Shown here: positions 1-37,356 of the stretch, in pieces | Position numbering within the stretch: the first letter of the stretch is position 1 | Layout of the letters: every line of letters starts with the position of its first letter | DNA from: Acidobacteriota bacterium | Lineage (GTDB): Bacteria; Acidobacteriota; Vicinamibacteria; Vicinamibacterales; UBA8438 | Reading direction: 5' to 3' | Length of the DNA stretch: 37,356 nucleotides | NCBI GenBank assembly: GCA_002712885.1 | Contig: PAUN01000056.1 | Coordinates: 33,135 to 70,490 of the forward strand | Notes under the pieces: generated by a model | Seen by the model: the letters and a program-made list of their open reading frames with translations, nothing else | Database searches by the model: none | What the model was told of the DNA's origin: nothing | Made by a program: the position numbers and the translations under genes

Positions 1-1040
1 ATCCGCTCCGCCGACGGTTCTACGAAGCGAGTAATCGGAAGCTCCAGACGTGGGCTGCGTAACGCTATAACCGCTAGAACCAGTGCTACGCTCAATAACG
101 ACACACTGAGCCATGCGATGGGACGTTTCCAGATCACTAGATCCGATGGCGTTGCTGTGACGAACGGTGACGGCTCGGTCGTCTCGAATGCACCTTGCAT
201 CACGAGCCGCACATCGCCAATGTCCCTCACGCGCTCCCTGGGATCTTTCTCAAGGCAGCGGCGCACGAGATTATCGAGCTTCGATGGTAAATCTGTGGGC
301 AGCCGATCCCAATCCGGCTCTTGCAGCATCACCGCCGCCAATGTCTCCGACGCTGTCTCACCCCCGAAGACCCGTTTTCCACCCAACATCTCCAGCAACA
401 CGACCCCGAACGCCCAGATGTCCACCCGCTTGTCGACCGGCTTCCCCTTGGCTTGCTCTGGGGCCATGTAGGCCGCCGTGCCAATGACCATCCCCATCTG
501 CGTGGCCCCAGTGATCGACATCGTGGCTGACGTCGTCGCGCTGGTTCCGCTCGCGTCAGAGGCGACTGCTTTTGCCAACCCGAAGTCCAGCACCTTCACA
601 GTCCCATCGGGCTTTAGCTTCACGTTGGCCGGTTTTAGATCGCGGTGAATGATGCCCTTCTCGTGGGCCGCTTCGAGGCCATCCGCGATCTGCTTGGCGA
701 TGGTCAGGGCCTCATCGACTGGAATGGGTCCTTCAGCAATTCGGTCGGCGAGGGTCGGTCCCTCAATGAGTTCCAGGACAAGCGCCTGGGTGTCCCCGGA
801 GCTCTCCAGGCCATGAATCGCGCCAATGTTTGGATGGTTCAGCGACGCCAGGACCTTGGCTTCACGCTGGAACCGAACGAGACGATCAGGGTCAGCCGTG
901 AAGGCTTCCGGCAAGACCTTCAGCGCCACGTCGCGGTCGAGCGTGGTGTCGCGGGCCTGATACACCTCGCCCATTCCGCCTTCGCCGATCTTCGCGGTGA
1001 CTTCGTAGACGCCGAGCCGGGTTCCAGGTATTAGAGGCAT
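1..1040 (-). CDS. Hanks-type Ser/Thr protein kinase with transmembrane segment; 3' end runs off the window
   Basis: Absent from the ORF track because it has no stop inside the window. Translated by hand from ATG 1040: MPLIPGTRLGVYEVTAKIGEGGMGEVY (Gly loop), VALK, HRDLKPAN, DFG, GTAAYMAPE, DIWAFG, then a hydrophobic helix IAWLSVSLLSVALVLAVIAL. Confidence 0.93.
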   Translation of the reverse strand, partial: MPLIPGTRLGVYEVTAKIGEGGMGEVYQARDTTLDRDVALKVLPEAFTADPDRLVRFQREAKVLASLNHPNIGAIHGLESSGDTQALVLELIEGPTLADRIAEGPIPVDEALTIAKQIADGLEAAHEKGIIHRDLKPANVKLKPDGTVKVLDFGLAKAVASDASGTSATTSATMSITGATQMGMVIGTAAYMAPEQAKGKPVDKRVDIWAFGVVLLEMLGGKRVFGGETASETLAAVMLQEPDWDRLPTDLPSKLDNLVRRCLEKDPRERVRDIGDVRLVMQGAFETTEPSPFVTATPSDLVIWKRPIAWLSVSLLSVALVLAVIALRSPRLELPITRFVEPSAER

Positions 1041-1556
1041 GGTGTATTAGCCATCCTACCGCTGACTGGCAGGGGGTTCAATGCGGCTCACGCGGCTCCG
1101 CGGTGGCATTGCGGTACCGCTCCCTCGTGTCAGGATTGCCCCGGCCCAGCGAGCCTTCAACCACGGAGACAAAGACCGCAGCAGATCCGCCCGACACCAC
1201 CTTTCTCCAATCGGTGCACTAATCAACAAACGCGCGAGGCGTACTATAGATGTGGACCAAGTGAGAGCATGAAAGAAGAGGGATCTTGAAGCAATGCCGA
1301 GAGGCCCAATGGATACAGATAGGATAAGCAGACTGGGTCACGCCGCATCTACAGCCTCAGCTCAGATGCTTCACCGCCCACCTTCGAGGCATCCGCCGGT
1401 CGACACCCGAGATGAATGCACGGTGTCGTCCGTCTTACACGTTTTATCCCATCGCTCTAGCGATAGACGCCGTCCGGCGCAATAGTCGGCAGACTGTATG
1501 CCGGTCGAGGCGTATCGCCACCGCCGCTGTCCACGCGACGAGCCGGGCCGAGACGA

Positions 1557-3548
1557 TCACGGGACAGCGAGTGCGACATACTCGCTTTCCATGTCTCCCC
1601 AGCCGACCGCGACGACGATGTACTGCTTCCCGCCCGCCATGTAACTGATTGGCGCGGCGGTGGTGCCACCGGGGAGCGCCATCTCCCAGACGCGGTCGCC
1701 GGTGGCCTTGTCATAGGCCCGGAACATCCGGCTCCCACTGCCCTCCGGCAAGAACGCGCCACCAACGTTGGCACCGTCGCCGAGGAAGACCAGGGTTTTT
1801 GTGATCAACGGGGCGACTCGACCGCCCTGCCCAAGCGGCGGCAGGTTGAGGTGCGCGATCGCCGGATGGTCACGTGGTCCGTCGCCGTTGGCGATCGTCC
1901 AGAGAATCTCACCGGCGTTGAGGTCAATCGCCACCAGACGTCCGTAAGGTGGCTTGAAAAGTGGCAGGCCCTGGGGTCCAGGAATGTGCCGCGCCCCTTT
2001 CATGACCCAGTCGACGTCTGATCGCGGGTGGTCCGACCGCCCCAACCCGACGACCGTGCCGCTGTGGACCGACGGCACATACAGGATGCCGGTCTCCGGG
2101 TCGCCCCCGGCGCCGTTCCAGTCGGTGCCGCCCACCAGACCCGGCACGACCATCGTGCCCTGGGTGCCGCCGGGACGGTCATCGATCAATGACGGCGGCG
2201 TGAAGAACGCTCCCCAGACATAGTCGTCGAGCATCGCCACCGCCTCGGCCCGCAGTTCGGGCGTGAAATCGATGAGATCGTCCAGGGTCACGCCCTGCTG
2301 ATCGTATGGAGGGGGTTTGGTTGGGAACGGCTGGGTCTCCGCATACCACTCGCCCGGGACGTCGCCGCGAGGCACCGGTCGTTCCTCGATCGGCCAGACC
2401 GGCTCACCGGTGACGCGGTCGAAGACATACGTGCTGGCCTGTTTACTGGTAATGGCGACGGCCTTGATGTCGCGTCCGCCCACCCGGATGTCGAGCAACG
2501 TGGGCGCTGCCGGGAAGTCGTAGTCCCACAGCCCGTGGTGGACCGCCTGGAAGTGCCAGACACGTTCGCCGGTCTCGGCGTCGAGACACACCAGACTCTC
2601 AGCGAACAGATTGTCGCCGGGGCGATGCCCCCCGTAATAATCGCCGGTCGGGGTCGACAGCGGCAGGTAGACGTAGCCCAGTTCCTCGTCCGCGCTGGGC
2701 GACGCCCACATGTTGGTGTTCCCGGTGTACTCCCACGACCGGCGGTCCTCGTTGAGCCCGGTCAGCCAGGTCTCGTTACCGGGTTCGCCCTCGCGTGCGA
2801 TGGTGTGAAAAATCCAGCGCTGCTCGCCGGTACGCACATCGAACCCGCGCACGTCGCCGGGCGGCATCTCCTTCATCGCCGGCATGGTGGCATTGGTGAT
2901 GTCGCCGATGGCGGACCCGACCACGATGATGTCGTTGACGACGAGCGGCGCCGACCGCCAGCGGAAACGGGTGACCACCCGGTCGTCATAGCCCTCCACA
3001 AGGTCCACTTCGCCGTCGATGCCGAAGTCCGGGTAGCGCTCGCCCGTCTCCGCGTTCAGAGCCACCAGGCGTGACCCGATGACGGCAATGACGCGGGCAT
3101 CGTCGCCACCATCGTCATCGCTCCAGTAACCGAGGCCCCGGGTCGCGAACCCGCGTGGACGTTCTTCGCCCTCCGGCACCGGGGGCGTATCGAACCAGAC
3201 CACCTCCCCGGTCGTCGCATCGAGCGCGGTCACCGTACCGAGGGGGGTGCTGATGTAGAGCCGCCCTTCCGCCATGATCGGCGTATTCTGCGAAGCGCCG
3301 GGAGCACGCAGGTCGTTGCCCTGCCGCGTCGCGTCGGGAATCGTCGATTGTCGCCAAGCGATACGAAGGTCGTGCACCGTGTCGGCGTCAATCTGATCGA
3401 GCGGGGTGTACTTGGTGCTGGCCTTGTCACTCGCGTAGGCGCGCCACTCGCCGGTCTGACCGGCGATCCCGGAGACCGGCGTCAGGAGAAACAGCGCGAC
3501 TCCGACACAAACGATCGGTAGCGCGCGAGTCATCACCGCCTTGACCAT
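1557..3548 (-). CDS. PQQ-dependent dehydrogenase, glucose/quinate/shikimate (mGDH-like) catalytic domain, secreted
   Basis: KYTPLDQI..LRIAW, QNTPI, RGLGYW, GDVRGFDVRTG, VHHGLWDYD, KPPYG and PISYM..GKQYIVV match the PQQ beta-propeller family. Start placed at ATG 3548, which has AAGGAG 6 nt upstream and is followed by a signal peptide. Confidence 0.85.
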   Translation of the reverse strand: MVKAVMTRALPIVCVGVALFLLTPVSGIAGQTGEWRAYASDKASTKYTPLDQIDADTVHDLRIAWRQSTIPDATRQGNDLRAPGASQNTPIMAEGRLYISTPLGTVTALDATTGEVVWFDTPPVPEGEERPRGFATRGLGYWSDDDGGDDARVIAVIGSRLVALNAETGERYPDFGIDGEVDLVEGYDDRVVTRFRWRSAPLVVNDIIVVGSAIGDITNATMPAMKEMPPGDVRGFDVRTGEQRWIFHTIAREGEPGNETWLTGLNEDRRSWEYTGNTNMWASPSADEELGYVYLPLSTPTGDYYGGHRPGDNLFAESLVCLDAETGERVWHFQAVHHGLWDYDFPAAPTLLDIRVGGRDIKAVAITSKQASTYVFDRVTGEPVWPIEERPVPRGDVPGEWYAETQPFPTKPPPYDQQGVTLDDLIDFTPELRAEAVAMLDDYVWGAFFTPPSLIDDRPGGTQGTMVVPGLVGGTDWNGAGGDPETGILYVPSVHSGTVVGLGRSDHPRSDVDWVMKGARHIPGPQGLPLFKPPYGRLVAIDLNAGEILWTIANGDGPRDHPAIAHLNLPPLGQGGRVAPLITKTLVFLGDGANVGGAFLPEGSGSRMFRAYDKATGDRVWEMALPGGTTAAPISYMAGGKQYIVVAVGWGDMESEYVALAVP

Positions 3549-3717
3549 GCCCATCTCCTTCTCGTTGAGCGCTCTTGACGAGCACGTCGTGCCGAGCATG
3601 TTCGCACCGCGCGCAGGGGTCAAGGCCGGATTCACAGAGCGCCCTACCGGTCGACTCCCTGGCTCCCGACCGGTATAGTCACAATCACATCTACGTTCGT
3701 CGCTGAAGGAGTTGAAG

Positions 3718-4665
3718 ATGAAACGCAGTATCTACTTGGCAGGCCTCACGGCCCTAGGCCTCATCGCGACCATGGTCACTTTCGAGGCCCGACAAGACCG
3801 GGCGAGCCTCACCGTGCATGAGATCGCCGACAACCTGTATATGCTGGCCAATGCCCCCTCCGTGGAAGGCATGGGCGGTGGCGGTAACACCGCGATTTTT
3901 GTAACCGACGGCGGCGTCACCTTGGTCGACACGAAGATCAAAGGCTACGGCCAGGACATCCTCGCCGCGGTACGCGAGCTCACCGACAAGCCGGTGACGA
4001 CGATCATCAACACCCACACGCACTGGGACCATTCGGGCTCGAACCCGGAGTTTCCGGATTCGGTCAACTTCGTGGCGCACGAGAACACCCGCGGGCACAT
4101 GGCGAGCCAGGATTGTGATGACGGCGCCGGGTTCCAGGGAGGCTCGATCAAGAACTGTGAATCGTTCACAGGTGCCAACGTGACCTACCTGCCGAAAACG
4201 ACCTTCTCCGATACGCTGACGCTCTTCAGCGGAGCGGACCAGATCGACCTGTATTACTTCGGTCGCGGCCACACCGACGGCGACATCTTCGTTGTCTTTC
4301 GCGCCGCACGCGTGATGCACTCGGGCGACATGTTCGCGCGCCGGGGGCTGCCTTTCCTCGACGTGCCGAACAGCAACGGAAGCGCCGTCGAGTTCGGTGA
4401 GACCCTCAAGCGCGCGATCAGTGGGATCTCGAACGTCGATACCGTGATTCCCGGACACAACCCGATCCCGCTCCCATGGAATGACTTCGTCAAGTACGAG
4501 GGCTTTTACAACGACCTGGTGATGAAGGCGCAGCAAGGGAAAGCGGCCGGTCGTTCGGTCGACGACGTCGTGTCGTCGTATCGCGTGCCGAGTGAGTACA
4601 GCAACTATGCAGCGCCCGAGGATCGTGTCCGGGCTACCGTGCAGTATCTGTTCGACGGACAGTAG
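3718..4665 (+). CDS. Secreted metallo-beta-lactamase-fold hydrolase (cyclase-like subgroup)
   Basis: HTHWDH (HxHxDH), GRGHTDGD, SGD and IPGH metal-binding motifs; N-terminal hydrophobic signal; GAAGGAG RBS before ATG 3718. Confidence 0.88.
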   Translation: MKRSIYLAGLTALGLIATMVTFEARQDRASLTVHEIADNLYMLANAPSVEGMGGGGNTAIFVTDGGVTLVDTKIKGYGQDILAAVRELTDKPVTTIINTHTHWDHSGSNPEFPDSVNFVAHENTRGHMASQDCDDGAGFQGGSIKNCESFTGANVTYLPKTTFSDTLTLFSGADQIDLYYFGRGHTDGDIFVVFRAARVMHSGDMFARRGLPFLDVPNSNGSAVEFGETLKRAISGISNVDTVIPGHNPIPLPWNDFVKYEGFYNDLVMKAQQGKAAGRSVDDVVSSYRVPSEYSNYAAPEDRVRATVQYLFDGQ

Positions 4666-4681
4666 GAAACGGCGAACGTCC

Positions 4682-5770
4682 CTAGTTCGGCACCACGAAC
4701 ATCTGTGACATGTCGCCGGGGAGCGTGATGGTGCGCAGGTAGCGGTAGGTCGAAGCTTCGTACAGGTCGATCGTGTCGCCGGCCTGGTGGATGTAGAGGA
4801 TCTGGCCGTTGGTACTGGGCGTAACGGCCATCCGCGGTCGCCCGTCAATGGCCTGGCGACGCTCGAGCCGCCGCCCCTCCAGGTCGAAGGTCCAGAACTC
4901 GTAGTGCCCGATCTCGCTGAGCAGCGCATGGGCCTTCCGGCGGCCCGGGGCCAACGCGAATGACCCTACGGGCTCGGACGGACCGAGCGTGTAGAAGTCG
5001 ACATCCCGCTCGGCCAAATTGATGCGCGCGATGCCCATCAGGCTGCGATTCTGCACCTGATCCCGTACCCGGAAGATACCGGAGTAGAACCCGGGTTCTT
5101 CATTCGGATCGTAGCGAAATCCGAAGTTGAACCGCCCGACTCCCCCTTCGTCGAGTTGGGACAGTTCCCACCGCTCGACCTCCTCGAATCCGGTGGTCTC
5201 CAGGGCCACTATCTCGTCGCCAAAGAGGTAGAGCAGATCGCCGCTCGGCGAGAACAGCATGTTCACACTGACCCGTTCCTCGCCGTCCGGCCACGGGATC
5301 TCGCGCAGCACCTCGTGGGTGGCGAGGTCGACCTGCACCAAAGCACGTGGCGCGATCTCAAATCTGTCGATCTGCTTCGTGGCAGTATCGATCAACAGAA
5401 TGATGGACGAGTGATCCGGGGCGGCGCGGAAACTCCGGATACGAACCTTGGTCTGTCCTTCGCTCAACGTCAGCGTGTCGATGGTGCGGCGGGTCGCGAC
5501 GTCCATCACCTCGAGCTGCTCGAACGTGCGGTCTCGCATGTAGAGCCGGGTCCGGTCCTCGGACAGCGCCATGCTGCTGGGCGGCCCGTCGAGCGTCATC
5601 GTGATGTCATCCACCACCTGTTCGGTCGCCTCATCGACGACAAAGACACGGCCCGGGTACCCGCCGACGTAGATAGTGCCAGTGCCGCCGGTGAGGTCCG
5701 GGGCGGTCTGGGCGGCCACACTTCCAGCGAGCGTGACGCTGCCGACGAGCAGGAAGAAGAAAAATCGCAT
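4682..5770 (-). CDS. qhpB: Quinohemoprotein amine dehydrogenase beta subunit (beta-propeller)
   Basis: Signal peptide MRFFFFLLVGSVTLAGSVAAQ; YncE/YVTN-like propeller repeats; C-terminal GQILYI..GDTIDLYEA..ITLPGDMS; immediately downstream of the gamma subunit. Alternative GTG start at 5803. Confidence 0.8.
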   Translation of the reverse strand: MRFFFFLLVGSVTLAGSVAAQTAPDLTGGTGTIYVGGYPGRVFVVDEATEQVVDDITMTLDGPPSSMALSEDRTRLYMRDRTFEQLEVMDVATRRTIDTLTLSEGQTKVRIRSFRAAPDHSSIILLIDTATKQIDRFEIAPRALVQVDLATHEVLREIPWPDGEERVSVNMLFSPSGDLLYLFGDEIVALETTGFEEVERWELSQLDEGGVGRFNFGFRYDPNEEPGFYSGIFRVRDQVQNRSLMGIARINLAERDVDFYTLGPSEPVGSFALAPGRRKAHALLSEIGHYEFWTFDLEGRRLERRQAIDGRPRMAVTPSTNGQILYIHQAGDTIDLYEASTYRYLRTITLPGDMSQMFVVPN

Positions 5771-5815
5771 CGACTGGTCCGGATAGCGCTGGTGCCCTGA
5801 CACACTCAGCCCACG

Positions 5816-6172
5816 CTACGGAAAGATGAGGTCGATCTTCCGCCAATCCTTCTGGGCAGCGGCGCACTTGCTCGTCCAGTCCGGCGCGTGGTTGAGCTGG
5901 TCTGGCACATGCGCCGGCCAATAGCATCCGAGGTGGCAATCGAACAGATCCCGTTCGACCGGCTGACACAACCCGGCCGTGCCGCCATTGCGGTCCGCCT
6001 CCCAGCCCGGCTGGAACGCCAGGGAGCACCCGAGCGGGATGTGGGGCCCTTCCGGCTGCTGGGGTGGACCGGAGCCCTGCTGCTGCAGCGCGACGACATC
6101 GCCCGCAGGCGCGGGGTTGGCGGCGGCCGCGATCCGGGCGGCTTTCCGATTGATAGGGGTCAGATGCTTCAT
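5816..6172 (-). CDS. qhpC: Quinohemoprotein amine dehydrogenase gamma subunit precursor (CTQ cofactor, thioether cross-links)
   Basis: Leader MKHLTPINRKA; core GCSLAFQPGWE..LCQPVERDLFDCHLGCYWPAHVPD keeps the C-x8-E, C-x5-D and C-x7-D thioether pairs and the C-x5-W CTQ pair; ends DWRKIDLIFP. Confidence 0.95.
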   Translation of the reverse strand: MKHLTPINRKAARIAAAANPAPAGDVVALQQQGSGPPQQPEGPHIPLGCSLAFQPGWEADRNGGTAGLCQPVERDLFDCHLGCYWPAHVPDQLNHAPDWTSKCAAAQKDWRKIDLIFP

Positions 6173-6179
6173 GGCGTTC

Positions 6180-7616
6180 TCACGAGTCGAACCGGTTCAG
6201 AAAACGGGGACTCCGTTCGGCGATCTCGCCGTAGATACGCAGGCAGATATCGGTCCACTCGCGGATCCAGTCACAGTAATGCAAGTTCGGATGCGTGGTC
6301 GTGCCGTAGCGCGTATGGGCCTCATGGTAGCACCCCCCTGAACACAGCGGCCGAGCCCAGCAGGTGTGGCAATCGGTCTTGTGCGCAATGTGATTGCGCT
6401 CGAGAAAGGCCTGCTGCGCCTCCCGGTCAAGCCCCTCAGTCACGCTGCCGAGATTATGTTCGTCCGACCCGGCGAAACGATGGCACAGCGCGACGTCACC
6501 CCCCGTGGCCACGCCGATGAGCCCGAGTCCGGCGCCACACGGATACGCCTTGCTGACGCCCTTGTGGATCTCCCCCAAGGTTTCGCTGACGTTCGAAAAC
6601 CCGTGGTGCTGACCGGCCAGCGCGGCGCGAAGAAACTCATCGGCCAACGCTTTAAACTGCGTGACCATCTGGTCGAACCCCGAGCCGTCGAGGGCGTGGT
6701 CGCGACCGGGTGACGTGGTGACTGGGGCGAACCCCACTTCCTGGAACCCGATCTCTTCGGTCAAATGCTGATAGATACCGAGGATGTCGTTAACTTGCGA
6801 GGTGAGCGTCACCCGGGCGCCGATGGGCCGGCTGCGATGCCGTTGGAGCAGCTCGCGGACCCGCGGCAGCATCACGTCGTAGCTGCCGCTCCCGTCATGA
6901 AACACGCGAAATCGGTTCTGCATGTCGCGCGGTCCATCAACGGAGACGGTCACCGAGATGTCTTCCTGGGCCAGGAACTCGATCATCTTGGTGGTGAGCA
7001 GCGTCGCGTTGGTCGTGAGGTTGAATTCGACCCGTTTGCCGTGCGCCTCAGCCTGGGCCTTGGCATATGGCACGGCCCGGCTCAGCACCGGATAGTTCAT
7101 CAAGGTCTCGCCGCCGAAGAAGCTGACGTGGACCACCTCGACCTCACCCGACTCGCGAAACAGCAGGTCGATACTCTTCCGCGCCGTCTCGTCAGTCATG
7201 AACTTGGGCTGCGCGCCGTTGGTGGTATCGACGATCTTGTCTTCGCTATACTCGTAGCAGTAGCCACAACTCAGGTTGCACTGGTTCGTGACGTTGAGGA
7301 CCGCCGTCGTGAGGGGAAACGACTCGACCGGGGTCAGCGGAATGATGGCCGGCATCTCCGGCACCGGTTCGGCGGCGGGCCGGACCGCGTGGATCTGCTC
7401 GAGCTCGGTCAAGAGGGCATCGAGGTCCATCGCCGGAAACTCCGGCGACACGCGGGCAATCAACTCGGCGCGGTCGACCGGCTGGTCACCCAGCGCGTCG
7501 ATCAAGGCGCCCGCCGGGGCATCCAGCGCAAAGACGGCCGCGCTGGGGACCAGATACAAATACCGCTGGTCGGCGGCCTCGAACGCATGGTGTTCTCCGA
7601 GGCAAAGCATGGTCAT
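6180..7616 (-). CDS. qhpD: Radical SAM/SPASM maturase forming Cys-Asp/Glu thioethers in the gamma subunit (QhpD/PeaB)
   Basis: CNLSCGYC (CxxxCxxC), FFGGE, SPASM cysteines CGAG..C..CHTCWARPLCSGGCYHE..C; located between the alpha and gamma genes; ATGA overlap with the alpha gene stop. Confidence 0.95.
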   Translation of the reverse strand: MTMLCLGEHHAFEAADQRYLYLVPSAAVFALDAPAGALIDALGDQPVDRAELIARVSPEFPAMDLDALLTELEQIHAVRPAAEPVPEMPAIIPLTPVESFPLTTAVLNVTNQCNLSCGYCYEYSEDKIVDTTNGAQPKFMTDETARKSIDLLFRESGEVEVVHVSFFGGETLMNYPVLSRAVPYAKAQAEAHGKRVEFNLTTNATLLTTKMIEFLAQEDISVTVSVDGPRDMQNRFRVFHDGSGSYDVMLPRVRELLQRHRSRPIGARVTLTSQVNDILGIYQHLTEEIGFQEVGFAPVTTSPGRDHALDGSGFDQMVTQFKALADEFLRAALAGQHHGFSNVSETLGEIHKGVSKAYPCGAGLGLIGVATGGDVALCHRFAGSDEHNLGSVTEGLDREAQQAFLERNHIAHKTDCHTCWARPLCSGGCYHEAHTRYGTTTHPNLHYCDWIREWTDICLRIYGEIAERSPRFLNRFDS

Positions 7617-9295
7617 GGACGCTCCACTGCGGTCGGATCCCAGCGCAGGTAGTTCGGCACGGTCACCAGCAGGTGAGCCCGCGCGCGGAGCGTGCGCGAC
7701 CCCGCCGGATAGGTGGCCACGACCCAGACGTCGCCCACATTGTTTCGGTTCCCGTTGCGCTCCGCGTTTGGTCCGTCGAGGGCCGGGGTAAACCGGCCCT
7801 GCCCGTCGATGGCGCCGACATACCGGAGGTCGTCGTCTCCGAACGTCGCCGCGTATTCTTCGAGGGCCCAGGTCGCGTCGACCAGCCCCAGATCGAGGTC
7901 GTCGTCGGTGTTCGCTTCACCGTCCGGCCCATCGTGATACGCCCGCGCTTCGAATTGTTGAAACTGCTTCGGCACGCGGACCCCACCGACCCGGGCCATG
8001 CCGGCATCAGGCGTCACCGCGATCCGGGAGACCGTGTCGTAGACCATCAGGGCATCAGCGAGCGAGGTCTGGTCGAGAAAGAGGTCTCGACGGCCGACCC
8101 GCGCATCGCCATCGACCCGTACCTCGGCCGTAACGAGACCCGCGGTGGCACTGACGACACGGAGCACCTCCAGCCCCGGGCCAAGGTCCAGGTCCGCGGT
8201 GGTCGCGGAAGCCAGATGCTCGCCGTACAGCTGCAGCGTGACCGTCTGCCCGACCTGAATCGACGCGGGGTGCACGCCGGTCACGACCGGGGCAGTCCCC
8301 ACGCGCTCGAGGGCGATGTCGAGGCCGATCTCGTCGTAGCCGCCCGTGAACCAGCGCCCCTGCATCGACTGCCAGTCGCGGTCGACGAACATCACCTCGC
8401 GGAGGCCATCCGTATCGTTGGCGCCTTCGAGCGACCGGCCTCGCCACTGAAACCCGGTGTAGACGATGGCCTGTCCGACCCTGGTGACACGACGTCCATC
8501 TCGCGCGTAGACATAGCTGGTGTCGGTCGTGAATTCGTCGTCGGCACCTGGCGTCGGGGTGATGGTGACCTGACCGTAGACGGCGCCCACACCCGGCGCA
8601 TGGCCACGCAGGGCCCAGATGCCCGCGATCCGCGGAGCACGCATCGTAGCCGACCATGCGGACCACTCCGGAGACTCGAGCGGGAAACGCTCGCTGAGAT
8701 GCTCCACCGCATGATCAACCGGCTGGGGTTCATCGTTCTCTCCCGACCGTCGGAACGCCTGAAAATCTGTGAATGGATAGTAGCCCCTATGCATCGCGGT
8801 CACGAGCCGCCATTCCTCGGCGGTCCGGCGCTGGCTCACGACCCGCCCCATCGAGTGGCAGGTGGTGCAAGTCTGCTTGACGTCGGCGTCCTCGTACGCT
8901 TGGTCATCCGACCGACGCTCGGCCTCGAACGCAGCTGGACCGGCTTCTTCGGGAGCCAAACCAAGGTTGTTGGCCAGGTACCGGACGACCTCACGCGCCG
9001 TCTCGGGAGCGATCGTCAGATCATTCAGCATCACCATCCTGCGGATGGTCTGCTGCCAGCCTTCGGGCGTGGTGCGCCGAAATGAGATGCGAGACAGCCG
9101 ACCAGCGTCGTCTGGGGCATGGCATGACCCGCACGCCTCACGGACGGTGGCGTCCGGGATCGGGATGCCCGACTCGTCGGCCTCCGCCGCCGCTGCGGTT
9201 CCCTGGGCTGCAGCCATCGACGGCGTCACGGTCACGAGCCCCAGCCCAACGACCAGCAGGCAGTGCAGACGAATGGCAACGGGTGGCAGGCGCAT
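7613..9295 (-). CDS. qhpA: Quinohemoprotein amine dehydrogenase alpha subunit (dihaem c)
   Basis: Two CxxCH motifs (CGSCH, CTTCH); SRISFRRTTPEGW..RRM, YTGFQWRG, ARVGG, GPN..R...NNVGD and LLVTVP. Start placed at ATG 9295 (GGAG upstream, signal peptide follows) rather than 9502. Confidence 0.93.
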   Translation of the reverse strand: MRLPPVAIRLHCLLVVGLGLVTVTPSMAAAQGTAAAAEADESGIPIPDATVREACGSCHAPDDAGRLSRISFRRTTPEGWQQTIRRMVMLNDLTIAPETAREVVRYLANNLGLAPEEAGPAAFEAERRSDDQAYEDADVKQTCTTCHSMGRVVSQRRTAEEWRLVTAMHRGYYPFTDFQAFRRSGENDEPQPVDHAVEHLSERFPLESPEWSAWSATMRAPRIAGIWALRGHAPGVGAVYGQVTITPTPGADDEFTTDTSYVYARDGRRVTRVGQAIVYTGFQWRGRSLEGANDTDGLREVMFVDRDWQSMQGRWFTGGYDEIGLDIALERVGTAPVVTGVHPASIQVGQTVTLQLYGEHLASATTADLDLGPGLEVLRVVSATAGLVTAEVRVDGDARVGRRDLFLDQTSLADALMVYDTVSRIAVTPDAGMARVGGVRVPKQFQQFEARAYHDGPDGEANTDDDLDLGLVDATWALEEYAATFGDDDLRYVGAIDGQGRFTPALDGPNAERNGNRNNVGDVWVVATYPAGSRTLRARAHLLVTVPNYLRWDPTAVERP

Positions 9296-9423
9296 ACGTA
9301 ACGGCTCCAGTCGTAGAACCTGCCCTTTGTAGCACACGTCCCGTAGAAGCGGAGAGGAATTCGCGCCAAGCAAGCCGCGCACAGTGCGGCTCACGGCCGC
9401 GGAGACTTGGGGCGCAGCCCCAT

Positions 9424-10947
9424 CTAAGTGATAACCAGCGCCCCCTTGGCCAACAGCACCGACAAGGCCCCCAGAAAGTCGGGCAAGCTGACCGGGGGGC
9501 ACCGCCGAACATACGCCTCGAAGAGGTCCGGCACCTGCTCATACTCAGGGGCGAGTTCCACCAGCCGCACCAGATCGATATCCCGCAGGAACCGGATGCC
9601 ATGACCGTCGGCTGGCCAGGTCGGGAGGACGAGCCGCTCTTCGAGGACCACCTCCCGGGTGGTAAGCGCCGGCCTCGCTTCGATCCGGAGCCTGTCGCCG
9701 CGACGCAATCCGATCTGGCGTGCTCCACGAAGCGCCTCGAAGGCGGCGAGCACGGCTGCATCCTCGCGCAGCCGGGCGATGTCGACATCCGCCGCCGGTT
9801 CTGGGCCCGCTGGGTCCCCGGCGCCTGCGCGTCCTGTCCAGAACGGGTGCAGGTGACGCGCGGCAGCTTCGGCGAAGAAGGTTGTCGACTGCCGGACGGA
9901 GGCGTCGTGAATCTCCCGCTCCCGCGTTGTAAACAGATCGAGGGCCACACCGGCGAGCGAGACGTTGGTCAACGAAGTGTGGACGACGACCGCCGCCAAC
10001 CACGCCGACGCGAGCGCCTTCTTGACGCCGTAGGACGACAGGGGGTCGATGAACGAGGCCGCGTCGCCCACCAGCAGGACGCCCGGACCACCGCAGACGT
10101 CTGCGTGGTACAGGGATGCGTCGCAGCCCCACGGGACCGTGTTCCGGGTCGCGCCCTCGAGCAGACCACGCAGTGCCGCCGTCTTACCGATCTCACGTTC
10201 GTATCGGGAAATCACGCCGCGATCGCCCCCCAAGTCCGTGGTGCGAGGGTCGACCATGACCGTGACGTAGCGTCGCAGTGGGGTGACCGGCACCGACCAC
10301 GCCCAGCCATCCGCATAGGTCTCGACCAGGGTGTGACTGGCATCGGCGAGGCCCCAGCCATCCGGCCGCGTCCAGGTCGCCGCCAAGGCGAGCGTCGTCT
10401 GGGTGGGGTCCGCGACCCGGTAGCCACGTCGAGCCACCACGCCGGTCCGGCCGGAGCAATCGAGCACGAAGGAGGCCTGCACCTCGTGGCGACTCTGGTC
10501 ATCGGTGCCGTACTCGACGGTGGACACCGCGGGACCAGGGCGACCGTTCGCTGACGCGAGCCGTACGTCGCGCACGAGCGCGCCCCTCACCACCTGGGCC
10601 CCGGCCGAGGCCGCGAGCCGCAGCAACAGTGCGTCGAAGTCGTGCCGCACCACCTGCCACCCGGTGGCCCCGTCGACGAACGCGGCCGTCCGCGTGGTGC
10701 CCTCACCCCACCACACCGTGTTGCCGGTGCTGGTCAGGAACCCGCCATTGTTAATGGCGTCGGTGGCGCCGAGCAGGTCGAACAGCTTCTCGCAACTGGG
10801 TGGCAGCGATTCGCCCAGCGACCGCGTGTGGTCGACCGTTCGTGTCAACAACCGAACGGAGTGCCCCCACGAGGCCAGCAACCGGGCCGCGGCGGCCCCG
10901 GCCGGTCCACCCCCAATGATGACCGCGTCGAACGGTTCGCTGACCAC
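9424..10947 (-). CDS. qhpG: FAD-dependent monooxygenase (halogenase-like fold), putative CTQ tryptophan hydroxylase
   Basis: IIGGGPAG FAD-binding motif, GESLPP, DCSGR, GWAWSVP, VGDAASFIDPLSSYGV; extra C-terminal helical domain; directly upstream of qhpA. Confidence 0.87.
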   Translation of the reverse strand: MVSEPFDAVIIGGGPAGAAAARLLASWGHSVRLLTRTVDHTRSLGESLPPSCEKLFDLLGATDAINNGGFLTSTGNTVWWGEGTTRTAAFVDGATGWQVVRHDFDALLLRLAASAGAQVVRGALVRDVRLASANGRPGPAVSTVEYGTDDQSRHEVQASFVLDCSGRTGVVARRGYRVADPTQTTLALAATWTRPDGWGLADASHTLVETYADGWAWSVPVTPLRRYVTVMVDPRTTDLGGDRGVISRYEREIGKTAALRGLLEGATRNTVPWGCDASLYHADVCGGPGVLLVGDAASFIDPLSSYGVKKALASAWLAAVVVHTSLTNVSLAGVALDLFTTREREIHDASVRQSTTFFAEAAARHLHPFWTGRAGAGDPAGPEPAADVDIARLREDAAVLAAFEALRGARQIGLRRGDRLRIEARPALTTREVVLEERLVLPTWPADGHGIRFLRDIDLVRLVELAPEYEQVPDLFEAYVRRCPPVSLPDFLGALSVLLAKGALVIT

Positions 10948-11053
10948 CCGCGCATTGTGTCCCGTGTCGCGACGATGGAGCCAGCCATGCGGCTTTCCAC
11001 ATACAATCCGATCCGACCTCCAGGCTCGCTCCTGACGAGATCGGATCTGCCGT

Positions 11054-12907
11054 GTGATCGATCCGCACTTCCGCCGCGCTTTGACCTACCTGACGCCGTA
11101 CTGGGGACGACTGACCCTGGTGCTGGTGCTGAGCCTGGTCTCGACGGCAACGTCGTTGCTGATTCCGCTGCTCTCGCAGTGGCTCATCGATGACGCGATC
11201 CTTGGGGCAGACCCGGGCGCCCTGCGCCTCGTGGTGCTGTCGTTTGTCGGCACCACGGTGCTCGGGTTCGTGCTCAACGTCTGGAGCGGGCTCCGATACA
11301 CGCGGGTCTCGGCCGACATCCTCTTCGACATGCGGCTGGCGCTCTACCGACACCTGCAAGCGCTGTCGCCGCGCTTCTACGCGCGGACCCGGTTCGGCGA
11401 CATCATGTCGCGGCTGAACACCGACATCGGCGAAATTCAGCGCGTGGCGGCCGAAGTGGTGCTGGCCTGGGTGGGCAACGTCCTGTTCCTGCTGGGCGCC
11501 GTCGGCATGCTCGCATACCTCGACATGCAGCTCTTCCTGGTCGGCATCGCCCTGCTGCCCCTCAGCCTGTGGGCGTTGGTGCACTACCGTCGTCGCCTCG
11601 AAGGACGCGTCGCCACCCTGCGCGATCGCAGCGCCGACATCGGCAGCTTCCTCATCGAGACCCTGCAGGGCGTCAAACTGGTCGTCACGTCCAACGCCCA
11701 GCCGCGCGAGGTGGCGCGGTTCCGGGAACGCAACGCCCGCTTCATCGACGCACTGATGGCGATGCAATGGACCAGCTATCTGTCCGGCGGGTTGCCTGGA
11801 GCGGTGCTCTCTGGCGGCTCCGCGCTCGTGTTCTTGTACGGAGGGCTCCGCGTCATCGACGGCACGCTCACGCTGGGGACGCTCGTGGCGGTCATGGCCT
11901 ACCAGATGCGGTTGTTCGGGCCGGTGCAGGCCCTGATGGGGCTCTATACAAGTCTGGCGACGGTGCGGGTCTCCCTACGGCGGGTCCATGAAATTCTGGA
12001 TGTCGCGCCGGAAGTGGTCGAAAGCGCTACGCCCGTCTCTCTCTCCGCCGTGCGTGGCGAGATCCAGTTGGACGATGTCACCTTTTCGTTCGATCGCGGT
12101 GCGCCGGTGCTGGAGCATGTCAGCGTGTGGGTCGCGCCGGGCGAGTGCCTCGCGATCGTCGGACCGAGCGGCGGCGGCAAGAGTACCGTCGCGGACCTGT
12201 TGCTGCGTCTGGTCGACCCCGATGCGGGGTGCGTTCGGTTGGATGGACACGACCTTCGGACCTTGCGACTGGCGGAACTGCGGACCCACGTCGCGCTGGT
12301 CGACCAGGAGCCGTCGGTATTCCACGCCTCCGTCGCTGACAACATTCGCTATGGGCGGCCCGACGCCAGCGACTCGGCGCTGGAGGCGGCCGCGCACGCC
12401 GCCGGCCTCGACGCGTTCATCGCGACGTTGCCAGACGGCTTCGAGACCACGCTGGGGGAGCGAGGCGCCGCCTTCTCGGCCGGAGAGCGTCAACGCGTGG
12501 CGGTGGCCAGAGCGTTGCTCGCGGACCCGACCGTGCTCGTGCTCGACGAAGCGACCGCGGCGCTCGACCCCCAGTCAGAGCGGAAGGTCATCGACGGCTA
12601 CGAGGCCGTCATGCGGGGGCGCACAACAATCCTCATCACCCACCGGGCCTCGGTGGCCAGCCGGGCCGACCGGGTCGTGGTGCTGGACGGCGCGCGGATT
12701 GTCGAAGAGGGAACGCCGGCCGACCTCTTGACACGATCGGGCCGGTTCGCCGAGCTCTTCGCCGTAGATGAGGATGGCTCCAGCGATCCGCCTCGGTCAC
12801 TGACGGAAGCCGGACATCACCTGGCCGCCGAGGCGATCCCCGCGGCGCCGACGACCGGTCCGTCGGCGGCAAAGATCTCGCCATCGTCCGAGACGAACAG
12901 CGGGTGA
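11054..12907 (+). CDS. qhpF: ABC exporter with fused TMD and NBD, putative gamma-subunit exporter
   Basis: N-terminal multi-helix membrane domain, Walker A GPSGGGKS, signature FSAGERQR, Walker B LVLDE; divergent from qhpG and coupled to the S8 peptidase. The symbol rests on context. Confidence 0.8.
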   Translation: MIDPHFRRALTYLTPYWGRLTLVLVLSLVSTATSLLIPLLSQWLIDDAILGADPGALRLVVLSFVGTTVLGFVLNVWSGLRYTRVSADILFDMRLALYRHLQALSPRFYARTRFGDIMSRLNTDIGEIQRVAAEVVLAWVGNVLFLLGAVGMLAYLDMQLFLVGIALLPLSLWALVHYRRRLEGRVATLRDRSADIGSFLIETLQGVKLVVTSNAQPREVARFRERNARFIDALMAMQWTSYLSGGLPGAVLSGGSALVFLYGGLRVIDGTLTLGTLVAVMAYQMRLFGPVQALMGLYTSLATVRVSLRRVHEILDVAPEVVESATPVSLSAVRGEIQLDDVTFSFDRGAPVLEHVSVWVAPGECLAIVGPSGGGKSTVADLLLRLVDPDAGCVRLDGHDLRTLRLAELRTHVALVDQEPSVFHASVADNIRYGRPDASDSALEAAAHAAGLDAFIATLPDGFETTLGERGAAFSAGERQRVAVARALLADPTVLVLDEATAALDPQSERKVIDGYEAVMRGRTTILITHRASVASRADRVVVLDGARIVEEGTPADLLTRSGRFAELFAVDEDGSSDPPRSLTEAGHHLAAEAIPAAPTTGPSAAKISPSSETNSG

Positions 12908-13602
12908 TGACCGACAGGCCGATTCGCGTGGCCGTGATTGACAGCGGCGTGAACGCCACCCACCCGCACATCGGTGGCGTGGCGGGAGGCGTCGCCATCG
13001 CGTCCGACGGCTCGACCCACCCTGACTATCTCGACCGGCTTGGACATGGGACCGCGGTGGCGGCCGCCATCAAGGAACGCGCGCCCGGGGCTGAGTTATT
13101 CTGCGTGAAGGTGTTTCACCGCGACCTCACCGCCACGATCGCGGCGCTCATCGCCGCCATCGACTGGTCCGCGGGCCAGCGGGCGGATCTGATCAACCTC
13201 AGCCTGGGCACGTCGAACCCCGACCACGCCGCCGGGTTGCGGGACGCCGTAGAGCGGGCCACTGACGCCGGTGCATTGCTGGTCGCGGCCGGCACGAGTG
13301 GCGGGGTGGACTACCTGCCCGGTAGTCTCACGGGCGTGGTCAGGGTCGAACTCGACTGGGCGTGTCCGCGGCTGGGGGCAACCGTGTCCGGGGAGGGCGC
13401 CGCGGCGGTGTGCGGCGCATCGGGTTACGCGAGACCGATGCCCGGTGTGTCGCCCGAGCGCAACTTGAAGGGGATCAGTTTCGCCGTCGCGAACACCACG
13501 GGTGTTCTCGCCCGAGAGCTGCGACCCGGTAGCCGAGCTACTGTGTTGACTGCTATCGAGGCCCTACGACGCGTGAGCACCGGGATCGAGCAACGCCCGT
13601 AG
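12904..13602 (+). CDS. qhpE: Small cytoplasmic subtilisin-like S8 peptidase, putative gamma-subunit leader peptidase
   Basis: Catalytic triad motifs VAVIDSG (Asp), GHGT (His), GISFA (Ser) plus INLSLG; about 230 aa with no signal or propeptide; overlaps the ABC gene stop. Confidence 0.85.
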   Translation: MMTDRPIRVAVIDSGVNATHPHIGGVAGGVAIASDGSTHPDYLDRLGHGTAVAAAIKERAPGAELFCVKVFHRDLTATIAALIAAIDWSAGQRADLINLSLGTSNPDHAAGLRDAVERATDAGALLVAAGTSGGVDYLPGSLTGVVRVELDWACPRLGATVSGEGAAAVCGASGYARPMPGVSPERNLKGISFAVANTTGVLARELRPGSRATVLTAIEALRRVSTGIEQRP

Positions 13603-14069
13603 ACAGGAGTCGCTGATCCCTCACCGGCGCAGCGGGCCGACTAGGGCTCTATTCGCAAGATAGCCTTTCGAAACTCCGAGACGCCGATGAGGCGGCGTTC
13701 AGCTTGGCGCGGCTGATTGGTCACGTTCGGTGGCGGCGGCGCGGCCCGCCCGACGTGCGGCGCGGCTCACGACGACGTTCCCGCGGGGAACGCCGTCGGC
13801 CGACTCGCTCACCGGTCTCAGCCGACGAGAACGGCCGGCATAGGACCGCTGGCGTCGCCCTGAGGAGACACCATGGATTGGTCCTAGTTCTTGCGCAGGA
13901 GCGCACCGAAAAGCTGTCAAGCGCTAAATGGAGAGGTGGTGTGATTAGGGTCCTGGTCGAGCATCGGCGCCGGGTGGAGACTGGTCCGCCTATTTTTCGA
14001 ACGAGAGTGGCACCGACGATGTCTGACAAGCTCCGCTCGCCGGTCGCGTCCTCCAAGGGTCCCGCCCCC

Positions 14070-14270
14070 AGCTAAGAACAGACACGCCCAAGACGACCAG
14101 GGCGATGAGCCCCAGGAGCATGATGCCGTCACACTCGATGGGGACCCAGGCCCAGGTGGGCAGGCCCTTCTTCGCCGGTCCTGAACCGGGTGGGCCAGGT
14201 GCGCAGCAACCGAGGCGGCGGGAGGAGGGGTCGGAGAGCCTGGCAGGGGCGGCGGCCCGGGGTCGGACCC
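14070..14270 (-). pseudogene. Probable remnant of a Pro-rich, single-TM membrane protein gene (frameshifted)
   Basis: One frame gives GSDPGPPPLPGSPTPPPAASVAA. A shifted frame continues APGPPGSGPAKKGLPTWAWVPIECDGIMLLGLIALVVLGVSVLS. No convincing start or downstream domain. Confidence 0.4.
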
Positions 14271-14271
14271 C
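14259..14271. repeat. GGGGTCGGACCCC palindrome (REP-like) followed by a T-rich tract
   Basis: Perfect 6-bp inverted repeat around one base, followed by GTTATTTCTTTTCT. Confidence 0.4.
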
Positions 14272-14344
14272 GTTATTTCTTTTCTCGAGGAATCGGCAAG
14301 AGGACCGACCTCACGGCCGGCCCTCATCAGCCCGCAATCGAACG

Positions 14345-14806
14345 CTAGTGGCCCTGTCGGGTCAACGGGATATCGAACGTGCCATTGACGGTGATGGTGA
14401 ATGTATCGCCGACCAGGCTGTAGCTCAGCTCGTCAAGCCCGGCGACGTCGCCGTTGTTCTTGAAGCTCACGGAGTTGTCGCCGATTGCGGTCAGATTCAT
14501 CACCTGAAAGCCGTCGTACCGCGGCTCCATGCCCGGGTTCCACTGTTTGAGACGCAGCACCAGGGAATTCCCCACTTCCTCGACGACAATGAACTCCATC
14601 ATATTCATGGCCCCGTCACCATCCATCCCCCTCACCAGCGAGGCGATGGAACCACCTCTGGGCGGGGCCCAATTCTCTTCGAGACCATCGCTACTGTAGC
14701 GACCGGTCATCCAGGAGAGATCAGTGACCTTGGCCGACGGCCCCTGCGCGAGCGCGGGGACGGACACCAGGAGAGCAAGCACAGAGAGGATAAGCAGACG
14801 CCGCAT
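14345..14806 (-). CDS. Secreted hypothetical protein (DUF6265-like)
   Basis: Signal peptide MRRLLILSVLALLVSVPALAQ; DLSWMTGRY..EENWAPPRGG and LRLKQW patterns; GAAGGGAAG upstream; last gene of the ankyrin-DUF1592-DUF1552 run. Confidence 0.7.
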   Translation of the reverse strand: MRRLLILSVLALLVSVPALAQGPSAKVTDLSWMTGRYSSDGLEENWAPPRGGSIASLVRGMDGDGAMNMMEFIVVEEVGNSLVLRLKQWNPGMEPRYDGFQVMNLTAIGDNSVSFKNNGDVAGLDELSYSLVGDTFTITVNGTFDIPLTRQGH

Positions 14807-14847
14807 GGCACTTCCCTTCAGAGTAGAGGAACGAGAAAACGAGTCCT

Positions 14848-16179
14848 TTACACGCCGGACAACAACGGCAACTCGCCGGTGCTGTCGCCGAATGACTCCA
14901 CGTTGACACCGAACTTGTCCAAGAGACTCACCGACAGGTTCGCCAGCGGAGTGCCCTTCGGGTAGACGAGGTGGCGATTCCCCGCCAGCCCATTCTCTGG
15001 CCCGCCAATGACGACGACCGGCACGCTGTAGTTGTTGTGGGTGTTGCCGTCGCTCATGCCCTTGCCGTAGAGAACGACCGTGCTGTCCAGCAGCGTCCCA
15101 TCGGCTTCCGGAATCGACTGCAGTTTGTTCAGGTAGTACGCAAGGGTTTCGACGTGATAGGTGTTCAGCTTCGAGAAGTCTTTCATCTTCTCCGGATTGT
15201 TGCCGTGGTGCGACATGGAATGGTGCGCCTCCGGCAAGCCAATCTCGTTGTAGGCACGATTGATGTTTTCGCGCGCCATCATGAACGTCGTGACCCGGGT
15301 CACGTCCGCCTGGAACGTCAAGACCTGCAGGTCGAACATCAGCTCGGCGTATTCCCTGAACGTGTCTGGCACCCCGACCGGACGTTCCGGGAGATCGAAG
15401 TCGCTGTTGGTCGACTCGGCCCGGGCGATGCGCTGTTCCACGTCGCGAATCGAGCCGAGATACTCGCCGAGCTTGGCCCGGTCCGACCCGCCCAGCTTGT
15501 TCGAGAGCGTCGCGATCTCCTGCGACAGGCCGTCGAGAATACTGCGGTCTTCCTGCACGCGCACCGCGCGCTCCTCAGCAGTGTCCCCACTGCCAAACAA
15601 CCGCTCGAACACGAAGCGCGGGTTCGTTTCCGCCGGCAGCGGCATCGTGGGGCTCTTCCACGCCATCGAGTTCATATAGGCGCAGGCGTAACCGTGGTCG
15701 CAGGCGCCCACGACATCGTTCCGATCCACCGACACTTCCAACGACGACAGCTTTGAGTCGCGGCAGATGCGCTCGGCGATCAGTTGATCGACGGTGGTGC
15801 CGGCCTGCACATCCGCACCCTCGGTCTGCTTCGGATGTACCGAGCTCATGAACGCGGGAGCGGCGCGGGGGTGCTGACCGCCGGAGTCGCCCTGGTCCGT
15901 CGCCGGGAAGTTGTCCAGGCCGGTGAAGACGAGCATCCGATCCCGGTAGGGCTCCAGCGGGGTCAGGGTCGGCGAGAGCTGGAACCCGACCCCCTCAGTG
16001 GGCGGCGTCCAATCGAACATGTTGGCACCATTCCCAACGTAGATCGCCGCGAACCGCGGCGTCCCCGGAGCCCGAGCCGACAGGGCCGGCACCATCGCAT
16101 CGAGGAACGGTAAGGCCAGCGTGGCGCCCATGCCGCGAAGGAACGTCCGTCTCGGTAACGCCATCTTGGTGAGTACCAT
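14848..16179 (-). CDS. DUF1552 family protein with Tat-like signal
   Basis: LPRRTFLRGMGATLALPFLDAM, CDHGYACAY, NPRFVFERLFG, SILD, HHSMSHH, GTLLD, GMSDGNTH and FGDSTG. Start placed at ATG 16179. Confidence 0.88.
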   Translation of the reverse strand: MVLTKMALPRRTFLRGMGATLALPFLDAMVPALSARAPGTPRFAAIYVGNGANMFDWTPPTEGVGFQLSPTLTPLEPYRDRMLVFTGLDNFPATDQGDSGGQHPRAAPAFMSSVHPKQTEGADVQAGTTVDQLIAERICRDSKLSSLEVSVDRNDVVGACDHGYACAYMNSMAWKSPTMPLPAETNPRFVFERLFGSGDTAEERAVRVQEDRSILDGLSQEIATLSNKLGGSDRAKLGEYLGSIRDVEQRIARAESTNSDFDLPERPVGVPDTFREYAELMFDLQVLTFQADVTRVTTFMMARENINRAYNEIGLPEAHHSMSHHGNNPEKMKDFSKLNTYHVETLAYYLNKLQSIPEADGTLLDSTVVLYGKGMSDGNTHNNYSVPVVVIGGPENGLAGNRHLVYPKGTPLANLSVSLLDKFGVNVESFGDSTGELPLLSGV

Positions 16180-16213
16180 GAACAACAACCTTTCAGAGAT
16201 TCTGCACCAGCAA

Positions 16214-18649
16214 TTAGTTCGCGTGCTCTTGCGCCATCCGCATTTGAAACGGAGCGCTGGCGACAATGCCTTGTATCAGCGAGGCAAAGGCGTAGTCGTC
16301 CCTCGCGGCGGCTCGCTTGATCTCCCGTACCACGGGCGCATCGGTCGCCTCCAACCCTCTCCCCAGCGCATAGGTCAGCAGTCGGTCAGTCACCGTGGTC
16401 AAGAAGTCATCCGAGTGACTCAACAACACCGCGCGAAGCTCGGCCGGGCCGGCGAAAGTCGTGCCATCGGGAAACTTGGCTGATGGGTCGATCGGCACAC
16501 CGGACGGATAGATCTCCCTCCATTCGCCGATCGCGTCAAAGTTTTCAAGCGCGAAACCGAGCTGGTCCATCTGCGCGTGACAACTCGCGCAGACGGGGTG
16601 GGCCCGATGCGCCGCCATCTGCTCGCGGATCGGCAGCACCTTCCGCGGGTCTCGGACCTCTTCGAGGTCCGGTACGTCAGGCGGTGGCGGCGGTGGCGGG
16701 GCTCCGAGAATGTTGTCCAGAATCCACTTGCCGCGGATGACCGGCGAAGTCCGATTCGCTCGCGAGGTGCCGGTGAGAATAGAACCCTGCCCGAGCAGCC
16801 CGCGGCGAACGCTGTCGGCCGGAAGCGATACGCGTCTAAACCGCGCTCCGTGGACGCCCGGAATCCCGTAGTGAGTCGCCAGCCGCTCATTCAGGAACGT
16901 GTAGTCCGCATCCAGCAGGTCGAGGACACTCCGGTTTTCGCGAATGATGCTGTCGAAGAACAGCTGTGTCTCGCGCTCGAAGGCGTTCCGTAAACCGTCG
17001 TCGAAGTGAAACAGTAACTCCGGGCTCGGTTGCAACGTCGCCACGTTGCGAATATGCAGCCACTGACCGGCGAAGTTGTCGACCAGCGCCTGCGAACGCG
17101 GGTCCGCCAGCATGCGTCGCACCTGCTCTTGCAAGATCGAGGGTTCGCGTAGCGTCTCTTGCCCGGCCAAGTCGAGCAGTTCGTCGTCCGGGATGGTGCT
17201 CCAGAGAAAGAATGAGAGACGCGTGGCCAGTTCGAGATCCGAAATGCGATAGGGGGTCTCAGCCACGGCTGACGCCGGCTGCGCCTCGAACCGGAACAGG
17301 AAGTTCGGGCTGACGAGGATGCCGCGCACCGCCAGTTCGATACCGGACTCGAACCCGCCGGCGCGCGCACCGTCACGATACAACGACAGTGGGCCCTCGA
17401 GATCCGCATCAGTGACCGGGCGCCGATAGGCCCGCCGTGCCAGCGTCGCGATGATGGTCTTCGCGCAGGCCACGTCGTCTTCAGACGTCGGCGCGCAGAC
17501 CAGCAATCGGCGACGACTGGGCGAGTCGCCTACGGACGCCGCGCCGGCCGGAGGACCGATAATGGTCACACTGGAGATCGCCGGCTCGCCGTTGCCGGCT
17601 CGGTACGGATCTCGACGCAGGTCCGGGTCGAACAGATCCTCGACGTAGGCCGAGGTCTTGGCCGCGAAGTACACCTCCACCTGATACGCACCAGCCTTGA
17701 CCGGCACCTGGAATCGCAGGCTCTCCAAAATCGCGGCGATACGATCGTCTCCGCGCAGCCCCTCCAGGGCGGGTCCACCGACCGTACCGGTCCAGACCCT
17801 GACCCCATCGAGACTCACGTCGAGCTGATGCGGCTCGGCCGTGACCCCCACGAACCCACCATCGACGCCGCCCTCTCTCGGCCGCATGTCGAAGCGGTAG
17901 TCCCCGTCGACCGGGAAGTAGTAGCGAAACACGGTGCCGCCACGCGACCCAAATGGCAGGTCGTCGCTAATACGGACACCCTGATCGCGATCGGTGGGCA
18001 CCAAGATCGTCTCCGGTGGCGGCGACCCTCGTAGCCGTCCAAGCGCCATCTGACTGATCTTCGCGGCCGCGCTCAGATACCGCTCGGTCAAGGCCGACGA
18101 CAGCGTCAGCGCGTCCGCATTGTTGTCGAATCCATAGGCGGCGTTGTCCGCCGGCAACAACGACGCATCAACGTCGACCGCGAGCAGGTCGCGCACCGCG
18201 TTGCGATACTCGGCGCGGTTCAGTCGATGCAGCGTGGGCCGACCCGGGTTGGGATGCTCCAGCGCCGCGCGGTCGAGCTGCGTCTCAAGCCATGTGGCCA
18301 CGTCACTCGAGGAGGCGGCGTCTGGCCGCGGACGTCCGGCGGGGGGCATCGCGCCCGTCCGCAGCTTGCGGATGACCTGTTCCCACACGTCCGCACGCGC
18401 GGGCACCTGGGCCACGTCCAGGGTGTCGAGCGCGAGTCCGCCGATCTGAGCCCGTTCGTTGTGACACGCGAAGCAGTACTGCCGCAACACGGCCCGAACC
18501 TCCGGCTCGGCCACCTCGGCGGGCTTCTGGGCCATGCGACCGCGAGCCCGCGTTAGAGTAGGGCCTGCCGCCCCCACCCGCGCGTGAGCGAAGACGGCGG
18601 CGACGATACAGACGAAGCCGATGACCCGGGTCGATCGCGGGGCCGTCAT
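16214..18649 (-). CDS. DUF1592/1588/1587/1595/1585 (planctomycete cytochrome c / PSD domain) protein with two haem c motifs
   Basis: CFACH and CASCH; HRLNRAEYRNAVRDLL, YGFDN, ELATRLSFFLWS, NFAGQWL, RTSPVIRGKWIL, GFALENFD and LLTYALGRG. ATG 18649 overlaps the ankyrin gene stop (ATGA). Confidence 0.9.
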   Translation of the reverse strand: MTAPRSTRVIGFVCIVAAVFAHARVGAAGPTLTRARGRMAQKPAEVAEPEVRAVLRQYCFACHNERAQIGGLALDTLDVAQVPARADVWEQVIRKLRTGAMPPAGRPRPDAASSSDVATWLETQLDRAALEHPNPGRPTLHRLNRAEYRNAVRDLLAVDVDASLLPADNAAYGFDNNADALTLSSALTERYLSAAAKISQMALGRLRGSPPPETILVPTDRDQGVRISDDLPFGSRGGTVFRYYFPVDGDYRFDMRPREGGVDGGFVGVTAEPHQLDVSLDGVRVWTGTVGGPALEGLRGDDRIAAILESLRFQVPVKAGAYQVEVYFAAKTSAYVEDLFDPDLRRDPYRAGNGEPAISSVTIIGPPAGAASVGDSPSRRRLLVCAPTSEDDVACAKTIIATLARRAYRRPVTDADLEGPLSLYRDGARAGGFESGIELAVRGILVSPNFLFRFEAQPASAVAETPYRISDLELATRLSFFLWSTIPDDELLDLAGQETLREPSILQEQVRRMLADPRSQALVDNFAGQWLHIRNVATLQPSPELLFHFDDGLRNAFERETQLFFDSIIRENRSVLDLLDADYTFLNERLATHYGIPGVHGARFRRVSLPADSVRRGLLGQGSILTGTSRANRTSPVIRGKWILDNILGAPPPPPPPDVPDLEEVRDPRKVLPIREQMAAHRAHPVCASCHAQMDQLGFALENFDAIGEWREIYPSGVPIDPSAKFPDGTTFAGPAELRAVLLSHSDDFLTTVTDRLLTYALGRGLEATDAPVVREIKRAAARDDYAFASLIQGIVASAPFQMRMAQEHAN

Positions 18650-20220
18650 TTCACCAGGATCTCCTCGGGAATCGCGGCCGCGCACGGAGCCGGGCACGGG
18701 ATCTCCAGGGCGCCCAGCGCCCGTAGCAGCACCGCGGTCTGCGGGTGCGCGGCGAACGAATTGCCGTACTCGACCCCGTCGGCAACCCGCAACGGCGTGC
18801 GTCCGTCTTTGGCGACCACGTCGAGCCGCGCGCCTCGATCAAACAGATACTGCACCACGCTGTTGGCGCCCCGATAGGCCGCCGCGTGCATGGCGGTCTC
18901 GCCGACATCGCTCACGAAGTTGACCTCAGCTCCGTGCTCTTCCACGAGCAGCCTGACCGCCTCGAGGACCTGGGCTTCGCTGGCACGGTCCTGGTTCGAC
19001 GCCCAGGAAATACCGGCCGCCGCCATCAACGTGGTCGTATTGTCCACGGTGTTGATCGTCGGGTCGGCTCCATGCTCGAGCAATAAACGCATCACTTCGA
19101 CATCGGCGGCCTTAGCCGCGAGCATCAACGCCGTCGCGCCCGTCATGTGCCGGCGATACCGGGCGCCAGACCATCGTGGCTCCTCCTGCGTGTTCCGCCC
19201 GTTGACGTCGGCGCCGTGCGCCAGCAACGACTCGATCACCCGCAACCGGTCGAGGTTCACGACGATGAACTGATCGCTAATGTGCCAGTTGGCCACGTGC
19301 ACCGCGGCCTGCAACGGTTTCCCGAAGATATTGCCCCTCGGCACCGTCTCGGAATCGCGCTCGCTGTACCCGATTTTCCTGAACTCCAGCGGCATCGGCC
19401 GGGCCCGAACCCCCTGCACCGTCAGCCGAGTCGATCCTCCCTCGACGTTGGGGTCCGCGCCATCATCGAGCAGGAGGTCCACCAGGTCTTCGTGTCCGTT
19501 GATCACCGCCATGAGCAACGGACTCGCGCCATCAGGACGCTGCTCGTTCACGTCGGCCCCGGCCGCGAGCAGAGCCCGGACGACGGAGAGGCCCCCCTTG
19601 CGCACGGCAAACATGAACGGCGTCGCGCCGCTGTTCGAGTGCGCGCGGATGTCCGCACCCTGATCGATCAGGGCTTGGACAACGGGAACGTGCCCTTCGA
19701 TCGCCGCCCACATGAGCGCGGATTGTCCGTTCCAGGTTTCTGTCGCGTTGATGTCGGCGCCGGCAACCAGAAGCCCGTGTACCGCATCGACGTGTCCGGA
19801 ACGTGCCGCATGCATGAGCGGGGTCTCGCCGGCATTCACCGCGTGCCGCGGGTCGCTCGGATCAGCACCGGCGGCTACGAGCTGCTCGATGATCGCCGCG
19901 CTGCCGTTTTGCGACGCCAACCCGAGCGGCGTCACGCCATAGTTGTTCGGCCGGTTCACATGGGCCCCGGCCCCGATCAACAGCGCCGTCGTCTCCGCGT
20001 CGTTCACATACACGGCCCAGTGCAAGGCGGTCGCGCCATCGCCCAGTGGCGCGTTGACATCGACCCGCGCCGCGAGCAGCGACCGCACGGCGGCAGTATC
20101 GCCCCGCCGCACCGCGTCGACCAGCGGCACGTCTTCCCCGGCGGCCCCGAGGCTGCTTCCCGCCAGGCCAAGACCGGCCACGATTACCGCCACCGCCGGC
20201 ACACATCGCACTCGCATCAT
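18646..20220 (-). CDS. Secreted ankyrin-repeat protein
   Basis: Signal peptide followed by many G-x-T-(A/P)-L-(H/M)-x-A..G...LL..GADVN repeats. Confidence 0.92.
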   Translation of the reverse strand: MMRVRCVPAVAVIVAGLGLAGSSLGAAGEDVPLVDAVRRGDTAAVRSLLAARVDVNAPLGDGATALHWAVYVNDAETTALLIGAGAHVNRPNNYGVTPLGLASQNGSAAIIEQLVAAGADPSDPRHAVNAGETPLMHAARSGHVDAVHGLLVAGADINATETWNGQSALMWAAIEGHVPVVQALIDQGADIRAHSNSGATPFMFAVRKGGLSVVRALLAAGADVNEQRPDGASPLLMAVINGHEDLVDLLLDDGADPNVEGGSTRLTVQGVRARPMPLEFRKIGYSERDSETVPRGNIFGKPLQAAVHVANWHISDQFIVVNLDRLRVIESLLAHGADVNGRNTQEEPRWSGARYRRHMTGATALMLAAKAADVEVMRLLLEHGADPTINTVDNTTTLMAAAGISWASNQDRASEAQVLEAVRLLVEEHGAEVNFVSDVGETAMHAAAYRGANSVVQYLFDRGARLDVVAKDGRTPLRVADGVEYGNSFAAHPQTAVLLRALGALEIPCPAPCAAAIPEEILVK

Positions 20221-20367
20221 TGACGTCCTGTAGTGACTTCAAATCCTACTATGTCTCGGGCCGCGCAGGAGTGCGATAAGCTTCCCGGCGGCATCGGTCG
20301 AGCATGGCGCGGCGGAGAACTGTACGATGTACCGCGTTCGTGTCGTTGAAGAGTGGAGGCTACCGAC

Positions 20368-21306
20368 ATGAGATTTCGGACCCTGTGCCATCTACTGATC
20401 GGGTGCACCCTGGCGACGGCGGAACAGCCGCTGCACGCCGTACAAACGGACCCGCTACAGGCAATGGTGCTGACCGGTCAGAACAACCACGGATGGCAGG
20501 TCCTCAGCGCCCACTACAAGAACATCCTGGAGGAAACGGGTCTGTTCGAGGTGGACGTGGTGACCAGTCCGCCGCCGGGCGGTGACATGACCGATTTCGC
20601 CCCTGACTTCAGCCGGTACGACGTCGTGGTGATCGAATACAACGGCGATGAGTGGCCGGCCACGGTCAAGCGGTCATTCGAACGTTATATGGAGCACGGC
20701 GGCGGCATGGTGTACGCGCATGCGGTGAACCACACGTTCACGGACTGGCCGGCCTTCAACGAGATGATGGGCATCGGCGGATGGGGTGGACGCGACGAGA
20801 GCGCTGGCCCCTACGTCAAATACCGGGACGGCAAGATGGTGCTCGACCACCGTCCCGGACACGCCGGAGAGTGCGTGGACGCCCACGCGTTCTCCGTCGT
20901 CACCCGCGACACGGCACATCCGATCATGCGTGGGCTTCCCTCTGCGTGGCTCCACGGAACCGACGAGCTCTACAGCAACCAACGGGGTCCGGCCAAGAAT
21001 ATGACCATCCTGGCCACCGCCTATTCAGACCCCGCTCGCGAAGCGCACTGGGGGGTCGAAACCCACGGCACCGGAGAACACGAGCCGATGATCTACACCA
21101 TCGGATACGGGGAGGGTCGGGTGTTCGGCACCGCGATGGGCCACGTTGACGGCGGCGCGCCGGTCGATTCGGAGCCGTGGCCAGCCATCGACTGCGTGGG
21201 GTTCATCACGTTGATCCAGCGTGGGACCGAGTGGGCGGCGACAGGCGCGGTCACCCAGACCGTTCCGGACGCCTTTCCGACCGCGACCGAGGTCAGTCTC
21301 CGGTAG
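20368..21306 (+). CDS. ThuA-like domain protein (class I glutamine amidotransferase-like fold), secreted
   Basis: LTGQNNHGW, FSRYDVVV..Y, GGGMV..H, HPIMRGLP..W.H..DELY, EPMIYT..YGEGRVF..MGH, RGTEWAATG; GGAGG RBS before ATG 20368. Confidence 0.85.
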   Translation: MRFRTLCHLLIGCTLATAEQPLHAVQTDPLQAMVLTGQNNHGWQVLSAHYKNILEETGLFEVDVVTSPPPGGDMTDFAPDFSRYDVVVIEYNGDEWPATVKRSFERYMEHGGGMVYAHAVNHTFTDWPAFNEMMGIGGWGGRDESAGPYVKYRDGKMVLDHRPGHAGECVDAHAFSVVTRDTAHPIMRGLPSAWLHGTDELYSNQRGPAKNMTILATAYSDPAREAHWGVETHGTGEHEPMIYTIGYGEGRVFGTAMGHVDGGAPVDSEPWPAIDCVGFITLIQRGTEWAATGAVTQTVPDAFPTATEVSLR

Positions 21307-21413
21307 TGCGTGGACACGCTCGTGCCCCATCGAACCGACGCGTACCATGACGCATGGTCCTAGTCTCGGCCGTCGGCACACTGCCCCGCATCGGGCCCCA
21401 AGGGAGTTTTCAG

Positions 21414-22466
21414 ATGACAGCCCATCGTGTCTTCGTGTCGCACACCATGTTCCTCTTTGCCGCCACGTTGCTGGTGTCTCTGGCCGCCAGCCCGGCCGCG
21501 GCCCAGACGCTGCGCACGGCCGATGGCCGGCCCGACCTGCAGGGGGTGTGGGACTTTCGCACCATGACGCCGCTCCAGCGCCCGAGTGACCTGGGCGAGA
21601 AGGCGTTCCTGACGGCCGAAGAGGCCGCGGCTCAAGAAGCCGGTGTGGCTGAACGCCGGGCGCGATTGCTCGAGCCGAGCGAGGTGCGCACCGAACCGCT
21701 ACCGGCCGGTGGCGGTGGCCGCGCAATCGGTGGCTACAACGACTTCTGGCTCGACTACGGCACCACGATCGTGGACAACCGCCGAACGTCACTGATCGTC
21801 GATCCGGCCGACGGGCGTCTGCCCGCGCTGACACCGGAGGGCGAGGCGCTACGACAGGTCGGCTCACTCATGGAGGACCTGCCGATCGAAGGACTCGTAC
21901 GCGTCCGTAGCGCCGGGACCGGGTCCGACCACCCGGAAGACCGCGGGCTGGCCGAGCGCTGTCTGGTCGGATTCAACAGCGGACCGCCGATGATGCCGAG
22001 CGGCTACAACAACAACATGCAACTGTTCCAGACGCCGGGCGCGGTGGTCATCCTCAATGAGATGGTGCACGACGTCCGCATCATCCCGCTCGACGCACGG
22101 CCGCATCTTCCGGGCTCCGTCCGCCAGTGGGCCGGTAGCTCGGTGGGTCGCTGGGAGGGCGACACGCTCGTGGTCGAAACGACGAACATGACCGACAAGA
22201 CGGCGAGCTTCGAACCATCGGCCACGACCGCGATCGGCACCGGTGTCACGATGACGTTGACGGAACGGTTCAGCCGACTGAACGAAGACACGCTGCTCTA
22301 CGAGTACACCGTCGACGACCCGACCATTTTTGCCGGTCCGTTCACCGTCGCCGTCCCGATGCGCCGGTCCGACGAGCCGATGTTCGAATACGCGTGTCAC
22401 GAGGGGAACTACGGCCTGCTGAATATCCTGATCGGAGCCCGGGTGACGGAGGCGGCCGCACGCTAG
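21414..22466 (+). CDS. Conserved secreted hypothetical protein
   Basis: Signal peptide; GRPDLQGVW..TPLQRP, RTSLIVDP.DGRLP, ERC, GRWEGDTLVVETTN and FEYACHEGNY motifs; GGGAG upstream of ATG 21414. Confidence 0.8.
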   Translation: MTAHRVFVSHTMFLFAATLLVSLAASPAAAQTLRTADGRPDLQGVWDFRTMTPLQRPSDLGEKAFLTAEEAAAQEAGVAERRARLLEPSEVRTEPLPAGGGGRAIGGYNDFWLDYGTTIVDNRRTSLIVDPADGRLPALTPEGEALRQVGSLMEDLPIEGLVRVRSAGTGSDHPEDRGLAERCLVGFNSGPPMMPSGYNNNMQLFQTPGAVVILNEMVHDVRIIPLDARPHLPGSVRQWAGSSVGRWEGDTLVVETTNMTDKTASFEPSATTAIGTGVTMTLTERFSRLNEDTLLYEYTVDDPTIFAGPFTVAVPMRRSDEPMFEYACHEGNYGLLNILIGARVTEAAAR

Positions 22467-22572
22467 GTTTCCGGGCGAGGCGTTCGTCTGGCCAGGCGCA
22501 AGGAGGGAGCAGCCAGGCGGGCTGTGACCGACGCAGTAACGCCGCCAGACGGACGCCTCGCTCGGAAACCTA
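22464..22572. mobile_element. 109-bp MITE/REPIN-like element with 29-bp terminal inverted repeats, TA-flanked
   Basis: Left arm TAGGTTTCCGGGCGAGGCGTTCGTCTGGC (22464-22492) matches the reverse complement of 22544-22572 at 27 of 29 positions. It fills the whole gap between two convergent genes. Confidence 0.7.
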
Positions 22573-23505
22573 AAGCACCGCTGGGACCCGCACCAGCAGG
22601 TAGGTGATGTGTCCCCCCTCGGGCACCAGGTACCCGTGGGGCGTCGCGGCCGGGATGTGAAGCATGTCCCCAGCGGCTACGGGATACCGCGTCCCGCCGG
22701 CGATCCCTGAACCGAACGTCCCATCCCGATCGAGCATCTCGCCGCCGACCAGCAACTCCCCCGCCCCGCTCTTCACGAACACCAGGTCAATGATGTCATC
22801 GTGAATCTCTGGACGCCCGTCGGCGTCGCGATGGATGAACCGGAAGCGATGGGACCGTGTCGGACTCCCGAAATCGGCGAGCGTTTCGCGGGCGGACCGA
22901 TCGGGTCGGATTCTCGTGGCCAGCGACGCGTCTCGGCGCGCCAGATCGTCGGCGCCCCACCGCACGAAGCCGGGTGGTTGTAAGTCGAGAACAGGCGCGT
23001 CGTCAGGGATCACACCCCCGGCGAGCAGCGCGGGAATGCGCACGAGCACGTACGTGACGTAACCTTTCTCAGGCACCAGATAGCGGTGCGGGGTATCGGC
23101 CGGAATACGCAGAATGTCGCCTGGGCCAACGATGTGCCGCACACCGCCGGCGATGTCAGTGCCGGTGTATTCGCCATTCTCGCCGCCGGAACTGTCGACC
23201 AGATCGCCGCCCACGAGCAACGTGGCCGACCCGCTGCAGATGTAGACGACATCGTCGATGTTCGCATGCTGCTCAGGCACGCCGTCCGCGTTCCGATGGA
23301 TGAGTCGGAAGCGATGGGACCCACTAGGGTCACCGTATTCCGCGAGCGTCTCGCGGGCCGAATGATCGGGGCCCACACGCGCGGACAGGGCCGCGTGCCG
23401 CCCCCGCAGATCGGCCGCGGTCCACTTGACGAAACCAAGCTCCTCGGTCTGCAGGGCTGGGAGCGCGACCGCCGCCGCGAGAATGAACCGAAGTGACGTC
23501 GTCAT
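22570..23505 (-). CDS. Secreted protein with two tandem cupin domains
   Basis: Two similar halves, each with PE(Q/I)H....D..V..SG...LLVGG and GD(I/M)L(R/H)IPA.TPH; AAGGAG before ATG 23505; N-terminal hydrophobic signal. Confidence 0.82.
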   Translation of the reverse strand: MTTSLRFILAAAVALPALQTEELGFVKWTAADLRGRHAALSARVGPDHSARETLAEYGDPSGSHRFRLIHRNADGVPEQHANIDDVVYICSGSATLLVGGDLVDSSGGENGEYTGTDIAGGVRHIVGPGDILRIPADTPHRYLVPEKGYVTYVLVRIPALLAGGVIPDDAPVLDLQPPGFVRWGADDLARRDASLATRIRPDRSARETLADFGSPTRSHRFRFIHRDADGRPEIHDDIIDLVFVKSGAGELLVGGEMLDRDGTFGSGIAGGTRYPVAAGDMLHIPAATPHGYLVPEGGHITYLLVRVPAVL

Positions 23506-23524
23506 GACCCGCTCCTTTGACGAT

Positions 23525-23952
23525 TCAGTGTGCCCACGGATCGTAGTCTCCGAAGCTCCACACATACCCCTCGAGATCCTTGCAGGTGTGTCCGCGGCCG
23601 CCGTAGTCCTGGTCCTGGATGTCCAGCACCATCTTGGCCCCGGCCGCCTTGGCGCTCGCATAGTGGGCGTCGGCGTCTTCCACGATCACGTAGGCGCTCT
23701 GCGTGTTGGTGCCGGCCTCAGCCGGAGTGGAGACGAGGTCGTCGTAGCCGCCGCTGTGCGTGGACGCGCTTCCGGGCATGATCATGCTGTGGCCGAAGAC
23801 CAACTGGGCGTGCGCGATGGTTTCACCCTCGCCCGGCACGACGAGCTGCTTCTCGAAACCGCACGCGCGGCACAGCACTCGATCGCTTTCTGAGCATCCT
23901 TGTAGCGAAAACCGGGGATCAGAGTAGCGGTCGTGTCTTTGGGTCTAGCCAT
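23525..23952 (-). pseudogene. VOC/glyoxalase/bleomycin-resistance family gene with a 1-nt deletion frameshift near 23876
   Basis: ATG 23952 (AGGAGAAG upstream) reads MARPKDTTATLIPGFRYKDAQKAIE. The sequence then reads GAG TG- CTG TGC (TGG missing one G), and the rest, LCRACGFEK..HAQL..DADAHY..AKAAGA..QDYGGR..DLEGYVWSFG, is in another frame. Confidence 0.8.
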
Positions 23953-24185
23953 GGGTGCTTCTCCTAGTGTCCCGCGCGGACCATCGGGTACGGCCGAGCC
24001 CGGTTAACGGTATTGGACCGCCCGACTCAATGCAATGCGTGGTTGCACCACGGGCCGCACGCCCGAGTCGCTCACATTCGGGCCAATCTGTCGTCTCCCC
24101 TCCCGTGCCGGGGTAACATCCCGCACCTGACTTGTGGGTCACTCAGTTCCCGCATCCAGAATCGCGTCCAACGGAAGGAACAACC

Positions 24186-24800
24186 ATGGCGGAAGAAGAC
24201 GTCCAGGCAGCCACGCCGGAACCGGAGCTCGCGCCGTACCTGCTCGAATCCGCTCGTTCGAGCCGTTCGAAGTGCCGTACCTGCAGACGAAAAATCGACA
24301 AGGATACGCTACGGCTCGGGATTCTCCTCGAAGGCCCATTTGGCACGGGCTACCTGTGGCATCACCTCACCTGCGCCGCGCGGCGTCGACTCGAGGACGT
24401 CGAAGCCGCGTACGAGCAACAGGCGTTCGCCGATGGACTGCAGGTGCCCCCACTGGCCGAACTCCAGGCGCTCAAGGAGAAGGCGGAGCAAGCACGGGCG
24501 GAGCGTAAGGAGCTGCCATACATGGAACGCGCCCCGAGCGGGCGGTCGAAGTGCAAGAACTGCGGCAAGGCCATCGACCAGGACGCGCTGCGCGTGGTGC
24601 TGGCGCGGGAGGTCTCCTTCGGCAACCAGGTCCGAGCGACCCCAATCAACGTCCACCCCGAATGTGTCCACGCGGAACTCGAATCGGAGGACTGCATGAC
24701 CGAGGTCGAAGGCTTCGAGGCCCAGCTGCGCCAGAACAGCACGCTCGAATCGTCGGTCGTTGACGAAGCCGTGGCGGCCATTGGCGTGCTCGAAGGCTAG
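24186..24800 (+). CDS. Protein with two PARP-type zinc fingers
   Basis: E.ARSSRSKCRTC-x26-HLTC and ERAPSGRSKCKNC-x30-HPEC both match the zf-PARP pattern A.S.R..C-x2-C...I....LR...H-x2-C; GGAAGGA RBS before ATG 24186. Confidence 0.85.
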   Translation: MAEEDVQAATPEPELAPYLLESARSSRSKCRTCRRKIDKDTLRLGILLEGPFGTGYLWHHLTCAARRRLEDVEAAYEQQAFADGLQVPPLAELQALKEKAEQARAERKELPYMERAPSGRSKCKNCGKAIDQDALRVVLAREVSFGNQVRATPINVHPECVHAELESEDCMTEVEGFEAQLRQNSTLESSVVDEAVAAIGVLEG

Positions 24801-25044
24801 CCGTGTCTTCGCCTGGTTCGCGAGGCGCCCTGTGGACGGCGCTCACGGTCCTGCGGACCGGCATTGCGGCCCCTCTACGGGACGAGAGCGAGCCAACGGC
24901 GTATGTGCGTCTGGGGTTCCCCTTTTGAGCCCGAACCAACCTGGAGCTTGGTCCAGGACCTCACGCGGGCGCTGTGCGGGGTCCCCGCTGTACCCCACTC
25001 CGCGCCCGGCCGTCCGGGCTCGCCATCTCCTACTGTTCGCGCTC

Positions 25045-27435
25045 ATGGCCGCGCCAGCGGCAGCCATCGCGCAGCCCCCAGTGACGGTAACCGGGCACGT
25101 CATCGACGGTGTCACCCAGGAGCCGCTGGCCGGGGTGCGGGTCGAAAGCGGCCACGACGTGGTGACCACCGAGCTGGGTGGCCGTTTCTCTATCGATGTC
25201 GGCGTGGCCGACACCACACTGCGATTTCAAGCCGACGGATACCTGGACACGGTCGCTCCCATCGACGGGCCGGAGCTGGAGGTTCGACTCTTCCCGAACG
25301 CGTTCGCCGAAACCGTGGAGGTGCTCTCGGGAACCGACCCGCAGGAGCGACCCTCATCGACCCCGGTCACCCCGGCCGACGTCTTTCAAGCGCCCGGCAG
25401 CATCGACAACGTCTTCCGGACACTCGACACCCTGCCTGGGATTGCATCCACCGACGACTTCGGCAGCCGGCTCGCGGTGCGCGGCGGCACCCCTGACCAG
25501 AACCTGACGGTGATGGACGGCGTCGAGGTGCACAACCCGTATCGTCTCTTTGGCATAGCCAGCGCGTTCAACCCCGAAACGGTCGAAAATTTCCAACTGA
25601 GCGCCGGCGGATTCGGCGCGGCGTATGGCGATCGATTGTCGTCCCTGCTGATCGTCGAGAACCGCCCTGGCGACGACGAGTTCGGGGGGGCTGGCGCGTT
25701 GAGCGTGACGGATGCCAACGTCGTGCTGGAAGGGGCGACGCCCGTTGGAGACAACGGCACCTGGCTCTTCAGCGCCCGGCGCACGTACTACGACCTGGTC
25801 GTGGGGCGTCTGCAAGATCAGACGTTCCCGTCGTTCGCGGACCTCCAGCTGCAAGCGGGATGGGAGTTCGGCGCGGGACATCGGCTGACACTCACGGGAC
25901 TGCGCAGTATCGAAGACGCCGACTTGAACTTCGACGTCAACCGGGAGGGCGAGCGGGCCGCGCTGGGGTCGGACGTGACCAATGGACTGGCGTCGGCCCG
26001 TCTCGATGCCATCCTCGGCGAGCGGGCCACGTCGACGACCATCGTGTCGTGGTATCGCAACCGGGAGCAGTTCAACTTCGACGGTCAGGTGCGCGCCGAC
26101 GCGAGGCGCTCGAACACCCCGGACAACGACCTCGCATTCGGACTCAACACCATCCTCTTCGACCGGTCGTTCGACGTTCGTGACGTCTCGATGCGACAGG
26201 AACTCGGGATTCAGGTATCACCCCGACACCTCCTCGGCGCCGGCATCGAGCTGCATTACCTCGAAACGGGTGTCGGCTTCACCATCGTGGGGGACCGGAA
26301 CCAGACCCAGGCGAACGGCTCGAGCATTCGGGGAGGCGCGGGCCTGCCCGACAACCTGCAGTCCGCGCTGCGCGGCACGCGGGGCGGACTCTGGCTACAG
26401 GACACCTACACCCCGTCCCCCCGCGTATCGTTCGAACCAGGTCTGCGGGTGGACTGGAGCACCATCAACGGCGGCACCACACTGTCACCCCGCATCGCGG
26501 CGAGCTACGCGGTGGGCCGTGGCGCGCGCGTGCGCGTGGCCGGCGGGTTGTACACACAGAGCCCCGGCTACGAAAAACTCACCCAGTCGGACTACTTCCT
26601 CGATCTGTCGAGTCCGCGTGAGCAAGGTCTGCGGCACGAGCGGGCGACACACGTCGTAATCGGCCTCGAGCAGGCATTGGCTAGCGCGTTGACGGCGCGG
26701 GTCGAGGGCTACTACAAGCGCTTCGACGATCTGCTCCTGGGCCGCCTCGAGAACGAGCCTGAGCGACTCGAGCGGGTGGCGCAGTACGACTTTCCAGAGC
26801 CCCTGAGCGCGAGTGTACCCACCGCACCGCTGATTCTGAGCGCCCCCTCGAATGACGCCGGGGGCACAGCCTACGGACTCGACGTGTTCCTTAGTCACAC
26901 CGACGCGGCGGCGCGGCTCACAGGGTGGCTCTCCTACGCGTGGGGTCGGGCGAATCGCGAGAGCTACGGCCGGCGGTACGCGTTCGAATACGACCGACGC
27001 CACGCGTTCAACGCGGTGGGTCGCTATCGGCTCACCCGGCGGTGGGACGTGGCAGCGACGGCCCGACTCGCCAGCGGTTTCCCGCACACGGCCCCGGTCG
27101 GGGTGCGAATCTCGGCCATCGAGGATGATCGGGGCCGACTGGTGCCGGAGACGGACTCAACCGGCGCCTTCATCTACACGGTCGACTACGGCAGCGTGGA
27201 CAACCTCAACGAAGCCAGGCTGCCCTACTATGCCCGTCTCGATGTCAGAGCGACGTATCGGCGAGCCCGGTGGTCGCTCTACGTCGAGGTGCTCAACCTG
27301 CTCGGTCGGGACAACGCGATCAGCCTGGACCCGCGGCTTAGGCACGACCCTGACTCGACAATGCCCCGAGTCTCGGAAGTGCCGTCTGAAGGTTTCCCGC
27401 GTATTCCAACGTTTGGTCTGCGCGTGCGGTTTTAG
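25045..27435 (+). CDS. TonB-dependent receptor with N-terminal carboxypeptidase-regulatory-like domain (start uncertain, 24925-25045)
   Basis: VTGHVID..TQEPLAGVRV, plug motifs LPGI..VRGG.PDQN..MDG and GGFGAAYGDRLSS, barrel strands SPRIAASY, GWLSY, RLDVR, EVLNLLGRDN, and C-terminal FGLRVRF ending in Phe. Confidence 0.88.
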   Translation: MAAPAAAIAQPPVTVTGHVIDGVTQEPLAGVRVESGHDVVTTELGGRFSIDVGVADTTLRFQADGYLDTVAPIDGPELEVRLFPNAFAETVEVLSGTDPQERPSSTPVTPADVFQAPGSIDNVFRTLDTLPGIASTDDFGSRLAVRGGTPDQNLTVMDGVEVHNPYRLFGIASAFNPETVENFQLSAGGFGAAYGDRLSSLLIVENRPGDDEFGGAGALSVTDANVVLEGATPVGDNGTWLFSARRTYYDLVVGRLQDQTFPSFADLQLQAGWEFGAGHRLTLTGLRSIEDADLNFDVNREGERAALGSDVTNGLASARLDAILGERATSTTIVSWYRNREQFNFDGQVRADARRSNTPDNDLAFGLNTILFDRSFDVRDVSMRQELGIQVSPRHLLGAGIELHYLETGVGFTIVGDRNQTQANGSSIRGGAGLPDNLQSALRGTRGGLWLQDTYTPSPRVSFEPGLRVDWSTINGGTTLSPRIAASYAVGRGARVRVAGGLYTQSPGYEKLTQSDYFLDLSSPREQGLRHERATHVVIGLEQALASALTARVEGYYKRFDDLLLGRLENEPERLERVAQYDFPEPLSASVPTAPLILSAPSNDAGGTAYGLDVFLSHTDAAARLTGWLSYAWGRANRESYGRRYAFEYDRRHAFNAVGRYRLTRRWDVAATARLASGFPHTAPVGVRISAIEDDRGRLVPETDSTGAFIYTVDYGSVDNLNEARLPYYARLDVRATYRRARWSLYVEVLNLLGRDNAISLDPRLRHDPDSTMPRVSEVPSEGFPRIPTFGLRVRF

Positions 27436-27443
27436 GACTCAGA

Positions 27444-27464
27444 CGGGGCTGCGCCCCGAACCCC
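27444..27464. repeat. GC hairpin CGGGGC-TGC-GCCCCG plus AACCCC (REP-like or terminator-like)
   Basis: Perfect 6-bp stem starting 9 nt after the receptor stop codon, between convergent genes. Confidence 0.45.
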
Positions 27465-27509
27465 ACGCGGCCACCTGTTTCGTTGCACAGCGGTCCTGCG
27501 GGTGGTCTC

Positions 27510-27838
27510 CTATCCGTCGCGCAACGCCTCGGTCGGGTCGACCCGCAGGCCGCGACGGGCCGGTCCGGCCGCCGCCAGCAACCCGACGACGATCATGAAG
27601 ACGGCGGTCATCGAAACGATCCCGTGGATACTCCCGTGACGCATGTCCTCGATCCCCGTCGACAGGAAGCGGTTGAGCGGAACCCCCAAGAGGATGCCGA
27701 CCGCTGCGCCGGCCCCGACCTGGCGCAACGCCCCCCGGAAGATACCGGCCAGCAAGCGTCTGGGTTGTGCGCCCAAGGCCGACCGAATGCCGATCTCACG
27801 TGTACGGCGGTTGACGCTGAACGACATCAACGCGTGAG
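27510..27838 (-). pseudogene. C-terminal remnant of a MacB/FtsX-type (ADOP-like) ABC permease
   Basis: [22 protein letters not shown]...PARRGLRVDPTEALR is the typical C-terminus of these long permeases. Only about 107 aa remain, and they overlap the 3' end of the upstream gene. Confidence 0.8.
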
Positions 27839-28638
27839 GCCAACTGATACACGCCACGCGCCGGTGTGATCGCGTATCCGTCCGCTACCAGTGCCCGATT
27901 GCCTAGACCGGCCTCGGGGCGAGACAGGCCGGTCACGCGCGCCAGTTCGCCAGGAATCGTCAGACCGGCTCCAGCCAGAAAGCATCGAGCGATTTCCCGG
28001 ACCGCGTTGTCTCGGCGGACTCGCCGAGTGAGCGATGCAGGAAACCGCCCGATGCCCAGCGTCCAGATGTAGGTGAACCTCGGTTGGTAGACGACCTCGC
28101 TGGGGACGACGAGCATCACCGCCTGGAGCTCATCGATGGCTCGGGTAAACGCCCGTCGCTCGGTCACCCCCGATTCGCTCCGCAGATCGGCGGTGGCGAG
28201 CTCCCACTCGTGGCGCAAGACGCGCAGGACCCGACTGGCGTCCTGGCTCAGGCGCCGCGTCTCTTCGGACTTGCGGATACCCCACACCGCATGAAAGTAG
28301 GGGATCATGCGCGGCGCGAGGAACATCGCCTTGCCGCGCGACAGCTTGGCGTAATACGTCTTACCGCGCCGCACGAGCTGGTCCTTCAACTGCCAGGTGA
28401 GCGACGCCTCGGGGTCTTTCTGAACGTTGCGCGGCATGACGGCGTCGCGGCGTCCACACACCGCAACATAGAGCGATGCACCGGGACGGCGTGCGTCAGT
28501 GAGGCAGGCGGCGAACCCGTTGCGCTCAACGAACTGTTCCGCGTCGAGGGGGGTCTCGACCTGGAGGCTCCCTTCCCGCTGCCAATGTTCGTCGCGGTAA
28601 TCTTCGACGTCCGGTGGAATGTGCGGACGAGGTCTCAT
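27796..28638 (-). CDS. Winged-helix protein, AlkZ/YcaQ (HTH_42)-related, function uncertain
   Basis: [23 protein letters not shown]...[21 protein letters not shown] and [12 protein letters not shown] helix-turn-helix-like segments. The ORF is solid; the family call is from recall. Confidence 0.55.
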
Positions 28639-28821
28639 GCGGCTGAACTCAGGCGTGAGGCTTGTCAGTCAGCGTCCACGCAGGCGACGTTCGCCGAGGC
28701 GTCATGCGACCTCCACGATTGAATCGTAGGATACCGCGCCCACGCCATTCTTCCGCAACTCCTAGGGGACGCGCACCACGCCCCATCCGCGCGATATGAT
28801 TGCCGGCATATCGGAGGCACC

Positions 28822-30753
28822 ATGAACAGATTCGCGCCAATTCTCGTCGCCGCCACCACCCTCGCACTGTTGCTGCCTGGAAACGCGGTCGCGCAGATCG
28901 CAGAGTTCGATCTGGAGGTTATCGAATCGCCCGCGCTCGAGGGACGGCATTTCGGCGCGGCCGGTCAATATGAGCTGTTGCGGGGCATCGTCACCGGGGC
29001 GATCGACCCGGACGACCCGCGCCACCGAAACATCGTGAATCTCGACCGAGCGGCTCGGAACGACACCGGGCACGTCGAGTACCGCGCCACCGTCGAAATC
29101 TACCGACCGGTCGATATGACCCGGTGGAACCGCGGGATTTACCACACCGTGTCGAACCGGGGCCGATCCGGCGCGGCCGAGGTCGCGCTCCTCGAACGGG
29201 GCTTCGCATTCGTGCAGGTGGGCTGGCAGGGTGACCTCACCTCCAGCGAATCGAACATCGTCGCCTATCTCCCTACCGCCACGCAGGCGGACGGATCGCC
29301 GATCGTCGGCCCGACGCTCGAGGAATTCATCTTTGATGACACCGAGCGTGTGTCCCGTCGGCGCTTGACCTATCCCGTCGCGTCACTCGGATCGCGCGGC
29401 GGGATGATCTCGATTAGGACGAGTCAGAACGCGCGGCGCCAGACACCGGAGGATTTGGATTGGGTTTTTGTCAGCCCTACCGAAGTCGAGATTACGCGAC
29501 CGGCCGGGTTCGATGGCGGCGCGATCTACGAGTTCATCTACGAAGCCAAGGACCCGATCGTGATGGGTCTGGGATTCGCCGCGATGCGCGACGCCATCTC
29601 GTTCCTGCGCTACGAAGACACGGATACCGCCGGGCACGCGAATCCACTCGCCACCCCAGGCCTGCCCCGCACGGCGATCTCCCTCGGCGTGTCGCAGAGC
29701 GGTCGAATGTTGCGGGACTTTCTGTATCAGGGCTTCAACGAAGACGTGGCTGCCCGGATTGTCTTCGATGGCATGCACCCGAACATCGCGGGGTCACGCA
29801 AGAGCTTCACGAACTATCAGTTCTCTCAGCCGGGTCGCTGGCAGAAGCAACATGAGGACCACAACTACCCCGGCGACCAGTTCCCCTTTACCTATGCCAC
29901 GTTGACGGATCCGATCAGCGGCCGCACGGATGGGCTGCTCGAGCGATGCCGCGTGTCGGACACCTGTCCGAAGATCATCCACAGCGACGGCGAGGCGGAA
30001 CTCTGGCAGGCGCGCGCGTCCCTGGTCGTGACCGACTCGCGTGGCCAGCACATCGAACAGCCGGACAACGTGCGGGTGTATCTGATTGCGGGTGTCCGAC
30101 ACGGTGGTGGTCCCGGCGTGCACGCGGCGACGCCGACGCAGGGCATCTGTCAAAACCTGAACAATCCGCTGGCGCTGAGTCAGACCCGCGCGGCGCTGAG
30201 TATCGCGCTGCAGGAGTGGGTGGCGCAGGATATCGAGCCGCCGGCGAGTCGGTTCCCCACCGTTGCGAACGGCGGACTTGTCACCGCCACCCGCGTCGGC
30301 TTTCCGGACATTCCGGGGGTGACATACTCGGGATCGTACAACCCGCTGTCGCTGGCGGACCATCGCTCGATGCCGCCGATGCAGGGCGCCCCCTACACCG
30401 TGCTCGTGGCACAAACCGATACCGACGGCAACATGACCGGCGGCGTGCGGCATCCCAATCTCGCCGCGCCAATCGGCACGCATACGGGGTGGAACCTGCG
30501 GCGTCAGGGCTTCGCCGCGGGCCAGCAGTGTGGAGGCGCAGGGTCGTACATTCCGTTCGCCGCCACGCGCAGCGCGCGCGAGTCGGCTGGCGACCCGCGG
30601 GCGTCGATCGAGGAACGGTATCCGAATCACGCCGCCTATGTGCGCGCGATCTCTGACGCGGCTGACGCATTGGTACGCGACCGGCTGCTGCTCCAGAGCG
30701 ACGCGGACGAGATCGTCGCGCTGGCGCGAGGCAGCCGAGGCAAGACGAACTAG
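28822..30753 (+). CDS. Secreted alpha/beta-hydrolase-domain protein
   Basis: Signal peptide; nucleophile elbow GVSQSG; GWQGD, GLGFAAMRD, FPFTY, DTDGN..GGVR.P and DPRASIEERY; GGAGG RBS. Confidence 0.85.
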   Translation: MNRFAPILVAATTLALLLPGNAVAQIAEFDLEVIESPALEGRHFGAAGQYELLRGIVTGAIDPDDPRHRNIVNLDRAARNDTGHVEYRATVEIYRPVDMTRWNRGIYHTVSNRGRSGAAEVALLERGFAFVQVGWQGDLTSSESNIVAYLPTATQADGSPIVGPTLEEFIFDDTERVSRRRLTYPVASLGSRGGMISIRTSQNARRQTPEDLDWVFVSPTEVEITRPAGFDGGAIYEFIYEAKDPIVMGLGFAAMRDAISFLRYEDTDTAGHANPLATPGLPRTAISLGVSQSGRMLRDFLYQGFNEDVAARIVFDGMHPNIAGSRKSFTNYQFSQPGRWQKQHEDHNYPGDQFPFTYATLTDPISGRTDGLLERCRVSDTCPKIIHSDGEAELWQARASLVVTDSRGQHIEQPDNVRVYLIAGVRHGGGPGVHAATPTQGICQNLNNPLALSQTRAALSIALQEWVAQDIEPPASRFPTVANGGLVTATRVGFPDIPGVTYSGSYNPLSLADHRSMPPMQGAPYTVLVAQTDTDGNMTGGVRHPNLAAPIGTHTGWNLRRQGFAAGQQCGGAGSYIPFAATRSARESAGDPRASIEERYPNHAAYVRAISDAADALVRDRLLLQSDADEIVALARGSRGKTN

Positions 30754-31640
30754 TGCCCGTGGCCGACGCCGCCTCTGTTTCGAATCGCGGGCCTCAGCAG
30801 TACGACCATTTCGCCGACATCTACGGCGTTTGGACCGAGACCGCCTCATCGACGCGTGCCAATCTGCCGTTCTACGTCGATGCCTACTTGGCCGCCCAGG
30901 GACCAGTCGTGGAATTGGGCGTGGGTGACGGGCGTATCGCGGTTCGGGCGGCGACACGTGGCTGCCGGGTGATCGGCGTAGACACATCCACCGCCATGCT
31001 GGATCTGTGCCGGGCGCGCGCGACACGCGCCCGTGTCACGGACTGCGTCGACCTGCGGCAGGCCGATTTCCGCGACTTCACGCTGACGGAACCGGCCGAT
31101 CTCATTGCGCTCCCGTACCACAGCATCGGGCACCTGACCACACTCGACGACAAACGCCGCGCACTCCACCAGGTGTTCGCACAACTTCGACCGGGCGGAC
31201 GGTTCATCTTCGATGATTTCCTCATGACCCCCGCGCTCATCACGCACATGCGGCAGGTGCAACTTCGAGCCATGTATCCGTCGTCATCATCATCCCCTAC
31301 CCCGTCGCCGGGCGCATCCACCTCGCGCTCACCGGAACAGGACACCCTGCTGTGGGTCACCTCTCTGGTGAACGAATCGTCCCAAACGCTCACCGTCGTC
31401 ACTTGGGAGGATCTCCTGCACCCCGACGGGCGTCTCGACACGCGGCGCTATCGCCGCCTGAGTCTGAGCTGGCTGCTCCCGACCCAGGCGCGACAATTGC
31501 TCGACGACGCCGGATTCGAGGTTGAAGCCTGTTTCGGCGACTTTCAGCGCACGCCCTTCGCTGAAACCACCGCGGTGGAGCAGGTCTGGATCGCCCGCAA
31601 GCCCTCAACACACAGCGCAAACGTGAGGACCGCGACGTGA
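30753..31640 (+). CDS. Class I SAM-dependent methyltransferase
   Basis: YD.FADIY, VVELGVGDGR (motif I), GVDTS.AML, ADFRDF, LRPGGRFIFD, LL.DAGFEV...FGDF. Start is GTG 30753 or 30759. Confidence 0.88.
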   Translation: MPVADAASVSNRGPQQYDHFADIYGVWTETASSTRANLPFYVDAYLAAQGPVVELGVGDGRIAVRAATRGCRVIGVDTSTAMLDLCRARATRARVTDCVDLRQADFRDFTLTEPADLIALPYHSIGHLTTLDDKRRALHQVFAQLRPGGRFIFDDFLMTPALITHMRQVQLRAMYPSSSSSPTPSPGASTSRSPEQDTLLWVTSLVNESSQTLTVVTWEDLLHPDGRLDTRRYRRLSLSWLLPTQARQLLDDAGFEVEACFGDFQRTPFAETTAVEQVWIARKPSTHSANVRTAT

Positions 31641-31999
31641 CGATCGGGACGACGGGGCTCAAGAATCTGCGGGTCGACTGCGTGGTCGGCGTCTACGACT
31701 ACGAGCGCGCGGCAGCCCAGCCGGTGCTGTTCGACATCGAGTTGGACTACGATTTCGCAGCCGCGGCCGGCTCCGACGCCATCGGCGACGCCATCGACTA
31801 CGACCGCGCCGCCACCGCCGTCACCGCGCTGGTCCAGGAGCGCCAGTTCGCGCTGCTGGAGAGCATGGCGGAAGCGGTCGCGGCGCGCTTGCTGGACGAG
31901 ATGCCACCGGTACAGATCGTGCGTCTGGAGATCAGAAAGCCGCAGGCGGTGCCGGCCGCCGCTGGTGCGTTCGTACGGGTGGAGCGCACACGCGTATGA
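31637..31999 (+). CDS. folB: Dihydroneopterin aldolase
   Basis: 120 aa; GVYDYER...QPVLFDIEL, DAIDY, FALLESMAE and LEIRKP carry the conserved Glu, Tyr and catalytic Lys. GTGA overlap with the methyltransferase. Confidence 0.92.
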   Translation: MTIGTTGLKNLRVDCVVGVYDYERAAAQPVLFDIELDYDFAAAAGSDAIGDAIDYDRAATAVTALVQERQFALLESMAEAVAARLLDEMPPVQIVRLEIRKPQAVPAAAGAFVRVERTRV

Positions 32000-32727
32000 G
32001 TGTGTCCGGCGACGGACCGGTGGCGGTGGTGACCGGCGGAGCCCGGCGACTCGGTCGCCATCTGTGCTCGACGCTGGCCGCACGCGGCTTCGACCTCGTC
32101 GTGCTCTATCGCACGGCGGAGGCGGACGCCCAGTCACTGACGGCAGCGATCGAAGCACGCGGTCGCCACGCCCGAGCCCTACCGGTGGATGTTGCCCTCG
32201 AGGCGGACGTGGCGTCGGTGTTTCGCGACATCCGAGCCACCGAGGGCCGCCTCGATCTCCTGGTCAACAACGTCGGCAACTACAACCCGCAGCATGTGAC
32301 CAAGCTCGACCCGACCGCGTGGGATGCGACCCTCGCCGCCAATCTATCGGGTGCCTTCTACTGCTGCTATCACGCGCTTCCGTTCATGTCTGACAATGGG
32401 AACATCATCAATGTCGGCATGGCCGGCTTGGAGGGGATCCGCGCCAATGTCCACGGCACCGACTACTACGTCAGCAAGACCGGTCTGCTCGTGCTGACGC
32501 GCGCGCTGGCGGCGGCGCACGCCGACCGTCGGATCCGCGTGAACATGGTGTCGCCGGGACAACTCGACAACTCCATCGATCTCCCGCCACCGGACAAGAT
32601 CGGCCGGACCGTGCCGCTGGGCCGGGCCGGGCATCTCGACGACGTCACCCAGGCCGTCGAATATCTGCTCGACGCCAGTTACGTCACCGGCGTCAACATC
32701 GACATCTCAGGCGGCTACCGGCTCTAG
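31996..32727 (+). CDS. SDR oxidoreductase, pteridine/dihydrofolate reductase-like (FolM/PTR1/Thermus TmpR-like)
   Basis: VTGGARRLG, LVNNVGNY, NVGMAG, YYVSK (YxxxK), NMVSPG..DNS, PLGR and YVTG..I.ISGG. ATGA overlap with folB supports a pterin substrate. Confidence 0.78.
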   Translation: MSVSGDGPVAVVTGGARRLGRHLCSTLAARGFDLVVLYRTAEADAQSLTAAIEARGRHARALPVDVALEADVASVFRDIRATEGRLDLLVNNVGNYNPQHVTKLDPTAWDATLAANLSGAFYCCYHALPFMSDNGNIINVGMAGLEGIRANVHGTDYYVSKTGLLVLTRALAAAHADRRIRVNMVSPGQLDNSIDLPPPDKIGRTVPLGRAGHLDDVTQAVEYLLDASYVTGVNIDISGGYRL

Positions 32728-32739
32728 TGGCGTCGAACC

Positions 32740-33927
32740 GTGCGTCTCAGCGGACAGTCCCTGGCCACCTCCGCGACATCCCTGCGCCCACTCTGGGATC
32801 GGGCGGCCGAGTGGGAGTGCCGTCTCCGCATGGTGGCCGGAGCTCGGCAGTTCCTGTATCTATCGACCTACTACCTGGAGTACGACGCGTACGGCGCCGA
32901 ACTGGTCACAGCCCTGGTCGAGGCGCAGCGACGCGGGGTGGCGGTGCACCTGCTGGTCGATCGCTTTGGTCAGACACTTGGCGGCGTGCTGATGAGAGAG
33001 GACGTCAAGGCGACGCTTGCCGCCCGACTCGACGACCTGCTCGCGGCTGGAGCGACGGTCGAGTTCTACGCGCCGAGACACTACCTGCAGCGGCAACTGG
33101 GCGGCGGCCAGCATGTCAAGATTCAGGTCTCCGAGGCGGGTGAGGCCCTGTTCGGGAGCAGCAACATCACCGCCTCGAGTTTCGAGCGCTGGCACGAATA
33201 CTCCGTCGCGGTGCGCGGACCAATCGTGTCCACGCTGTTGGCCAGTTACGACGAAATTGGCGGCACGGTGGACGACGCCCACCTGCGGCACCTGGAGGAG
33301 AACCCAGCCGTTCAGCCGGCGGACATCGCGCGCGACGTCGACCTCGAATACTGGTTCTGCAACCCCAACCTGCACCAGGGCCGGCGAGGGCCACTGTGGT
33401 GGCGCGGACGGAATGTGGTGACCGACCGCTTGGTGGACTTGGTGGACAGCGCCCGCGAGCGACTCCAGATCACCGCGTTCTACTTCAAGCCGATTCCGGT
33501 GCTCATGGACGCGGTGCTCCGAGCCGCCCGCCGAGGGGTGCGGGTGGAGGTGTACCATTCGCATCGGGAGGCGCTCGACGCCACCGATCTGGCGTGGATC
33601 GCGGCGGCGGCGAGCTACGACCGGCTGCTGGCCTCGGGCGTGCGCATCTATGAGCATCGGTGCGGCGAGCACTCGAAAATCGTGCTCGTGGACGCTGGCC
33701 CGGTTGCCTTCGGCAGCTACAACTTCGAGGACGCTGCGCACGACCGGTTGGCGGAGGCGATGCTGGCCACACCCGACCCGGGTGTCGTGGCCCACGCGTC
33801 ATCGATTTTCGACGAGCTGCGTCAGGACCCGAACAACATTCCGGTCACGCACGAGTTTCGAGGCCGACTCTCCCGATCGCTGCGGTGGCAACTGGCGCTG
33901 ATGGGCCGTTTCAAGCGATGGATGTAG
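32740..33927 (+). CDS. Phospholipase D superfamily protein with two HKD-type motifs and no membrane anchor
   Basis: HVKIQVSE-x6-GSSN and HSKIVLVD-x6-GSYN; AQRRGVAVHLLVD and AARRGVRVEV; cardiolipin-synthase-like layout. Confidence 0.85.
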   Translation: MRLSGQSLATSATSLRPLWDRAAEWECRLRMVAGARQFLYLSTYYLEYDAYGAELVTALVEAQRRGVAVHLLVDRFGQTLGGVLMREDVKATLAARLDDLLAAGATVEFYAPRHYLQRQLGGGQHVKIQVSEAGEALFGSSNITASSFERWHEYSVAVRGPIVSTLLASYDEIGGTVDDAHLRHLEENPAVQPADIARDVDLEYWFCNPNLHQGRRGPLWWRGRNVVTDRLVDLVDSARERLQITAFYFKPIPVLMDAVLRAARRGVRVEVYHSHREALDATDLAWIAAAASYDRLLASGVRIYEHRCGEHSKIVLVDAGPVAFGSYNFEDAAHDRLAEAMLATPDPGVVAHASSIFDELRQDPNNIPVTHEFRGRLSRSLRWQLALMGRFKRWM

Positions 33928-33943
33928 TCGAGAGGACACCGGC

Positions 33944-34531
33944 GTGACGCCCGAGGATCTGCGGTTCACGGAAATCGAGCACAAGTTCCTAGTCGACGAC
34001 CAGTTCGACCTGGCCGTCTTCGACACGACCTTGCGCGACCTGGGCCCTGAGAAGACCACATCAATACAGGTTCGCGACCGCTACTACCTGACCGCGGGCG
34101 GGCAAGCCGGAGGATTTCTCATCCGGCATCGTTTCGACCCCGAGTTGCACCACCTGACGCTGAAGGCCGTGGGACCGGACACCGAGGCGCGCTCAGAGAT
34201 CAACCTCGACCTCGGCCACCATGCCGGCGACCAGCAGGCCGCGGTCGACGCGTTTCTCGACCGGCTTGGGGTTGAGTGGCGCGGCACGCTCCAGAAGGAC
34301 CTGCGTGTGTGGCAATTCGCGGATATCGAAGTCGTCCACTACTGCGCCACGACCGAGACCCGGGCCGTCCGATGTGTGGAGTTCGAAGCGACCCACAAAC
34401 CCTCGCTTACCGACGCGCTCGACGTCGTGCACCGGTATGAGCGTGCGACCGGGTTTGACGAGCGGGATCGGTCACGCCTGTCACTTCCGCAAATGCTCTT
34501 TCCGGAAATCGCGGTGGCGTTCGGGGACTAA
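33944..34531 (+). CDS. CYTH / triphosphate tunnel metalloenzyme-like protein
   Basis: N-terminal EIEHKF (ExExK), DRYY, IRHR, LTLK, RSEIN, K..RVW and VEFE; GAGAGGA RBS before GTG 33944. Confidence 0.72.
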   Translation: MTPEDLRFTEIEHKFLVDDQFDLAVFDTTLRDLGPEKTTSIQVRDRYYLTAGGQAGGFLIRHRFDPELHHLTLKAVGPDTEARSEINLDLGHHAGDQQAAVDAFLDRLGVEWRGTLQKDLRVWQFADIEVVHYCATTETRAVRCVEFEATHKPSLTDALDVVHRYERATGFDERDRSRLSLPQMLFPEIAVAFGD

Positions 34532-34557
34532 CGCGAGCGACCGGCAACCGGGTCGCG

Positions 34558-36300
34558 TCAGGGCAGCTTGAAGACGAACAGCGTGTTGCCGCGACCTGGC
34601 TGCTGGATCTCCGGCGTAAGTCCGCGGAAATTGATACCGCCACCGGCCGCAATGGCGAGGTATTGCACGCCGTCGTGCATGTAGGAGACCGGAAACCCGC
34701 CCGCGCTCGAGTTGAGAATCTGCTCCCACAGGATGTCGCCACTGCGGGCGTCGAAGGCGCGAAACCGCCGGGCGTCATCGGTCACGAACACCAGACCGCC
34801 ACCGGTGGTCAGCACCGAACCACCCATGCCGGCCCGCTGCCGATACACCCAGAGCGGCTGGCCGGTGGTCAGGTCCATGGCCGTGAACTGACCGATTTCG
34901 CCGTCGATGTCCGGGGCCGGTGCCTGCGCGATCCGGGCCGACCCGTGGTGGGCGCCAGGCCGGTCACGGAACTGATTGAGCGTCAGGTCCATGCAGACGT
35001 TGTTGGTCGGCGCGTACAGCGCGTTCGTTCCAGGGTGGTAGGCGGTCGCCTGCCAGTTGATACCACCCAAGGCGCTCGGGCAGACGAACACGGGCTTCCC
35101 CACCTCCGGGAACTTCAACGCTGAATTGAGAATGACCCGGCGGCTCTCGGCGTCGATATCCACCACGACGTTCTGATAGTTGGTGGGCTCGGCCCACAGG
35201 AACGCACCGGTCGCGGCGTCTAGGGCCCAGACGATGCCGGTCTTGCCCGGGATGCCGGTCACGATCTTGCGGCGCCCGCCCGGCGTGATCGAGCTGTTCT
35301 TCCACCGAACCGCGGCGTCCGGCGAGACCTCTGTCTCGACCACTAACCGGGCGTAGGGATGGTCGAGATCCCACTCGTCATTGGGAATGTGTTGAAAATA
35401 CCAGACGATGTCTCCCGTGTCGGCATTCAACGCCAGCGTGGAATTCGTATAGAGGACGTCGCCGTCTCCGGTTCCGCGCTGGACGGAGCCCCATGGAATC
35501 GGCACCCCCACTCCGGTATAGATCAGGTTCAACTCCGGGTCGTAGCTCGGTGAGTTCCACGCGGAGCCGCCGCGACGGTCCTCGTCCGGCACGTCACCCC
35601 AGCTGTCGTAACCAAACTCGCCCCGGCCAGGGATGGTGTAGGTGCGCCACGCCTCCTCACCCGTGTCGACGTCGTGGGCCGACACCCAGCAGCGGGTGTT
35701 GAGGTGATAGCAGCCCGACATGCCAGCGACGACGCGCCCTTTGATCACCATCGGGCCGCCGGAGTAGTGCTGGCCGATGGTCCAGTCGCCGACCTCCACG
35801 TCCCACGCGACGTCGCCCGTACGCGCATCCAGGGCGACCAGATGGGCGTCGTGAGTCGCGATAAACAACTTGTCTTGATAGAGGGCACCGTTGCGGTTCG
35901 CACACGACAACCTCGCCGCGTGGTCGACGCGCTCGCGGCGATACTGCCAAATGCGGGACCCGTCACGCACGTCGAGCGCCTCGACGAAGTCGCATGCCTG
36001 CACCAGGAACATCATCCCGTCGTGCACCAGCGGGGTCGTTTCCTGAAGACCTTCGCCCATTGTCCAGGCCCAGGCGAGACGGAGGGTGCCGACATTGGAT
36101 GTGTTGATCTGGTCGAGTGGACTGTGGCCCCAGTGGCCGTAGGTCCGCCGCCACATGGGCCAATCGCCGGGCGCCGGGTCCACCAGCATTTCGTCGGTCA
36201 CCGGCGTGTAGCTGTCGGCGACCGACTGCGCCGACACGACAGACCCGGCGACCACGACGAGGCACAAGACACCAATCACCCACCGGCACGCTATTCGCAT
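34558..36300 (-). CDS. PQQ-dependent dehydrogenase, alcohol-dehydrogenase-like, secreted
   Basis: PVTDEML..P.PGDW..WRR.Y...GHSPLDQI..LRLAW, ETTPLV, YDPELNLIY.G, NDEWDLD, CPSALGG.NW, GGLVF, RFRAFD..SG..LW and QYLAI. Start at ATG 36300 (GGGAGAG upstream, signal peptide follows). Confidence 0.87.
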   Translation of the reverse strand: MRIACRWVIGVLCLVVVAGSVVSAQSVADSYTPVTDEMLVDPAPGDWPMWRRTYGHWGHSPLDQINTSNVGTLRLAWAWTMGEGLQETTPLVHDGMMFLVQACDFVEALDVRDGSRIWQYRRERVDHAARLSCANRNGALYQDKLFIATHDAHLVALDARTGDVAWDVEVGDWTIGQHYSGGPMVIKGRVVAGMSGCYHLNTRCWVSAHDVDTGEEAWRTYTIPGRGEFGYDSWGDVPDEDRRGGSAWNSPSYDPELNLIYTGVGVPIPWGSVQRGTGDGDVLYTNSTLALNADTGDIVWYFQHIPNDEWDLDHPYARLVVETEVSPDAAVRWKNSSITPGGRRKIVTGIPGKTGIVWALDAATGAFLWAEPTNYQNVVVDIDAESRRVILNSALKFPEVGKPVFVCPSALGGINWQATAYHPGTNALYAPTNNVCMDLTLNQFRDRPGAHHGSARIAQAPAPDIDGEIGQFTAMDLTTGQPLWVYRQRAGMGGSVLTTGGGLVFVTDDARRFRAFDARSGDILWEQILNSSAGGFPVSYMHDGVQYLAIAAGGGINFRGLTPEIQQPGRGNTLFVFKLP

Positions 36301-36390
36301 TGCTCTCTCCCTGGACCAGCGCCCACCCGAAGACCGTATCCGCCCCACCTGGACGGGAAACAAGAACGGTTAACTTTTGCCGCAAGCAAG

Positions 36391-36417
36391 GCAACATAAA
36401 TGTTGCGTAATACGCAA
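36391..36417. promoter_or_regulatory. Two overlapping perfect 7-bp palindromes, candidate operator
   Basis: GCAACAT-AA-ATGTTGC (36391-36406) and TTGCGTA-A-TACGCAA (36403-36417) in the AT-rich spacer between divergent genes. Confidence 0.45.
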
Positions 36418-36489
36418 ACGCGCCCGATTCCATGAGAACGCAACTCGTCGATGGCTGCTTCAAAAGACTGCTTTCACGTCATTCAACCG

Positions 36490-36518
36490 TTGACAGAATT
36501 GGCACAGAAGCCTCTAAT
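36490..36518 (+). promoter_or_regulatory. Sigma70-type promoter for the aquaporin gene
   Basis: TTGACA (36490-36495), 17-nt spacer, TCTAAT (36513-36518); AGGAG RBS at 36559-36563. Confidence 0.65.
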
Positions 36519-36571
36519 GCGGGAACTCAGCGCTCGACAACCCAAGCAATAACAGCACAGGAGATCGCGTT

Positions 36572-37264
36572 ATGAACGTCAAGGCTACGATCGCAGAACT
36601 TATAGGCACCTTCATCCTTGTTTTCATTGGAACAGCCACGGCCGTTCTGGCTGGCTCAACACTACTCGGCGAGAGTGGCATGCCCATTCTAGCGATTGCC
36701 TTCGCATTCGGCTTTACCCTGATGGTGCTGGTTTACACGATCGGACCAATTTCGGGCTGTCACATCAATCCGGCCGTGACGATTGCGATGCTCATCGCCA
36801 AGAAGATTTCAGTTAAAGATGCTGTCCCCTACATGGTTGCACAAGTCATTGGCGGCATTTTGGCCAGCGTGGTTCTGCGGGCGCTGTTAACAGGCATCCA
36901 GACCTACAGCGTCGGACAACATGGGCTCGGCGCCAACGGCATCGCGCTCGGCGACCTCATGACACCTGGATCGATGCTCGGTTTCGAAATCGTGCTGACA
37001 GCCCTCTTCCTTTACGTCATCTTCAACGCCACATCGTCCAAGGCAACCCCCGGCGCAGCCGGCCTGGCCATCGGCGGATTTCTGTTTGTGGCCCATTTGA
37101 TCGGCGTACCGCTGGGCGACTCGTCATTGAACCCAGCCCGTAGCATTGGCCCAGCTCTACTGCAGGGCGGTGCAGCCGTCAGCGAGCTTTGGATCTTCGT
37201 CGTTGGCCCAATCGTTGGCGCCGTGATTGGCGCCTTGCTCTACAAGCTGACCGCTGACGAATAG
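36572..37264 (+). CDS. aqpZ: MIP family channel, aquaporin Z-like
   Basis: AELIGTF, ISGCHINPAVT and SLNPARS (two NPA boxes), six hydrophobic helices, His and Arg at the expected ar/R positions; 230 aa. Confidence 0.85.
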   Translation: MNVKATIAELIGTFILVFIGTATAVLAGSTLLGESGMPILAIAFAFGFTLMVLVYTIGPISGCHINPAVTIAMLIAKKISVKDAVPYMVAQVIGGILASVVLRALLTGIQTYSVGQHGLGANGIALGDLMTPGSMLGFEIVLTALFLYVIFNATSSKATPGAAGLAIGGFLFVAHLIGVPLGDSSLNPARSIGPALLQGGAAVSELWIFVVGPIVGAVIGALLYKLTADE

Positions 37265-37356
37265 AGTTCGCCGAAAGGCAATTCCCCAAAACGCTGAGCC
37301 ACAAACGGCAGACGCGATGCCCCGCTGGCAACAGCTGTTGCGAATCATGGTTACAG

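What the first reader, a model, noticed from the sequence alone, without database searches (positions are those of the whole stretch)
28822..34531. Candidate novel pterin pathway operon: hydrolase - methyltransferase - folB - pterin reductase SDR - PLD - CYTH
Seen: six co-oriented genes with TAGTG, GTGA and ATGA overlaps, then 12- and 16-nt gaps; no folK, folP or folE alongside. Known: FolB needs dephosphorylated dihydroneopterin; the pyrophosphatase (Nudix FolQ/NudB) and phosphatase steps are unassigned in many bacteria; CYTH enzymes hydrolyse triphosphates; PLD enzymes cleave or transfer phosphodiesters; FolM/PTR1/TmpR-type SDRs reduce dihydropterins. Inference: CYTH, perhaps with PLD, dephosphorylates dihydroneopterin triphosphate, FolB cleaves or epimerises it, the SDR reduces it and the methyltransferase modifies it. 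This would be either a non-orthologous folate entry route or a modified-pterin cofactor pathway. The secreted hydrolase may be only a passenger.
Basis: partly seen in the sequence, partly recalled or inferred. Interest (0 to 1): 0.75.

Follow-up and report, generated by a model that had tools for sequence, protein, structure and literature searches.

The report
Portable five-gene pterin operon
A marine acidobacterium carries a tightly packed operon that joins two pterin (folate-type) enzymes to a triphosphatase-like enzyme, a phospholipase-D-like enzyme and a methyltransferase, and the set travels together in about a hundred species, which points to an undescribed way of processing the pterin precursor made from GTP.

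Summary
Six + strand genes have the stated overlaps and gaps, and Pfam/NCBIfam give Abhydrolase_10, a class I SAM methyltransferase, FolB, a FolM/PTR1-motif SDR, a two-HKD PLD and CYTH.

The linkage is strongly conserved. In 80 loci found through the CYTH protein, PLD is adjacent in 77/77 testable loci, SDR in 72/72, FolB in 72/72 and MT in 60/70, always in the same order and strand. The hydrolase is a lineage-restricted neighbour (22/80).

The cassette is rare: 10/121 genomes of the order and 4/301 of the phylum sample.

In the order sample FolB passes its cut-off almost only where the cassette is (11/121, 10 of them cassette genomes), while HPPK is in 117/121. All 15 cassette genomes checked have no second FolB. 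No FolA was found in the 14 of them searched.

One genome keeps only FolB+CYTH.

Best reading: a self-contained DHNTP-to-dihydroneopterin-to-reduced-pterin module, with CYTH as the triphosphate-removing step. Whether it feeds folate or a separate methylated pterin stays open, and the PLD step is unexplained.

I found no published description. Two earlier reports of this scan saw the same cassette.

The parts
28822..30753 (+). Secreted-looking alpha/beta hydrolase (Abhydrolase_10); a variable upstream neighbour, probably not part of the core
   Evidence: PF20091 2e-46. The N-terminus reads like a signal peptide (MNRFAPILVAATTLALLLPGNAVAQ; judged by eye, no predictor was run). An ortholog at 68% identity or more lies upstream in 22 of 80 loci, sometimes about 2 kb away from MT. 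It also lies next to the reduced FolB-CYTH form in G263.
30753..31640 (+). Class I SAM-dependent methyltransferase; an optional tailoring gene of the cassette
   Evidence: Methyltransf_25 2.8e-17. Best NCBIfam match is the daptide RiPP methyltransferase at 81.5 bits, below its cut-off of 175. Best solved relative is 9sot at 8.5e-28 over residues 13-282, followed by CcbJ, YunM and the cypemycin N-terminal methyltransferase. Present in 60 of 70 testable loci. The true start may lie downstream of 30753, because relatives align from about residue 13.
31637..31999 (+). FolB-type dihydroneopterin aldolase/epimerase; the only FolB in the genome
   Evidence: PF02152 2.1e-29; TIGR00525 86.4 bits, above its cut-off of 72.15; FolX model 53.6 bits, below its cut-off of 152. 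Best solved relatives are FolB chains 3o1k 1e-17, 3r2e and 2o90; FolX chains score only 1.9e-8 and 3.7e-5. E23, Y55, E75 and K101 are kept in at least 97% of 73 cassette FolBs. Single PF02152 match in the genome.
31996..32727 (+). FolM/PTR1-type short-chain reductase (dihydropterin and possibly dihydrofolate reductase)
   Evidence: adh_short_C2 6e-43. Best NCBIfam match is TmpR, a bifunctional dihydropteridine/dihydrofolate reductase, at 193.8 bits over its full length, below the cut-off of 325. TGGARRLG fits TGX3RXG and is the only such SDR found in the genome. The motif is in 72/73 and YxxxK in 72/73 cassette SDRs. A 4-nt ATGA overlap with FolB occurs in 19 of 24 loci inspected.
32740..33927 (+). 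Soluble two-HKD phospholipase-D-superfamily enzyme of unknown substrate
   Evidence: PLDc_2 4.1e-33 in two stretches. Both HxK(x4)D/E motifs are present in 73/73. No NCBIfam cut-off is reached: DrmC 80 bits against 133, ClsB 76.9 against 281. AF2 model pLDDT 93.2. The highest query TM-scores are to phosphatidylserine synthases 8yr5 (0.74) and 3hsi (0.72); PLD 7e0m, vaccinia F13 and PLD3 give about 0.62. Adjacent to CYTH in 77/77 testable loci.
33944..34531 (+). Divergent CYTH / triphosphate tunnel metalloenzyme; candidate dihydroneopterin-triphosphate phosphohydrolase
   Evidence: PF01928 28.6 bits against a cut-off of 23.2. No NCBIfam match. No sequence match in the PDB even with a profile at E<=1. 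AF2 pLDDT 88.7. Foldseek best matches are archaeal TTMs 2dc4, 1yem and 7ns9/7nsa (TMq 0.67-0.73), thiamine triphosphatase and class IV adenylate cyclase. ExExK is in 73/73, and R61, R63, K74, R83, E85, E146 and E148 are conserved. It stays next to FolB in G263, where SDR, PLD and MT are gone.

Best explanation
The five genes MT-FolB-SDR-PLD-CYTH form one operon that acts as a portable 'front end' of the pterin branch. It takes 7,8-dihydroneopterin triphosphate (made by the host's FolE) and needs no other host pterin enzyme. Proposed steps, all inferred: (1) CYTH, a triphosphate tunnel metalloenzyme, strips or shortens the triphosphate; PLD handles a remaining phosphoryl step. (2) FolB cleaves or epimerises the dephosphorylated dihydroneopterin to 6-hydroxymethyl-dihydropterin or dihydromonapterin. 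(3) The PTR1/FolM-type SDR reduces a 7,8-dihydropterin, and possibly dihydrofolate since no FolA was found, to the tetrahydro form. (4) The methyltransferase, missing from some cassettes, tailors the product. I lean to the view that the main service to the cell is to supply the FolB route to the host's separate HPPK-DHPS (folate), with a reduced pterin as a second output. Shown here: gene identities at family level, conserved order, co-distribution, and the lack of any other FolB. Inferred: every substrate.
For: Conserved synteny in loci found via CYTH: PLD 77/77, SDR 72/72, FolB 72/72, MT 60/70 testable loci, with no order violations. Overlapping stops and starts occur in the 24 loci inspected. 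No other gene family recurs in more than 15 of the 80 loci, and the higher-ranking non-core clusters are antisense ORFs over the core genes. The flanking genes I annotated are unrelated to one another.

Co-distribution in 121 genomes of the order: CYTH in 10, the PLD ortholog in 9, the SDR ortholog at 61% identity or more in the same 9, and FolB over its cut-off in 11, 10 of which are the CYTH genomes.

Fifteen distinct cassette genomes each have exactly one PF02152 match, the cassette's own. In the class of the Sericytochromatia-labelled hosts, 15/47 genomes have a non-cassette FolB, 4/47 have the cassette, and none has both.

G263 retains intact FolB+CYTH only, the pair that with FolE would suffice to give the FolB substrate.

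PF00186 gave no match in 10/10 cassette genomes of the order or in 4/4 of the other phylum. ThyX is present and ThyA was not found in the own genome.

No NudB: the best of 6 Nudix-box ORFs scores 22.7 bits against a cut-off of 103.

Catalytic signatures are intact in all four core enzymes. The CYTH fold is a TTM.

Contigs of two rRNA-depleted metatranscriptome runs from one study cover parts of ABH, MT, FolB, PLD and CYTH and bridge the ABH/MT and MT/FolB junctions. This is a weak hint only.
Against: 110/121 genomes of the order have no FolB. 112/121 have no ortholog of this SDR. Only 3/121 have a strong FolA match. Yet 117/121 have HPPK. The lineage therefore feeds HPPK and reduces dihydrofolate by unidentified means, and the cassette hosts may keep those means too, so the cassette need not serve folate.

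Neither PLD nor the methyltransferase has a place in canonical folate synthesis, yet PLD is kept in 77/77 loci.

By recall, neither the TTM nor the HKD superfamily is known to remove a terminal phosphomonoester, so CYTH+PLD do not obviously yield free dihydroneopterin.

No substrate was tested. CYTH enzymes also act on inorganic triphosphate, nucleotides and thiamine triphosphate (structure titles).

The 'never both FolBs' pattern rests on few independent events: the four hosts of the other phylum are probably one clade.

The RNA-labelled oligo-dT runs show flat coverage across convergent genes, so DNA is present in such libraries.
Confidence: 0.45

Rival explanations
1. A dedicated pathway to a modified, reduced pterin cofactor or signal rather than folate. 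One candidate is a methylated tetrahydro-monapterin or tetrahydro-neopterin type. Another is a pterin kept as a phosphodiester, made by PLD-type phosphoryl transfer after CYTH-type cyclisation or trimming. On this reading FolB acts mainly as an epimerase or side-chain cutter, and the SDR makes the active tetrahydro form.
For: The distribution is patchy, as for an accessory trait: 10/121 in the order and 4/301 in the phylum sample. In a midpoint-rooted tree of the four core proteins, the cassettes of the other phylum nest inside the acidobacterial ones. Cassette-free relatives keep HPPK without FolB, so folate does not need the cassette in this lineage. A methyltransferase travels with the cassette in 60/70 loci. 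PLD, a phosphodiester-transfer enzyme with no folate role, is kept in 77/77. There is a precedent for a methylated reduced pterin whose methyltransferase was still unknown in 2015: 2'-O-methyl-tetrahydromonapterin in A. tumefaciens (PMC4488946, passages).
Against: The classical consumer of tetrahydropterins, phenylalanine hydroxylase (PF00351), is in 21/121 genomes of the order but in 0/10 cassette genomes. G263 keeps FolB+CYTH after losing SDR, PLD and MT, which is hard to explain if the only product needs all the steps. MT is missing from 10/70 testable loci, which sit at several separate places in the tree. No cassette genome carries a second FolB, as one would expect at least sometimes for a purely accessory pathway.
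Confidence: 0.3
2. Only FolB and the SDR are pterin enzymes. PLD and CYTH do something unrelated and are merely co-transferred neighbours. Possible unrelated roles are phospholipid head-group exchange or cardiolipin synthesis for PLD, and inorganic triphosphate/polyphosphate hydrolysis or cAMP synthesis for CYTH.
For: The PLD's nearest named families are ClsB, cardiolipin synthase and DrmC, and its highest TM-scores are to phosphatidylserine synthases. One PDB hit of the methyltransferase is a phosphatidylethanolamine N-methyltransferase, 8ys9 at 5.3e-6. Some sources name relatives of the CYTH protein 'adenylate cyclase class IV'.
Against: The four genes co-occur in 72/72 testable loci, often with overlapping stops and starts (PLD/CYTH overlaps of 4 to 13 nt in 11 of 24 loci inspected). 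They also co-occur across two phyla. PLD and CYTH orthologs occur nowhere else in the 121 genomes of the order sample at the thresholds used. The PLD has no N-terminal membrane segment (sequence, judged by eye) and reaches no lipid-synthase cut-off. CYTH stays with FolB when PLD is lost.
Confidence: 0.12
3. A strict folate housekeeping cluster only: a non-orthologous FolQ-type phosphatase pair, FolB and a FolA substitute. On this reading cassette-free relatives are pterin auxotrophs that salvage hydroxymethylpterin, and the methyltransferase is an unrelated passenger.
For: The cassette holds exactly the functions not found by homology in the host: FolB, a dihydrofolate-capable reductase type, and a DHNTP phosphatase. 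The sampled PTPS genes of cassette-free relatives that could be read show the QueD motif CxxxHGH and not the FolB-bypassing ExxHGH (motifs from PMC5041015, passages). MT is dispensable in 10/70 loci.
Against: Auxotrophy of about 90% of an order of free-living soil and water bacteria is a strong assumption that I did not test. MT is still kept in 60/70 loci, with 4-nt overlaps to FolB in 10 of the 19 inspected loci that have it. The PLD step is not needed in the textbook pathway.
Confidence: 0.13

Closest known systems
Canonical pterin branch of folate synthesis: FolE - NudB/FolQ (Nudix pyrophosphatase) - unspecific phosphatase - FolB - FolK - FolP
   Same: It starts from FolE's product. The FolB is of the ordinary type: it passes the TIGR00525 cut-off and keeps the catalytic E, Y, E and K. 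The host has single FolE, FolK and FolP genes elsewhere.
   Different: No Nudix gene is in the cassette and no NudB equivalog was found in the genome. A CYTH and a PLD stand where the phosphatases should be. FolB is not next to folK or folP, whereas in G306, a cassette-free relative, FolB does sit beside folP. An SDR replaces FolA. PMC1971073 (passages) states that the DHNTP pyrophosphatase gene was still missing in most genomes and names Nudix FolQ and HD-type FolQ2 candidates, not CYTH or PLD.
Tetrahydromonapterin branch of E. coli / Pseudomonas (FolE - FolX - unidentified phosphatase - FolM) and PruA of Agrobacterium tumefaciens
   Same: A FolB-family protein is paired with a TGX3RXG SDR. 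The phosphatase step of that branch is likewise unassigned. A methylated derivative exists in A. tumefaciens whose methyltransferase was unknown in 2015 (PMC4488946, passages; PMC1971073, passages).
   Different: The cassette protein scores as FolB, not FolX (53.6 bits against a cut-off of 152). The SDR is below the cut-offs of the pteridine reductase and TmpR models. Phenylalanine hydroxylase was not found in cassette hosts. PLD and CYTH are not part of that branch. The Pribat 2010 paper itself was seen only as a citation in reference lists.
Triphosphate tunnel metalloenzymes (archaeal SaTTM, thiamine triphosphatase, class IV adenylate cyclase CyaB)
   Same: Fold match (TMq up to 0.73). The ExExK motif and the basic and acidic tunnel residues are present.
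   Different: Identity to solved members is 15-22%, with no sequence-level PDB hit. This is a closed family of about 108 species-level loci, always seen in a pterin context. No known TTM acts on a pterin triphosphate: recalled, and no paper holds both terms in the two searches.
Two-HKD PLD-superfamily transferases (PssA phosphatidylserine synthase, ClsB cardiolipin synthase)
   Same: Two HKD motifs. The fold is closest to PssA, with TMq 0.74 and 0.72. There are weak profile matches to ClsB and PssA.
   Different: All family cut-offs are missed by a wide margin. There is no membrane anchor. The context is pterin, not lipid. By recall, PssA breaks a phosphoanhydride (CDP-diacylglycerol), which makes an attack on a pterin di- or triphosphate chemically conceivable. 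That is analogy only.
Archaeal route via dihydroneopterin 2',3'-cyclic phosphate (MptA, then the cyclic phosphodiesterase MptB)
   Different: The protein families are unrelated (Fe-dependent cyclohydrolase and HD-type phosphodiesterase). Nothing here shows a cyclic intermediate.

Membership tests
FolB, dihydroneopterin aldolase (PF02152 / TIGR00525) | Profile score above the curated cut-offs | tested here: met
   PF02152 102.8 bits against 31.8; TIGR00525 86.4 against 72.15.
FolB, dihydroneopterin aldolase (PF02152 / TIGR00525) | Catalytic and pterin-binding Glu, Tyr, Glu and Lys (which residues are catalytic is recalled) | tested here: met
   E23, Y55, E75 and K101 align with solved FolBs and are kept in at least 97% of 73 cassette FolBs.
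FolB, dihydroneopterin aldolase (PF02152 / TIGR00525) | Aldolase/epimerase activity on 7,8-dihydroneopterin | not testable with these tools
   Needs an enzyme assay.
FolX, DHNTP 2'-epimerase | NCBIfam equivalog cut-off | tested here: not met
   PRK11245 53.6 bits against 152; solved FolX chains score only 1.9e-8 and 3.7e-5.
FolM / PTR1-type pteridine reductases | SDR with the TGX3RXG cofactor motif in place of TGX3GXG (PMC1971073, passages) | tested here: met
   TGGARRLG; it is the only such SDR found in the genome; 72/73 cassette SDRs carry the motif.
FolM / PTR1-type pteridine reductases | Score above the NCBIfam cut-offs for TmpR or pteridine reductase | tested here: not met
   TmpR 193.8 bits against 325; PRK09135 134 against 288. 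It is a relative, not an equivalog.
CYTH / triphosphate tunnel metalloenzymes | Pfam cut-off, N-terminal ExExK, and an eight-stranded tunnel fold | tested here: met
   28.6 bits against 23.2; ExExK in 73/73; AF2 pLDDT 88.7 with Foldseek probability 1.00 to TTMs.
CYTH / triphosphate tunnel metalloenzymes | Metal-dependent hydrolysis of a triphosphate, and which one | not testable with these tools
   Needs an assay on DHNTP, inorganic triphosphate, NTPs and thiamine triphosphate.
NudB / FolQ (Nudix DHNTP pyrophosphatase) | Nudix fold and Nudix box | tested here: not met
   No cassette protein matches a Nudix model. None of the genome's 6 Nudix-box ORFs reaches the NudB cut-off; the best scores 22.7 bits against 103. 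CYTH could only be a functional analogue.
PLD / HKD superfamily | Two HxK(x4)D-type motifs on a two-domain fold | tested here: met
   PLDc_2 in two stretches; both motifs in 73/73; fold matches.
Cardiolipin synthase ClsB / PssA | NCBIfam equivalog cut-off | tested here: not met
   ClsB 76.9 bits against 281; bac_cardiolipin 65.3 against 290; PssA PRK09428 28.7 against 314.
Amine N-methyltransferases of RiPP / lincosamide type (CypM, daptide MT, CcbJ, 9sot) | Family cut-off or close full-length similarity | tested here: inconclusive
   Daptide MT 81.5 bits against 175. 9sot matches at 8.5e-28 over nearly the full length. Similarity cannot decide between N- and O-methylation, or the substrate.

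The most novel reading that the evidence does not exclude
CYTH and PLD together are a new enzymatic solution for the triphosphate of dihydroneopterin triphosphate. A triphosphate tunnel enzyme would act on a pterin, by hydrolysis or by adenylate-cyclase-like cyclisation to the 2',3'-cyclic phosphate. An HKD enzyme would then open or transfer the pterin phosphate. The cassette would thus make either free dihydroneopterin by a non-Nudix route or a previously unseen phosphodiester-linked, methylated tetrahydropterin.
Probability: 0.3. Interest if true: 0.8.

Novelty: new variant of a known kind. Interest (0 to 1): 0.62.

Why it matters
The step from dihydroneopterin triphosphate to dihydroneopterin is the least well assigned step of folate and pterin synthesis. 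PMC1971073 (passages) states that the gene was still missing in most genomes. This cassette offers two concrete, easily assayed non-Nudix candidates. Both sit in an operon whose other members fix the substrate class.

If confirmed, the substrate range of two large superfamilies (TTM and HKD) would extend to pterins.

The work also exposes a wider gap. Most Vicinamibacterales in the sample keep HPPK, but no FolB or FolA was found in them, and the few PTPS genes inspected show no PTPS-III-type motif. Their route to the HPPK substrate and to tetrahydrofolate is therefore unknown.

The limits are that the cassette is rare (about 108 species-level loci in the GTDB representative set), that it would not solve the missing-gene problem in general, and that two earlier reports of this scan already describe it.

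Tried and rejected
- **PLD-CYTH complex prediction:** no answer. It is not used as evidence either way.
- **Tetrahydropterin for phenylalanine hydroxylase:** rejected as the purpose. PF00351 is in 21/121 genomes of the order and in 0/10 cassette genomes.
- **PTPS-III bypass as the reason why the order lacks FolB:** not supported in what I could read. The own genome's two PTPS paralogs read CKHLHGH (QueD type) and ..LHGA... Of 12 cassette-free relatives sampled, my script read the motif correctly in 5, all C[RK]HPHGH; the other rows picked spurious frames and were not re-done.
- **An alternative FolB next to folK:** the upstream gene in relatives is dksA, and nothing pterin-like was found in 8 loci. 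The own folK, folP and folE neighbourhoods hold no pterin gene either. Downstream of folE lie an unannotated 219-aa ORF and a flavoprotein.
- **Other conserved neighbours of the cassette:** none. The flanks carry FMN reductase, aminotransferase, DAO oxidoreductase, branching enzyme, prolyl oligopeptidase or PQQ dehydrogenases in small subsets.
- **FolA as a discriminator in the second phylum:** uninformative. It is absent from 4/4 cassette genomes and also from 5 of 6 cassette-free relatives checked.
- **Transcription evidence:** the oligo-dT 'RNA' runs X6 and X11 give one flat contig across convergent genes, so they probably hold DNA. Only short contigs of X17 and X18 hint at RNA.
- **ESM Atlas:** only unnamed CYTH-like clusters, some from phages. 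No lead followed.
- **First all-against-all ORF clustering:** timed out; repeated with fewer ORFs.
- **Literature:** no paper holds 'dihydroneopterin triphosphate' together with 'CYTH', or 'triphosphate tunnel metalloenzyme' together with 'dihydroneopterin'. The library lacks most subscription journals.

Full report
**Observation.** The junctions read TAGTG, GTGA and ATGA, followed by a 12-nt and a 16-nt gap.

Profile searches name the six genes as follows:
- a secreted-looking Abhydrolase_10 protein;
- a class I SAM methyltransferase;
- a FolB that passes both the Pfam and the TIGR00525 cut-offs;
- an SDR whose best NCBIfam match is the bifunctional dihydropteridine/dihydrofolate reductase TmpR (193.8 bits, below the cut-off of 325);
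- a PLD with two HKD domains;
- a weak but above-threshold CYTH.

The window is contig C63 of a 3.83-Mb assembly that is 94% complete. Near-identical loci are labelled Vicinamibacteria/Vicinamibacterales MAGs. The DNA occurs in marine and seawater metagenome runs from 11 studies.

**The linkage is conserved.** The CYTH protein belongs to a tight family. There are 680 hits at E<=0.001, and the best 120 listed share 62-99% identity.

A scan of one genome per GTDB species with an alignment of this family confirmed 108 places, of which 80 were kept. Local tblastn with the window's proteins gave these counts:
- PLD directly upstream of CYTH in 77 of 77 loci with enough flank;
- the SDR in 72 of 72;
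- FolB in 72 of 72;
- the methyltransferase in 60 of 70.

The order and strand are always the same. Eight loci had too little flank for the FolB test.

In the 24 loci inspected, FolB and SDR overlap by 4 nt in 19 and by 1 nt in two more. PLD and CYTH overlap by 4-13 nt in 11.

The hydrolase has an ortholog upstream in 22 of 80 loci, sometimes 2 kb away, so it is a lineage-restricted neighbour. No other family recurs in more than 15 of the 80 loci, and the higher-ranking extra clusters are antisense ORFs over the core genes. The flanking genes I annotated are unrelated to one another.

Two earlier reports of this scan describe the same cassette in other genomes, with the same general reading. 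They are not independent evidence.

**What each protein is.**
- *FolB.* It aligns best with solved FolBs (3o1k at 1e-17). FolX chains score far lower. E23, Y55, E75 and K101 are kept in at least 97% of 73 cassette copies. Which residues are catalytic is recalled.
- *SDR.* It has TGGARRLG, the TGX3RXG motif that PMC1971073 gives as the mark of PTR1 and FolM (passages). It is the only SDR in the genome found with that motif, and 72 of 73 cassette SDRs have it.
- *CYTH.* It has no sequence-level relative in the PDB even as a profile. It models confidently (pLDDT 88.7) as a triphosphate tunnel enzyme. It is closest to archaeal TTMs, thiamine triphosphatase and class IV adenylate cyclase (TMq up to 0.73). 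ExExK and the tunnel arginines and glutamates are conserved.
- *PLD.* It models at pLDDT 93.2. It has both HKD motifs in 73 of 73. It reaches no lipid-synthase cut-off. Its highest TM-scores are to phosphatidylserine synthases, 0.74 and 0.72.
- *Methyltransferase.* Its nearest solved relative is 9sot (8.5e-28). 9sot is cited in a paper on myxarylin biosynthesis, of which I saw only the search listing (PMC12951456). The next hits are CcbJ, YunM and the cypemycin N-terminal methyltransferase.

**Genome context.**
- *Present:* one FolB (this one), one HPPK, one DHPS plus a second pterin-binding match inside a 1266-aa open frame (MetH by my guess), one FolE, and ThyX.
- *Not found:* FolA (PF00186) and ThyA. 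The assembly is 94% complete, so these are 'not found', not proven absent.
- *Nudix:* of six Nudix-box ORFs found by pattern, none approaches the NudB cut-off (22.7 bits against 103). The pattern may miss divergent Nudix genes.

**Distribution: the new information.** The cassette is rare. CYTH is in 4 of 301 genomes sampled across the phylum and in 10 of 121 sampled across the order.

Within the order sample:
- The PLD ortholog is in 9 of 121.
- The SDR ortholog at 61% identity or more is in the same 9. The next best SDRs share 42% or less.
- FolB over its cut-off is in 11 of 121: the ten CYTH genomes plus G306, where FolB sits beside folP.
- HPPK is in 117 of 121.
- PTPS-family genes are in 116 of 121.
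- A strong FolA match is in only 3 of 121.

So FolB and this reductase are not housekeeping genes of the order. They arrive with the cassette. Cassette-free relatives must feed HPPK and reduce dihydrofolate in some unidentified way. I looked for that way and did not find it:
- The PTPS genes I could read carry the QueD motif CxxxHGH, not the FolB-bypassing ExxHGH (motifs from PMC5041015, passages).
- The gene upstream of folK in relatives is dksA.

**Three observations that pull towards a folate-related role.**
1. All 15 distinct cassette genomes examined have exactly one FolB, the cassette's own. These are ten in the order sample, G001-G003 and G005 by handle, and G425. I take G004 to be the same genome as G394, because the coordinates are identical.
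2. In the class of the Sericytochromatia-labelled hosts, 15 of 47 genomes carry a non-cassette FolB, 4 carry the cassette, and none carries both.
3. G263, a complete genome of the same family, has hydrolase-FolB-CYTH only. It has no SDR, PLD or MT in the locus, and no PLD or SDR ortholog elsewhere at the thresholds used. FolB and CYTH are therefore kept as a pair when the rest is lost. That is the best single argument that CYTH works immediately with FolB, plausibly by removing the triphosphate that FolB cannot tolerate.

Phenylalanine hydroxylase, the usual user of tetrahydropterins, is in 21 of 121 genomes of the order but in none of the ten cassette genomes.

**What pulls the other way.**
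- The distribution is patchy.
- In a midpoint-rooted tree of the four concatenated core proteins, the second phylum's cassettes nest inside the acidobacterial ones. The root is uncertain and I ran no clade test.
- A methyltransferase is kept in most copies.
- A PLD is kept in all but one.

None of these is expected for plain folate synthesis.

By recall, TTMs usually cleave phosphoanhydrides, and HKD enzymes cleave phosphodiesters or, in PssA, a phosphoanhydride. Neither removes a terminal monophosphate. So the pair does not obviously end at free dihydroneopterin. A cyclic-phosphate or phosphodiester intermediate or product is conceivable but unsupported.

**Expression.** Contigs of two rRNA-depleted metatranscriptome runs from one study cover parts of the hydrolase, MT, FolB, PLD and CYTH genes. 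They bridge the hydrolase/MT and MT/FolB junctions. Contigs cannot prove a transcript. Two oligo-dT 'RNA' runs give a flat 5-8 kb contig over convergent genes, so DNA is present in such libraries. I treat this as a weak hint only.

**Verdict.** The operon is real and conserved. It is a self-contained pterin module built on FolB and a PTR1/FolM-type reductase, with a CYTH and a PLD in the place of the unassigned phosphatase steps and an optional methyltransferase.

My odds are as follows:
- about 0.45 that it mainly brings the FolB route, and a dihydropterin/dihydrofolate reductase, to hosts that lack them, with CYTH acting on dihydroneopterin triphosphate;
- about 0.3 that it makes a distinct modified pterin;
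- about 0.13 that it is folate housekeeping alone;
- about 0.12 that PLD and CYTH are functionally unrelated passengers.

I found no description in the searched literature. Subscription journals are mostly outside that library.

Noticed in passing
order-level genome sample (not in the window); In 121 Vicinamibacterales genomes HPPK is found in 117, FolB in only 11 and a strong FolA in only 3. The PTPS genes I could read carry the QueD motif, not the FolB-bypassing ExxHGH. The order's dihydroneopterin-aldolase and dihydrofolate-reductase functions therefore appear to be unassigned.
   Followed up: partly
G263:C1:1311671-1314714 (locus L093 7675-10714): A reduced form of the cassette: hydrolase-FolB-CYTH with about 90 nt between FolB and CYTH, and no MT, SDR or PLD. 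No PLD or SDR ortholog was found elsewhere in that complete genome at the thresholds used.
   Followed up: partly
G000:C51:44791-47375 (locus L095 292-2876): A second, atypical PTPS-family gene (motif ..LHGA.. instead of HGH; PF01242 4.9e-22) lies between a 360-aa ORF with no Pfam hit and a GT4 glycosyltransferase. All family-level relatives have two PTPS genes, whether or not they carry the cassette. This could be a separate pterin-glycoside-like cluster. The locus contains ambiguous bases.
   Followed up: no
G000:C36:18143-20536 (locus L119 3231-5624): FolE is followed on the same strand by an overlapping 219-aa ORF with no Pfam or NCBIfam match and then by a Pyr_redox_3 flavoprotein. These are candidates for unassigned pterin steps of the lineage.
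   Followed up: no
window 34558-36363 (- strand): A PQQ-dependent alcohol-dehydrogenase-type gene converges on the operon's end. TIGR03075 scores 397.7 bits, below its cut-off of 480, and the second-best model is 'acido-empty-quinoprotein group A'. PQQ-family genes lie within 8 kb of the cassette in 11 of 80 loci, in varying positions and at 24-100% identity. This is probably chance in genomes rich in such genes.
   Followed up: no
window 34537-34556: An imperfect GC-rich inverted repeat (GCGACC ... GGTCGC) lies between the convergent stop codons of CYTH and the PQQ gene, with no T-run. It was read from the sequence only; no terminator scan was run.
   Followed up: no
loci L080, L032, L045, L081 (record titles): Several MAG records that hold the cassette are labelled Acidimicrobiia, Gemmatimonadetes, Chloroflexi or Bifidobacteriaceae. 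L080 has the same contig coordinates as G394, which the genome tool places in the window's own order, so at least that label looks wrong. Only the Sericytochromatia/Tanganyikabacteria hosts were shown to belong to another group.
   Followed up: partly
G000:C76:73393-74136: A paralog of the cassette methyltransferase (32% identity over 272 residues) lies about 9 kb from folP on the same contig. It was not examined further.
   Followed up: no
window 24760-28638 and 36572-37264: Flanking genes: a TonB-dependent receptor with a CarboxypepD_reg domain (24760-27435, +), an AlkZ-related gene (27796-28638, -) and aquaporin Z (36572-37264, +). The last kilobase of the window drops to 57% G+C.
   Followed up: no
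window 30756; run X17: One low-depth metatranscriptome contig lacks one base at 30756, right at the hydrolase stop / MT start overlap. This could be a strain variant or an error. The true MT start is uncertain in any case.
   Followed up: no
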